DNA from: Anaeromyxobacter sp.
GTDB taxonomy: Bacteria; Myxococcota; Myxococcia; Myxococcales; Anaeromyxobacteraceae
NCBI GenBank assembly: GCA_049840735.1
Contig: JASGJN010000022.1
Span: 512,001 to 576,000 of the forward strand
Direction: 5' to 3'
Length of the DNA stretch: 64,000 bases
This document shows positions 1-64,000 of this stretch, in pieces (the stretch's first letter is position 1; every line of letters begins with the position of its first letter). The position numbers were made by a program, and so were the translations under genes. The notes under the pieces were generated by a model. The model was not told where the DNA came from, ran no database searches, and saw nothing but the letters and a program-made list of their open reading frames with translations.

Positions 1-32
1 GTGCTGCGGAGGAAAGTCCTGGCTGTACGGGC

Positions 33-386
33 TCAGGCGGCGCGGTCGTAATCGGGCGACCGGACCGGCTTGCGCGCGGTGCGGATGGTGTGCTCCTGGC
101 CGTCCGGGGTCCGGAAGGTGTAGCCGACCACCTGCTCACCGCGGGTGTTGCCCATCAGCTCGAAGTAGAGCTCGAACTCGCGGGCCAGCGAGTCGGGCAC
201 GCCCATCGAGTCCAGCGTCTTGGCCTCGTTGGACGGGCTGAGCTGGGTGACCGGCGCCGGCTGTGAGGTCTCCGCCGGCGACAGCTCCTGGTCCCGGCTG
301 GGCAGCAGGGCCCGGGCCCAGGCACCGATCGCCTGGGTGAGGCGGCGGGCCGGAAGGACTTCGTTGTTCAGCTCGTGCGGCTTCAT
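33..386 (-). CDS. Hypothetical protein (~117 aa), divergent from LysR gene
   Basis: ORF with GC3-rich codons, ATG at 384-386; no recognisable motif. Confidence 0.6.
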   Translation of the reverse strand: MKPHELNNEVLPARRLTQAIGAWARALLPSRDQELSPAETSQPAPVTQLSPSNEAKTLDSMGVPDSLAREFELYFELMGNTRGEQVVGYTFRTPDGQEHTIRTARKPVRSPDYDRAA

Positions 387-495
387 GACCACTCGGTTTC
401 CGTTCCGTCGGCGGCCCGCTGGATGCGGGAGCCATCCGACGGGGAGAACATGCGACGCGGCGGGTCATCGGTCCAATCGATTGATCGGACGTATG

Positions 496-514
496 CGATA
501 ACCTAGTGTTATCG
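496..514. promoter_or_regulatory. Probable LysR recognition site (T-N11-A palindrome)
   Basis: CGATAAC-CTAGT-GTTATCG perfect inverted repeat immediately before the LysR ATG, in a divergent intergenic region. Confidence 0.65.
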
Positions 515-515
515 G

Positions 516-1418
516 ATGGAGCTCCGCCTCGTCCGCTCGTTTCGAGTTCTTGCAGAGCAGGGAAATTACGGCCGCGCCGCGCGGGCCTTGCACCTGTCGC
601 AGCCGGCCCTCACCAAGCAGATCCGGCAGCTGGAGGAGCAGCTTGGCGCACCCCTCTTCGCGCGAGGGCGTCACGGAGCGCAGCTCACACCCCTGGGAAG
701 GCTGTTCGCGGTCGAGGCCGAGGAGCTGCTGCGGCACGCTGACGCGGTGCAGGAGCGCATCCGTCGCGCGGCGCGCGGGGAGCTGGGCGAGCTTCGGCTC
801 GGCTTCGGCGTCGCCACCCGCCTGCTGGTGCCGCGGCTCGTGTCGCGGTTCCGGCGCGCCCACGCCAGCGTGCACGTCACGCTGCAGGACATGTCCTCGC
901 CCAACCAGCTCGAGGCGCTGCGGCGCGGCACGCTGGACGTGGGGTTCGTACGGCTCCCGCTGGAGGGCGAGCAGCTCGCGGTGTTGCCGGTGGTGGAGGA
1001 CCGGCTGGTGCTGGTAGTCCCGGCCTGGCGCCGCGCCGAGCTGGAGCGGCGGCCGCGCAACGCGCTCGCCGAGGAGGCCTTCGTGGAGCTGGGCCAGACC
1101 CGCTCCCCCAGCTTCCACGCCCACGTGCTCCGGGTCTGCGCCGCCTACGGCTTCCGGCCGCGCGTGGCCCAGACCGCCACCGAGTTCTTCACCGTGCTGG
1201 CGCTGGTGGCGGCCGGGATGGGCATCGCGGTGGTGCCCCGCGCCATCACCACCACCCGCGTGGAGGGGGTGGCCTACCTGCCGCTGGACACCCCCGAGGC
1301 GCGATGGCGCGTCGGCGCAGCCTGGTCCCCCGCAGCGGTCAGCCCGGCGCGGGACGCGTTCCTCTCGCTGCTGCGGGAGGCCCTGGCCGGGGCGGGAGCT
1401 GGGGCCAAGGGAGCCTAG
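516..1418 (+). CDS. LysR family transcriptional regulator
   Basis: N-terminal HTH NYGRAARALHLSQPALTKQIRQLEEQLGAPLF; C-terminal substrate-binding domain (LVAAGMGIAVVP); 300 aa. Confidence 0.97.
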   Translation: MELRLVRSFRVLAEQGNYGRAARALHLSQPALTKQIRQLEEQLGAPLFARGRHGAQLTPLGRLFAVEAEELLRHADAVQERIRRAARGELGELRLGFGVATRLLVPRLVSRFRRAHASVHVTLQDMSSPNQLEALRRGTLDVGFVRLPLEGEQLAVLPVVEDRLVLVVPAWRRAELERRPRNALAEEAFVELGQTRSPSFHAHVLRVCAAYGFRPRVAQTATEFFTVLALVAAGMGIAVVPRAITTTRVEGVAYLPLDTPEARWRVGAAWSPAAVSPARDAFLSLLREALAGAGAGAKGA

Positions 1419-1514
1419 TCCCGGGCACGTTATATTTGCCAGCAAGATCCGTCGAGTAGCTCACGTCGCGCCTGCCTTCCGGCGCGCCCGCTCCCGCCCT
1501 GCTAGAGCCCACAC

Positions 1515-3368
1515 ATGGACCTGACCCGCGCCCTCGAGGTGGCCGTCTCCGCCGCGCACGCCGCCGGCGAGCTCCTGCGCCGCGAGTTCTTTCGCGCGGG
1601 CGGTCCGCGCGGCGAGCCGGGCCACTGCCCGGCCGATGGCGAGGCCGAGGTGCTCATCCGGGAGCGGCTCATGGCGGCCTTCCCCGACCACGGCTTCGTG
1701 GCCGAGGAGGCGCCGGAGCACGACCGCCCCCCGCGCGTTCTCGCCGGCCCCACCTGGTTCGTGGACCCGAACGACGGCACCTCGGACTTCCAGCGCGGCC
1801 TGCGCGGCGCCACCGTCTCCATCGGCCTGGTCCAGGACGGCGTGCCGGTGCTGGGCGTGGTGCTGGCCCATACGGCCCCCTTTGGCGGGCAGCGGCTCTT
1901 CACCTGGGCGGAGGGGCTGGGCCCGGCTCGCGTGGACGGCCGCCCGCTGCCGTCGCTCGACCCGGCGCCGCTTCGTTCGCTGGATTTGGTCGTGGTAAGC
2001 GGCGGCGCGGCCGATCGCGTCCGCGGCATGGCGGGTTCGGTTGGCCCGGCCCGCTTCCGCCCGCAGTCGAGCGCCGCCTACCGGCTGGCCCTCGCCGCTG
2101 CCGGCGAGGCCCGCGCCGCGGTGACGCTGGGGCGGCCGCGCGCGCTGGACGTCGTCGCCGGCCACGCGCTCCTGCGCGGCGTTGGCGGCGTGATGCTGGA
2201 CGAGGGCGGCCGCGAGCCGCGCTACCCTACCGCCGGCGGCTCCCGGCTGGTCCACTGCTTCGGCGGCCCGCCGGCGGTGGCGGCGGCGCTGGCTGCGCGC
2301 GACTGGCGACCGGCCACCGGCCAGCGCGAGCCGGTGAAGCTCACCGCCCCGGCGCTGGGGCGGCTCCTCGAGGACGCCGGGCAGCTGCGACGCGCGCAGG
2401 GCGCGCTGCTGGGGCAGCTCTGCGGCGACGCGCTGGGCGCCCAGGTGGAGTTCCTCGCGCCGGAGGAGATTGCCCGCCGCCACCCCGGCGGCGTGCGCGA
2501 GCTGGCCGACGGCGGCGAGTGGAACACGCTGGCCGGCCAGCCCACCGACGACTCCGAGCTGGCGCTGGCGCTGGCCCGGGCGCTGGTGGAGGCGGGCGGC
2601 TTCGACGAGGGGCGGGTGGCCGAGGCCTACGCGGCCTGGATGGCCTCGGATCCCTTCGACGTGGGCGGCACCATCCGCGCCGCGCTCACGCCCGCCGCCC
2701 AGGCCCTCGCCGCCGGTCAGCGCGGCGCCGCGGTGGCCGCTGTCGCCCGCGCCGCGGCGCGGCCGGAGAGCAAGGCCAACGGCGCGCTGATGCGCGTCTC
2801 GCCGCTGGGCGTGGCCGGGCACGCCGCCCGGCCGGCCGCGCTCTGGGGTTGGGCCCGCGCCGACGCCGCGCTCACCCACCCGGCCGCCGTCTGCCAGGAC
2901 GCGAGCGGGGTGATGGCGCTGGCCATCGCGCAGGCGGTCCACACCGGCGCCTGCGGCGCCGCGCTGGCCGATCGCGCCGAGGCGCAGGCCGCGCAGCTGG
3001 GCGCGGGCGAGGAGGTGCGCGCGGCGCTGGCGGCGGCGCGCCACGGTCCGCCGGCCAGCTTCGTCGAGCACGCCGGCCTGGTCTCAATCGCGCTGCAGAA
3101 CGCCTTCCACCTGCTCCGGCGCGAGGTGCCGCTGGAGGAGGCGCTGGTGGAGACGGTGGGGCGCGGCGGCGATCCCGACACCAACGCCGCCATCGCCGGC
3201 GCGCTGCTGGGCGCGGCGCAGGGCGTGGAGGCGGTGCCGGCGCGCTGGCGCGAGGCGGTGCTCAGCTGCTGGCCGGTCTCCGGGCTCCCCGGCGTGAAGC
3301 GCGCCCGCCCGCCGGCCTGCTGGCCGGTGGACGCGCTGGTGCTGGCGGAGCGGCTGGCGGGGCTGTAG
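1515..3368 (+). CDS. Inositol monophosphatase-family domain fused to ADP-ribosylglycohydrolase
   Basis: IMPase motifs AEE, WFVDPNDGT, LDVVAG; ARH motifs GDALG, TDDSE, ANGALMR, GGDPDTNAAIAGALLGA. Confidence 0.9.
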   Translation: MDLTRALEVAVSAAHAAGELLRREFFRAGGPRGEPGHCPADGEAEVLIRERLMAAFPDHGFVAEEAPEHDRPPRVLAGPTWFVDPNDGTSDFQRGLRGATVSIGLVQDGVPVLGVVLAHTAPFGGQRLFTWAEGLGPARVDGRPLPSLDPAPLRSLDLVVVSGGAADRVRGMAGSVGPARFRPQSSAAYRLALAAAGEARAAVTLGRPRALDVVAGHALLRGVGGVMLDEGGREPRYPTAGGSRLVHCFGGPPAVAAALAARDWRPATGQREPVKLTAPALGRLLEDAGQLRRAQGALLGQLCGDALGAQVEFLAPEEIARRHPGGVRELADGGEWNTLAGQPTDDSELALALARALVEAGGFDEGRVAEAYAAWMASDPFDVGGTIRAALTPAAQALAAGQRGAAVAAVARAAARPESKANGALMRVSPLGVAGHAARPAALWGWARADAALTHPAAVCQDASGVMALAIAQAVHTGACGAALADRAEAQAAQLGAGEEVRAALAAARHGPPASFVEHAGLVSIALQNAFHLLRREVPLEEALVETVGRGGDPDTNAAIAGALLGAAQGVEAVPARWREAVLSCWPVSGLPGVKRARPPACWPVDALVLAERLAGL

Positions 3369-3482
3369 GGGTGGGGGCCCCGGCATGTGGCCGGGGGAGG
3401 GGCGCCCTTCGACTCCGCGGCGCTCCGCGCCGCCACGCTCAGGTCGAACGGCCGTTCTCGGCCTGGCAGGGCGCAGCCCCCC
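3368..3482 (+). repeat. REP-like family B copy interrupted by a family A copy
   Basis: [32 protein letters not shown]...GGGCGCAGCCCC, matching copies at 38822 and 38943. Confidence 0.55.
3404..3451 (+). repeat. REP-like palindromic element family A
   Basis: CCCT-TCGACTCC-hairpin-CACGCTC-AGGTC-GAACGG between convergent genes. Confidence 0.8.
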
Positions 3483-3484
3483 GT

Positions 3485-4177
3485 TCAGACCGTCAACATC
3501 CCCCGCACCCCGTCCGCCTCCATGTCGGCGCCGTCCCCGCGCGCCAGGATCTCCCCCCGCTCCATCACCGCGTAGCGGTGGGCCAGCGAGCGGGCAAAGT
3601 CGTAGTACTGCTCCACCAGCAGCACCGCCAGCTGCCCCTCCGCCGCCACGGCGCGCAGCACCCGCTCGATCTCGCGGATGATCGACGGCTGGATGCCCTC
3701 GGTCGGCTCGTCCAGGATCAGCAGCGAAGGGCCGGCCACCAGCGCGCGGGCGATGGCGAGCTGCTGCTGCTGGCCGCCGGACAGGTCGCCGCCGCGCCGG
3801 TGCAGCATGCTGCGCAGGGCCGGGAACGGCGCCAGGGCGCGCTCGATCGACCCCCGCCCGCGCGGCGCCACCGAGGCCGCCACCTCCAGGTTCTCCTGCA
3901 CCGAGAGGCGCGGGAAGATCTCGCGGCCCTGGGGCACGTAGCCGATCCCGGCCGCGGCGCGGCGGTGCGGCGGAGCGCGGGTCAGGTCCTCGCCCTGGAA
4001 GGTGATCCGGCCCGCCGCCGCCGGCAGCAATCCCATGATCACCTTGAGGAGCGTGGTCTTCCCCACGCCGTTGCGCCCCAGCAGCGTCGTCACCTTCCCG
4101 GGCGGCACCTCCAGCGACACCTGCCGCAGGATCTGGCTGCCTCCGTACCGCTGCTCGAGGTTCTCGACGGTCAGCAT
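3485..4177 (-). CDS. urtE: Urea ABC transporter ATP-binding subunit
   Basis: Walker A GRNGVGKTT, LSGGQQQQLAI, LDEPTEGIQPSII; last gene of urt operon. Confidence 0.92.
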   Translation of the reverse strand: MLTVENLEQRYGGSQILRQVSLEVPPGKVTTLLGRNGVGKTTLLKVIMGLLPAAAGRITFQGEDLTRAPPHRRAAAGIGYVPQGREIFPRLSVQENLEVAASVAPRGRGSIERALAPFPALRSMLHRRGGDLSGGQQQQLAIARALVAGPSLLILDEPTEGIQPSIIREIERVLRAVAAEGQLAVLLVEQYYDFARSLAHRYAVMERGEILARGDGADMEADGVRGMLTV

Positions 4178-4178
4178 G

Positions 4179-4951
<773 letters not shown>

Positions 4952-4955
<4 letters not shown>

Positions 4956-6124
4956 GTGGTGGCCTCCTGGCCGCGCTCGGCCGGTGCGCCGGGGACGGCG
5001 GCCGGAGCCGGCTGGCGCGGGCGGCGCGCCGCCCAGAGGCGGCCCAGCGCGCCCAGCACGCCGTCGGGGAGCCAGCGGGTCACGGCGATGAAGAGCAGTC
5101 CCAGCACGTAGGGCCAGGCCTCCGGGGCCGCCACGGTGAACCAGCTGCGGGCGCCGTTCACGATCAGCGCGCCCAGCGCGGCGCCCACCAGCGTGCCGCG
5201 GCCGCCCACCGCCACGGCGATGGCGATCTCGATGGAGGCGGCCGGGGACATCTCGGAGGGGTTGATGATTCCCACCTGCGGGACGTAGAGCGCGCCGGCC
5301 AGGCCGCACAGCGCCGCCGAGACGGTCCAGGCCAGGAGCTTGTAGCGGGTGGGCTCGTAGCCGAGCGCCATCACGCGCGCCTCGCCGTCGCGGATGGCGG
5401 TCAGCACGCGGCCGAAGCGCGAGGTCACCAGCCAGCGGCAGAGCACCAGCGCCAGGGCCAGCGCCGCGGTGGAGCACATGAAGAGCGCCACCCGCGTCCC
5501 CGGCGCGGCGATGGGGAAGCCCAGGATGCGCTTGAAGTCGGTGAAGCCGTTGTTGCCGCCGAAGCCGGTCTCGTTCCGGTAGAAGAGCAGCATGGCGGCG
5601 TAGGTGAGCGCCTGGGTGATGATGGAGAGATAGACGCCGCGGATGCGCGAGCGGAACGCGAAGAGCCCGAACACCGCCGCCAGCAGCGCCGGCACGGCCA
5701 GCGCAAGGAGGAGCGCCCAGAGCGGGTGCTCGGTGCCGCGCCAGAACCAGGGCAGCGCCTTCCAGTCCAGGAAGACCATGAAGTCGGGGAGGTCGGCCTG
5801 GTAGACGCCGTCGCGGCCGATGGCGCGCATCAGGTACATGCCGAAGGCGTAGCCGCCCAGCGCGAAGAACAGGCCGTGGCCGAGCGAGAGGATGCCGGCG
5901 TAGCCCCAGATCAGATCCAGCGCCACCGCCACCAGCGCGTAGCAGGCGATCTTGCCGCCCAGCGCCACCCAGTGGTCGCCGAGGTGCAGCGCGCTGCCGG
6001 CCGGCGCCGCCAGGTGGAGGAGCGGCACCAGCACCTGGCTCAGCGCCAGGAACAGGGCCAGGGAGAGCCAGCCGCGGCGCGGGGTGGCGTCCCGGACGCG
6101 GGCGAGCAGGCCGGGGGCGTCCAT
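4952..6124 (-). CDS. urtC: Urea ABC transporter permease
   Basis: WGYAGILSLGHG, LPDFMVFLDW, GVYLSIITQAL, TGFGGNNGFTDF. Confidence 0.93.
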
Positions 6125-7701
6125 CAGGCCTCCTGCACGAAGCGCCCGCGGGGCGCGAACAGCCCCTGCGGCCGCTTCTGGATGAACACCACCACGAAGA
6201 CCAGCACCAGGATCTTGGCGATGACCGCGCCGGACCAGCCCTCCAGCAGCTTGGAGGCGGCGCCCAGCCCCAGCGCGGCCACCACCGCGCCGGCCAGCTG
6301 GCCGACGCCGCCCAGCACCACCACCACGAAGGAGTCCACGATGTAGCCCTGGCCCATGTCCGGGCCGACGTTCCCGAGCTGGGAGAGGGCCAGCCCGCCC
6401 AGCCCGGCGATGCCGGCGCCCAGCCCGAAGGCCAGCGTGTCCACGCGCCCGGTGGGCACGCCCAGGCAGCCGGCCATGGCGCGGTTCTGCGTGACGGCGC
6501 GCACCTGCAGCCCCAGCCTGGTGCGCGAGAGGAGGAGCCAGGTGACCAGCAGCACGCCCAGCGCGAAGGCGATCACCGCCAGCCGGTTCCAGGGGAGCAC
6601 CACGTTGCCCCAGGGCTCGGCGGCGCCGGACATCCAGCCCGGGTTGGCCACCTGCACGTTCTGGGCGCCGAAGAGGCCGCGGGCGCCCTGGATCATCACC
6701 AGCGAGAGGCCGAAGGTGGCCAGCAGCGACTCCAGCGGGCGGCGGTAGAGGTGGCGGATCACCAGCCGCTCCATGACCACGCCGGCCAGGAACGCGGCCC
6801 CGAAGGCCACCGGCATGGCGGCCAGCACGTACAGCCCCTCCAGCCCGGGCAGCCAGGCGCGGAAGGCGGCCTGCACGGCGTAGGCGCTGTACGCCCCCAC
6901 CATCAGCAGCTCGCCGTGGGCCATGTTGATGACGCCCATGACGCCGTAGGTGATGGCCAGCCCCAGCGCCGCCAGCAGGAGCACGCTCCCCAGCGAGAGG
7001 CCGCTGAAGAGCTGGTTCACCGCCTCGCCGATGGCGAGCCGCCGGTCCACCCGGACCAGCGCGCCGGCGGCCGCGGCCCGCACGGTGGGGTCGGCCTCGG
7101 TCGCGGGGTCGCTGGCCTGCGCCAGCAGCGTGCGCGCGTCGGCGGCGCTGGCCTCGCCCAGGGCCTCGGCCGCGGCCCGCCGCTCGGCGGGGTCGGCGCT
7201 GCGCAGGCTGGCGCGCCCCAGGGCCACCTTGAGCTGCGCGGCCACCCGGCCGTCCTGCTCCTGCGCGATGGCCCGGCGCAGCAGCGGCGCCTGCTCCGGT
7301 CCAGCCGCGCGGGCCAGGTCGCGCGCCGCGGCCAGCCGCACCGCCGGATCGGGATCGAAGGCCCGCAGCGTGGAGAGCGCCGCCGCGGCGGCGCGGCGGA
7401 CGCGGTTGGGCGCCACCACCTGCGCGGCGCCGGCGGGAGGCGTGGCCACGGCGGCGCCGCTGGAGGCGTCGCGCAGCGCGCCGTCCTGCTCGACCAGCAC
7501 CTGGCCGCCGCCCGCCTGCAGGCGGCCGTCCACCAGCGCCTGCAGCACCGGGCCGGCGCGCGGATCGCCGGCCTGGGCCAGGGCCCGGATGGCCTCCAGC
7601 TTCTCCTCGGTGGCCTCCGCGGCCAGCCCGGCCACGGCGGCAGGGTCGAGCGGGGCGGGGGCGCCGAGCGCCGCTGCGCAGAGCAAGGGAAGGAGGGGCA
7701 T
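6124..7701 (-). CDS. urtB: Urea ABC transporter permease with N-terminal periplasmic helical-repeat region
   Basis: GLAITYGVMGVINMAHGE, RAVTQNRAMA, VVVLGGVG; signal-peptide-like start MPLLPLLCAAAL at 7701. Confidence 0.92.
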   Translation of the reverse strand: MPLLPLLCAAALGAPAPLDPAAVAGLAAEATEEKLEAIRALAQAGDPRAGPVLQALVDGRLQAGGGQVLVEQDGALRDASSGAAVATPPAGAAQVVAPNRVRRAAAAALSTLRAFDPDPAVRLAAARDLARAAGPEQAPLLRRAIAQEQDGRVAAQLKVALGRASLRSADPAERRAAAEALGEASAADARTLLAQASDPATEADPTVRAAAAGALVRVDRRLAIGEAVNQLFSGLSLGSVLLLAALGLAITYGVMGVINMAHGELLMVGAYSAYAVQAAFRAWLPGLEGLYVLAAMPVAFGAAFLAGVVMERLVIRHLYRRPLESLLATFGLSLVMIQGARGLFGAQNVQVANPGWMSGAAEPWGNVVLPWNRLAVIAFALGVLLVTWLLLSRTRLGLQVRAVTQNRAMAGCLGVPTGRVDTLAFGLGAGIAGLGGLALSQLGNVGPDMGQGYIVDSFVVVVLGGVGQLAGAVVAALGLGAASKLLEGWSGAVIAKILVLVFVVVFIQKRPQGLFAPRGRFVQEA

Positions 7702-7811
7702 GGAGGGTCCAGGGGGTGGGAGAGGTGGGGAGCCCCAGGCCCCGGGCTCCAGATTCTCAGGAGGAGCGAGGTCCGAGCCGAGGCCTGAGGCCTGACGCCT
7801 GAGGCCCGACC

Positions 7812-9044
7812 TCACATCTTCTGCTTCGCCTCGTTGCCGGCGATGAACGGGCTCCAGGGCTGCGCGCGCACCGGGGCGGGCGTCTTCCAGACCACGTTGA
7901 ACTGCCCGTCGGGGCGGATCTCGCCGATCAGCACCGGCTTGTGCAGGTGGTGGTTGGTCGGGTCCATGGTGAGCGTGAAGCCGGAGGGGGCCGCGAAGGT
8001 CTGCCCGCCCATGGCGGCGATCACCTTGTCGGTCTGCGTGCTGTGGGCCTTCTCCACCGCCTGCTTCCACATGTGGATGCCGACGTAGGTGGCCTCCATG
8101 GGGTCGTTGGTCACCACCTTGTCGGCGCTGGGCAGCCCCTTGGCCTTGGCGTAGGCGCGGTACTTCTTCACGAACGCGTCGTTCTGCGGGTTCTTGAGCG
8201 ACATGAAGTAGTTCCAGGCGGCCAGGTGGCCCACCAGCGGCCTGGTGTCCACGCCGCGCAGCTCCTCTTCACCCACCGAGAACGCCACCACCGGCACCTC
8301 GGTGGCCTTGAGGCCGGCGTTGCCCAGCTCGCGGTAGAACGGCACGTTGGAGTCGCCGTTGATGGTGGAGACGACGGCGGTCTTGCCGCCGGCGGCGAAC
8401 GCCTTGATCTGCGCGACGATGGTCTGGTAGTCGGCGTGGCCGAAGGGCGTGTACACCTCGGCGATGTCCTTCTCCGCCACCCCCTTCGACTTCAGGAACG
8501 CGCGCAGGATCTTGTTGGTGGTGCGCGGGTAGACGTAGTCGGTGCCGAGCAGGAAGAACCGCTTGGCGCCGCCGCCGTCCTCGGACATGAGGTACTCGAC
8601 CGCCGGGATGGCCTGCTGGTTGGGCGCGGCGCCGGTGTAGAAGACGTTCTTCTCAAGCTCCTCGCCCTCGTACTGCACCGGGTAGAAGAGCAGCCCGTTG
8701 AGCTCGGAGAAGACCGGCAGCACCGACTTGCGCGACACCGACGTCCAGCAGCCGAAGACCACGGCCACCTGGTCGCGCGAGATGAGCTGGCGGGCCTTCT
8801 CGGCGAAGAGCGGCCAGTTGGAGGCGGGGTCGACCACCACCGGCTCCAGCTTCTTCCCCATCACGCCGCCCTGGGCGTTGATCTCGTCGATGGTCATCAG
8901 CGCCACCTCCTTCAGCGCCGTCTCGGAGATGGCCATGGTGCCGGACAGCGAGTGGAGGATGCCGACCTTGATGGTCTTCTCCTCGGCGCGGGCCGAGGTG
9001 AGGCAGAGGAGCGACAGCGCGAGGGCAGCGAGCGAGCGGCGCAT
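7812..9044 (-). CDS. urtA: Urea ABC transporter substrate-binding protein
   Basis: IKVGILHSLSGTMAISE, FGCWTSVSRKSV, YPVQYEG, GTDYVYPRTTN; signal peptide. Confidence 0.96.
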   Translation of the reverse strand: MRRSLAALALSLLCLTSARAEEKTIKVGILHSLSGTMAISETALKEVALMTIDEINAQGGVMGKKLEPVVVDPASNWPLFAEKARQLISRDQVAVVFGCWTSVSRKSVLPVFSELNGLLFYPVQYEGEELEKNVFYTGAAPNQQAIPAVEYLMSEDGGGAKRFFLLGTDYVYPRTTNKILRAFLKSKGVAEKDIAEVYTPFGHADYQTIVAQIKAFAAGGKTAVVSTINGDSNVPFYRELGNAGLKATEVPVVAFSVGEEELRGVDTRPLVGHLAAWNYFMSLKNPQNDAFVKKYRAYAKAKGLPSADKVVTNDPMEATYVGIHMWKQAVEKAHSTQTDKVIAAMGGQTFAAPSGFTLTMDPTNHHLHKPVLIGEIRPDGQFNVVWKTPAPVRAQPWSPFIAGNEAKQKM

Positions 9045-9083
9045 CGGGGTCCTTTCGACGAGGGTGGGTTCACCTCCCCCGTG

Positions 9084-9099
9084 AGCCAGATCCGTGCCA
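9084..9099 (-). promoter_or_regulatory. sigma54 (-24/-12) promoter of urt operon
   Basis: Minus strand TGGCACG-GATC-TGGCT versus consensus TGGCACG-N4-TTGCW, 40 bp upstream of urtA ATG. Confidence 0.75.
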
Positions 9100-9310
9100 C
9101 GCACCCCGCGGGCGCCCTCCGCCGCCCGCAGGCGCTGCGCCTCAGGGGTTTCGCTGTCAGCAAGCTGACCTCGGCGGCGCCGGCGCGGCGGCCGGGCCCC
9201 GCGCGGCGCGCGCAGCTGCCCGCGCAGCGGTCAGGTGCGTGCGCGCTGGGCGGGCGACTGCGCGTGAAGCGAACGCTTGGGACGCCGCTCCGGCCGGGTG
9301 CGGCTTGCCG

Positions 9311-11873
9311 TCAGCCGGCCAGGCGCCGGGTGCGGGGCCGGGCCTGGCCGTCCAGCTGGAACGAGCCCACCAGCTGCGAGAGCACCTCGGCCTGGGCCGC
9401 CAGCTCCGCCGCGGTGGACGACGACTCCTCGGCGCTGGCCGCGTTCTGCTGGGTGACCTTGTCCATCTCCGAGATGGCCGTGCCCACCTGCGAGGTGGCG
9501 GTGGCGCCCTCCCGGGCGGCCTGGGCGATCTCGCTCACGATGCCGGCCACCTTCTCGATGAAGGCCACCAGCTCGCCCAGCGTGCGCGCCACGTCCTGCG
9601 AGGTGGCCTCGCCGGCCGCGGCGTGCTTGACCGACTCGCCCACCAGGTCGGCGGTGCGCCGCGCGGCCTCCTTGGAGCGGAGCGCCAGCGAGCGGACCTC
9701 CTCGGCCACCACCGCGAAGCCGCGGCCGGCGTCGCCGGCCCGGGCCGCCTCGACCGCGGCGTTGAGCGCCAGCAGGTTGGTCTGGAAGGCGATGTCGGTG
9801 ATGTCCTTCAGGATCGCGCCGGTCCCCTCGGCGCTCGCCTTCACGTGGTGCATGGCCCGCAGCAGCCGCTCCACGCTCTCCGAGCCCTCGCCGGCGGCGC
9901 CGCGGGCCTGCACCGCCAGCGCGGCGGCGGCCTGGGCGTTGTCGGCGGTCTGGCCCGTCAGCGCCTGCACCGACTCCAGGCTGGCGGTGGTCTCCTCCAG
10001 CGCGGCGGCCTGCTGCGAGGCGCCGGTGGCCACCGCCTGCGACGAGGCGGCGATCTGCGAGGCCGCGGAGCTGACCTGGGCCACCACCTCGGCCACGCGG
10101 GCGATGGAGGTCTCCAGCGCGCCGGCGGTGGCGTTGAGCGCCGCCTCCAGCCGGGCGTGGTCGCCGCGGTAGTCGCCCGTCATGCGCGCGCGCAGGTCGC
10201 GGGCGGCCAGCAGCTTCAGCACCTCCGAGGCCTCGCGCACCGGCGCCAGCACCGCGTCCAGCGTCCGGTTCACGCCGCCCACCAGCGCCCGGAACTGCCC
10301 CTCGTGCGGGCCGGCGTCGGCGCGCACCTCCAGCCGGCCGCCCACCGCCGAGGCCGCCAGCGCCTCCACGTCGTCGAGCAGCCGCTTCACGGCGCCGGCG
10401 CACCGCTCCAGGCTCGACTCGATGTCGCCGAACTCGCCGCGCGCGCCGGTGGCCACCCGCGCCGGCACCTGGCCGCGCGAGATCTGGTCCAGCACCGCCG
10501 CGGCCTGGCGCAGCGGCACGACCACCGCCTCCACCGTGCCGTTCACCGCCTCGATGGCGTCGGCCCACTCGCCCGAGCGGCGGCCGCGCTCGGCGCGCGC
10601 GGAGAGGTTGCCCTCGGCCACCGCCGCCGCCACCCTGCGCACCTCCTCGACCACGCCGTGGAGGTTGTCGCGCAGCCCGTCCAGCGCCGCGTTGGCGGCG
10701 GAGAGCTTGCCCGGGAGCGGGCGCAGCCGCCGCGACAGGTCGCCGGCCGCGTAGGCGCCCAGCACCTCCTGCACGTCGCGGAGCGCCTGGACGTGGACCC
10801 TTACGTTCTCGTTGGCGCCGGCGGCCAGGGCGCGGAACGAGCCGGCGAAGCGCGCCTCGTCCATCAGCACGTCCACCTCGCCGGCCCGCTGCGCCGCCGA
10901 CAGCTCCGCCATGCCCGAGACCAGCGCGGACAGCGACGCGGTGCAGCGGTTGGCGGCGTCCTTCATCCTCTCGAAGTCGCCCTGGCGCTGGACGGTGACG
11001 GGCGGCGGGATGTCGCCGCGCGAGATCCGGTCGAAGTGCTCGGCGGTGGCGTGGATGGGGCCGCGCGAAGGCGTCCATGATGCGGTTCACGCCGTGGAGC
11101 GCGTCGCGGAAGTCGGTCACCACCCGCTCCGGCTCGGCGCGCGCGTCGATCTCGCCGCGGTCCACCGCCGCGGCCAGCCCGTCGATCTGCGAGCACAGCG
11201 CGGCGATGCTGCGCCGCATGTTGCGCGCCAGCAGCGCCGCGCCCACCGCTGCGGCCCCGAACACGCCCAGGAAGATGATCAGGGCGCGGAGGCGGAGGTC
11301 GTCCAGCGCCTGCTCCACCTGCCCGGTGGTCACGTCCACGCCCACCAGGAAGCGGTGAGCGCCCTCGCCCGAGGGCAGGAAGACCGAGCGGAACGAGCCG
11401 TACTCGTCGGTGTAGGTGTCGAAGGCGGGCTCGCCCGAGTCGAGCGCCGCGCCCATGGCGGGCGACGGCTGCTCGTAGGGCTTGAAGGGTCGGTCGTAGC
11501 TGTCCTGCTCCAGCTCGCCCTCGTCGGCGCCGGTCGAGGTGAAGGCGAAGCCGCCGTCCGGCAGCCGCACCACCGTGTAGAGGTACTTCACGCCCAGGCG
11601 ATCGCTCAGCTCGGTCAGCTCGACCACCAGCGCCCGGTAGGCTGCGTCGCTCTCCGGCTCGGCCCGCAGGTCGCGCGCGTGCATGGCCCGGGTCCGGTGC
11701 TCCACCATGCGGGCGATGGTGATCAGCCGGTCATCCAGCGCCGCCAGCACCAGGCGCGAGCGGGCCACGTAGTTCTGGACCGCGAAGCCGGCCGAGAGCA
11801 GGAAGGCCACCAGCAGCAGGCGGGCCAGGAGCTTGCGTGAGAGGCGGTCGCTTCGGAGGGGGACGAGGTTCAC
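9311..11873 (-). CDS. Methyl-accepting chemotaxis protein (2 TM, sensor domain, multiple HAMP); one frameshift near 11058
   Basis: [34 protein letters not shown]; removing one G from GGGG 11057-11060 joins the halves ([21 protein letters not shown]). Confidence 0.9.
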
Positions 11874-12286
11874 GGGCCCCTGGGATCCACGGAGCGGGCC
11901 AGCTGCGGGGCTGACCGACGGGCCCTGTCCTGGACGCGTCCAGCGTCCGCGGAGGCGGCCATGTCCCCGTCCTGGCAGGTCAAAGACTGTTCACCCGGCC
12001 ATGCCCCCTCGCACGAGGGACAGCGTTTCCGGAGCCGGGTCTGGCCCGCCCCGGGGTGAGGAAAAGGGCAACGCGTCCCGGCGCTGATGCCCGGCCGTGA
12101 CCGTGCCCGGCACCACCATCCAGGCAGGAAAACGGCCACTTGCCCACCGCGGCCGCACCCGGACCCCTGATCGCGGCGCGCTGCGTCGGAGGAGGTCCCA
12201 ATCGACCGGCGATCGGTCTATGTTGGCGCCGCCTACCCAGATGGGAAGGCATCACCACCCGCGCCCAGCGGCGCAGCATGAAGGCC

Positions 12287-13474
12287 ATGAACGTCCTCGT
12301 CCTGAACTGTGGCTCCTCCTCGGCGAAGTTCGCCGTCCTCGACACCACCGGCGGGCGCGAGCTGGTCTCCGGCAACGCCCAGCGCCTGGGCACGCCCCAG
12401 GCCTCCCTCGACTTCAAGAAGGACGGGCAGAAGACCTCGCGGGCGCTGCCGGGGGCCGGGCACGCCGAGGCGCTGCGCGCGGTGGTGGCGCTGCTCCACG
12501 AGCTGGACCTGGCGAGGCACCTGGGCGGCATCGGCCACCGCGTGGTGCACGGCGGCTCCTTCCGCGCCTCGGTGGCCATCACGCCGGAGGTGGTGGCGCT
12601 GATGGAGGCCTGCATCCCGCTGGCGCCGCTCCACAACCCGCCCAACCTGCTGGGCATCCAGATCGCGCAGGAGCTGTTCCCGGGGCTGCCGCAGGTGGGC
12701 GTGTTCGACACCGCCTTCCACCAGACCATGCCGCCGCGCGCCTACGTGTACCCGGTGCCGTACGAGTGGCTCACCTCGCACGGCGTCCGCCGCTACGGCT
12801 TCCACGGCACCAGCCACCGCTTCGTGGCCCGCAAGGCGCTGGAGGTGGCCGGGCTGCCGGAGGACGACCACGCGCTCGTCACCGCGCACCTGGGCAACGG
12901 CTGCTCCGCCGCCGCGATCCGCAACGGCAAGAGCCTCGACACGACCATGGGGCTCACGCCGCTGGAGGGGCTGGTGATGGGCACCCGCAGCGGCTCGGTG
13001 GATCCGGCCATCATCGGCCACATGGCCACGGCCCTGCACGTGCCGGAGGCGCGCATCCTGGACGCGCTCTCCAAGGAGTCCGGCCTGCTGGGCGTCTCCG
13101 GGCTCTCCAACGACGCGCGCACGGTCGAGGAGGCGGCCGCCGGCGGCCACGCCCGCGCCGAGCTGGCGCTGGACATCTTCTGCTACGTGCTGGCCAAGCA
13201 CATCGCCGCGCTGGTGGTGCCGCTGGGGCGGCTCGACGCGCTGGTCTTCACCGGCGGCATCGGCGAGAACTCGGACGTGCTCCGCGGGCGCGTGGTCTCG
13301 CAGCTGGGCTTCCTGGGGCTCCAGCTCGACCCCGCCGCCAACGCCGCCACCATCCGCGGCAAGGCCGGGCGCATCACCACCGGCACGCGCCCGTCGGCGG
13401 TGGTGGTGCCGACCAACGAGGAGCTGATGATCGCCCTGGACACGGCCGAGCTGGCCGGCCGCGCCCGGGCCTGA
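12287..13474 (+). CDS. ackA: Acetate kinase
   Basis: [55 protein letters not shown]. Confidence 0.97.
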
Positions 13475-13486
13475 GAGGAGGGGACC

Positions 13487-15642
13487 ATGCCCACCACCTT
13501 GCTCGTCGCCCCCGCCGGTCGCCGCGTCGGCCTGACCACCGCCTGCCTGGGCATCGTGCGCGCCCTGGACCGCCAGGGGCTGCGGGTGGCCTTCGCCAAG
13601 CCCATCACCGGGCGCGGCGACGACCGCTCCATCGCGCTGATGCAGCTGGGCGCCCACCTCTCGCCCCCGGCGCCGGTGACGCGCCAGGTGGCCGAGGAGC
13701 TGCTGGCGCACGGCGACGACCAGACGCTGATGGAGCACGTGGTGGCGCTGGCGGCCAGGGCCGCCGACGGCGCCGACGTGCTGGTGGTGGAGGGGATGGT
13801 GCCGGAGACCGGCATGGTCTACTCCACCCGCGTCAACGCGCTGATGCTCAAGGCGCTCGACGCCGAGCTGGTGCTGGTGGCCTCGCCGCGGGACGAGAGC
13901 CCGGCCGAGGTGGCCGGGGCGGTGGCCATCGCGGCGCGCGGCTTCGGCGCGCTGGCCGAGGGCCGGACGGCCGGCTGCATCCTCAACCGCGTCTGCCTGG
14001 GCGGCGGCGGCAAGCGCTCGGTGGCGGGCAGCGAGACGGCCGGCCCCATCTGCGGCGACTGCGGCGGGTGCGCGGTGGGCGCGCGCGAGGACGCCATCGC
14101 GCGCCACGAGGCCGCGCTGCAGGAGGAGGGGCTCAGGCCGCTGGGCGTGGTGCCCTGCAACATGGACCTGGCGGCGCCGCGCGTGCGCGACATGGCCGAG
14201 GCCATCGGCGCGCGGGTGCTGGCCGGCGGCGAGATGGCCACCCGGCGCGTCCGCGACGTGGCGGTCTGCGCCATGATGGTCCAGAACGCCATCAAGGCGC
14301 TCAAGCCGGGCACGCTGGTCATCACCCCCGGCGACCGGAACGACATCCTGCTGGCCGCCGCGGTGACGGCCCAGAACGGCACGCCGCTGGCGGGCGTGCT
14401 CCTCACCGGCGGCCTGGAGCCGGATCCGGGCGTGGTGGGGCTGTGCAAGAAGGCGCTCGACGCGGGGCTGCCGCTGCTCTCGGTGGAGGACGGCAGCTAC
14501 CTGGCCGCCACGCGCGTCAACGGCATGAACCCGGAGATCCCCACCGACGACGCCGAGCGCGTCGAGCGGACCATGAACTTCGTGGCCGACCGGCTCAGCG
14601 TCGAGTGGGCGGCCGGCTTCGCCGGCCAGCGCCGGGCCACGCGCCTGTCGCCGCCCGCCTTCCGCCACCGGCTCATCGAGACGGCCCGCAGCGACCTGCA
14701 GCGGATCGTCCTGCCGGAGGGGAACGAGCCGCGCACGGTGGCCGCGGCGGCCATCGTGGAGGCGCGCGGCATCGCCCGCTGCGTGCTGCTGGGCCACCCC
14801 GACGAGATCCGCGAGGTGGCGGCGCGCCAGGGCGTGACCCTGCCCGCCTCGGTGGAGATCATCGACGCGCCCGCGGTGGCCGGGCGCTACGTGGAGCCGC
14901 TGGTGGAGCGGCGCAAGGCCAAGGGGATGACGGCGCAGCTGGCCGCCACCGAGCTGCAGGACACCATCATGGTGGGCACCATGATGATGGCGCTGGGCGA
15001 GGCCGACGGCCTGGTCTCCGGCGCGGTCCACACCACCGCCCACACCATCCGGCCGGCGCTGCAGATCATCAAGACCGTGCCCGGCTCCTCGCTCGTGTCG
15101 TCGGTCTTCTTCATGTGCCTGCCGGACCAGGTGCTGGTCTTCGGCGACTGCGCCGTGAACCCCAACCCGAGCGCCGAGCAGCTGGCGGAGATCGCGGTCC
15201 AGAGCGCCGACTCGGCGCTGGCCTTCGGCATCGAGCCGCGGGTGGCCATGCTCTCCTACTCCACCGGCACCAGCGGCGCCGGCGAGGACGTGGAGAAGGT
15301 GAAGCGCGCCACCGACCTGGCGCAGCAGCTCCGCCCCGGGCTGGCCATCGACGGCCCGCTGCAGTACGACGCCGCAGTCCAGGCCGACGTGGCGCGGCAG
15401 AAGGCGCCGCGCTCGCCGGTCGCGGGCAAGGCCACCGTGCTGATCTTCCCGGACCTCAACACCGGCAACGTGACCTACAAGGCCGTGCAGCGCTCCGCCA
15501 ACGTGGTCTCCATGGGCCCATGCTGCAGGGCCTGGCCAAGCCGGTGAACGACCTCTCCCGCGGCGCGCTGGTCGAGGACATCGTCTTCACCATCGCGCTC
15601 ACCGCCATCCAGGCGCAGCAAGCGGCCCGGCGCGGCCAGTAG
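13487..15642 (+). CDS. pta: Long-form phosphate acetyltransferase (BioD-like + DRTGG + PTA); one frameshift near 15518
   Basis: [39 protein letters not shown]; adding one C restores [18 protein letters not shown] to stop at 15642. Confidence 0.94.
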
Positions 15643-15651
15643 CCGGCGGCC

Positions 15652-17412
15652 ATGCCCTGGATCGCGGGCAGCCCGCCGCTCCACCCGGCGCTGGCGGCGC
15701 TGGCCGCGGCCGCGCCGCTGGGCTTCCTGTTCTGGGCGCTGGCCGTGCGCCGCCTGCGCGCGCACCTGGCCGCGCCAGCGGCGGTGGGGCTGGCGCTCGT
15801 GGCGGCGGTGGCCGGCTTCGGCATGCCGCCGGGGCTGGCGCTGGGCGCGGCGCTCCACGGGGCCGCGCAGGGGCTCTGGCCGGTGGCCTGGGTGGTGGTG
15901 ACGGCGGTCTACCTGCACGCGCTCTCGGTCCGCACCGGCGCCTTCGAGGTGGTGCGCGGCGCGCTGGCCTCGCTCACCTCCGACCGGCGGCTGCAGGCGC
16001 TGCTCATCGCCTTCGCCTTCGCCGCCTTCCTCGAGGGCGCGGCCGGCTTCGGCGCGCCGGTGGCCATCGCCGCGGCCATGCTGGTGGGGCTGGGGTTCGA
16101 GCCCCTGCCGGCGGCGCTGGTCTGCCTGGTGGCCAACACCGCGCCGGTGGCGTTCGGCGCGCTGGGCGTGCCGGTGCTGGTGGCGGGGCAGGCGGCCGGC
16201 GTGGACCCGCTGGCGGTCTCGCAGCTGGTGGGGAGGACCTTGCCGGCGCTGGCGCTGCTCACGCCGTTCTACGTGGTGGTGCTGCTGGCCGGGGCGCGGC
16301 GCGGGCTGGAGGTCTGGCCGGCGGCGCTGGTGGTGGGCGGCGCCTTCGCGCTGGCGCAGGCGCTCACCGCCAACCTGCTGGGGCCGTACCTGCCGGACGT
16401 GGTGGCCTCGCTGGTCTCGATGGGCTGCCTCACGCTCTTCCTGCGCGCCTGGCGCCCGGCGCGCCCCTGGCGCTTCCCGGCCGAGCCGGCGGCGCCCGCG
16501 CCCGCCGGCCCGCGCGCCGCCCGCGGCGACGTGCTCCGCGCCCTCTCGCCCTTCCTGCTGCTCTCGCTCTTCGTGGCGGCCTGGGGGCTGCGGCCGGTGC
16601 ACGCGGCGCTGGACGCGCTCGGCACCGTGACGCTCCGCTGGCCGGGCCTGGACGGCGCCATCGTCCAGGACGGCCACGCGGTGCCGGCGGTGCTCAAGCT
16701 CGACCTGCTCGCCTCGGCCGGCACCGCCATCCTGCTCACCGCGCTGGTCTCGCTGCCGGTGCTGGGCGCGCGCCCCTCGGTGGCGCTGCGCACCTTCGGC
16801 GAGACGCTGCGCACGCTCCGCTTCCCGGTCCTGACCATCGCCGCCATGCTGGCGCTGGCCGGGATCATGAACCGCTCCGGCATGGCGGCGGCGCTGGGGC
16901 AGGTGTTCGCCCAGACCGGCCGCGCCTTCCCGCTGCTGGCGCCCGTGCTGGGCTGGCTGGGCGTGCTCATGACCGGCTCGGACACCGCCTCCAACGCGCT
17001 CTTCGGCAAGCTGCAGGCCAGCACCGCGCAGCAGCTGGGCCTGGACCCGGTGCTGGCCGTGGCCGCCAACACCTCCGGCGGCGGCTGCGGGAAGATGGTC
17101 TCGCCGCAGTCGCTGGCGGTGGCCACCGCCGCGGTGGGGCAGGTGGGGCGCGAGGGCGAGCTGCTCCGCGCCACGCTGAAGCACTCGCTCCTGCTCACCG
17201 CGCTGGTGTCGCTGCTGGTCTGGCTGCAGGCCGGGCCGCTGGCCTTCCTGGTCCCGTCGTCGTCCCCGCCACCCGCCACGCCACCCCCGCCGCCGGCGGC
17301 GCTGGTGGCGGAGGGACGGGCCTGGCTGGCGGTCGCGCTGGCGGTGATCGCCGGGGTGGCGCTGGTCGCGGCGCGGGTGGGGCGGAGGCCGGCGGCGGCC
17401 GGAGAGGCGTGA
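15652..17412 (+). CDS. lctP: L-lactate permease family transporter
   Basis: FLEGAAGFGAP, ANTAPVAFGALG, TGSDTASNALFG, ANTSGGGCGKMVSPQS. Confidence 0.92.
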   Translation: MPWIAGSPPLHPALAALAAAAPLGFLFWALAVRRLRAHLAAPAAVGLALVAAVAGFGMPPGLALGAALHGAAQGLWPVAWVVVTAVYLHALSVRTGAFEVVRGALASLTSDRRLQALLIAFAFAAFLEGAAGFGAPVAIAAAMLVGLGFEPLPAALVCLVANTAPVAFGALGVPVLVAGQAAGVDPLAVSQLVGRTLPALALLTPFYVVVLLAGARRGLEVWPAALVVGGAFALAQALTANLLGPYLPDVVASLVSMGCLTLFLRAWRPARPWRFPAEPAAPAPAGPRAARGDVLRALSPFLLLSLFVAAWGLRPVHAALDALGTVTLRWPGLDGAIVQDGHAVPAVLKLDLLASAGTAILLTALVSLPVLGARPSVALRTFGETLRTLRFPVLTIAAMLALAGIMNRSGMAAALGQVFAQTGRAFPLLAPVLGWLGVLMTGSDTASNALFGKLQASTAQQLGLDPVLAVAANTSGGGCGKMVSPQSLAVATAAVGQVGREGELLRATLKHSLLLTALVSLLVWLQAGPLAFLVPSSSPPPATPPPPPAALVAEGRAWLAVALAVIAGVALVAARVGRRPAAAGEA

Positions 17413-17426
17413 AGCGTCACCGTGGG

Positions 17427-18668
17427 TCACCCGCGCCGCAGGTCGCACCCCAAGGGCGCATTCGCTGGAGGAAGTGAAAGGGAGGGGACGAAGGCGGCCA
17501 TCTTCTCGCGCCCGAAGGACTGCACCGCAGCCCAGAGGTTATGCCCGCGGCAGCGGAGCCGGAGGTTGGGGAGGGTCGGCGGCCCGCCCATGGCCTCCGG
17601 GTCGATGTGGTCCAGCTCCAGCTGCCAGCGGCTGCCGCAGCGGTGGCCGTCCGGGGAGACGTAGGAGCAGCAGCTGCCATCGCGAGCCCAGACCGCGCGG
17701 CGCACGTCGGCCGTGACGGTACGAGGGTCGAAGCGGTAGGCGGTGGCGAAGAGCGGGAGCGGGTCGCCGGAGGGAGCCGCAGCCGGAGCCGGAGCCTGGA
17801 CCGGAGCCGGCGCGGAGACCGCCGTCGGCGCCGAGGCCACGGGCGCGGGCGCTGCCGAAGGAGCGGGAGCAGCCATCCTGGTCAGCTCGACCGCACCCTT
17901 TCGCTTGGCGTGCTTCTCGATCGCGCAGCGGAGCGCCTCCTTGAGGACGTCGCCGAGGTTGCCGTCGGGAATCTTGTGGGAGAGGAGCTCGCGGAGGGTC
18001 TCGAGGTCGGCGTGCGCGGCCCCGTCGAGCGTCACGCGCAGCGACCACTGCTCCGCGTTGACCGGGTGAAGCTCCGGGCGGGAAGGGGCGGAGGCGGGTG
18101 CGGGCGCAGAGAGCACGAAGGGCTCGGTCGCCGGTTCCCGGGTGGCAGCGGAGGAGGCCAGCGCCGGCTCCGGTGCGGGCGCCGGCGCAGCAGGAGCAGG
18201 AGCAGGAGCAGCGACCACGGCCTTCGGCCCCGGGCCGGCCACCCGCCGGACACCGTCCTTCGGCGCCTCGCGCGGCTGGATGGTCACGACCAGCCGCTCC
18301 ACCTCCGCCTTGGACTTGAAGGCCGCCTGCCCGACCAGCTCCTCCAGGTTCTGCTCCGTCATCACCTCGCGGAGCATGGCCAGCGTGGTGAGGGAAAGCC
18401 GCCCCTCGCGCAGCGGCCCCTCGAGGGAAGGGAACCGGGACAGCAGGCGCATGGCGGCGATGCGGCGCCAGGCGCCGCCTTCGGGAAGGCGCAGCACCTC
18501 CCGGCAGAACGCCCAGAGCGAGGGATAGCCCAGGTCCAGGTAGAACTTCCGCCGCTCCACCTCCGCCAGCGCGAGCAGGCACTCGACCTTGATGCCCCGC
18601 TCGTCCCCAGCGAGCGACTGCAGGTGGGCGACGAGAGAGCTGTTGTCCAGCGCATCGAGTCGAACCAT
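17427..18668 (-). CDS. HNH endonuclease with long N-terminal helical domain and Pro/Ala linkers
   Basis: RRAVWARDGSCCSY...RC...LELDHIDPEAMGG...NLRLRCRGHN; N-terminal LAEVERRKFYLDLGYPSLWAFC. Confidence 0.88.
   Translation of the reverse strand: MVRLDALDNSSLVAHLQSLAGDERGIKVECLLALAEVERRKFYLDLGYPSLWAFCREVLRLPEGGAWRRIAAMRLLSRFPSLEGPLREGRLSLTTLAMLREVMTEQNLEELVGQAAFKSKAEVERLVVTIQPREAPKDGVRRVAGPGPKAVVAAPAPAPAAPAPAPEPALASSAATREPATEPFVLSAPAPASAPSRPELHPVNAEQWSLRVTLDGAAHADLETLRELLSHKIPDGNLGDVLKEALRCAIEKHAKRKGAVELTRMAAPAPSAAPAPVASAPTAVSAPAPVQAPAPAAAPSGDPLPLFATAYRFDPRTVTADVRRAVWARDGSCCSYVSPDGHRCGSRWQLELDHIDPEAMGGPPTLPNLRLRCRGHNLWAAVQSFGREKMAAFVPSLSLPPANAPLGCDLRRG
17447..17477 (+). repeat. Degenerate copy of the 41-bp repeat inside the 3' end of the HNH gene
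   Basis: ACCCCAAGGGCGCATTCGCTGGAGGAAGTGA matches ACCCCTTGGGCGCACGCGCTGGAGTAGGTGA at 25/31 without gaps. Confidence 0.7.
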
Positions 18669-18969
18669 GGCGTGCACCTCCAGCAGATGCAGCCATCGTA
18701 ACCCCGGGTTTCGAGGCGCTCGCCGAGGCCCCTGGCGCTGCGCAGGCGGCGAGATCGCGAGCGCCCCTCTGCGCCTCCTCGGCCAGGCCGGGGCGCGCCG
18801 CAGGAGGCGGGAGGGCGCTGTAGGAGAGCCATTTCCTGACGCCTCGGCCCGCGGAATCCGCCTCGCGCCGAATTCACGTCAAGCGGAGAATCGCGACGCC
18901 CCAACTTGCGCCTGCTCCAGCGCGGGTGACTGTCAGGGAACCTCGCTCCGCGTCCTCCGCGCGGTCCCT

Positions 18970-19020
18970 GCCCTTCGACTCCGCCGCGGCTTTCGCCGCG
19001 GCTACGCTCAGGGCGAACGG
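18970..19020 (+). repeat. REP-like element family A
   Basis: GCCCT-TCGACTCC-GCCGCGGC tttc GCCGCGGC-TACGCTC-AGGGC-GAACGG. Confidence 0.85.
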
Positions 19021-19089
19021 TGGGCCCTTCCGGCCCTCGCGTCTCGAGCGCACCAACTGCAATGACCTGACCCCACCTCCGGATCCCCT

Positions 19090-19281
19090 CCTTGGGCGCA
19101 CGCGCTGGAGTAGGTGACTCCCAGTTGACCCCTTGGGCGCACGCGCCGGAGTAGGTGACTCCCAGTGGACCCCTTGGGCGCACGCGCCGGAGTAGGTGAC
19201 TCCCAGTGGACCCCTTGGGCGCACGCGCTGGAATAAGTGACTCTCAGGTGACCCCTTGGGCGCACGCGCTGGAGTAGGTGA
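19090..19281. repeat. Tandem array of 41-bp units (4 full + 1 partial), no spacers
   Basis: Unit CCTTGGGCGCACGCGC(T/C)GGAGTAGGTGACTCCCAGT(G/T)GACC starting at 19090, 19131, 19172, 19213, 19254. Confidence 0.95.
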
Positions 19282-19411
19282 GCGTGAACATGGCCGGACC
19301 TCAACCAAGGCGCGACGCCGGCCGCCACCACCCCGTCCCGAGCCCCCAACCCGTTCCCCCAGCACGGCCCCGCCCACGGCGCTGGGGCAGGGGCCTCCCC
19401 AGCGCCCTGTT

Positions 19412-19502
19412 CCGCCGGCAGCGCCACCCGCGTCCCGCCGGCAGCGCCACCCGCGTCCCGCCGGCAGCGCCACCCGCGTCCCGCCAGCAGCGCCACCGCG
19501 TC
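19412..19502. repeat. Tandem array of 23-bp units (x4)
   Basis: CCGCCGGCAGCGCCACCCGCGTC at 19412, 19435, 19458 and degenerate at 19481. Confidence 0.9.
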
Positions 19503-19552
19503 CCCACCGCAGCTTCACGCGGATCCCGCCACCAGCGCCCCAACCGCCGCCC

Positions 19553-20221
19553 TCACGCCGGCAACGCCCCCGACCTCTGCGCGTCCGTCAGCATCGTCGC
19601 CCAGGCGCCCTTCGCCCCCTCCATGAATCGCAGCCCCACCGTGGAGGTGCTCCCGGTCCGCGCCGTCCAGCACACCACGCTCCGGAACGTCACCGCCTGG
19701 TTTCCCGCCCCCAGCCGCACGTCGAGCTGCGCCCCCACCTTCGCCGGCGGGGCCCCGGACCACGTCAGCCCGCAGCCATTCTCCGAGACCGAGAACGTGG
19801 TCATGTACGTCGGTCCGGTCGGGCTGCCCACCACCGCCGGGAAGCTGGCCAGCAACCTCGGCGCTCGCGGCTGGTGCGCGATGGGCTCGCCGCGCGCGAC
19901 GGCCAGCAGGTGCTCCAGCGCCAGCAGGCGGGTCTCGTCCGGCACCAGCTCGACCCGGTGCATCCGGTCCTGGCGCACGGCGCTGGCCACGCGCCCGGTG
20001 ATGGTGACGGCGGCGCCGCGCCCCAGGGCCGTGATGCGCGCCGCCACGCGCTGCTGCGGACGCAGCGCCCCGGGCAGCTCCAGCACCAGCCGGCGCGTGT
20101 CGCTGCGCCAGGCGGCCACGAGCTTCTCGGGGCGGAGCTGGACGTCCAGGGAGATCACCCCTGCGCTGGGGAAGAGCGCCATCCGGTTCACCTCGCTGCG
20201 AGCATCGGCGTGAGCGGGCAT
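19553..20221 (-). CDS. PilZ-like domain protein (start uncertain)
   Basis: C-terminal RAPRL...SVSENGC...VVCWT...VGLRF pattern of a PilZ barrel. Confidence 0.6.
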   Translation of the reverse strand: MPAHADARSEVNRMALFPSAGVISLDVQLRPEKLVAAWRSDTRRLVLELPGALRPQQRVAARITALGRGAAVTITGRVASAVRQDRMHRVELVPDETRLLALEHLLAVARGEPIAHQPRAPRLLASFPAVVGSPTGPTYMTTFSVSENGCGLTWSGAPPAKVGAQLDVRLGAGNQAVTFRSVVCWTARTGSTSTVGLRFMEGAKGAWATMLTDAQRSGALPA

Positions 20222-20344
20222 CAGAGCAGGCTTCGCTCCCGGTGAAAAGGGGTGCCGGTGGGGCGTGGCTTACCTCCCCGCACGATGGCGCCGGCCGGGG
20301 GCGAGGTGCGGGAGAAGGGGCCCGCTGCTATCCTCCTCGCAGGC

Positions 20345-20950
20345 ATGGCCGCCCTGGACCCCGTCCAGCTCTCGCCCCGCTTCGGCGAGGCCCTCCTCAC
20401 CGCCTTCCGCCTCCACGGGAGGCAGGAGCGGAAGGGCTCGCGGGTGCCATACATGGGCCACCTGCTGGGCGCCGCCGCGCTGGTGATCCACTTCGGCGGC
20501 GACGAGGACCAGGCCATCGCGGCGCTGCTCCACGACGCGGCCGAGGACCAGGGGGGCTGGCCCACGCTGGAGGCTATCGAGGCCCGCTTCGGCCAGCGCG
20601 TGGCGCACCTCGTCGAGGCCTGCACCGACACCTTCGAGGAGCCGAAGCCGGCCTGGCGGCCGCGCAAGGAGGCCTACCTGGCGCGGCTGGCCACGGAGTC
20701 CAAGGAGGTGCTGCTGGTCTCGGCGGCGGACAAGCTCGACAACGCGCGGGCCATCGTGATGGACCTGCGGGCGGTGCTCGCCGCGGGCGAGGATCCGACC
20801 GCCTTCTGGCGCCGCTTCAACGGCGGGAGGGAGGGCTCGCTCTGGTACTACGGCGAGCTGGCGCGCACCTTCCAGGCGCTCGACACCGGCCCCATCGCCG
20901 CCGAGCTGGCGGCGGCGGTGGAGGCGATGCAGGCGCTGGCCGCGCGCTGA
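20345..20950 (+). CDS. HD-domain hydrolase, RelA/SpoT-hydrolase (small alarmone hydrolase)-like
   Basis: HGRQERKG..PYMGH, AALLHDAAED, VSAADKLDN. Confidence 0.88.
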   Translation: MAALDPVQLSPRFGEALLTAFRLHGRQERKGSRVPYMGHLLGAAALVIHFGGDEDQAIAALLHDAAEDQGGWPTLEAIEARFGQRVAHLVEACTDTFEEPKPAWRPRKEAYLARLATESKEVLLVSAADKLDNARAIVMDLRAVLAAGEDPTAFWRRFNGGREGSLWYYGELARTFQALDTGPIAAELAAAVEAMQALAAR

Positions 20951-21209
20951 GCGCGACGGCCCCGGCATCCCCCTCCTGCGCCCGCCGGCGCTCGATCGAC
21001 TCCACGCCTCGCAGGCCTGCCATCTGTACCGCTCGCGGTGGCCCTGTCTGGCGGGCACCGGGCGCGCCGGCCTGATGGCGCGATCGGCTGGTCGTTTGGC
21101 GGGATCCGTCGGTGTCGCGGCGCGCGGGGGCGTCTACGATTCCACCCTGACGCGATGACGCGCGTCCGCCGCCGCGGTCGACGGCCACGCTTCACAGGAG
21201 ATCGGAAAC

Positions 21210-22007
21210 ATGGCAAGCAGCGGAAACAGGAAGACGGTCGCCCTGATCACCGGGGCCTCCTCCGGCATCGGCAAGGAGCTCGCACGCCTCCACGCGGCAC
21301 GCGGCGGCGATCTCGTCCTCGTCGCGCGCAGCGAGCAGAAGCTCGCCGAGCTGGCGGACGAGCTCAGGCGTGCCCACTCCTCTCGCGTGACCGTGATCGC
21401 CAAGGACCTCGCCCAGCCTTCCGCGGCGAGGGAGGTCTACCAGGCGGTGAAGGACGCCGGGATCGCGGTGGACTACCTGGTCAACAACGCCGGGTTCGGG
21501 GGGCGCGGCGCGTTCCACGAGCGCCGCTGGGAGGACGACCTCTCGATGATCAACCTCAACATCGTCACCCTCACGGCGCTGACCCGCCTCTTCCTCCCCG
21601 GGTTCGTGGCGCGGAACAGCGGGAGAATCCTCAACGTCTCCTCGACGGCGGGCCTGATGCCCGGGCCCCTGCAGGCCGTGTACTACGCCACGAAGGCGTA
21701 CGTGACGTCGTTCAGCAACGCCATCGCCGAGGAGCTTCGCGGCACCGCCGTCACGGTCACTGCGCTTCTGCCCGGTGCCACCGAGACGGAGTTCGCCCGC
21801 GTCGCCGACATGGACAAGACCCCGCTCTTCGCGGGGAAGATGGCGAGCGCCAGGCACGTGGCCCAGGCGGGATACGACGGGATGCTCGAGGGAAGGATGG
21901 ACGTCATCGCAGGGGTCACCTTCGGCCAGCGGCTCATGCTGTCGTTCGTGCCGTTCACGCCGAAGAGGCTGCTCATCCGACAAATCCACGAGATGCTGAA
22001 GGTGTGA
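21210..22007 (+). CDS. Short-chain dehydrogenase/reductase
   Basis: TGASSGIG, LVNNAGFG, YYATK; AGGAG RBS upstream. Confidence 0.95.
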   Translation: MASSGNRKTVALITGASSGIGKELARLHAARGGDLVLVARSEQKLAELADELRRAHSSRVTVIAKDLAQPSAAREVYQAVKDAGIAVDYLVNNAGFGGRGAFHERRWEDDLSMINLNIVTLTALTRLFLPGFVARNSGRILNVSSTAGLMPGPLQAVYYATKAYVTSFSNAIAEELRGTAVTVTALLPGATETEFARVADMDKTPLFAGKMASARHVAQAGYDGMLEGRMDVIAGVTFGQRLMLSFVPFTPKRLLIRQIHEMLKV

Positions 22008-22051
22008 CGCATCGTGGCCCTCGAACAAGCGGCCCATCACCGGGGAGCCCG

Positions 22052-23053
22052 ATGACCACCGTCGCCACGTACACCTTCGATCAGTCGTGGCGGGTGGTCC
22101 TGGCGGACCTGGGCGTGCTTCCCGCGAACGTGCTTCGGCGGGCGTCGCTTCCGGGCGACCTCCTCGCGCGCGAGCGCGTCACGCTCACTCAACCCGAGTA
22201 CTTCCGGCTGTGGCGCGGGGTCGAAGAGGAGATCGCGGATCCCGGCTTGCCCCTCCGGATCGGCGCGACCATCAAGGCCGAGTCGTTCGATCCACCCATC
22301 TTCGCGGCGCTCTGCAGCCCGGACCTGAACACCGCGCTCGGGCGGATCGCGCAGTACAAGGCGCTCACCTGCCCCATGCGGCTCGACGTGCAGGTCCGCC
22401 GCGCGACGACCACGGTCGTCCTTTCGTGGTTGGACGCGACCGAGACGCCGCCCGCGCTGCTCGTCGCCACGGAGCTGGTCTTCTTCGTCGCGCTCGCCCG
22501 CCTCGGCACGAGGGCGCGCGTGCGGCCGCTGGCGGTCGCGTCGCCCGTGCCGCTCACGCCGGCGGCCTCCTACGCCAGCTGGTTCGGCGTGGCACCCGCG
22601 CGCGGCCGGCGCGCCGCGCTGACCTTCGCCGCAACGGACGCGCAGCGTCCATTCCTCACCTCCAACGAGGCGATGTGGCGCTCCTTCGAGCCCGAGCTGC
22701 AGCGCCGTCTCGCCGAGCTCGACGCCCGCGCGTCCACCGCCGAGCGCGTCCGGGCCTCGCTCCTGGAGCTCCTCCCGGGCGGCGCCGCCTCGATCCAGGC
22801 GGCTGCGGCGAGGCTCGGCGCAAGCAGCCGCACGCTGCAGCGTCGCCTCCAGGACGAGGGGACGTCCTTCGCGACGGTGCTCGCCGACACGCGCGCCGAG
22901 CTGGCGCACCACTACCTCGGGAAGACCTCGCTCACGGCGGCGGAGATCTCCTTCCTGCTCGGGTTCGAGGACCCGAACTCATTCTACCGGGCCTTCCATG
23001 CGTGGACCGGCTCGACTCCGGAGCAGGCGCGCACCCGGCTCACGTCGCACTGA
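22052..23053 (+). CDS. AraC family transcriptional regulator
   Basis: SSRTLQRRLQDEGTSF...EISFLLGFEDPNSFYRAFHAWTG. Confidence 0.93.
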   Translation: MTTVATYTFDQSWRVVLADLGVLPANVLRRASLPGDLLARERVTLTQPEYFRLWRGVEEEIADPGLPLRIGATIKAESFDPPIFAALCSPDLNTALGRIAQYKALTCPMRLDVQVRRATTTVVLSWLDATETPPALLVATELVFFVALARLGTRARVRPLAVASPVPLTPAASYASWFGVAPARGRRAALTFAATDAQRPFLTSNEAMWRSFEPELQRRLAELDARASTAERVRASLLELLPGGAASIQAAAARLGASSRTLQRRLQDEGTSFATVLADTRAELAHHYLGKTSLTAAEISFLLGFEDPNSFYRAFHAWTGSTPEQARTRLTSH

Positions 23054-23173
23054 GGGGCGGGCGTGCGCGGCGCGCGCGGGCGCTCCGGGATCGGGAGCGA
23101 GGGCGAGGGGGCCGACCGCGGCCCGCGCCCGCTCGTGGTTCGCCAGGCACCAGGAGCGGAGGTGGCGCGCCGC

Positions 23174-25263
23174 TCACCGCCCCTCCTGCGCCTCCGCCCC
23201 GGCCACCGGCCGGAGCTCCAGCGTCAAGGTGTGCCGGTCCTCCGGGCCGAAGCGGTACTTGTAGGCCTCCTGCCCGCGCAGGAAGTCGAGCTCCTGGAGC
23301 CCCTCCTCGCGCGCGTCCTCGATCAGCCGCAGGAAGAGCATCGAGCCCGGGCTGGCCTGGGCCCATGCCGGATCCAGGCCGGAGAGGTAGGCGTAGGCGC
23401 GCCCCTGGGCCGCCAGCGCGTGGAGCACGGCCACCGCCCTCCCGCCCACGTGCACTGAGAGCAGGCGCAGCAGGCCGGCGCGGAGCAGGGCGGGCGCGGC
23501 CTCCGCGTGGAACCGCTCCAGCGCCTGCGCCGCCAGCACGCCCTGCTGGCCGCGGGCGCCCCAGCGGGCGCGGTGCAGCCGGAACAGGTCGGCCAGCCGG
23601 GCCGGCAGGTCGTGCGCGCCGGCGCGGCGGAGCTGCACGCGGCTGGAGCGCTCGAGGCGCCGCCGGCGCCAGGCCACGTCGGCCAGCAGCTTGTGCGAGA
23701 TGCGGCCGCCCAGGTCCGGGCCCGGACCGTTGAGCGGCAGCACCGGGCAGACGTCCTGCGCCCGCAGCTCGCCGCGCAGCGCGCCGGGCACCGTCGCGGC
23801 CAGCAGCGGCGAGCCGGCCGGGAGCGCCTCCAGCGCGGCGCGGTCGAACCCGCCCACCTCGGCCAGCGCCTCCAGCAGCTCGCCGGCCGCGGCCGGGCTC
23901 TCCGCCAGCACGTCCTGGTAATCCGGAGACCGCCCCGCCCATCAGCCCCAGCACCTGCGCGTCACCCTGGGTGTACCGGAAGGTGGGCGCCAGCGCCGCC
24001 AGCTCGCGCCCGCGCCAGAGCGCCACCGCCGCCGGCGGCGCGGTGGCGAGCTGGTGCGCCCAGGGGAGCAGCCAGGCGGGGTGGCCGAAGGGCGTGGCGG
24101 CGATGGCGCGCGCCCAGAGCGCCCGCCACGGGCCGGCCAGCCGCTCCAGCGCGTCCACCGTGCGCAGCCGCTCCGGCCGCAGCGCCGCCCGCGGCCCGGG
24201 CAGCTCGGCCGCGCGCGGCGTGCGCGGCAGGCGCGCCAGCCGGCCGTAGAGCTCGAGGTAGCGGCCGGTGGCGGCCTGCAGCGAGAAGCGCGCCTCGGCG
24301 GCGGCGCGGCAGTCCTCCGGGCGCAGCGCGCCGGCGGCGCGGATGGCCTCGGCCAGCTCCGGCACCGTATCCACCACGAAGCCGGTCACGCCCTCCTGGA
24401 TCACGTCCGGCAGCGCCCCGCGCCGCAGCGCCACCACCGGCGTGCCGCAGGCCAGCGCCTCCAGCGCGGCCAGCGAGCAGGTCTCCTCCGCGCGGCTCGC
24501 CACCACCAGGCAGCGCGCCGCGGCCAGCAGGCGCCGCTTGCGGGCGCCGCCCACCGGGCCGGCCCAGGCCACGCCGTGCCCCAGCGCCGGCCGCAGCTCC
24601 GCCTCGAACCAGCGCAGGTGCTCGGGGAAGGGCTGCAGCTCGCCCGCCAGCACCAGCGCGATCCCGGCCCGGCGGGCCGCCGCCACGGCCAGGTCCTGCC
24701 CCTTGGCGGCGCAGAGCCGCCCCAGCGCCAGCGCGAAGCCGCGCCGCCGGCCGCCCGGGCGGTAGCGCTCCAGGCTCACGCCGTTCTCCAGCGGATCGAG
24801 CAGCGGCGTGCCGGCGGGGAAGGCGTTGCGCTGGGCGGTCGAGAACCGGCTGCAGGAACGTGAGCGGCCGCTGGGGGCGGAGCGCCAGCTCGCGGTACTG
24901 GGCGGGGGGCAGGTGCAGGGTCACCAGCGCGGGCGGCCCGGGCGGCGGCAGGTAGTGGACGTAGTCGAGGCCGTGCAGGTGGATCACGTCCGGCGCGTGG
25001 GCCTCCAGGGCGTGCGCCAGCGCCGGGCGCAGCGCCTCGTGCGCGCGCACCCAGGCGGCCGAGTCGTTCAGGCGCGGCGGCGGCGGCAGCGGCAGGAGCC
25101 GGCCGCGCACCCGCGATCCGGCCGCCGCCAGCACCAGCGAGCGGTGGCCCTCCCGCACCAGCTGCTCGTCCAGCGCCGCGAGCACCTGCTCGGCCCCGCC
25201 CACCGCGTCCGGCCCGACCGTGGCCAGCGGGAACGCCACCTGCAGCACCGTGAGCCGTCCCAC
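23174..25263 (-). CDS. Glycosyltransferase family 4 fused to GNAT (CelD/BcsL-like) domain; frameshifts near 24845 and 23923
   Basis: GT4 GGAEQV, KGQD, EETCSLAALEALACGTPVV; GNAT YLSGLDP, SPGSML, DFLRGQEAYKYRF; one-base removals restore PVSTAQR and VSDYQDVL. Confidence 0.85.
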
Positions 25264-25325
25264 GGCTGGAACGTGAGCACCTGCCGGCGACCGGGCCCGC
25301 CTGCCCGTCCGGGGTTCACTGCCTC

Positions 25326-25434
25326 GCCCTTCGACTCCGCCGCGGCTTCGCCGCGGCTACGCTCAGGGCGAACGGGTTCTCAGCCCGTTCGGGCTGAGCG
25401 TAGCGAGCCCGCAGGGCTCGCGGAGTCGAAGCCC
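25326..25434. repeat. Inverted pair of REP-like family A elements
   Basis: Forward copy 25326-25374 and reverse copy 25385-25434. Confidence 0.85.
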
Positions 25435-25463
25435 AGGGACGGTCATCCTGATCCTCGGCGCCC

Positions 25464-26402
25464 TCAGCCGCCGTCGTGCGGTCCCGCCCCCGCCCCCTCG
25501 CCCTCGCGCAGGTCCGGGCGCCGGGCGGTGGGCGGAGCGACCGGCACCACCCGCGGGAAGCCGCGGAAGGCGAGGGCGTGCCGCTCGCCGCGGGCCAGGA
25601 ACTTCACCCGCTGTGCCAGGCCGGCCTCGGCCACGGCGCGGGCGAAGTCCTCCAGCGGCGACTTGAAGACCGGGTAGTCGTCGTGGTGGATGGGGATGGC
25701 CACCTCCGGCTGGAGGAGGCGCACCGCCTCCACGCCCTGCGCGGCGTCCATGGTCACCAGCACGCCCATCACCCGCGTGCCGCCCAGGTGCAGCACCGCC
25801 AGGTCGAAGCCGGCGAACCGCTCCGGGATCCGCCGCAGGTCGTCGTACATGAGCGTGTCGCCCGTCACGTAGAGCCTGAAGTGCGGCGCGCCGCCGGCGT
25901 GCCCCACCTCCCAGACGCTCCCCATCACCGGCGGCAGCAGCCTGTGCACCAGCGGCGGTCCGTGCCGGCCGGGCGTGGCGGTGATGCGCAGCCAGTCGCT
26001 GCCGCGGCGGAGCGTGGCCTCGTCCCAGGTGGCGAGCCCCTGCGCCTGTCCGAACCCCAGCCGGCGCAGCGCCCGCGCCGCGTGCGGCGTGGTGAGCACC
26101 GGCAGCTCGCGCGAGAGGTGGGCGGTGGCCACGCGATCCCAGTGGTCGCCGTGGTAGTGCGACAGCACCACCGCGTCGAGCGGTGGGAGCTGGTCGATCT
26201 CGATGGCCGGATCGGTGAGCCGCCGCGACGTCATCCCGTAGCCCAGGTCGGCGTGCTCGCCGGCGTGGAGGAAGTTGGGATCGGTGAGCAGCGTGAACGG
26301 CCCCAGCTGCACCACCAGCGTGGCCGTGCCGACGAAGAGGATCGAGCCGTGCGCCGCGTCGGCGCCGGCCCGTGCACCCAGGGTCAAGGTGGTCCGGCGC
26401 AT
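25464..26402 (-). CDS. Metallo-beta-lactamase-fold hydrolase
   Basis: LLTDPNF, LSHYHGDHWD, PGRHG, YVTGDT, IPIHHDDY. Confidence 0.9.
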   Translation of the reverse strand: MRRTTLTLGARAGADAAHGSILFVGTATLVVQLGPFTLLTDPNFLHAGEHADLGYGMTSRRLTDPAIEIDQLPPLDAVVLSHYHGDHWDRVATAHLSRELPVLTTPHAARALRRLGFGQAQGLATWDEATLRRGSDWLRITATPGRHGPPLVHRLLPPVMGSVWEVGHAGGAPHFRLYVTGDTLMYDDLRRIPERFAGFDLAVLHLGGTRVMGVLVTMDAAQGVEAVRLLQPEVAIPIHHDDYPVFKSPLEDFARAVAEAGLAQRVKFLARGERHALAFRGFPRVVPVAPPTARRPDLREGEGAGAGPHDGG

Positions 26403-26404
26403 GG

Positions 26405-26630
26405 CTACATCTCGACCCCGTCGTCGGAGGGGATCGCGCCGCAGCTCGTCCGGGACCTCGCCGCCCGGCCTGGCCGGCGTGTAGCGATCGTCGGCGCGGC
26501 GCGGCGCCTGCTTCTCCGGCTGCTCCCCGGGCGCCTGCCCCTTCTCCTCCGGCGGGCCCCCCTCGTCCTCGGCCTCGTACCCGCGCTCCCCGGCCGTCCC
26601 CTTCCGCTCCGGTTCCTGGTTCTTGGGCAT
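26405..26630 (-). CDS. Small acidic hydrophilic protein (~74 aa), probably fused to the MBL ORF by an extra base
   Basis: GGAGG RBS before MPKNQEPE; removing one G of 26429-26432 gives ...DPSDDGVEM* with typical codons. Confidence 0.55.
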
Positions 26631-26716
26631 CGCGCACCTCCGCCGAGTACGCTCGGCACGGGGGCGCGGCGGCGCACGGCGGCCTCGGGCGTCGGCTCCC
26701 GGGCCTCAGTAACGCC

Positions 26717-26771
26717 CCGGTCATGGTGAGCGTAGCGGGCAGGCCTCGCCTGCCCGCGGAGTCGAACCATG
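26717..26771 (-). repeat. REP-like element family A
   Basis: CATGGT-TCGACTCC-hairpin-TACGCTC-ACCATG-ACCGG on minus strand. Confidence 0.8.
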
Positions 26772-26825
26772 CCGGGTGTCGCGCCGCCTCATTCGTGCAG
26801 ATGCTGGTGGTCGCGGAGGCGCGCT

Positions 26826-27032
26826 ATGCCCGAGGACCGGGACAGGGAGCAGGCCGTACCAGAGCAGGCCAGCGAGCAGCCTGGGGGTGAGCGTGTCGAA
26901 CCCCGAGCGGCGCCAAGGGAGCCCGAGCCCACCGCGCTGGTCGCCGATACCCTCGAGACGCTCCACGGCCGCCTGGAGGACGAGGAGGAGCAGCGCCGGC
27001 GCGGCACCATCGGCCCGCCCCCTCGCCGCTAG
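26826..27032 (+). CDS. Small hydrophilic hypothetical protein (68 aa)
   Basis: GGAGG RBS, ATG at 26826, MPEDRDREQ... Confidence 0.55.
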   Translation: MPEDRDREQAVPEQASEQPGGERVEPRAAPREPEPTALVADTLETLHGRLEDEEEQRRRGTIGPPPRR

Positions 27033-28120
27033 GCGACCATCTTGCGCAGCGGCGAGCGGGCCAGCAGCATCACCGTGCCCAGGCTGAGCGCCGCCGCCAG
27101 CGCCGCGTTGGGCAGCACCAGCCCCAAGGCCAGCGCCGGATCCGCCGCAAACGCCGCCTCGGCGCGGCGGAGCAGCTGCACGAAGATCGGGTGCACGAAG
27201 TAGACGCCCAGCGTGAGCCCGGCCAGCCGCGCCAGGCGGGCGCGACCGGCCCAGGGCCTGCTCGGCAGGCAGAGCAGCAGGATGGGGACCGACAGGCCGA
27301 ACCCCAGGCCGGCCAGCCAGGAGATCGGCGAGCGCACCGGCAGGCCGCCCGCGGCGTTCACCGCGGCGTGGACCAGCAGCGCCGCCGAGAGCAGCGCCAC
27401 CGCGCCGGCCACCGCGGCCACGCGGCGGGCGCGGGCGGGGGGCGGCGCCACGCCGCCCCAGCTGCGGTGGAGCCAGAGGCCGGCCAGCGCGAACGGCACA
27501 TACCCGATGATCCCGCTGGCGGCGGCGCGCCAGGCGTCGTCCCGGCCCAGCCAGAGGTGCAGCCCCAGGCTGGCCAGCGCGGCTGCGGCCGCGCCCAGGG
27601 CCAGCGTGGCCGGGCCGGGGAGCCGGCGCGAGAGGGCCGGCGCGAAGGCGGTGAGCGCCAGCAGCAGGGGCGTGAAGTAGAGGTGCGAGGCGGCCGTGCC
27701 CAGCACGACGCCCTCCACCACCGCGCGCGGCCCCGGCAGCGCGTGCTCCGCCAGGGCCCGCAGCGCCAGGAAGGCCGTCACCCAGGCCAGGTGCGCCGGC
27801 ACCAGTCGGCGGGCGGCGGTGCGCAGCAGCTGGCGCGTGGGCACGCCCGCGGCCACGCGCGGCCCCAGCGAGAGGAAGGCCAGCAGCACGAAGGCGTTGA
27901 CCGGCACCGAGACCAGCAGCTGGAAGCCCGCCGAGGCCAGCAACCGCGAACCCGGCGGGAGCGCCGCCAGCACCGCGTGGCCGGGCGGGTAGGCGGAGTG
28001 GACCAGCACCACTCCCGCCGCGGCCAGGAGCCGCGTGCGCGCGTCCCGCCAGATTCGCTCGCCGGCGCCGAGCGCCGCCTCCGGCCGGGCCACCCGCCCG
28101 GCGACGACAACCTGCTCCAT
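27029..28120 (-). CDS. Acyltransferase family 3 membrane protein
   Basis: RLLAAAGVVLVHS, RRLVP, HLYF, TLGVYFVHP; many TM segments. Confidence 0.8.
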   Translation of the reverse strand: MEQVVVAGRVARPEAALGAGERIWRDARTRLLAAAGVVLVHSAYPPGHAVLAALPPGSRLLASAGFQLLVSVPVNAFVLLAFLSLGPRVAAGVPTRQLLRTAARRLVPAHLAWVTAFLALRALAEHALPGPRAVVEGVVLGTAASHLYFTPLLLALTAFAPALSRRLPGPATLALGAAAAALASLGLHLWLGRDDAWRAAASGIIGYVPFALAGLWLHRSWGGVAPPPARARRVAAVAGAVALLSAALLVHAAVNAAGGLPVRSPISWLAGLGFGLSVPILLLCLPSRPWAGRARLARLAGLTLGVYFVHPIFVQLLRRAEAAFAADPALALGLVLPNAALAAALSLGTVMLLARSPLRKMVA

Positions 28121-28242
28121 GGCCCTGCACCCCCGCGTCGGCCCGCCGGCGCGGCGGGCCGTCACCGCAAGCTGTGCGGTGAGGTGCGGCGCGGCCCGCG
28201 GCCAGTCAGGGCGCGCCGGGGGTGGGAACCGGGGTGAGCACA

Positions 28243-28277
28243 TGAGAAAGGCGCCGGCGGGGATCCGCCGGCGCCTT
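28243..28277 (-). terminator. Probable intrinsic terminator after pullulanase gene
   Basis: AAGGCGCCGGCGG-loop-CCGCCGGCGCCTT hairpin followed by TCTC on minus strand (short U tract). Confidence 0.6.
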
Positions 28278-28304
28278 GGATGAGCCTGTGCTGGCCCTGC
28301 GGGG

Positions 28305-30452
28305 CTACAGGTCGCGCTTGATGACCACCGCGGTGCGCGGCGAGAGCGTGATGCTCGTGGCCGTCAGGGTGAAGCCGGACGGGGTGGAGACCGCGTCGGT
28401 GCCGGCCTCGTCGCTGTCCACCAGCACGGTGCCCGGGCGGAGATCGCTGCCGGTGTTGAGCGTGAGGTTGGCCGAGGCCGCCACGTTGACGAACACGAAG
28501 TACTCGGCCGCGCCCGCGGAGTCGCGCGCCTTGTAGGCGACGCCGCGGGCCTGACTGGCGTCCACCAGGGTGGTGTTGGCGTCCACCTGGGCCTTGGTGG
28601 CGAGCCGGAAGGCGTCGGTCGAGGCGCGCAGCGCGAACAGGCCGCTCACATAGTCGTAGGTGGCCTTCTGCGGCGAGCCGCTGGCCATCAGCGTGGCCCA
28701 GTCGATGCCGTTGATGGTGTCGGTGCTGTCGTAGGAGTTGTAGACGACGTAACCGCCGGTGTTGTTGCCCGTGCCCTCGCCCGACGGGCCGGCCATGACC
28801 TTGGCGCGCCCCATCTCGCAGCCGGCGTGCACGAACTGGGACCCCTGCGAGGTGGCAGCCAGCACCCAACCCAGGCGCGCGATCTTCATGATCTCGGCCT
28901 CGCTGGTGCTCGGGTTGAGCGCGAGGATCTTGGCGATCTTGTCGTGCAGCGTCAGGCCGTCGTGGGCCGTCATGTACTGGATGGAGTCGCCTGGGTCGTC
29001 GGCGGTGAAGTTGGTCGGCTCGGCGCGGAGGTTCGCGAAGAGCTGCTGCTTGTCGATGGTGACCGGGTTGTAGGTGCTCTCGGAGGTGAGGAACCCGACG
29101 TTGTCGTTGTTGGCCTCGGACATGCCGCCGCCCTTGAGGATGTCGCGGAAGCTGTCGGAGAACACCGCGATGTCGTTGGTCGAGGTCATCCAGGCCTGCT
29201 TGGCCGCGACGATGGGCTCACCCTGGTCGTTGGTGGACGGGATGCTGCCGCCGTCCATGTTCCAGCCCTCGCCCAGGAAGAGCACGTTCGGGTTGACCGC
29301 GGCCGAGGCCTGGTAGGCCTCGGTCATGGTGCCGGAGTCGATCAGGCCCATCAGGTCGAAGCGGAAGCCGTCCACCTTGTACTCGCGGGTCCAGTAGGCC
29401 ACCGAGTCGATGATGAGCTTGCGCATCATCTTCTTCTCGGAGGCGGTGTCGTTGCCGACGCCGGAGTGGTTGGTGCCGCGGAAGTAGTAGCCGGGGGCGA
29501 ACGCCGCGAGGATGGCGGTGTCGGCCATGTGGTTGTAGACCACGTCCAGCGTGACCCCGAGCCCCTTCTTGTGCGCCTCGTTGACGAGCGTCTTCAGCTC
29601 GGCCACGCGCGCGATGGGATCCTTCGGATCGATCGCGTACATGCCCTCGGGCGCGAAGTAGTTGTGCGGGTCGTAACCCCAGTTGTAGTTGTTGCCCGAG
29701 GTGCTGGTGCCGCTCTCGAACGTCCCGCGCTTGCTCTCGTCACCGTAGTAGTAGGCCTGCACCGGGAGCAGCTGCAGGTGGGTGACGCCCAGGTTCTTGA
29801 TGTGGTCGAGCCGCTCGGTGAACGCCAGGTAGGTGCCGGGCGGGTTCTGGAGCTGGGCCTGCGGGATCTTGATGGTCCAGTCGCGGACGTGGACCTCGTA
29901 GATGACCGCGTCCTCGCGCTTGGCGTAGTGCTGCGGGACGGTGAACGCGGCCCAGTCCTCCGGGTTGCCGTCGGTGTCGAGCGGCTGGATGGTGTCCGGG
30001 TCGATCACCGCGGCCATGCCCGCGCCGCCGCGGGAGCTGTCGAACTGGCCCATCGAGAAGGCGTACGGGTCGAGCGCGCCGCGGCCGTCCACCGCGTACT
30101 GGTAGAGCTGGCCGTTCGCGACCGCCGGCACGTCCACGGTCCAGACGCCGTTCCAGCCGTCCTCGTCCACGTCTCCGCCGCTGGTCAGGTCCTTGGCCAG
30201 GTCGTAGCTGGCGGTGGCCGAGCCGCTGTTCCAGGCCGCGTAGAACCGCACCTTCACGTTGGAGGCCTTGGGGGCCCAGACGCGGAAGGATGCGTCGCCG
30301 GTGCCGGCGTCGTAGACGACGCCGAGCCGGTAATCGAGGTCGGGGGTGGCGATCTTGCCGCTGCCGCCACCGCCGCCACCCCCACCACCGCAGGACAGGG
30401 TGGTCAGCGCTGCGACGAGGACGGACGCGAGGCCGAGCCGCTTCAAGGTCAT
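28305..30452 (-). CDS. Type I pullulanase-like GH13 lipoprotein
   Basis: Lipobox TLS-C + poly-Gly; RVWAP, YNWGYDP, DVVYNH, GFRFDLMG, GEGW, AHD. Confidence 0.92.
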   Translation of the reverse strand: MTLKRLGLASVLVAALTTLSCGGGGGGGGGSGKIATPDLDYRLGVVYDAGTGDASFRVWAPKASNVKVRFYAAWNSGSATASYDLAKDLTSGGDVDEDGWNGVWTVDVPAVANGQLYQYAVDGRGALDPYAFSMGQFDSSRGGAGMAAVIDPDTIQPLDTDGNPEDWAAFTVPQHYAKREDAVIYEVHVRDWTIKIPQAQLQNPPGTYLAFTERLDHIKNLGVTHLQLLPVQAYYYGDESKRGTFESGTSTSGNNYNWGYDPHNYFAPEGMYAIDPKDPIARVAELKTLVNEAHKKGLGVTLDVVYNHMADTAILAAFAPGYYFRGTNHSGVGNDTASEKKMMRKLIIDSVAYWTREYKVDGFRFDLMGLIDSGTMTEAYQASAAVNPNVLFLGEGWNMDGGSIPSTNDQGEPIVAAKQAWMTSTNDIAVFSDSFRDILKGGGMSEANNDNVGFLTSESTYNPVTIDKQQLFANLRAEPTNFTADDPGDSIQYMTAHDGLTLHDKIAKILALNPSTSEAEIMKIARLGWVLAATSQGSQFVHAGCEMGRAKVMAGPSGEGTGNNTGGYVVYNSYDSTDTINGIDWATLMASGSPQKATYDYVSGLFALRASTDAFRLATKAQVDANTTLVDASQARGVAYKARDSAGAAEYFVFVNVAASANLTLNTGSDLRPGTVLVDSDEAGTDAVSTPSGFTLTATSITLSPRTAVVIKRDL

Positions 30453-30691
30453 GGGATCTCCCGGAGAAGGGCGGCAGTCTCGCAAGGCCAAGCGATCGAG
30501 CGCAAGCGCGCCAGGAGCGCAGGTGTGGGTAGGGCTGCGCCGGTGGGCGCGGTCCCTGGTCGACTGGCTGGGTCCGCCGGACTGGGCGGCGGGCCGGGTC
30601 CGTGGCAAGCTGGTCCGTCCAGCCGGCCGCTCGCTGGCCTGCTGGCCCACCGCGGCATCCGCCGCAGGCCGTCATTCCAGGGGGAGCCCGC

Positions 30692-32443
30692 GTGATTCGT
30701 CGCAAGGTCGAGTGGGTGCTCGCTGTTGCGCTGCTGCTGGCCGGCGTGGGTGGATGTGGGGGCGGCGGCGGAGGGAACGCCGCGCCGCAGGCTTCCATCA
30801 CCCAGCCACAGGCGCTGGTCGCGACCGTGGTGGTGGGCCAGGCGTTCTCGTTCGCGGCCACCTGTGTCGATCCGGATCGCGACGCCGTGACCCCTGCGTG
30901 GACCTTCCAGGGCGGGACGCCGGCCTCCTCGGCCGCGCTCTCCGGAACCGTCACCTGGGCCGCGGTGGGTGAGTACGCGATCTCCTTCAGCTGCAGGGAC
31001 GCGGGCGGGCACGCCTCGGCGGTGGTGACCCGCACCGTGCAGGTGCACGAGAACCACCCGCCGGTGGCGGCCATCGCCACGCCAGCCGTGGACGCGCCGG
31101 TGACGGTCGGCCTCCCCTTCACCTATCTCGCGACCTGCGAGGACCCGGACGGCGAGACCACCACCGCCGCCTGGTCCTTCCCGGGCGGCGTGCCGGACAG
31201 CGCCGCCGAGCTCGGCGGCTCGGTGACCTTCGCCGCCGCAGGCGACCACCAGCTCAGCTTCCAGTGCCACGACCCGAGCCATGCTGCGTCCAGCGTGGTG
31301 ACCCGGACCATCCACGCCGTCGCTCCCATGGCGGCGGGGAGCCTCGTGGCCTACTCGGTCGCGTGGCAGACCGGCCATCCGGGCGAGGGGATCAGCGATC
31401 CTCCGGCCGTGAAGGCGCTGGACTCGAACCAGGACCCGATCGTCGGCGTGGTGGTGACCTTCACGGTGACCGCTGGCGGCGGCTCCCTCTCCACCACCAC
31501 GGCCACCACCGACGTGAACGGGGTCGCGCGCGTGGCCTCCTGGACGCTGGGGACCTCTGGCGCCCAGCTGGTCACGGCCACGGCGACCGGCATGCTGCCC
31601 TTGACCCTGGCGGCCACGCTCGATGGCACCGCCTCCCGCTTCCACATCCAGCTCCTCTTCCTGGCCGAGCCCTCGGCCGACGTGCGCGCGGCCTTCACCA
31701 GCGCCGCGGAGCGGATCGGGCGGGTGGTGACCAGCGAGCTGTCGGGCGGGCAGATCACCTTCACGGCCGACGATCTGGCCGGCTGCGGTGACACCGCGGT
31801 GGACGTGCTGGCTGACGACCTGGTGATCCTGGCCGACGTCACCGCCATCGACGGCGCCGGCAGCATCCTGGGCCAGGCCGGCCCCTGCCTGACCCGCACC
31901 ACCGGCAGCCGGCTCCCCGTCCTCGGGCTGATGCAGTTCGACGAGGTGGACCTGGCGAACATGGACGTCCACGACCTCGACTCGGTGATCCTCCACGAGA
32001 TGCTGCACGTGGTGGGCTTCGGGACCTACTGGACATACGCGGGCCACGACTTCCTGGGCGCGTCGGCGTCCACCACCGACCCCCAGTACAGCGGCGCCAA
32101 CGCCGTCAACGCCTACGTGGGCTACAACGGCGGCAGCGGCACCACCGTGCCGGTCGAGGGCACCGGCGGCGCGGGCACCAAGAACGCGCACTGGCGGGAG
32201 ACCACCTTCAAGAACGAGCTCATGACCGGCTGGCTCAACGGGTACCCGACGGCAGCGCCCATGAGCCGGACCACCATCGCCTCGCTGCAGGACATCGGCT
32301 ACACGGTGGACGTCACGCAGGCGGACGCCTACGACATCGACACGGCCATCTCGAACCTGCTGGCCCCAGGCGCCGACGCCCGGATCCTGGACGTCAGCGA
32401 CGACGCGCTGCCCTTCACGCCCCGGCCAGTCCCGGGCCTCTGA
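30692..32443 (+). CDS. Lipoprotein: 2 PKD-like + Ig-like domains + leishmanolysin (M8)-like zinc metalloprotease
   Basis: VGG-C + poly-Gly; ILGQAGP, HEMLHVVGFG, AHWRE, NELMTG. Confidence 0.85.
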   Translation: MIRRKVEWVLAVALLLAGVGGCGGGGGGNAAPQASITQPQALVATVVVGQAFSFAATCVDPDRDAVTPAWTFQGGTPASSAALSGTVTWAAVGEYAISFSCRDAGGHASAVVTRTVQVHENHPPVAAIATPAVDAPVTVGLPFTYLATCEDPDGETTTAAWSFPGGVPDSAAELGGSVTFAAAGDHQLSFQCHDPSHAASSVVTRTIHAVAPMAAGSLVAYSVAWQTGHPGEGISDPPAVKALDSNQDPIVGVVVTFTVTAGGGSLSTTTATTDVNGVARVASWTLGTSGAQLVTATATGMLPLTLAATLDGTASRFHIQLLFLAEPSADVRAAFTSAAERIGRVVTSELSGGQITFTADDLAGCGDTAVDVLADDLVILADVTAIDGAGSILGQAGPCLTRTTGSRLPVLGLMQFDEVDLANMDVHDLDSVILHEMLHVVGFGTYWTYAGHDFLGASASTTDPQYSGANAVNAYVGYNGGSGTTVPVEGTGGAGTKNAHWRETTFKNELMTGWLNGYPTAAPMSRTTIASLQDIGYTVDVTQADAYDIDTAISNLLAPGADARILDVSDDALPFTPRPVPGL

Positions 32444-32491
32444 GCGGGCGCAGGTTTATATCCCCGGCGCGCAGCTCGCGCGGAGGCGACA

Positions 32492-34018
32492 ATGGACAAG
32501 GCCCTCGGATCCTTCGGCGCGACTCGCACCGTCTCTCGGCGGGGGGGCTCGCACCGCACCCGGCTGGCGCTCCTGGCGGCCCTGGTGGCTGGCTCGGGCG
32601 CCTGCGGCGGTGGCGGCGGCTCCTCCAACTCGGCCCCCACGGCCGCGGTGGCGGCGCCCGCCAACGCGTCCACCAGCATCTCGGCCGGGCAGGCGCTCTC
32701 CTACGCGGCCACCTGCACCGACCCGGACGGTGACCCCACCTACAAGGAGTGGGTCTTCCCCAGCGGCACCCCGTCCAGCTCCACCACCCTGACCGGCTCG
32801 GTGGCCTGGTCCGCGGCTGGCAGCTACGTCGTCACCTTCCGGTGCCGGGACTCGGGCAACCGCTACTCGTCGCTCCTGACGCGGACGGTGGTGGTGGGCG
32901 ACGCGCTGCCGCCCGCCTCGGTGGTGGCCTACTCGGTGACCTCCCAGACCGGTCACCCCAGCGAGGGGATCAGCGATCGACCAGCAGTGAAGGTGGAGGA
33001 CCAGAACGGGACCGGGGTGGGCGGCGTCCAGGTCACGTTCGCCGTCACGCAGGGCGGCGGCGCCATCTCCAGCACCACCGCCACCTCGGACATCAACGGC
33101 ATCGCGCGGCTGGCGTCCTGGACGCTCGGCACCTCGGGCGCACAGACGGTCACCGCCACCGCCTCCGGCTTCGACCCGGTCACCTTCCAGGCCACGCTCG
33201 ACGGGACGAGCTCGCATTTCCACATCCAGCTCCTCTTCCTGGCCGAGCCCTCGGCCGAGGTGCGCTCGGCCTTCACCAGCGCCGCGGAGCGGATCGGGCG
33301 GGTGGTGACGCTGGAGGAGACGAACTACCACGTGACCGCGACCGCGGCCGAGATGGCCGGCTGCGGCGACACCGCGGTGGACGTGCAGGCGGACGACCTG
33401 GTGATCCTGGCCGACGTCACGGCCATCGACGGCGGCGGCGGCATCCTGGGACAGGCCGGCCCCTGCCTGTACCGCACCGGCGGCACCCAGCTGCCCATCC
33501 TCGGGCTGATGCAGTTCGACGAGGTGGACCTGGCGAACATGGACGTCCACGACCTCGACTCGGTGATCCTCCACGAGATGCTGCACGTGGTGGGCTTCGG
33601 GACGTACTGGCAGTTCGGCAACAACCTGCTGGGCAGCACCGGCTCCACCACCAACCCGCAGTTCAACGGCTCCTTCGCCGTCAGCGCCTACACGGCCTAC
33701 AACGGCGGCAGCGGCACCACCGTGCCGGTCGAGGGCACCGGCGGCGCGGGCACCAAGAACGCGCACTGGCGGGAGACCACCTTCAAGAACGAGCTCATGA
33801 CCGGCTGGCTCAACGGGTACCCGACGGCAGCGCCCATGAGCCGGACCACCATCGCCTCGCTGCAGGACATCGGCTACACGGTGGACGTCACCCAGGCGGA
33901 CGCGTTCGACATCACCACCGCGGTCTCCAACCTCCTGGCCCCCGGCGTCGAGGCCCGCGTCTACGACGTGAGCGAGGACCACCTGCCCTTCACCCCCCGG
34001 CCGGTCCCGGCCCAGTAG
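32492..34018 (+). CDS. Paralogous lipoprotein: PKD-like + Ig-like + M8-like metalloprotease
   Basis: SGA-C + poly-Gly; same HEMLH, AHWRE, NELMTG motifs. Confidence 0.85.
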   Translation: MDKALGSFGATRTVSRRGGSHRTRLALLAALVAGSGACGGGGGSSNSAPTAAVAAPANASTSISAGQALSYAATCTDPDGDPTYKEWVFPSGTPSSSTTLTGSVAWSAAGSYVVTFRCRDSGNRYSSLLTRTVVVGDALPPASVVAYSVTSQTGHPSEGISDRPAVKVEDQNGTGVGGVQVTFAVTQGGGAISSTTATSDINGIARLASWTLGTSGAQTVTATASGFDPVTFQATLDGTSSHFHIQLLFLAEPSAEVRSAFTSAAERIGRVVTLEETNYHVTATAAEMAGCGDTAVDVQADDLVILADVTAIDGGGGILGQAGPCLYRTGGTQLPILGLMQFDEVDLANMDVHDLDSVILHEMLHVVGFGTYWQFGNNLLGSTGSTTNPQFNGSFAVSAYTAYNGGSGTTVPVEGTGGAGTKNAHWRETTFKNELMTGWLNGYPTAAPMSRTTIASLQDIGYTVDVTQADAFDITTAVSNLLAPGVEARVYDVSEDHLPFTPRPVPAQ

Positions 34019-34076
34019 GCGCGCGCAGGTGTAGATTCCTCCGCGCCCCCGGCCAGCGCCGGGGCGCGGAGGCGCC

Positions 34077-35078
34077 ATGGACAAGGTCCGCTTCGGCATC
34101 CTCTCCACCGCCCGCATCGGGCTGGAGAAGGTCATCCCGGCCATGCAGCGCAGCGCGCTCTGCGAGGTGCGCGCCATCGCTTCGCGGTCGGAGAAGCCGG
34201 CCCGCGAGGCGGCCGCGCGGCTGGGCATCCCGGTGGTGCACGGCTCGTACGAGGCGCTGCTGGCGGACCCGGAGATCGAGGCGGTCTACATCCCGGTCCC
34301 GAACCAGCTCCACGTGTCGCTGGCGCTGCAGGCCGCGGCGGCGGGAAAGCACGTGCTGCTCGAGAAGCCCGCCGCGCTCACCGCCGCCGAGGCGGCGCAG
34401 CTGCGCGAGGCGGCCCGCCGCGTGATCGTGGCCGAGGCGTTCATGGTGCGCTACCACCCGCAGTGGCAGCGGGCCCGCGAGCTGGTGCGGGCGGGGCGCC
34501 TCGGCGAGCTGCGGGCGGTGCAGGTCTTCTTCTCCTACTTCAACACCGACCCGGCCAACATCCGCAACCGGGTCGAGACCGGCGGCGGCGCGCTCTACGA
34601 CATCGGCTGCTACGCCATCGTGGCCGGCCGCTTCCTCTTCGGGGCCGAGCCGGCCCGCGCGGTGTCGCTGGTGGACCGCGACCCGCAGCTGGGGACCGAC
34701 CGGACCACCAGCGCCGTGCTCGACTTCGGCGGCGGCCGCCACCTGGGCTTCACCGTCTCGACCCAGTGCGCGACCTACCAGCGCGTGCAGGCGGTGGGCA
34801 CCAAGGGTCGGCTGGAGATCCTGATCCCCTTCAACGCGCCGCAGGGCGCCGCCACCCGCATCCACGTGGACGACGCCAGCTCGCTCGAGGGCGCCGGGAT
34901 CGTGACCGAGACCTTGCCGCCGTCGGATCAGTACACGCTGCAGGGCGACGCCTTCGCCCGCGCCGTGCGCGGGCAGGCCGAGGCGCTCCCCTGGGGCGTG
35001 GAGGACGCGATCTGGAACCTGCGCGCCATCGACGCCGTGTTCCGCTCCGAGCAGAGCGGGCGGTGGGAGGCCGTCTGA
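34077..35078 (+). CDS. Gfo/Idh/MocA family oxidoreductase
   Basis: GILSTARIG, GKHVLLEKP, GGGALYDIGCY. Confidence 0.95.
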   Translation: MDKVRFGILSTARIGLEKVIPAMQRSALCEVRAIASRSEKPAREAAARLGIPVVHGSYEALLADPEIEAVYIPVPNQLHVSLALQAAAAGKHVLLEKPAALTAAEAAQLREAARRVIVAEAFMVRYHPQWQRARELVRAGRLGELRAVQVFFSYFNTDPANIRNRVETGGGALYDIGCYAIVAGRFLFGAEPARAVSLVDRDPQLGTDRTTSAVLDFGGGRHLGFTVSTQCATYQRVQAVGTKGRLEILIPFNAPQGAATRIHVDDASSLEGAGIVTETLPPSDQYTLQGDAFARAVRGQAEALPWGVEDAIWNLRAIDAVFRSEQSGRWEAV

Positions 35079-35166
35079 TCGGCCGCTCGTGATCCGCGAT
35101 CACCTGGCGGTGTCACGGATCACGACCGCCGTCCGGGGCCCCCACCCCCCGCCGCTGCCGGCGACG

Positions 35167-35448
35167 CTACTGCGTCCCGCCGCCAGTGCCCCCGCCGGTG
35201 CCGCCTGCGCCGCCGGAGGACGAGCCGTTGCCCGACGATCCGCCGCCGGTGCCGCCGCCCGGGCTCATGCCGCCGCCGGCGTCGCTGCCCGAGGAGCCCG
35301 TGCCGCCGGTGCTGCTGCCGGTGTCACTCGCGCCGCTGCCGGTCCCGCTGGAGCCGCTGCCGCTGCTCTTGCTGCCGGACGGCGGGCAGCCGAGCGCGCC
35401 CGCGAGCGCCGCGACGCCCACCGCCATCTTCCACCATGTCGCCTTCAT
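35167..35448 (-). CDS. Small Gly/Ser-rich lipoprotein
   Basis: AGGAGG RBS; signal MKATWWKMAVGVAALAGALG-C; low-complexity body. Confidence 0.7.
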   Translation of the reverse strand: MKATWWKMAVGVAALAGALGCPPSGSKSSGSGSSGTGSGASDTGSSTGGTGSSGSDAGGGMSPGGGTGGGSSGNGSSSGGAGGTGGGTGGGTQ

Positions 35449-35544
35449 CTGCCCCCTCCTGAGTGGCTGTTCCGACAGAACCTAAGGCCACCCCGTGGCG
35501 GCGCGGAGTCCCCCCGGACCGGCCGTACGCCACGTTCGAGGGCG

Positions 35545-35856
35545 GGCCTTCGACTCCGGGCCGCTGCGCGGCCCTACGCTCAGGCCGAACGGGGGCAGGC
35601 TCCCGTTCGACCCTGGGCGTAGCGATCAGGCCGAACGGGGGCTGGATCCCGTTCGACCCTGGGCGTAGCGATCAGGCTGAACGGGGGCGGGATTCCGTTC
35701 GCCCTGGGCGTAGCGATCAGGCCGAACGGGGGCTGGATTCCGTTCGCCCTGGGCGTGGCGATCAGGCCGAAACGGGGGCTGGATTCCGTTCGCCCTGAGC
35801 GTAGCGACCCGGGCCGCCGCAGCGGGCGTCGCTCACCGGGTCGCGGAGTCGAAGGG
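35545..35856. repeat. Inverted REP-A pair enclosing five tandem 45-46-bp hairpin units
   Basis: Unit TCAGGCCGAACGGGGGCTGGATTCCGTTCGCCCTGGGCGTAGCGA at 35580, 35626, 35672, 35717, 35762. Confidence 0.92.
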
Positions 35857-35875
35857 CAGGGCCCCGCACGCTGGA

Positions 35876-37813
35876 TCAGCGCCGCGGCGTGCGCCCGGCG
35901 GGGGAGCCGGCGAGCGCGGCCACGACCTGCGCGCGCCAGCCCTGGTTCCGGGCGAGCACGTCCTCGCGCGCCGTGCCGTAGGGAACGTCCGGGAGCACCG
36001 GCCGGTTCTCGAAGGCCATGCCCTCGAGGAAGCGCTCCGGCGGGGCGGTGGTGCCGCCGGCGAAGCCGGGCGGGAGCACGCCCATGGCGGCGTTGGGGAT
36101 CGACACCGTCAGCTGCGAGCCCGCGTCGGTCCAGCGCGCCGAGAGGTCCTTGGTCTCCTGCTGGCTGGCGCCGGCGCCCTCGGTCGGCCCGCCCACCAGC
36201 GTGGCCCGGCCGCTGCTGCGCAGCAGCGCCGCCAGCCGGTCGCAGGCGCTCATGCAGGCCGGCGAGGTGAGCGCGACGACACGGCCGGTGAACCCGTCGC
36301 CGGAGGGCCGGAGCGGCGGGTCGAGGAAGGCCGGCGTCAGCTCCTGGTGCTGCTGCCGCGCCTCGCGGATGGCGGCCAGCACCTCGGCCGCGCCGCTGCC
36401 GTCGCGCACCGGCCTGCCGCCGCCCGGGCCCAGCGCGCCCACCACCGGCGCGCGGGCGCGGTAGACGCGCTCGTTGCGGGCGGTGGCGCGCAGCACCAGC
36501 GCGCCGCCCGGCGCGGTCTCGCCGGGGCGGCCCAGCATGGCGGCCAGCCCGGTGGAGTGGGCCAGGTAGCCGCCCTCGTTCTGCCGCAGGTCGAGCACCA
36601 GGTCCTGCCCGCGGGCCTGGCAGCCGGCCACGAAGTCCTGCAACACGTCCAGGTAGGGCCGCCGCCGGCCGCCGGCGCTGAGCCCCTCGGAGTGGAAGGA
36701 GAGGAGCTGCGCGTAGCAGTAGCGCGCGCCCTGCGGGCCCAAGCCCTGGCCCAGCCGCGCCGCCAGGGCGCCGCCGTCGCCGGTGTAGGGCGTGAGCGCC
36801 GCGGCCTCCTCCGGCGCCAGGACCGGGTCGCCGCGCAGGAGCCCGTCGCGATCGCCCCGCTCGCGCAGCCAGGGGCCACGCGCGTCGGCGCGCCAGTCGA
36901 TGCGGTCGTCGCCGGTCACGCCGGTGCGGGCCAGCCAGGCGCGGACCAGCGGCTGGTCGCGCCCGTCCGGCCCCACCGCCCAGCGCAGCGTGACGGTGCG
37001 CCGCCCGGTGCCGTCCTCCAGCGTGAGGGCGGTGGTGGCGGCGGCGGGGTAGAGGAAGTCGCGGCGGGTGAGCGCGTCCACCGCCCGCTCCTGGCGCGCC
37101 GCGGCGGAGCTGCCCGGGACGTGGGCGGCCAGCTCGGCCAGCACCGCCGCCACCGGGCGCCCGTCCACCGCCACCAGCGCGTCGCCCACCCGCGGCGGCG
37201 CCACCGGGCCGCCCTCGGCGGCGCGTGCCGCGGCGAGCAGCGGGTCGAGGTGCGCCACCACCACGGCGCCGTCGGCCAGCTGGCGCACCCGCAGCCCGAG
37301 CGCCACAGGCGGCAGGCGCTTCGGCAGCGAGGGGATGAGGTGGCCGTCCTCGAAGGCGGAGAGGCAGGCGCGCATCCGGTCGTGGAACCGGAGCGGCTGG
37401 TCCTCCTCGGCCACGGCCGCCTCGGCGGCGACGCAGCCGTCGAGCTGGGCGCGGGCGTCGAAGCGCGGGGCGCCGCTCGCGGCCAGCAGCGCGCCCTTCA
37501 GGTGGAAGAAGACGTACCGGCGCTCCATGGCCTCGCGCAGCTCGCAGGCCACCTGCACCCGCTGCTGGGCGCTGCAGAGCGCGCGGCCCTGGCAGGCCTC
37601 GGGCGGCGGAGGCAGCTCGGCCCGGCACGGGTCGGCCTCGTCCTCCACGACCGGGTCCTCGATGACGTCGTCCACCTCCGCGCCGGCCGGGACGGCCGGG
37701 CCGGTCGAGGTGGAGGGCGTGGCCCGCACCACCTGACCGCTCCCGGCGCCGGCCGCTGCGGCGCAGGAGAGGAGGCAGAGCATGGCTGCGGCGAGTGGGA
37801 GTCGGGAGCGCAT
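35876..37813 (-). CDS. Secreted S41 family peptidase with PDZ-like domain
   Basis: DGHL, VGDALVAVDG, LVLDLRQNEGG, CMSACD, LVGGPTEGAG, PDVP; N-terminal signal. Confidence 0.85.
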   Translation of the reverse strand: MRSRLPLAAAMLCLLSCAAAAGAGSGQVVRATPSTSTGPAVPAGAEVDDVIEDPVVEDEADPCRAELPPPPEACQGRALCSAQQRVQVACELREAMERRYVFFHLKGALLAASGAPRFDARAQLDGCVAAEAAVAEEDQPLRFHDRMRACLSAFEDGHLIPSLPKRLPPVALGLRVRQLADGAVVVAHLDPLLAAARAAEGGPVAPPRVGDALVAVDGRPVAAVLAELAAHVPGSSAAARQERAVDALTRRDFLYPAAATTALTLEDGTGRRTVTLRWAVGPDGRDQPLVRAWLARTGVTGDDRIDWRADARGPWLRERGDRDGLLRGDPVLAPEEAAALTPYTGDGGALAARLGQGLGPQGARYCYAQLLSFHSEGLSAGGRRRPYLDVLQDFVAGCQARGQDLVLDLRQNEGGYLAHSTGLAAMLGRPGETAPGGALVLRATARNERVYRARAPVVGALGPGGGRPVRDGSGAAEVLAAIREARQQHQELTPAFLDPPLRPSGDGFTGRVVALTSPACMSACDRLAALLRSSGRATLVGGPTEGAGASQQETKDLSARWTDAGSQLTVSIPNAAMGVLPPGFAGGTTAPPERFLEGMAFENRPVLPDVPYGTAREDVLARNQGWRAQVVAALAGSPAGRTPRR

Positions 37814-38123
37814 CGTCACGGGGCCGGCGCGGCGAGGGAGCCCGCGCGCCGTCCCCCGGAGAACGGGCCATCCCGGGCGGAGAATTTCCGGAAGGGTTCG
37901 CTCAGCGTGTATGTCTCCGGCCACACCGAGGGTGACGTGCGCAGAGGCGGTGGCGCGGCGGCGGGGTGCGCCGAGGTGGGTGGGTGCAACCGTCCGCAGG
38001 TCGCGGGGTTGCGCGCGTGCTGCCCGCGCGCCCGGGCGCGCAGGTGGTCGAATGGGGCCGGTGTGGGCGCGCGGCGCCGGGCGTAGCCACTCCGCTCCTG
38101 CGATGCGCTAGGCTCCGCTACCA

Positions 38124-38768
38124 ATGACCCATCGGCACGTGGCGTACCTGGCCGGCTTCCTGGGCGCGACCGCCGCGGCGGCGGCCGGCGCAGGGATCCA
38201 GGCGCAGACCGGCCGCCCCGGCGCGGCGCTCTTCGCCTTCGTCGTCGCGGGCGCCTTCCTCTCGCTGCTGCTGGTGCCGCGCCTCGACGCCGGCAAGGCG
38301 GCCGGTCCGGTGCCCAACACCTTCAGGCCCAGCGCCGGCCTCCTGGTCACCGACGGCGCCGGGCGCGTGCTGGCGCTGGAGCGGCGCAAGGTGCCCGGGG
38401 CCTGGCAGCTCCCGCAGGGCGGGATTGATCCGGGGGAGTCGGCGGAGGCCGGCGCCTGGCGCGAGCTGCAGGAGGAGACCGGGCTCACCGCCAGCGGCGT
38501 CGTGCTGGTGCGGATCGCGCCGCGCTGGATCGCCTACGAGCTGCCGGAGGCGATGCGCTCGGCCAAGACCGGGCGCGGCCAGGCGCAGCTCTGGTTCCTG
38601 TTCCGCGCCGCCGGCGCGCCGCTCCCGGCGCCCGGCGAGGAGGCGCGCGCCTGGGCCTGGAAGCCGATGGCCGAGGTGCTGGCCGAGGTCGCGCCCTTCC
38701 GCCGGCCGGTGTACGAGGCGGTGGCGGAGCTGTTCGCGGCGGAGCTGGGTGGAACCGCGGGTCGCTAG
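38124..38768 (+). CDS. RppH-like Nudix hydrolase with N-terminal hydrophobic segments
   Basis: WQLPQGGIDPGESAEAGAWRELQEETGL, GQAQLWF, FRRPVY. Confidence 0.85.
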   Translation: MTHRHVAYLAGFLGATAAAAAGAGIQAQTGRPGAALFAFVVAGAFLSLLLVPRLDAGKAAGPVPNTFRPSAGLLVTDGAGRVLALERRKVPGAWQLPQGGIDPGESAEAGAWRELQEETGLTASGVVLVRIAPRWIAYELPEAMRSAKTGRGQAQLWFLFRAAGAPLPAPGEEARAWAWKPMAEVLAEVAPFRRPVYEAVAELFAAELGGTAGR

Positions 38769-38821
38769 AGCGCTCGGCGCCGCGCTGAGGGGCCCTGCCG
38801 GAGCGCTGCCCGCGGCTTGCA

Positions 38822-38992
38822 GGGTGGGGGCCCCAGCGCAGCTGGGGGAGGGGCGCAGCCCCTCGACGCTGGGTGCCGCGCAAGGGCCCAATCCCCTGTC
38901 TTGACGATCTCGGCCCGCAGCGCGGCGGGACCCAGCGCAGCAGGGGTGGGGCCCCAGGAGCTTTGCTCCTGGGGCGGGGACGTCAGTCCCCG
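38822..38992 (+). repeat. Two REP-like family B copies (38822-38865, 38943-38992)
   Basis: GGGTGGG(GG)CCCCAG-hairpin-CTGGGG followed by a second GGGG-loop-CCCC hairpin. Confidence 0.65.
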
Positions 38993-38995
38993 TTC

Positions 38996-39040
38996 AAAAG
39001 AAGGGGGCGGATCCCGGCCCGTCAACCGGAACCCGCCCCC
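38996..39040 (-). terminator. Intrinsic terminator of the 39105-40079 gene
   Basis: GGGGGCGG...CCGCCCCC stem followed by TTCTTTT on minus strand. Confidence 0.75.
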
Positions 39041-39104
39041 CGATGCCCAAGGCTCGCCGCCTGAGGCCCTGCTACATCCCCCCCGCCCCCGGTCCTGCTG
39101 GGTC

Positions 39105-40079
39105 CTACTGCTCCTCGCCCGTCGGGCAGACGCCGCAGTCGCTCTGGCAGGCGTCCGCCGTGGTGCCCGTGCCGCAGTGCTCGGTGAACTGGCACACGCC
39201 GTCACCGCACCGGTAGATGTCCGAGCCCTTCACCCGCGTGGAGAGCGCGTGGTAGGCGACGCCGCCCCAGGTGCAGGTGTCGTAGCTGATCCCGCTCGCC
39301 GACGGCGTGCACACGGTCGCGCAGTGGCCCACGTGGACCAGCGGCGGGCAGGCCACGCTCACGCCCGCGGCCTGGTCGTGCAGCGCGCAGGCGCGGGGGC
39401 TGGAGACGGCGGCGTCGCGCCCGGGGTGGTCGAGGCCGACGAAGTAGCCCTGCCCGTCGAACACGTTGCCGAAGAAGCAGCCCTCGCGCTGGGAGAAGGT
39501 GCGCAGCTCGTCGGCCGACACCTCGATCTCCTCGCCGCCCGCCGTGCGCCCCTCCACCGCGATGGTCACGCTCACGCCGTAGCGGTTGGAGAGCGCGGCC
39601 AGGCAGGCCGAGACCGCCTGCTTCTCCGCCACCGTCGGAGCGGCGCCCGCCGCCCACGCCGGCGCCAGCCCCAGGCCGCCGGGCCAGGCGTAGGTGACGC
39701 CGCTCACCGGATGCGTCCAGGTCAGCGTCGCGCCGGCCGGCGCCGCGCAGCGGTAGGTGTAGCGGAGGAAGACCTCGGCCAGCTGGGGCGAGCTGTCGAA
39801 CCAGCTCACGAAGTCGGCCGAGCCGAGCGTTGCGGGCGAGATCCCGTTCTGGCTGATGCCGTTCTGGGAGATCCCGTTCTGCGAGATGCCGTTCTGGCTG
39901 ATGCCGTTCGCGCCCTCGAGGCCGGCCTGACCGCCCGCGAAGTGGTCCAGGGCCTGGCCGAGCTCGTCGCCGCTCGTGTCCACCACGCCGCGGGGAGCCT
40001 GGCTGCAGCCTGCAGTGAGGAGGAATGCCACGGTCGCGATCGCGCTCCGCAGGGCCCCCAGGTGTCGGATGGTAAGCAT
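39105..40079 (-). CDS. Cys-rich lipoprotein with tandem NGISQ pentapeptides
   Basis: AGGAGG RBS, lipobox TAG-C, (NGISQ)x4-NGISP, LGLAPAW, SACLAA, EGCFFGN, Cys-rich tail CGDGVCQFTEHC. Confidence 0.85.
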   Translation of the reverse strand: MLTIRHLGALRSAIATVAFLLTAGCSQAPRGVVDTSGDELGQALDHFAGGQAGLEGANGISQNGISQNGISQNGISQNGISPATLGSADFVSWFDSSPQLAEVFLRYTYRCAAPAGATLTWTHPVSGVTYAWPGGLGLAPAWAAGAAPTVAEKQAVSACLAALSNRYGVSVTIAVEGRTAGGEEIEVSADELRTFSQREGCFFGNVFDGQGYFVGLDHPGRDAAVSSPRACALHDQAAGVSVACPPLVHVGHCATVCTPSASGISYDTCTWGGVAYHALSTRVKGSDIYRCGDGVCQFTEHCGTGTTADACQSDCGVCPTGEEQ

Positions 40080-40491
40080 CTTGTTGTCCTCCTGGTCGGC
40101 GCTGCGTCCGATCCGGCGATACCGAGAGTGTGACGGGCCGATTGTTTGTCCCGCGTTTGCGGCGCTGCAAGGTAGGCGGTGCGCTTACCCGAACTCGCGA
40201 CCTCTGACTCCAACGGGGGAGTGGCGCTCACCCGGGTGCTCGCCTCCCGTCCCCAAATTCGATTACCCAACGATCGCGGGTCATTGGGGCGGACCCAGGT
40301 TGGCGGCCCAGGTGATGTAAGCTGGGGTAAATAGGGGCGACTCGGGTTTGGTGTACCTGAGTCACGGGATGCACTTTCATGCACTTTGGGTACGCAAACA
40401 TAACCTGAACGGGTTGCCGCGAGCGTCTGATGCACCGTGCGTGTAACAATGCCCTTCACGACGGACCGAGCTGGTCCGCCCGACCGCGCCC

Positions 40492-43400
40492 ATGACCCGT
40501 TGCCCCATCTGTGGACGCAGAGTGAAAGGGCCTCATCCGCCTTGCGGCGGCGTGGCGCCCGAGCTTCCGGCCCCCTCGGCCGAGCGGCCGGACGTGCCCG
40601 GCTACCGCGTGCAGGCGCTGCTGGGCGAGGGTGGCTTCGCCCGCGTCTTCGAGGCGCAGCGGGTCCCCGACGGCGGCGTGGTGGCGCTCAAGGTGGCGCG
40701 GCCGGAGGCCGCCGGCGCCTCGACGGCGCTGGCCCGCGAGGCGGCGGTGCTGCGCGCGGTGGGACCGCCCACGGTGCCGGCGCTGCTCGAGATCGGGCGG
40801 CTGGCCGGCGGCGGCACGCCCTTCGTGGCCATGGAGCGGCTCACCGGGCCGTCGCTGGCGCAGGCGCTCGAGGAGGCCGGCGGGGCGCTCGAGCCCGCGG
40901 CGGTGGCCGGCGCGGCGCTGGCGCTGCTGGACGCCCTGGAGCGGCTGCACGCCAGCGGCTTCGCCCACGGGGACCTGAAGCCGGAGAACGTGGTGCTGGC
41001 CGGTGAGCCCCCGGTGGCGCGGCTCCTGGACCTGGCGCTGGCGGCGCCGGTCGAGTCGAAGAAGGGGCCGGTGGTGCCGGCGGCGGAGGCGCCCACCGGG
41101 ACGCCGGAGTACATGGCGCCGGAGCAGTGGCGCGGCGAGCGGCCCGGGCCGCGCACCGATCTCTACGCGTTCGGCGCCATGCTGCTGGAGCTCATCACCG
41201 GCCGGCCGCCGTACCTGGGCGCGCCCGCCGAGGTCCGCTACCTGCACGAGAACCTGCGGCCGCCGCTGGGCGGCCTGCCGCGCGGCCTCTCCAAGGTGCT
41301 GGAGGGCTGCCTGGCCAAGTCGGCGGCGGACCGCCCCGCCTCGGCGCGGGCGGTGCGCGAGGCGCTGGAGCCCATCCTGACCCGCGGCCAGGCCGGGGCC
41401 CGGTCCGCTCCCGCGCGCGCCGCCGAGCCGAGCGCCGGCGCGCGGCGGACGGTGGGCGTGGTCTTCCTGGCCACCAGCGCCGACGCCGCCACGCTGCGCG
41501 CCGCCGCGGCCTGGCTGGGCGGCGTGCACGCGCACGCCAGCGTCACCGAGCACGCGCTGGTGTTCGACGCGGTCGGCGTGCTCAACCCGGTGGAGCGCGC
41601 GCTGGCGGCGGCGCGGGCGGCGGTGGCGCGCGGCCTGACCCGCCGCGCGCTGGTGGACCTGGTGCCGGTGCTGGTGCGCGCCCGCCCCGGCGGCGGCGAG
41701 CGCTACCTCTCCTCCGCCTTCTCCCAGCCGGACAGCTGGCTGGGGCCGGACGACCCGCCGGGCGTGCTGCTCACGCGCCGCGCCGGCGATCACCTGCCCG
41801 GCCTGCCGCTGTCCCCCTCGCCGAAGCGGCTCGACCTGCTGGTCTGCCGCGAGCTGCCCAAGGTGGAGCCGACCGTGGTGCGGCAGGGGGCGCCCCCGCT
41901 GCTCGGGCGCGACGACCTGCTGGTGCAGCTGCTGGAGACGGCCCGCTCGGCGGCGCGCGACCGGGCCCCGACGGTGGCGGCGGTGCTGGGCGACGCCGGG
42001 ATGGGCAAGAGCCACCTGGCCGCGGTGCTGGCCGAGCAGCTGCGGGCCGAGCGCGGCTCGGCCTCGGCCCCGGCGCCGGAGGTGGTGGAGCTGCGCGCCC
42101 GCGCCGCCGAGGGCGCGGACGTGCTGGGGCTCCTGCTGCGCTGGCTGCTGGGCGTGGCGCCGGAGGCCACCGCCCCGGCCGACGCCGGGCGGGCGCTGCT
42201 CGCCGCGGCGCTGGCGCCGGACAAGCTCTCCGAGGCCTGGCCCGCCGCGGCCCTGGCCATGGGCTGGCTGGAGCCGGGCGCGCCGGCGCTGGCCGCCTCC
42301 GGCGCCGCCCCCGGCGCCCTGGCCAGCCTGGCGGCGCGCGCCGCGGCGGCGCTGCTGCGCCGGCGCAGCTCCGCCCGCCCGCTCTGCCTGCTGCTCGACG
42401 ACGCCGACCAGGCCAGCGGCGCGGCCCTGGACGCGCTGGAGCAGGCGGCGCTGGCCGAGGAGCACGCCGCGGTGCTGGTGCTGGCGCTGGCCACGCCCGG
42501 CTTCCTGGAGCGGCGCCCGGGCTGGGGCGAGCGCGCCCAGCGCCGGCTGGTGGAGCGTGTGGAGCCGCTCTCGCAGCCGGCCGCGGAGGCCCTCTGCCAG
42601 CAGCTGCTGGCGCCGGCCGAGGGGATCCCGGCCGCGGCGCTGGCCCACCTGGCCGAGCGCGCCGCGGGCGTGCCGCTGCTGATGGTGGAGCTGGTGCGCG
42701 GGCTGCGGGCGGCCGGGCTGGTGCGGCCGCGCCCCGGCGGCCGGACCGCCTACCTGGCCACCGACGAGCTGGACAAGGTGCTCGACCTGCCGGCGGTGGA
42801 GTGGCTGGCCGCGGCCGCGCTGCGCGCCATGCCGCCGGACCTGGCCGCCCACGCGCAGCTGGCGGCGCTGCTGGGCGACGGCGTGGTCGCCGCCGAGGCG
42901 GCCGGCGTGCTCTCCGGGCTGGTCGAGGCCGGCCTGGGCCCGGCCTTCCCGCTCGACGCCGAGGCCGCCACCCGCCGGCTGGTGGAGTTCGGGCTCCTGT
43001 CCCGCCACCGCGACGGGCGGACCAGCTTCCGCCTCCCGGTGGTCCGCGACGCGGTGGCCCGCTCCACGCCGGAGGTGCTGCGCCGGGCCATCCACGAGGC
43101 CGCCTTCCGCTTCCACGCGCGCCCCGGCCCGCTGCCGGAGGTGCTGCGGCTGGGGCGCCTGGCCACCCACGCCGCCGAGACCGGCCGGCGGGCCGAGGCC
43201 GGCGAGGCCTGCCTGGAGCTGGCCGCCGACCGCGCCGCCCGCCACGCCTACGTCGAGGCCGAGGGGTTCTACTCCCGCGCGCTGGGGCTGCTCGACGAGG
43301 GGGCCGCGCGCGGGCGGCTGGAGGGGCTGCGCGGGCGCGGGCTGATGCGCAGCCGCGTGGCGCGCCACCGCGACGCGGTCACCGACCTGGACGCGGCGGC

Positions 43401-44415
43401 GCTGCTGGCCCGCGCGCTCTCCGACGGCGACGCCGAGCGCCACGCCCTGCTGGACGAGGCCACCGCGCTGGACTGGATGAACGACTTCGCCTCGGCGCGC
43501 GACCGGGTCCGCCAGGCGGCCGAGGTGGCCGGGCCGGTGCCCCCGGCGCTGCAGGCGCGGCTGCTGCTGGGCCAGGGGCGGATCCTCTTCCGCGCCTGCC
43601 GCTGGCAGGAGGCGGTGGGGCCGCTGGAGGCCGCCGCCGCCCAGGCAGGCGCGCTGGGCGACGAGGGCTACGAGACGCGGGTGGCGGCGCTGCTCCTGCT
43701 CGGGACGGCGCTGCCGTACCTGGGGCGCATCGAGGCCGCCGAGGCGGCGCTGGGGCAGGCCCGCGACGACGCGGCCGGCCGCGGCGACCTGGTCCACGTG
43801 GCGGTGGCCCTCTCCAACGCCCGCAACCCGGCCCTGGCCCGCGGCGACGCCGAGGGGGCCGCCGCCGGGCTGCGCGAGTCGATCCGCATCGCCCGCACGC
43901 TGGGCCACCTCGACTCCGAGTACTACGCCCGCTACAACCTGGCCGAGCTCCACTACCACCTGGAGGCGCCGGCCGAGGCCGCGCCGCACCTGGAGCGGGC
44001 AGAGGCCATCGAGGCGGCGCACCCGGAGGCCGCGCCCGGGCCGCTGGCCCGGCTGTTGCGGGCGCGGCTCTTGCTGCACGCCGGGGACCTGCCCGGCGCG
44101 GCCCGGGCGCTGGAGCGCTACCGCGAGGCGCGGGCCGCCTGGGCCACCGACACCGCGCCCTCCGAGGCGGTGCTGGCCGACATGGTGGCGCTGGCCACCG
44201 GGGGCGGGAGCGACGCGGACTGGGAGGCGCTGCTGAGCCGGTCCGGGCGCGACTCCGTCGAGCAGGAGCCGCTGGAGGTGCTGGAGGTCCGGGCGCAGGC
44301 CGCGCGGCGCGAGGGGCGGCCGGAGGTGGCGCGCCAGGCGCTGGAGGCGGCGCTGGCGCTGGGGGCGAGGCTGCCCGGGCCGCTCACGGCGCGGATCCGG
44401 CGGGTGCTGTCGTAG
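40492..44415 (+). CDS. Ser/Thr kinase + degenerate cyclase-like + AAA/STAND ATPase + TPR-like repeats
   Basis: [47 protein letters not shown]; helical repeats to C-terminus. Confidence 0.9.
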
Positions 44416-44466
44416 GGGGTCAAACCCTTGCACATTACACTTTCCGGCGCGGGGCGCCCCCCTGCC

Positions 44467-46158
44467 TCACCCGCCCAGCCGCGCCGCCAGCGCGGCGGCC
44501 GCCACCGCGGCCAGCGACTCGCCGGCGATGGCGCCGGCCGCGATCACCGGCGCGAGCCGCTCCAGCTGCGCCGGCCGGAGGCGGCGCCAGAGCTCGCTCC
44601 CCAGCGCCCCGGCGGCCAGCGTCAGCGCGTAGTGGGCGGGGATGATGAGCCCCATGCCCACGGCCCCGGGCGTCGGCACCGGCCACCGCCGGCCCACGCT
44701 GGTGCGGCCGAGCAGGTCGAGGAGCACGCCCAGCGCGAAGGCCACGGCGAACGCCGCCCCGGCGCCGCGCGGCAGCGAGGCGGCGCCGCCGGCCACCAGC
44801 GCCAGCGCCTTCCAGGGCAGCGCCGCGGGGGCGGGCAGGGCCGGGGTGCCGACGGGGTGGGCGGCGGTCACCAGCAGGTAGGCGGGGGCGACCAGCAGCG
44901 CGCCGGCGGCGGTGCCCACCAGCAGCCCCACCGCCTGCCGCCGCGCCGAGGCCGAGAGCACCTGCCCGGCGCGCAGCGCCCAGAGCGACACCGAGGCCTG
45001 CGAGGCCGCGCCGGAGACCACGCCGCCGACGCCCAGGCTGGCCGGCCCGGCCGCGCCCGCGGCCAGGTCGCCCGCCACCTGCGCCAGCTGGCCGATCTCG
45101 CCGGCCGGGGAGATGTCGGTCTGGCCGGTGGCGCGGGCCGACACGCCGCCCAGCACGGGCACCAGCACCAGCGCCAGCGCCAGCGCGCCGGGGCCGAGAT
45201 CGAAGGCCAGGGCGCCGGCGACCCCGACGCACAGCAGCGCGGCGGCGCCGCCCAGCAGCGCGGCCGGGCTGGCGCCGCGCAGGCTGGCCAGGTCGCGCAG
45301 CGCGCCGGGGACCGCGCGCAGGCGGGAGAGCAGCGACACGGTGGCGCCGCCCAGCATCAACCCCACGCCCGGCCAGGCCAGCCAGGCCACCAGCGCGCCG
45401 TACGACGCCTCCGGCACGGCGCCGCTCCGCACCAGCCAGGGCGCCAGCCCGGCCCAGCCGATGGCCGCGCCGCCCAGCACCGCCAGCCCGATGCGCGGCC
45501 CCACGAGCATCCCGGCGCCGGCCATCATGGGGCTCCAGGCGAAGCCCAGGCCGAAGGCGGCCGCCGGCGCGCCGGCCACCGCCAGCGGGGGCGCGCTGAA
45601 GGACGGGATCACACCGGCCACGTCCCGCGCCACGGTCAGCGCGGCGGCGCCGGCGCCCACCCCGGCCAGCACCCGCGCGTCGGCGGCGGCCTCGCCGGCG
45701 GTGGCCTCGATGACCCGCGCGGTGGCCACGCCGGTGGGGAAGGGGAGCCGCTCCTCCTCCAGCAGCCGGCGGCGCAGCCCCAGCCCGAGCGCCACGCCCA
45801 CCCCGCCCAGCCCCAGCGCCCAGGCGGCCAGCAACCACGCGGGGACGCCGCGGCCCAGCATCTCCAGCGCGGGCACCGCCCCCAGCAGCCCGGCGGCCGC
45901 CGGCATGCCGCCCACCGCGGTGGCGGTGGTCTGGGCCAGGTTCACCTCCAGGTGCGAGATCGGCGCACGTCCGCGCCGCGATAGCGCCGGCAGCAGGGCG
46001 GCCGCCAGCAGCGCCGCCACGATGGAGCCGGAGTCCCACCAGCCGGTCCGCAGCCCCATCGACAGGTTGGCCAGGGCCAGCACCGCCCCGGCCACCAGCC
46101 CCACCCCGAGGGCGCGGGGGGTCAGCTCCGGGATGGGCTGCGCGGGCGAGGTCGGCAT
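44467..46158 (-). CDS. OPT/YSL family oligopeptide transporter (start 46158 or 46167)
   Basis: [51 protein letters not shown]. Confidence 0.9.
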
Positions 46159-46185
46159 CGCGGGCATGATACCGTTCCTTCCGCC

Positions 46186-47517
46186 ATGGTCGACGACCAG
46201 ACCCTCCCGCTGGAGACCTCGCCGGGCGGCCCGCCGCACGCGCCGCTGCCGGCCGGCGCGCGGGTGGGCGACTACGCGGTGCTGGGCGTGCTCGGCAACG
46301 GCACGCACGGCGCGGTCTACCTGGCCGAGCACGTGCGGCTGGGCCGGCGGGTGGCGCTGAAGGTGCTGCACCGGGAGGCGGCCGCCTCGCCCGAGCTGAC
46401 GGCGCGCTTCGTGCGCGAGGCGCGCGCCGTGAACCAGATCCGCCACCCCGGCATCGTGGACGTGTACGACCTGGGCGAGCTCCCCGGCGGCCAGCCCTAC
46501 TGCGTCATGGAGCTGCTGCGCGGCCGCACCCTGCTGGCGGTCATCGCCGAGCGGGCCCCGCTCTCGACGGCCGAGGCGGTGGGCTACCTCGAGCCGCTCT
46601 GCGAGGCGCTGCAGGCGGCCCACGCCGCCGGCGTGGTGCACCGGGACGTGAAGGGGAGCAACGTGATGGTCCTCGACGAGGGCCATCCACCCAAGGTGAA
46701 GCTGCTCGACTTCGGCGTGGCCAAGGTGCGGGATCCGGGCGGGCAGGGGCTGACCGCGGTGGGCGAGCGGCTGGGCACGCCCGCCACCATGTCGCCGGAG
46801 CAGATCCTGGGGCAGCCGGTGGACGCCCGCGCCGACGTCTACGCGCTGGGCGTGCTCTTCTTCCAGCTGCTCACCGGCCGCCGGCCCTTCGAGGCGGAGA
46901 CGCCGGAGGAGCTGGAGCGCCAGCACCTGGAGGTGGCGCCGCCGCGCCCCAGCGACCTGGCGCCGGTGCCGCGGGCCTTCGACGCGGTGGTGGCGCGGGC
47001 GCTGGAGAAGACCGCCGCGCGCCGCTTTCCCTCCGCGCTGGCCCTGCTGGAGGCGGCGCGGGCCGCGCTGGAGCCCTCGCAGGCCTCCGGCACGCGGCGC
47101 ACCGCGGCGCTGGCGGTGCACGTGGTGACCCGCGTGACCGCCGGCGGCGAGGCGGTGCTGCTGGCCCAGGCCGACGCGGTGGAGTCGGCCGAGGCGGCGC
47201 TGCGGCGGGCCGGCTTCGAGCTGCTCCACGCCACCGGCTCCTCGCTGCTGGCGGTGAAGGTGCAGCCGCCTGCGGCGCTGGACGCGCGGGCCGCGGCGGT
47301 CGAGGCGCTGGCCCTGGGGCGCTGGCTGGCGGCGGCGCCGCTCGACGCCGACGTGCAGCTGGGGGTGGCGGTCCACGCCGCCGAGGCCGAGGTGCGCGAC
47401 ACCGCCGGCGGGCCGGAGGTCGCGGGCGGCCCCATCTGCCGGACCGAGGCCTGGATCCCGTCGCAGCCCATGGGCTTCATGGCCACCCCGGCGGCCCTGG
47501 CCGCGGCCGGCGAGTAG
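46186..47517 (+). CDS. Ser/Thr protein kinase with C-terminal degenerate cyclase-like domain
   Basis: [38 protein letters not shown]; tail LGVAVH...VAGG. Confidence 0.9.
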
Positions 47518-47657
47518 GCCGCGCGCCGGCGCCGGCGCGGGAGGCCGGTGCCCGGTTGTGCGGCAGCGCCGGCCCCGGGTCCGTGCAGCGCGCGGGCCGG
47601 GGCCCCCGGCCGCGCGTCCAACCTGCCCTCTCCACGTGCACCGCGCGGGCGCCCGCT

Positions 47658-47673
47658 GGGCCGGCCTCTTGCA
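47658..47673 (+). promoter_or_regulatory. Candidate sigma54 promoter of the transglutaminase/ligase operon
   Basis: GGGCCGG-CCTC-TTGCA: GG and TTGCA at exact -24/-12 spacing, 27 bp before the GTG. Confidence 0.5.
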
Positions 47674-47700
47674 GTCACCCGGGACAGCCCCGGGGATCGC

Positions 47701-51012
<3,312 letters not shown>

Positions 51013-52737
51013 GTGGACCCGGCCCTGCTCGAGGAGCTGCGCGCGCACGACGCCGAGGTGGCGCGCCGCGGGCTGCCCATCTGGATCGGGGCCGAGCCGA
51101 CCTTCACCGACCGTTCATCGCTCGACCCGCCCTGGCTCTTCCTGGCGGCGGGCGGCGACAAGGAGGCGCGGGCGCGGCGCCTGCTGGAGGCGCTGGCCCC
51201 GCGGCTGCCCGGCCCGGTGCGGCTGCGCCGCGTGCGCGGCCGGCGCTACCCGGGGGAGGAGGCGCCGCGCTTCTGCCTGGGCGTGCGCTTCCCGCGCCAG
51301 GGCCCGCCCTCCCATGCGCCCCCAGAGGCGGTGCAGCTGGACGAGGAGGGCACGGCCCCCGAGCCGGGGGGCGACGCCTGGCTGACGGTGACGCCCGATC
51401 CCGGCGTGGTGGAGGTGAACACCGATCCGCTGCCCGACCTCTGCGCCTTCGCGGCGCGGATCGAGGCGCTCTACGCCGCCGCGGCCGAGGCCGGCCTCTC
51501 GCCGGTGCGCTGGCGCTACAACGGCGACCGGACCGACTCCGGCGGCGGCGGCCAGCTCACGCTGGGCGGCCCGGCGCCGGAGCGGAGCCCGTTCTTCGCG
51601 CGGCCGCAGCTCCTGCCGCGGCTGGTCCGCTACCTGAACCGCCACCCGGCGCTCTCCTACGCCTTCGCGCCGGAGTGCGTGGGGAGCGCCGGCCAGGGGC
51701 CGCGCCCGGACGAGGGGGCGCGCGAGCGGTTCGAGGAGCTGCCGGTGGCGCTGGAGGCGCTGGCGTCCCACGGCGAGCGGGTCTCGCCGGAGGAGCTGTT
51801 CGCGGCGCTGGGGCCGCTGCTGGTGGACGGGGCCGGCAACCCGCACCGCGCCGAGCTCAACGTGGAGAAGCTCTGGAACCCGGCCCACGACCGCGGGCAG
51901 CTGGGGGTGGTGGAGCTGCGCGCGCTGCGCATGCCGCCCACGCCGGCGCGGCTGGCGGCGGTGGCCTGGCTCTTCCGCGCCGTGGCGGCGCGGCTGGCCA
52001 GCGCGCCCTACGAGGAGCCGCTGCTGGACTGGGGCGCCCAGCTGCACGAGCGCCACGGGCTGCCCTGGTTCCTGCGCCGCGACCTGGAGGCGGTGCTGGA
52101 GGACCTGGCCGTGCACGGGCTGGGCGCCGGGCCGGCGCTGCAGGCGGAGCTCTTGCGCCCGCCCGAGCCGGTGGCCACGGTGGCGCTCCCGGGCGGCGGC
52201 ACGCTGGAGCTCACGCCGGCGCTGGCCTTCTGGCCGCTGCTGGGCGACGTGGCCTCGCAGGAGGGGCGCGGCGCGCGGCTGGTGGACGCCTCCTCGGCCC
52301 GGGTGCAGCTGCTGCTCACGCCGCCGGAGGGCGGCGTCCCCGGCCGGCTCGCCGCCGGCGGCTGGCGCGTGCCGCTCCACCCGGTCCCCGGCGGCGGCGC
52401 GCGGCGGCTGGGGAGCGTGCTCTACCGCAGCTTCACCCCGCGCCCCGGGCTGCACCCGGGGCTGGGGCCGGACGATCCGCTGGTGCTGGACTGGGAGCGC
52501 GGCCCCGACCGGCTCCGCGTGGCGCTGCACGGCTGGGCGCCGGGCGGCGGCGCCTACGACGGCCTCCCCGGCGACGAGGCCGAGGCCGCCCGCCGCCGCG
52601 CCGCGCGGGTGGTGGTCTCGCCCGGCCTGCCGCTGGAGCCGCGCCAGGGGCGCGCCAGCGGCTGGGTGCTCGACCTGCGCCGCCCCGCCACCGCGCTCCT
52701 GCAGCCCTCCGCCTCCCCCCACCCCGCCGTCCCCTGA
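51013..52737 (+). CDS. Stand-alone DUF2126-type putative amidoligase
   Basis: [40 protein letters not shown]. Confidence 0.85.
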
Positions 52738-52747
52738 GGATCGCCCG

Positions 52748-54225
52748 ATGCCCGCCGCGAGACTCGCCCCGCTCCCCGATCTCTTCACCACCTACGAGCC
52801 GCTCCCCGGCGCGTACGACGAGGCCTTCGACCTCCACGGCCGCCCGCGCCCGGGCCAGGGCGGCGCGCTGGACGCGCTGGCGTCGTTCACCCCGGAGGCC
52901 TTCGCCGAGCAGCAGCGGCTGGCCGAGCTGGCCCTGCTCAACCAGGGCGTGACCTTCTCCGTCTACTCGGACGACCGCGGCAGCGAGAAATCTTCCCGTT
53001 CTGCCTGGTGCCGCGGATCATCTCCGCCGACGACTGGGCGCGGCTGGAGCGCGGCCTGACCCAGCGCGTGCGCGCGCTGGAGCTGTTCCTGGACGACGTC
53101 TACGGCGAGCAGCGCGTCTTCGCGGAGCAGCCGCTGCTCCGGGACCTGGCGCTGGGCAGCAAGGGGTTCCTGCCCAGGCTGCGCGGGGTGAGGCCGCCCG
53201 GCGGGGTCCGCATCCACGTCTCCGGCGTGGACCTGATCCGCGATCCGGCCGGCACCTTCCTGGTGCTGGAGGACAACCTGCGCACGCCCTCTGGCGTCTC
53301 CTACGTGCTGGAGAACCGGCTCCTCTCCAAGCGGATCATCCCGGGCGTGCTGGACCGGGCCCGCGTGCACGGCGTGGACGCCTACCCGGAGCGGCTGGCC
53401 GCGGCGCTGCGCTCGGTCTCGCCCGCAGATCCAGACCGCTGCGCCGCGGTGGTGCTCACCCCTGGGCCGTACAACTCGGCCTACTTCGAGCACTCCTTCC
53501 TGGCCCGCACCATGGGGCTGGAGCTGGTGCAGGCGGCCGACCTCTACGTGGACGACGAGAAGGTCTGGGCCCGCACCACCCGCGGCCCGCGCCGCGTGCA
53601 CGTCATCTACCGGCGCACCGACGAGAGCTTCCTCGACCCGGAGGCCTTCCGGCCCGACTCGCAGCTGGGCGTGCGCGGGCTGATGCGGGCCTACGCCGCC
53701 GGGAACGTGGCGCTGGCCAACGCGCCCGGGAACGGCGTGGCGGACGACAAGGCGGTGTATCCGTTCGTGCCGGACCTGATCCGCCACTACCTCGGCGAGG
53801 AGCCGCTGCTGGGCCAGGTGCCCACCTACCTCTGCGCGCGCGACGCCGACCGCGAGTACGTGCTGGAGCACCTGGCCGAGATGGTGGTGAAGGTGGTGGA
53901 CGAGGCGGGCGGCTACGGCATGCTGATGGGGCCGCAGGCCAGCGCCGCCGAGCGCGAGGAGTTCCGGCGGCGCATCCTGGCCGAGCCGCGCCGCTACATC
54001 GCGCAGCCGCGGGTGGAGCTCTCCACCTGCCCGACCTGGACCGGCGAGCGCATGGCGCCCCGCCGCGTGGACCTGCGCCCGTACATCCTCAACGGCCGCG
54101 ACGGCCCCTGGGTGCTGCCCGGCGGGCTCACCCGCGTGGCGCTGGTGGAGGGATCCTACGTGGTCAACTCGAGCCAGGGCGGCGGCAGCAAGGACACCTG
54201 GGTGCAGAAGGAGGGCCGACCGTGA
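52748..54225 (+). CDS. Circularly permuted ATP-grasp protein; one frameshift near 52989
   Basis: [65 protein letters not shown]; one added base restores [13 protein letters not shown]. Confidence 0.93.
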
Positions 54226-55187
54226 TCTCCCGCGTCGCCGATCACTGCTTCTGGCTGGGGCGCTACCTCGAGCGGGCCGAGGGGACCGCCCGCGTGCTCC
54301 AGGTGACCCGCAACCTGGCGCTGGACGGGGCGCTCTCGCCCCGCACCTGCTGGCACCCGGTGGTGGTGGTGGCCGGGGAGGAGGTGCCGTTCCAGGCCCG
54401 CTTCCCGGCCGGCGCCGAGGACGCCGAGCTGGTGCAGCGCTGGCTGTCCTGGGACGAGGAGAACCCCAGCTCCATCCGCCGCTCGGTGGCCGCGGCCCGC
54501 GAGAACGCCCGCTCCATCCGCGAGGTGGTGAGCCTGGAGATCTGGGAGGCGGTGAACGAGCTGCACCTCTGGCTGGCCGGCCCGGAGGCCGAGGCGCGCT
54601 GGCGGGCCGACCGGCACGGCTTCTACCGGCAGGTGCGCCACAGCATCCAGCTGGCCCAGGGGCAGGTGCAGGGGACCATGCTGCACGAGGACCCCTACGA
54701 CTTCATCGTGCTGGGCGTGATGCTCGAGCGGGCCGGTCAGATCGCCCGCATCCTCGACGTCCACCACCACGCGCTGGCCGCGGAGGCCGCGCATCGCGTG
54801 GTGGAGACGGCGGTGTTCCTGGCGCTGCTCCGGGCCTGCTCCGGCTTCGAGCCCTTCATGAAGCGGAGCCGCGGGGCGGTCACGCCGGGCGCCATCGCCT
54901 CCTTCCTGGTGCAGGACCCGCGCTTCCCGCGCTCCATCCGCTTCGCGCTCGGCACCGCGCTCAACCGGCTGGAGCGGCTGGGCGCCGCGGACCGCGGCGA
55001 GAGCCTGGAGCGGCTCCGGGCGCTGGAGGGGTGGCTCGCCTTCCAGCAGCCCGGCGCGCTGGGGCGCGAGGAGCTGCACGCGCTGCTGACGCGGGTGGTG
55101 GACGGCACGGCGCAGATCTGCGAGGCGGTGGGGCGCGAGCTGCTGGGGCAGGCGCCGGCGATGGCCCAGGCGGGCGTCGCCCAGTGA
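54222..55187 (+). CDS. Alpha-E domain protein
   Basis: [43 protein letters not shown] overlap with upstream gene. Confidence 0.93.
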
Positions 55188-55231
55188 CCCCGTGACGCCG
55201 GCCCGACCGGCACGTATCTTTCCAGGCGCCC

Positions 55232-56959
55232 ATGCCGAACCTGTTCGCGATGTCCTTCGAGGGCGAGCTCGCCCCGGCCTTCGATCTCCGCTGCCTGCAG
55301 CCCGGGCGCACGCTCCCGGACGGCTGGGGCATCGGCTACTACCCGGGGGGCGAGCCCTCCGCCACCGTGCTCAAGGAGCCGGCGCCCCCCAGCGCCTCCA
55401 TCCGCAGCCAGCTGGTGGAGGCCTGGGAGCACCTGGAGTCGTCGCTCTTCGTGCTGCACGTCCGGCGCGCCACCTGGGGCGCGGTGACCGACGCCAACAC
55501 CCAGCCCTTCCAGCGGGCCTGGGGGCGGCGCGACTGGCTCTTCGCGCACGCCGGCTCGCTGCGGATCCGGCCGGAGCTGGAGCGGCACGCCACCTTCGAG
55601 CCGGTGGGCTCCACCGACACCGAGCTCATCTTCTGCGAGCTGATGAACCGGGTGGCCGAGTGCGGCTGGCACTCGCTGGGCGAGGCCGACCTGGACACGC
55701 TGCGCGGCTGGCTGCGCAGCCTGAACGAGCTGGGCGCGCTCACCGCCGTCCTCTCCGACGGGCGCGACCTCTGCGTCTACGCCGACCGCGACGGCGAGGT
55801 CCCCATCTCCTGGTGGGAGGCGGTGCCGCCGTTCGGCGAGCTCACCTTCGCCGACGAGGACCTGGCGGTGGACCTGACCCGCCGCGGCGCCGTCGCGCGG
55901 CGCGGCGTGGTGGTGAGCACCTCGCGCACGGCGGTCACCGGCGACCAGCGGGGCGAGTGGCGCCAGCTGCCGCCGGGCCACCTGCTGGTGATCCGGCAGG
56001 GCACGGTCCGGGCCCACACGGCGCCGGCGCTGGGGTCGTCCCCCAGCCAGCCCTGGACCGCGAAGCGGGCCATGGTGCGGCCGGCCAAGGCCGAGGTGCG
56101 CCGCTTCGACGTGCGCCACCGGACCACCTACCGCTATGCCAAGCCGGTGGAGCGGTCGATGCACCTGTTCCGGCTCTGGCCCTTCCACGACCGGCTGCAG
56201 ACGGTCCTGCGCGAGGACGTGCAGGTCTCGGTGGAGGGCGTGGCGCGCGACCACGAGGACGTCTTCGGCAACCGGGTGCGCCGGCTGCTCATCGACTCGC
56301 CGTACACCGAGCTGGTGATCGAGGCCACCTCGCGGGTGGAGCTGCTCGACACCGACCCGCTCAGCTACCGGCCGCTGCGCGCGCGCACCAGCTTCCCGCT
56401 GGTCTTCATGCCCTGGCACCAGCAGCAGCTGCGCCCGTTCCTCTTGCCGCCGGAGCTGCCGGAGAGCCAGCTCACCGAGCTGGCCGCGTACGCCATGAGC
56501 TTCGTGACGCGGAACGACGGCGACCTGCTCGACACGCTGCTCGACCTGAACCACACCATCTTCCGCGACTACGCCTACGTGCCCGGCGCCACCACGCTGG
56601 GCACCTCCGCCTTCGACCTGTTCACCAGCCGGCGCGGCGTCTGCCAGGACTTCACCAACCTCTTCATCTGCCTGGCGCGCCTGCTGGGCGTGCCGGCGCG
56701 GTACGTCTGCGGCTACATCCACACCCGCCGCGCGGCCGACGCCCGCCAGGCCGACCAGTCCCACGCCTGGGTGCAGGTCTACCTGCCGGAGGTGGGCTGG
56801 AAGGGGTTCGACCCGACCAACGGCCTCTTGACCCAGACCGAGCACGTCCGCGTGGCGGTGGGGCGCAACTACCGCGACGCCACGCCGACCTCGGGCGTCA
56901 TCTACGTGGGCGGGGGCGGGGAGACGCTGGAGGTGGCGGTGGAGATGAAGGAGGTGTGA
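55232..56959 (+). CDS. Class II glutamine-amidotransferase-like domain fused to transglutaminase-like domain
   Basis: DGWGIGYY, LHVRRAT, NTQPF, GSTDTE; then HRTTYRY, GVCQDF, SHAW, FDPTN, GRNYRD. Confidence 0.9.
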   Translation: MPNLFAMSFEGELAPAFDLRCLQPGRTLPDGWGIGYYPGGEPSATVLKEPAPPSASIRSQLVEAWEHLESSLFVLHVRRATWGAVTDANTQPFQRAWGRRDWLFAHAGSLRIRPELERHATFEPVGSTDTELIFCELMNRVAECGWHSLGEADLDTLRGWLRSLNELGALTAVLSDGRDLCVYADRDGEVPISWWEAVPPFGELTFADEDLAVDLTRRGAVARRGVVVSTSRTAVTGDQRGEWRQLPPGHLLVIRQGTVRAHTAPALGSSPSQPWTAKRAMVRPAKAEVRRFDVRHRTTYRYAKPVERSMHLFRLWPFHDRLQTVLREDVQVSVEGVARDHEDVFGNRVRRLLIDSPYTELVIEATSRVELLDTDPLSYRPLRARTSFPLVFMPWHQQQLRPFLLPPELPESQLTELAAYAMSFVTRNDGDLLDTLLDLNHTIFRDYAYVPGATTLGTSAFDLFTSRRGVCQDFTNLFICLARLLGVPARYVCGYIHTRRAADARQADQSHAWVQVYLPEVGWKGFDPTNGLLTQTEHVRVAVGRNYRDATPTSGVIYVGGGGETLEVAVEMKEV

Positions 56960-57021
56960 GCTTCATCCCGGAGTCAGCCGATGGGCGCTGGCGCGCTGAA
57001 GGCCAGAACCCAGCGCCGTCC

Positions 57022-57175
57022 CCGTTCGTCCTGAGCGTAGCGCCCGCGCAGCGGGCGCGGAGTCGAAGGACAGGGGCCCTCGCTGGTCCTCTCGCGGTCC
57101 GCTCTCGTGGTTCGACTCCGGGCCGGCCGGACGGGCCGCCCGGTGCGAGCCCGGCCCTACGCTCACCACGAACGG
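57022..57175. repeat. Two REP-like family A elements (reverse 57022-57071, forward 57107-57175)
   Basis: Invariant TCGACTCC / TACGCTC / GAACGG with different stems, between convergent genes. Confidence 0.85.
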
Positions 57176-57227
57176 AGGGTGAACCTGCGTGGCGCTCCTG
57201 ACGGGCTCCTGCGCCGGCCGGATCGCC

Positions 57228-60200
57228 CTACGCGCTCTTCTCCCGCCGCTTCGCCCCGCCCGCCGGGGTCCCGGCCGGCAGGAGCACCCGGCTCCGGCCG
57301 GCGCTGGTCCGCTCGACGGTGACCTTCACGCCGATGCGCTCGTGCAGCTCGGGGACGTGCGAGATGATCCCGATGGTGCGGCCGGTCTGGCGCAGCCCCT
57401 CCAGCGCGGCCATGGCCTGCTCGAGCGTGTCGCGATCCAGCGTTCCGAACCCCTCGTCGATGAGGAGCGTGCGGGCGTGGGTGGCGCGCGTGGAGAGCGA
57501 GGACAGGCCCAGCGCCAGGGCCAGCGCCACCAGGAAGCTCTCGCCGCCGGAGAGGCCGGCCACGCTCCGCACCTCGTCGCCCAGGTCGCCGTCGCGCACC
57601 TGCAGCTCCAGGTCGGTGCCCGGCACCCGCTGCAGCGTGTAGCGCGGGGAGAGCTGCGACAGGTGGTGGTTGGCGCCGCCCAGCAGCGCGTCGAAGGCCA
57701 GCCCCTGCGCGAAGACGCGGAGCTTCTTGCCGTCCGCCGAGCCGATCAGCTCGTCCAGCTGGCTCCAGCGCGAGGTGACGGCGCGCTTCGCCTCGATGCG
57801 CCCGGCCACCTCGGCCTGCGCGGCCCGGGCGTTCTCGTCCGCCTTGAGCCGCGCCTGCACCTCGCCCAGCGCGGCCCGGGCCGCCTCGAGCGCGGCGGCC
57901 GCCTCGGCCTCGCACGCCTCGGCGGCGGCCGCATCCAGCCGGGGCCGCCCGCGCCCTGCGTGCTCGTCCCCGGCGCGGCGGCGCTCGGCCAGCGTGGCCC
58001 TGGCCCCGTCGCGCGCGCGCTCCAGCTGCGCCAGCGCCGCCCGCTCGGCGGCGATCCAGCCCGCGCCGTGACCCAGCAGCGCGTCCAGCCGGGCGCGGTC
58101 CAGCCCGGCCTCCTCCAGCGCGCGCGTCAGCGCCGCCGCGGCCTCTCCCGCCGCCGCCTCCGCCCGGCCCAGCTCGCCCCGCGCCGCGGCCAGCTCGCCG
58201 TCGGCCTTCTGCAGCGCGCCCTCGGCCGCGCCCGACGCCGCGCGGGCCTCGGCCAGCGCCTGGCGCGCCTGCTCCTCGGCGCCCTGCAGCCGCTGCTCCA
58301 CCTCGTCGGCGGCCTGCCCCTCCAGCAGCGCGCCCCGGGCGGTGCGACAAGCGGCCAGCTCCGCCTGCGCCTGCGCCGCGTCCCGGGCGGCCGCCTCGAG
58401 CGCGGCGGCCTTCTCGCTCGCCGCCTCCTCGGCCGGGCCGCGCCGCGCCACGAGCGCCAGCAGCGCCTGCGCCGCAGCCGCCTGCTCCTGCTCCCGCGCC
58501 GCGTGCGCCGCCGCCCGCTGGGCGCAGTCGGCCGCGAAGGCCTCCGCCTGCAGGCGCGCCCGCTCGCGCCAGCCGCCGCCCAGCGCCGCGAGCGCCGGGG
58601 CCAGGTCGTCCTCCAGCCGGCCGCGCCGCTGCTCCAGGGCCTCGATGGCGGCCGCCTTCTGCCGCGCGGCCCCCTGCGCCTCCTCCGACTCCTTCTCCGC
58701 GGCCCGCGCCCGCTCGGCGTGCTGGTCGCGCGCCGCGCGCGCCAGCTCCAGCGCCTGCCGCGCCCGGTCGGCCAGGTCGCGCCGCGCCAGCGCCGCCCGC
58801 TGGGCCTCGCGCGCCGCCTGCTCCGCCGCGCCCTCCGCGGCCAGCAGCGAGGCCAGCGCGCTGGACGCGCCGGCCGCGTCGGGCGGCGCCTCGTCGAGCC
58901 CCGCGGTCGAATGCAGCCGGGCGTAAGCCTCGGCCGCCTCGCGCCGCGCGCGCTCGGCCAGCGCGCCGGCCTGGTCGGCCGCCGTTCCCTCCGCCTCGGC
59001 CTTGACCCGCTGCTGCGCCGCCTGCTCGCGCGCGCGCCGGGCCTCGGCCACCGCCGCTTCGGCCCGCTCCACCGCGGCGCGCTGGTCCTGCAGCAGCGCC
59101 GCGCCGGGCGCGCCGTGGGCGTACGGGTGCTCGGTGGCGCCGCAGAGCGGGCAGGGCTCGCCCTCGACCAGCGCCGCGCGCCGGTCCTCCAGCCCCAGCG
59201 CCGCCTCGATCCGCCGCAGCGCCTCGTGCGCCTCGGCCCGCCGTCCCTCCGCGGCCTGCTCCTCGGCGCCGGCGCGCGCCTCGAGCGCCGCGGCCCGCCC
59301 GGCCTGGCGCGCCGCCTCGGCCGCCAGCTTGGCCGCCGCGTCCCGCGAGGCCGTGGCCTGCTCCGCCTCGGCCGCCCGCGCGGCCAGCTTCTCCAGCCCC
59401 TGCCGCCGGACCGCGCCGGCCTCCACCGCAGCGCCCATCGCTGCCAGGTCGTCGCCCGCGGCGGCGGCCTGCGCCGCGCGCGCCCCGGCCTCCCGCGCCG
59501 CGAACGCCGCGCCCAGCGGCTCGGCCTCCGTCGCCAGGCTGGTCCAGCGCGCGGCGGCCTGCTCCGCCCTGGCCAGCAGCGCCACCCGCTCGGCGCCGGC
59601 GCGCGCCAGGTCCGCCAGCGCGCCGCGGTGCTCCGCCAGCAGCGCCTCCCAGCGCGCCCAGCCGCTCGCCAGCGGCCGCTCCGCGGCGTGGTCCGCCAGC
59701 CACTGCTCGGCGCCGCGCTGCGCCGCCCGCGCCGCCTTCGCCTCCCGCTCCAGCGCGCCCAGCGCCTGGCGCGCCGACTCCGCCGCCTCGCGCGCCGACT
59801 GCGCGGTCTTCGCGGTCTCGGCCGCGCGCCGCGCCGCCGCCCCGGCCAGCGCGTCCAGGCGGCGGGCCTCGGCCAGCGCCGGCCCGGCCGCCGCGCGCGC
59901 CGCGCGCGCCTGCTGCTCGCGCTGGGCGCCCTGCTGCGCCCGCTGCTGCGCCGCGAGGCCGGCCGTGGCCGCCGCCGTGCGGGCCACCTGCGCCGCCTCC
60001 GCGCGCCGCAGCGCCCCCTCGAGCGCCGCCGCGGCCGCCGCGTCGGCCTGATGGGCCGGGCGGAGCGCCTGCGCCCGCTCCACCGCCGCCAGCGCCTCGC
60101 GCCGCGGACCGGCGTCCGCCAGCGCCGCCTCCGCCGCGCCCACCTGCGCCTCGGCCTGCGCGCCGGCCTGGGCCAGCCGGGCCGCCTCCTGGTGCCAGCG

Positions 60201-60995
60201 CCTGGCGGCGCCCGCCTCGGCAGCGGTGGCCTCGGCCTGCGCCGCTTCCGCCCTGCGCAGGGCCGCCTCGCCCTCGGCCGCGGTCCGCTCCTCCGGCGAG
60301 AGCAGCCGGAACGCGCCGGCCTCGGCCTCGAGCCGCTGCAGCGCCTCGCGCGCCTCCTTGGCGCGCTCGAAGGCGGCGCGCGAGAGGCGGGCGTAGAGGT
60401 CCGTGCCGGTCACCCGCTCCAGGATCAGCGCCCGCTCGTCGGGCCTGGCGGAGAGGAAGGCGGTGAACTCGAACTGCGGCAGCACCACGGCGCGGCGGAA
60501 CTCCTGGAAGGAGTAGCCCAGCCGCTTCTCCACCTCGGCCTGCACCTGCGCCGCGCCGGCCGCCACCCCGTCGCCGGAGTCGAGGTCCCACAGCTGCATC
60601 ACCGCCTTCTGCAGCTTGCCGGTGGCCTTGCCGCGGGCGCGGTTGACGCTCCAGCGGGCGCGGTAGCGGCCGCCGTCCACGCCCTCGAACTCCACCTCGG
60701 CGAAGCCGTCGGCGGTGCCGCGCGAGAGGATGCCGCGCTGGTCGGCGGCGTCGATGCGCTGGTCCTCGTCCTCGTCCGGGCGGCCCACCTTCACACCGCG
60801 TGAGCGCTCGTCCAGCCGCGGGGTCTTGCCGAAGAGCGCCAGGCAGAGCGCGTCCACCAGCGTGCTCTTGCCGGCGCCGGTGGGGCCGGAGATGGAGAAC
60901 AGGCCGGTCTCGCCGATGGGGCCGTCGGCGAGCGGCAGCTCGAAGTGGCCGTAGAGGCTGGCCAGGTTCTTCCCGCGGATGGCCAGGATCCTCAC
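57228..60995 (-). CDS. sbcC: SbcC SMC-like ATPase
   Basis: GKNLASL, GPTGAGKST, PQFEF, zinc hook CPLCG, LSGGESF, IDEGFGTLD, IISH. Confidence 0.96.
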   Translation of the reverse strand: MRILAIRGKNLASLYGHFELPLADGPIGETGLFSISGPTGAGKSTLVDALCLALFGKTPRLDERSRGVKVGRPDEDEDQRIDAADQRGILSRGTADGFAEVEFEGVDGGRYRARWSVNRARGKATGKLQKAVMQLWDLDSGDGVAAGAAQVQAEVEKRLGYSFQEFRRAVVLPQFEFTAFLSARPDERALILERVTGTDLYARLSRAAFERAKEAREALQRLEAEAGAFRLLSPEERTAAEGEAALRRAEAAQAEATAAEAGAARRWHQEAARLAQAGAQAEAQVGAAEAALADAGPRREALAAVERAQALRPAHQADAAAAAALEGALRRAEAAQVARTAAATAGLAAQQRAQQGAQREQQARAARAAAGPALAEARRLDALAGAAARRAAETAKTAQSAREAAESARQALGALEREAKAARAAQRGAEQWLADHAAERPLASGWARWEALLAEHRGALADLARAGAERVALLARAEQAAARWTSLATEAEPLGAAFAAREAGARAAQAAAAGDDLAAMGAAVEAGAVRRQGLEKLAARAAEAEQATASRDAAAKLAAEAARQAGRAAALEARAGAEEQAAEGRRAEAHEALRRIEAALGLEDRRAALVEGEPCPLCGATEHPYAHGAPGAALLQDQRAAVERAEAAVAEARRAREQAAQQRVKAEAEGTAADQAGALAERARREAAEAYARLHSTAGLDEAPPDAAGASSALASLLAAEGAAEQAAREAQRAALARRDLADRARQALELARAARDQHAERARAAEKESEEAQGAARQKAAAIEALEQRRGRLEDDLAPALAALGGGWRERARLQAEAFAADCAQRAAAHAAREQEQAAAAQALLALVARRGPAEEAASEKAAALEAAARDAAQAQAELAACRTARGALLEGQAADEVEQRLQGAEEQARQALAEARAASGAAEGALQKADGELAAARGELGRAEAAAGEAAAALTRALEEAGLDRARLDALLGHGAGWIAAERAALAQLERARDGARATLAERRRAGDEHAGRGRPRLDAAAAEACEAEAAAALEAARAALGEVQARLKADENARAAQAEVAGRIEAKRAVTSRWSQLDELIGSADGKKLRVFAQGLAFDALLGGANHHLSQLSPRYTLQRVPGTDLELQVRDGDLGDEVRSVAGLSGGESFLVALALALGLSSLSTRATHARTLLIDEGFGTLDRDTLEQAMAALEGLRQTGRTIGIISHVPELHERIGVKVTVERTSAGRSRVLLPAGTPAGGAKRREKSA

Positions 60996-62224
60996 GCCGC
61001 CCCCTCCACCTCTTCCAGCAGCCGCCGGAAGAGGCTCGCCAGCTCCGGCTCCGGCGCGCGGCCGAAGTCCTTCTCGTGCTTGCGGAGGAAGACCTCCTCC
61101 GGCGAGAGCTCGGCCAGCGCCCGGGCCTCGACGTCGCCCAGCGCGCGGCCGGTGCCGGGCGTCCCGGTCTTGAGCCGCGCCAGCCGCGCCGCCTTCCCCT
61201 CCAGCAGCTCCTCCAGCCGCTCGCGCAGCGCCGGCTCGGGCTGCTCCAGCGCCACACACACGTCGAGCAGCGGCCGGGGCCCGGCGCCGGGGCCGCGCGC
61301 CGGCAGCGCCTTGACCGCGGCGACCACCTCGCCGAGCGGCGCGGCGCCCTGCTCCGGGATGCGGAGGATGGGGACGGGCCGCGGCGCCTCCAGCGCGCGC
61401 CAGCCGGACAGCGCCTCCCCGTCCAGCTCCACGATCACCACCTGGTGCCGGTAGCGCCGCTCGTCGAGCGCCAGCGGCAGGAGCGAGCCGGAGTAGCGCA
61501 CGTGGTCCCGGCCGCCCACCGGCTGCGCCAGGTGCAGGTGGCCCAGCGCGGCGTAGGCCACGTCGTCCGGGAAGAGGTCGGCGCCCACCGCCGACTGGTT
61601 GCCCGACCAGAGCCGCCGCTCGGAGAGCTCGGAGACCTGCGCGCCGGTCAGGTAGAGGTGGCCCATGGCCAGGAGCGCCTGCCCTGGCGAGCGGCGGGAC
61701 CGCGCCTCGGCCAGCACGCCGTCGTAGAAGCGGCGGGTGGCGGCGGCGATCTCCTCCTCCGTGCCGGCGCCGGTCTCGCCGGCGCGCAGGAACGGGACCG
61801 CCGCCACCCAGGCGGCGACCTGGCCGGCGCGATCGCGCAGCGGCACCACCAGCCGCGAGAGGTCGGGCTCGCCGCCGGCGCGCGGCACGCCGCCCATCAC
61901 GTGCAGCCGCTCCAGGGCGGAGAGGAACGGCTCGGTGGCGTCGAGGCGGGAGGCCGAGTCGTGGTTGCCGCCCACGACCACGACCTGGAGCCACGGGAAG
62001 CGCCGCCAGGCTTCCACGAGGAAGCGGTGCCAGAGCGCCACCGCCTCGGTGGGCGGGTTGGCCGCGTCGAAGACGTCGCCGGCCAGGAGCAGCGCGTCCA
62101 CCCGCTCCTCCTCGATCCGGTCCAGCAGCCAGGCCAGGACGGCGGCGTGCTCAGGCGTGCGGTCGAAGCCGTAGAGCGCATGGCCCAGGTGCCAGTCGGA
62201 GGTGTGGAGGAGGCGGAGGGCCAT
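60992..62224 (-). CDS. sbcD: SbcD nuclease
   Basis: HTSDWHLG, AGDVFD, GNHD, YAALGHLH, RYSGS. Confidence 0.96.
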   Translation of the reverse strand: MALRLLHTSDWHLGHALYGFDRTPEHAAVLAWLLDRIEEERVDALLLAGDVFDAANPPTEAVALWHRFLVEAWRRFPWLQVVVVGGNHDSASRLDATEPFLSALERLHVMGGVPRAGGEPDLSRLVVPLRDRAGQVAAWVAAVPFLRAGETGAGTEEEIAAATRRFYDGVLAEARSRRSPGQALLAMGHLYLTGAQVSELSERRLWSGNQSAVGADLFPDDVAYAALGHLHLAQPVGGRDHVRYSGSLLPLALDERRYRHQVVIVELDGEALSGWRALEAPRPVPILRIPEQGAAPLGEVVAAVKALPARGPGAGPRPLLDVCVALEQPEPALRERLEELLEGKAARLARLKTGTPGTGRALGDVEARALAELSPEEVFLRKHEKDFGRAPEPELASLFRRLLEEVEGAA

Positions 62225-62666
62225 GGAAGGACGGCAGTCTACGCGCCGGTCGGACACTCGCCGGGCGGCCCGCGCGCGCTCCCGTCGTCGGCAGCAAGCT
62301 CTTGAAGATCCAAAGCAAATGAGCGTGCCCGGCACGCTGGAACCGGACGTGCCCGGCACGCGGTCCCCCGCGGCCCCGCGGCACGCGGTCTCCGGAAGCC
62401 TGGGCAGGGCCGGCCAGGGCCGCCGCCAGGGCGGGCGGTCTCCCCGCAGAGGTCCCTGCGAAACCGGAGTTGCCCCTCCCGGGGCCAGTCACGGACGGTG
62501 ACGTCACGTCTCCGTTGCCGGGGGAGGTCTGCGCGTCACGGGTGGGCCCCCGACGATCAAACGCCGCACGGGAATTGCGGGCACGGCACCGGGTTCGGTG
62601 CTAATCACGCCCCTTCCCGTTCGCGCGCAAACGTTGTCGACACGTACTCAGCAGGGTCTCCCGCAC

Positions 62667-63833
62667 ATGAAGACCAAGTCCAAGATCCGGTTGCTCGTCG
62701 CCGTGGGCCTCCTCGTGGTGGTCCTCTTCCTGGTTGGCACCAAGGCCCTGCAGATTGGCTCGATGATCAAGGCAGGCGAGTCCTTCGTCATCCCTCCCGA
62801 GGCGGTCTCGTCCTCCCCGGTCACCGCCGAGCGCTGGGCAGGCACCCGCTCGGCCATCGGGTCGCTCACGGCGGTGCGCGGCGTGACGCTGGGCTCCGAG
62901 GTGGCCGGCATCGTGAAGGACATCTCCTTCGAGTCCGGCTCGGCCGTGCACAAGGGGGCGGTGCTGGTGCGGCTGGACAGCTCGGCCGAGGAGGCGCAGC
63001 TGGACGCGGCCCGGGCCGACGCGACGCTGGCCAAGGTGAACCTCGACCGCGCGAAGCAGCTGCGCGAGGCCAACACCAACTCCCAGGCCGACCTCGACGC
63101 CGCCGAGGCGCGCGCCAAGGCGGCCGCGGCGCAGGTGGCGCAGCTCGAGGCCATGATCGCGAAGAAGGTCATCCGCGCGCCCTTCGACGGGAAGATCTCC
63201 ATCCGGCAGGTGGAGCTGGGCCAGGTGCTCTCCTCCGGCACCCCGGTGGCCTCGCTGCTCTCGGTTTCGCCCATCTACGCGGACTTCTGGCTCCCGCAGC
63301 AGGCGCTGGCCGACCTGAAGGCCGGCCAGAAGGTGCGCCTCCGGACGGACGCCTACCCCGACGCGAACTGGGACGGCGAGGTGTCCACGGTGAACCCGGA
63401 GGTCAACGCCCAGACGCGCAACGTGCTGGTGCGCGCCACCATCCCCAACGCCGACGGCCGCCTGCGGCCGGGCATGTACGCCAACGTCGAGATTGTCTCC
63501 AGCACCATCCGCGACGTGATGGTGGTCCCGGCCACCTCGGTCCTCTACGCGCCCTTCGGCGACTCGGTCTTCACCATCGAGACCAAGCAGGAGGAGGCCA
63601 AGAACGTCCCCGGGCAGCCGCCCGAGCCGCCCAAGGGGGCGCTGGTGGCGCGCCAGGTGTTCGTGCGCCTGGGCGAGCGGCGCGGCGACTTCGTCGAGGT
63701 CCTGAGCGGCGTGAAGCCCGGCCAGAAGGTGGTGAGCGCCGGCGCCTTCAAGCTCAAGAACGGCGTGGCGGTGGCGGTCAACGACACGGCCCCCCTGAAG
63801 CCCTCGCTCACGCCCGCCGCGTCCGACCAGTAA
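62667..63833 (+). CDS. RND efflux periplasmic adaptor subunit
   Basis: N-terminal anchor, GIVKDISF, IRAPFDG, LRPGM, VEVLSGVKPGQKVV. Confidence 0.93.
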   Translation: MKTKSKIRLLVAVGLLVVVLFLVGTKALQIGSMIKAGESFVIPPEAVSSSPVTAERWAGTRSAIGSLTAVRGVTLGSEVAGIVKDISFESGSAVHKGAVLVRLDSSAEEAQLDAARADATLAKVNLDRAKQLREANTNSQADLDAAEARAKAAAAQVAQLEAMIAKKVIRAPFDGKISIRQVELGQVLSSGTPVASLLSVSPIYADFWLPQQALADLKAGQKVRLRTDAYPDANWDGEVSTVNPEVNAQTRNVLVRATIPNADGRLRPGMYANVEIVSSTIRDVMVVPATSVLYAPFGDSVFTIETKQEEAKNVPGQPPEPPKGALVARQVFVRLGERRGDFVEVLSGVKPGQKVVSAGAFKLKNGVAVAVNDTAPLKPSLTPAASDQ

Positions 63834-63854
63834 GCCGAGCGGAGCCAAAAGACC

Positions 63855-64000
63855 ATGCGGTTCACCGATCTCTTCATCCGCCGGCCGGTCATCGCCATCG
63901 TCGTCAACCTGGTGATCGTGATCGCCGGCGTGCAGGCGCTGCGCACGCTCAACGTGCGGCAGTACCCGCGCAGCGAGAACGCGGCCATCACCATCACCAC
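63855..64000 (+). CDS. RND efflux permease, N-terminal fragment (runs off window)
   Basis: MRFTDLFIRRPVIAIVVNLVIVIAG...LNVRQYP. Confidence 0.88.
   Translation, partial: MRFTDLFIRRPVIAIVVNLVIVIAGVQALRTLNVRQYPRSENAAITIT

Follow-up and report, generated by a model that had tools for sequence, protein, structure and literature searches.

The window analysed here is a stretch of 64,000 nucleotides from the genome of an Anaeromyxobacter species, and positions 39105-47517 of it carry four genes, which encode a lipoprotein, a kinase-STAND-TPR protein, an OPT transporter and a second kinase. In this DNA of about 78% G+C, the real reading frames were picked out by codon-position G+C. The lipoprotein gene (39105..40079, minus strand, 324 aa) and the gene of the PktB8-type protein, in which profile matches reveal kinase, AAA_16 and TPR regions (40492..44415, plus strand, 1307 aa), diverge from a 412-bp intergenic region (40080..40491, from the gene calls), around which the G+C content is lower (0.71 for 40000-40999). 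The EspB-type OPT transporter gene (44467..46167, minus strand, 566 aa, PF03169) and that of the PktA5-type RD Ser/Thr kinase, referred to as kinase 2 (46186..47517, plus strand, 443 aa), form the second divergent pair, with starts, as called here, 18 bp apart. The arrangement given in the preliminary description, four adjacent genes in two divergent pairs with OPT and kinase starts less than 30 bp apart, was thereby confirmed. It is not a product of chance, as these genes are grouped in other genomes too (see below). The OPT gene is masked in the default ORF list by an antisense frame of 2193 aa. An S41 peptidase is encoded at 35876-37924 on the minus strand, 1.18 kb from the lipoprotein gene.

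The PktB8-type protein begins with a kinase domain (residues 38-287; Pkinase, E = 3.9e-30) of the non-RD Ser/Thr type, having HGD in the catalytic loop and no DFG. It is followed by a cyclase-like linker (about residues 300-480), a STAND NTPase (AAA_16, residues 470-662, E = 6.7e-12, Walker A motif GDAGMGKS) and a TPR region, which extends to the C-terminus and matches TPR_12 with E = 0.0021, while orthologues match TPR_MalT. The protein thus shows the succession of an AAA_16/NB-ARC P-loop NTPase and a repeat sensor domain by which STAND NTPases are classed, and no transmembrane segment was found in it. An NTPase of this kind in front of a MalT-like TPR region is shared with MalT and with the cyclase-ATPase-TPR proteins of actinobacteria and myxobacteria, but the present protein begins with a fused kinase, and its cyclase-like part lacks recognisable sequence signatures. 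Close homology of the PktB8-type and the cyclase-type STAND proteins was considered and rejected, as the best BLASTP E value of 0.13 indicates that they are not close relatives.

Kinase 2 is of the RD type, with HRD and DFG motifs (Pkinase, E = 1.1e-41). Its C-terminal domain (47065-47514, plus strand) was recognised at the level of fold. In the model of this domain (pLDDT 93.6) all of the top Foldseek matches are class III cyclase domains with a best E value of 6.9e-7, and 133 PDB matches were obtained at E ≤ 0.001, headed by 6fht, 5oyh, 2w01 and 1ybt with a probability of 1.00 and a TM-score of about 0.6. Among 25 aligned orthologues the invariant residues of the domain are G50, L62, H104, G122 and W130, and no Asp or Glu is invariant. 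The modelled structure and the alignment show kinase 2 to end in what is predicted to be a catalytically dead class III cyclase fold. The preliminary description had placed a degenerate cyclase-like region in both kinases; this holds for kinase 2 at the fold level, while for the STAND kinase the indications are weak. No Pfam cyclase signature (PF00211) was found in either kinase region even at E = 10, the profile-profile comparison of the STAND linker with the kinase-2 domain gave a probability of 32.6% (E = 4.7e-4, 99 columns), BLASTP of the two regions against each other gave E = 0.18, and nothing relevant came from a profile search of the PDB that started from the STAND linker.

The kinase-2 pseudo-cyclase was co-folded with the corresponding part of the STAND kinase. 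The pair scored 0.75 and the best of three controls 0.25, the runs agreed in at least 82% of the contacts, and the partner pLDDT was at least 87. The pairing mark is reached by 116 of 157 solved complexes and by two of 215 mismatched pairs. In the numbering of the co-folded segments, the predicted interface comprises residues 95-112 on the STAND side and 23-36 on the kinase-2 side. The two kinases are therefore predicted to pair via their cyclase-like domains, although the pass may reflect likeness to solved cyclase dimers. Such a pairing would provide a structural reason for two kinases acting together.

The match of the OPT transporter to PF03169 (E = 5.5e-65) covers positions 1-622 of the 623 in the profile and reaches 220.6 bits, the cut-off being 25.8; TIGR00728 is matched with 179.5 bits against a cut-off of 128.35. 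According to PMC3061005, tetra- and pentapeptides are carried by eukaryotic OPTs, while the prokaryotic ones are assigned to the iron-siderophore subdivision; the bacterial members are described there as uncharacterised, and for subcluster 5A peptides are 'possibly' indicated by the genome context. The same source names EspB of Myxococcus xanthus as an OPT. No input signal or EspB substrate is named in the Esp literature as far as it was surveyed.

Comparison with M. xanthus AM003 revealed the identity of the locus. The PktB8-type protein is 42% identical over 1332 aa to the product of the gene adjoining espB, the OPT transporter 49% over 561 aa to that of the gene at the espB position, and kinase 2 49% over 437 aa to its counterpart. 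Identity runs near full length in each case, and the three matches are the genes flanking espA, the cluster being numbered MXAN_0930/0932/0933 (bioRxiv 10.64898/2026.08.28.747804). By alignment, the three genes encoding cytoplasmic or membrane proteins are shown to be orthologues of pktB8, espB and pktA5, and the locus is judged to be an orthologue of the pktB8-espB-(espA)-pktA5 cluster without espA, not a system of a new kind. That the STAND NTPase and kinase are instead an anti-phage defence module (Avs- or MADS-like) lying merely beside a transporter is hardly credible. The sole support comes from kinase-domain matches to the NCBIfam model 'antiphage_MADS6' of 106 and 151 bits, far under the cut-off of 460 bits, and this is opposed by conserved chromosomal synteny and by the fact that the genes are orthologues of regulators of development whose mutants have phenotypes in M. 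xanthus (PMC4320627; bioRxiv 10.64898/2026.08.28.747804).

In Myxococcus the Esp cluster times fruiting-body development, a control exerted via MrpC turnover and a function derived from M. xanthus genetics alone (PMC4320627; bioRxiv 10.64898/2026.07.28.741289). With this system the window shares the three protein types in one cluster as well as an RD and non-RD kinase pair, the catalytic loops reading HRD and HGD, respectively. The assignment of PktA5 and PktB8 as such a pair reportedly goes back to Stein and colleagues in 2006. There are also differences. First, neither the window nor the genome has an EspA-type FHA-PAS-histidine kinase-receiver gene: no match in this genome spans the FHA and kinase parts, and the best matches to the EspA query begin at query residue 200 or later. 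Second, the genes stand in another order, the lipoprotein gene being here divergent from the STAND kinase gene. Third, the lipoprotein is absent from the published Esp system, as far as the literature was surveyed. The preliminary description did not recognise the locus as the known Esp locus, which normally has an FHA-bearing partner that the window lacks.

In the lipoprotein, a signal peptide with the lipobox LTAGC and a spacer are followed by the pentapeptide array, and the C-terminal part is a Cys-rich domain of about 240 aa in which Cys, Glu and Arg residues are conserved. The protein has no match in Pfam or NCBIfam, and none of the 984 relatives found carries a functional name. Membership of the ADYC family was tried and rejected, there being no Pfam match for it in 67 relatives at E ≤ 1. 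The AF2 model has an overall pLDDT of 86.7, with residues of about 70-320 above 90. Foldseek against the PDB gave no match at E ≤ 0.001 (best E = 1.8) and the wide VIA-align search of the domain gave a best Z of 2.7 with no chain at Z ≥ 5; the modelled domain may thus be called new-looking, though a weak or missing match is no proof of a new fold. The repeat-plus-domain module belongs to a superfamily of about 2,100 sequence clusters, some of them fused to RCC1, DUF11 or lectin (CBM13) domains. This superfamily of secreted proteins, combining identical tandem pentapeptides with a domain without solved-fold match, is so far unexplained and deserves to be flagged.

Is the lipoprotein a true component of the cluster? 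Co-occurrence of the four genes elsewhere, on which the preliminary description had made its proposal depend, was indeed found. Of the 13 loci fetched from relatives, nine have all four, arranged in three different orders, and the genes co-occur also in named Myxococcaceae and Archangiaceae genomes. In 41 relatives the lipoprotein matches and the best OPT matches are on the same contigs, 1.7-7.7 kb apart. The linkage was sampled in 26 genomes of one family (f6), one per genus. An EspB orthologue is present in 11 of these, with the lipoprotein within about 7 kb in eight; among the remaining EspB loci, one has a distant lipoprotein form in the cluster, one has none nearby and one is cut by a contig end, so that the lipoprotein or its distant form accompanies nine of the 11 EspB-type loci. 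The other 15 genomes have no EspB orthologue, and every one of them lacks the lipoprotein at E ≤ 1e-40. Directly after pktA5, M. xanthus AM003 has the lipoprotein gene as well. The lipoprotein is, therefore, linked to esp-type clusters in two families despite changes of gene order.

These data also bear on the proposal that the lipoprotein is a mere neighbour or a regulated target, that the OPT transporter imports nutritional peptides or metal chelates and that the kinases answer intracellular cues. The family is present in 3-8 copies per genome in Myxococcaceae, and the majority of its members are not neighbours of esp-type genes: the OPT, the STAND kinase and kinase 2 all occur within 10 kb at 14 of 79 named loci. 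No lipoprotein gene lies within 4.3 kb of L112, an intact esp cluster, and a related locus (L022) has the lipoprotein and both kinases while the OPT is absent. The placing of prokaryotic OPTs in the siderophore subdivision (PMC3061005) and the silence of the surveyed Esp work on the lipoprotein point in the same direction. Nevertheless, the adjacency survives three gene orders and two families, the presence or absence of the lipoprotein tracks that of EspB in the 26-genome sample, and at 12 loci a lipoprotein paralogue is independently paired with another STAND-TPR gene, a true Guanylate_cyc plus NB-ARC/AAA plus TPR gene divergent from it. Mere neighbourhood thus appears improbable.

The array itself comprises four NGISQ units and one NGISP (39834..39908, minus strand; residues 58-82), and was detected by TRF at 39839-39909 with a 15-nt period, 4.7 copies and 82% matches. 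The first four units differ at synonymous sites only (Ser AGC/TCG/TCC, Gly GGC/GGG), and the unit codons are rare and alternating. Between the units of 98 arrays, pS was 0.374 and pN 0.111, and only 802 of 2687 protein-identical unit pairs are also identical in DNA. Judging from these values, the units are shown to be under purifying selection at the protein level. Since units differ from their positional counterparts in sister species about as much as from other units, the arrays reshuffle while the peptide stays. At least three identical units were seen in 86 of 120 relatives, the unit varying between proteins, while 28 of 120 have non-identical, position-specific units (for example NGLxx-NGLxG-NG[IL]CQ-NGLxx), the esp-linked copy of L022 among them. 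Conservation across the superfamily is limited to unit positions 1 (N) and 3 (aliphatic).

The preliminary description had spoken of a pentapeptide-repeat lipoprotein. The tandem pentapeptide is real, but it does not belong to the Pfam Pentapeptide family: PF00805 has no match in the window protein and matches one of 67 relatives, with E = 0.062, while the GLTT repeat profile matches 41 of the 67. The array resembles Rfr-type beta-helix proteins in its five-residue period and in the conservation of positions 1 and 3, the inward-facing pair in the Rfr fold, and long arrays match the SV2 luminal pentapeptide domain (L015, E = 9.5e-16). It differs from them in consensus (N-x-[LI]-x-x here, A-[DN]-[LF]-x-x there), in having usually 5-8 units that are identical within a protein, and in that AF2 models no helix: residues 51-63 have pLDDT below 50 and the array has no strands, confidence climbing from about residue 68, and the last units pack on the Cys-rich domain with high confidence. 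The restriction of conservation to positions 1 and 3 and the packing of the last units on the domain were counted for the reading of the array as a stalk that would present the domain. Two observations go against a stalk: an array of five units is too short for a stable solenoid alone and has low AF2 confidence, and a plain stalk does not readily account for the fact that, within a protein, the positions that face outward (2, 4 and 5) are strictly identical.

Identical units could also be read as a polyprotein pheromone precursor, cut to identical pentapeptides (for example G-[ILMV]-x-x-N, cut after Asn) that are imported by the OPT transporter and sensed by the STAND-TPR kinase or cyclase, similar to Rap-Phr and other RRNPP systems. 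The 86 relatives with repeated units of protein-specific type and the protein identity of units whose DNA diverges fit this proposal, as does the transport of tetra- and pentapeptides by eukaryotic OPTs (PMC3061005). Genes for an exported product and a cytoplasmic TPR sensor are neighbours in two architectures, one with a kinase and the other with a cyclase, and in M. xanthus AM003 the esp-linked copy carries NGLST while the cyclase-linked copy carries NGLSF. The units are not orthogonal, however, NGLST being present in a third paralogue of that strain too; the tree used here was a quick tree. Position-specific units in 28 of the relatives, including the esp-linked one of L022, and lipoprotein relatives without clear arrays at two distant esp-type loci (L020 and L021) are difficult to reconcile with a released peptide, as are arrays on proteins fused to RCC1, DUF11 or CBM13 domains throughout the superfamily, conservation confined to two positions that face inward in a solenoid, and the siderophore affiliation of prokaryotic OPTs (PMC3061005).

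Processing of a precursor finds equally little in its favour. In yeast alpha-factor and multi-core RiPP precursors, which are tandem-repeat peptide precursors, many identical short units are likewise carried by one exported protein; here spacers and processing motifs are missing between the units, the array is succeeded by a large, conserved and folded domain, and linked maturation enzymes are absent. The nearby S41 peptidase, suggested in the preliminary description to process the precursor, was rejected as a conserved processing enzyme, for no S41 homologue was found at any of the 89 other loci searched. NUDIX and transglutaminase/DUF2126 neighbours were not conserved nearby in the loci searched, and Peptidase_C39_2 was found near four.

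With the RRNPP systems (Rap-Phr, PlcR-PapR, NprR-NprX, with Opp import) the locus shares an exported product beside a cytoplasmic TPR sensor and an importer of a peptide-transporting family. The differences lie in the exported product, which is no short secreted pro-peptide but a lipoprotein of 324 aa whose 240-aa domain is modelled with high confidence, in the importer, where an OPT replaces the Opp ABC system, in the sensor, where a STAND NTPase-kinase replaces the transcription factor or phosphatase, and in the host, which is diderm. Co-evolution of the unit with the TPR region was looked at in two genomes with different units, NGVFT (G006) and NGINT (G014, where the gene is split across two frames); the kinases are 75% and the TPR regions 71% identical. 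We regard a cleaved pheromone as unlikely, though worth keeping in view. Were it true, numerous copies of a single pentapeptide typical of the species would be displayed or released by every cell; this would be the input of the Esp timer that has long been sought and a counterpart of Rap-Phr signalling in diderm bacteria, present in hundreds of Myxococcota genomes.

The reading that we favour, at a probability of roughly 45%, is an Esp-type Ser/Thr-kinase cluster (PktB8-like, EspB-like OPT and PktA5-like, with no EspA) to which the repeat lipoprotein adds a likely extracytoplasmic input arm. The lipoprotein would be exported and lipid-anchored, the short N-x-[LI]-x-x array serving mainly as a regular stalk or solenoid for presentation of the Cys-rich domain, and this domain would bind or generate a small ligand. 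Once imported by the OPT transporter, the ligand would be bound by the TPR region of the STAND kinase, whose NTPase would thereby be switched, whereupon the non-RD STAND kinase, paired with the RD kinase through the cyclase-like domains, would place phospho-threonine marks that are read by FHA-domain proteins, encoded elsewhere in this genome. The order of importer, TPR-STAND sensor and second kinase was already contained in the preliminary description, and this logic fits the parts as well as the account of PktA5, PktB8 and EspB in PMC4320627. Its interpretation is supported in part, the Esp identity having been missed and the S41 link having found no support. Conserved, uncharacterised and directly beside pktA5 in the genetic model M. 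xanthus, the lipoprotein is a concrete candidate for the input. New here are its conserved linkage, the selected repeat units, the new-looking domain and the predicted pseudo-cyclase pairing.

The output appears to be modular. To our knowledge, Anaeromyxobacter-type organisms do not form fruiting bodies, and the output can, therefore, not be the same developmental programme. Of 17 FHA matches in the genome none is inside the window, which counts against the favoured reading. FHA partners were found in most of the relatives' clusters, EspA itself being present at five relatives' loci (L013, L014, L018, L019 and L022). Where the FHA-bearing partner is not absent, it varies, being a hybrid kinase, a small FHA protein of 127 aa or a sigma-54 activator.

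Four adjacent genes make up the cluster under study. The G+C content of the window is ~78% and a mechanical ORF list is crowded with false frames; the real frames were chosen by codon-position G+C, including that of the lipoprotein (324 aa, 39105–40079, minus strand), which has no match in Pfam or NCBIfam. The STAND kinase (1307 aa, 40492–44415, plus strand) carries Pfam Pkinase, AAA_16 and TPR_12 domains. The OPT transporter (566 aa, 44467–46167, minus strand; Pfam OPT, E 5.5e-65) is concealed within a 2193-aa antisense frame of the ORF list, and kinase 2 (443 aa, 46186–47517, plus strand) matches Pkinase. The two divergent pairs reported in the preliminary description, with OPT and kinase starts less than 30 bp apart, are real, and the gap is 18 bp. 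Translation of the lipoprotein reveals a lipobox (LTAGC), four NGISQ units and one NGISP, and then a Cys-rich region; the 15-nt period of the array was detected by TRF. On the kinase 2 side, 47548–52737 (plus strand) encodes a 1154-aa Bact_transglu_N, Transglut_core and DUF2126 protein and, immediately after it, a 574-aa protein with DUF2126 alone; this pair is not conserved beside esp-type loci elsewhere. The lipoprotein side adjoins a 214-aa NUDIX-only gene (38124–38768, plus strand), while two relatives' loci (L014, L015) have an LplA-B_cat and NUDIX fusion gene downstream of kinase 2, which hints at a local rearrangement.

Homologues were searched in 40 relatives and the window's own genome (n = 41). 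Eleven of the 41 have the lipoprotein, including 8/24 of the same genus and 2/2 of a second family (f6), and the best OPT matches share contigs with it at 1.7–7.7 kb. The proposed neighbourhood thus recurs elsewhere: all four genes are present in 9 of 13 fetched loci, in three different orders, the lipoprotein and both kinases without OPT in one, and a lipoprotein paralogue alone in three. The annotated relatives' loci contain a fifth recurrent gene, encoding an FHA domain. In L013, L014, L018, L019 and L022 its product is a hybrid with FHA, PAS, histidine kinase and receiver domains. A domain scan identified a 127-aa FHA protein in L015, and ORFs of equal length occupy the corresponding place in L016 and L017; L020 and L021 instead encode a sigma-54 activator with an FHA domain. 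Read in the order STAND kinase, OPT, FHA hybrid kinase, kinase 2, the genes correspond to the Myxococcus xanthus pktB8-espB-espA-pktA5 cluster. Identities to the genes at the pktB8, espB and pktA5 positions of M. xanthus AM003 are 42% (1332 aa), 49% (561 aa) and 49% (437 aa), respectively. No FHA gene lies within the window, and a genome search found no EspA-type gene in the window's own genome. We conclude with high confidence that these genes form an Esp-type cluster, which in this genome lacks EspA.

In M. xanthus, pktA5-espB-pktB8 are listed as MXAN_0930, 0932 and 0933 in a passage of bioRxiv 10.64898/2026.08.28.747804. A passage of PMC4320627 describes PktA5 as working together with a second kinase and EspB, in a complex that may interact with EspA, the output being faster MrpC turnover. 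Two relatives (G029, G036) possess a second, more distant esp-type cluster (L020, L021) with STAND kinase, OPT, kinase 2 and the FHA sigma-54 activator; the lipoprotein relative in this cluster is larger (389–492 aa), with a barely recognisable pentapeptide period. In the one-contig genome of L016, the PktB8-type gene (8034–11917, minus strand) lies in two overlapping frames, kinase plus linker and NTPase plus TPR, suggesting a frameshift or a split gene. A locus labelled Comamonas sp. (L084) contains a full esp cluster resembling that of Myxococcus, and its lipoprotein, with NGLST units, falls among Myxococcus sequences in the tree; mislabelling or mixing of the assembly is probable.

The lipoprotein family comprises 984 matches at E ≤ 0.001, none of which bears a functional name. 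It occurs in 86 of 301 sampled Myxococcota genomes, with 9/39 in family f1, 73/115 in f6, 1/7 in f8 and 2/20 in f14, and was not found in any other family of this sample. For 79 named loci, many of them cut by contig ends, genes within 10 kb were scored: OPT was present in 16, the STAND kinase in 17, kinase 2 in 21, an EspA-type gene in 19, and OPT and both kinases jointly in 14. M. xanthus AM003 itself has a family member with NGLST units directly 3′ of pktA5. In a further f6 draw (26 genomes, 25 genera), whose counts carry no statistical claim as kin are not independent, the EspB orthologue (E ≤ 1e-100) was found in 11 genomes and the lipoprotein (E ≤ 1e-40) in nine, all nine falling among the 11; the two genes lie at most ~7 kb apart in eight. 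The other 15 genomes, which lack an EspB orthologue, also lack the lipoprotein at E ≤ 1e-40. Within the draw, L114 encodes a form with 30% identity, divergently oriented to the STAND kinase; L112 has all the esp genes and no lipoprotein within a distance of 4.3 kb; and the contig of L113 breaks off upstream of the STAND kinase, at a distance of 580 bp.

Where esp genes are absent, the lipoprotein gene is most often accompanied by a ~1046-aa Guanylate_cyc, NB-ARC/AAA and TPR gene; the two are divergent in 12 loci, one of them in M. xanthus AM003. The two pairings thus involve two different STAND-TPR proteins, each with its own lipoprotein paralogue. By sequence comparison the kinase-type and cyclase-type STAND-TPR proteins are not close relatives. 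The lipoprotein is a new part of the Esp-type cluster and very probably a functional member of it; no earlier mention of it, or of repeats like these in such a setting, was found in Creative Commons PMC papers and bioRxiv. Other paralogues have neighbours of their own: a ~418-aa Peptidase_C39_2 protein within ~5 kb in L037, L044, L056 and L058 (three loci from Corallococcus, one from Archangium), and a 902-aa TonB_C and TonB-dependent receptor protein with histidine kinases near another group (L064, L068, L086, L101, L105). Tandem duplication, up to three copies in a row, was observed in L019 (12550–15898, plus strand), L038, L037, L044 and L056; the third copy of L019 has decayed units (LGLSV NGLTV NGLNV NGLTV NGLSV DGLET).

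Among 120 relatives, the array has three or more identical units in 86, two in three, and all units different with a position-specific pattern (NGLxx, NGLxG, NG[IL]C[QG], NGLxx) in 28; it is absent in three. The unit varies from protein to protein (NGLSQ, NGMSQ, NGLST, NGLSV, NGLAF, NGISQ) and is usually present 5–8 times. The esp-linked lipoproteins of three Anaeromyxobacter-type same-genus genomes, L015 (G006), L016 (G014) and L017 (G003), have 26–46 units of NGVFT, NGINT or NGINL, broken by occasional NGLAE/NGLVG/NGLGP. The first four units in the window differ at synonymous sites only. Over 98 arrays, between-unit pS is 0.374 and pN 0.111, just 802 of 2687 protein-identical unit pairs are DNA-identical, and Myxococcus arrays alternate rare codons (AAT, TTG, TCA). 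A unit is no more similar to its positional counterpart in a sister species than to other units. DNA thus turns over while the peptide is held, and the identity of the units reflects selection on protein sequence, not recent slippage.

The AF2 model of the lipoprotein has pLDDT >90 for residues ~70–320 and <50 for residues 51–63 (the first units), with the last units packed against the domain, which has no counterpart among solved structures (Foldseek best E 1.8; VIA best Z 2.7). A domain-only profile retrieved 2143 cluster representatives at E ≤ 0.001. Domain scans of 22 longer or more distant members revealed RCC1-type propellers in six, DUF11 in two and a CBM13-like lectin in one. Many distant members start with identical tandem pentapeptides lacking Gly (NALTP, NSIAI, NRLAT, NQLAT, NTIMP), and superfamily-wide only positions 1 (Asn) and 3 (aliphatic) are retained. 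The matching two positions face inward in the pentapeptide solenoid of the Rfr fold, and the long array of L015 matches the SV2 luminal pentapeptide domain (E 9.5e-16). The retained positions favour a structural array, a regular stalk or short solenoid, as do the relatives with non-identical units and the members fused to binding domains. The preliminary description had instead read the array as a pheromone precursor. That reading is kept alive by the outward positions, strictly identical within a protein, which a plain stalk does not explain; we regard it as a live but rather unlikely minority view. The S41 peptidase, the supposed processor of the precursor, dropped out as a part of the system in the neighbour search of relatives' loci.

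We favour the lipoprotein as the extracytoplasmic arm of the pathway: its domain would bind or make a small ligand, which the OPT would take up and the TPR sensor of the STAND kinase would read. The sections of PMC3061005 on OPTs, in which M. xanthus EspB serves as a query, place all prokaryotic OPTs in the iron-siderophore subdivision and nevertheless infer from genome context that many of them carry peptides; this "possibly" extends to subcluster 5A, to which the Anaeromyxobacter and Myxococcus proteins belong. Its passage on an Anaeromyxobacter OPT names a Ser/Thr kinase and a phosphothreonine-binding protein nearby and does not mention the lipoprotein. The five OPTs of M. xanthus are loosely tied to peptide signalling in a passage of PMC3924187.

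Kinase 2 carries both HRD and DFG, the STAND kinase carries HGD but lacks DFG, and a transmembrane segment was found in neither. Of the degenerate cyclase-like region claimed earlier for both kinases, that of kinase 2 is borne out: the predicted fold of its last 150 residues (pLDDT 93.6) resembles class III cyclase domains, with 133 matches at E ≤ 0.001 and a best E of 6.9e-7. Since it has no invariant acidic residue among 25 orthologues and no cyclase signature seen by Pfam, it is a dead cyclase. Segment 300–480 of the STAND kinase matches this domain weakly (hhalign probability 32.6%, E 4.7e-4). Co-folding of the two segments scored 0.75 (best control 0.25). Among solved complexes this mark is attained by 116 of 157, among mismatched pairs by 2 of 215. 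The runs share at least 82% of contacts, with a partner pLDDT of at least 87. The pass may reflect cyclase likeness, as cyclase domains have been solved as dimers; the predicted complex supports, rather than proves, binding between the cyclase-like segments of the two kinases.
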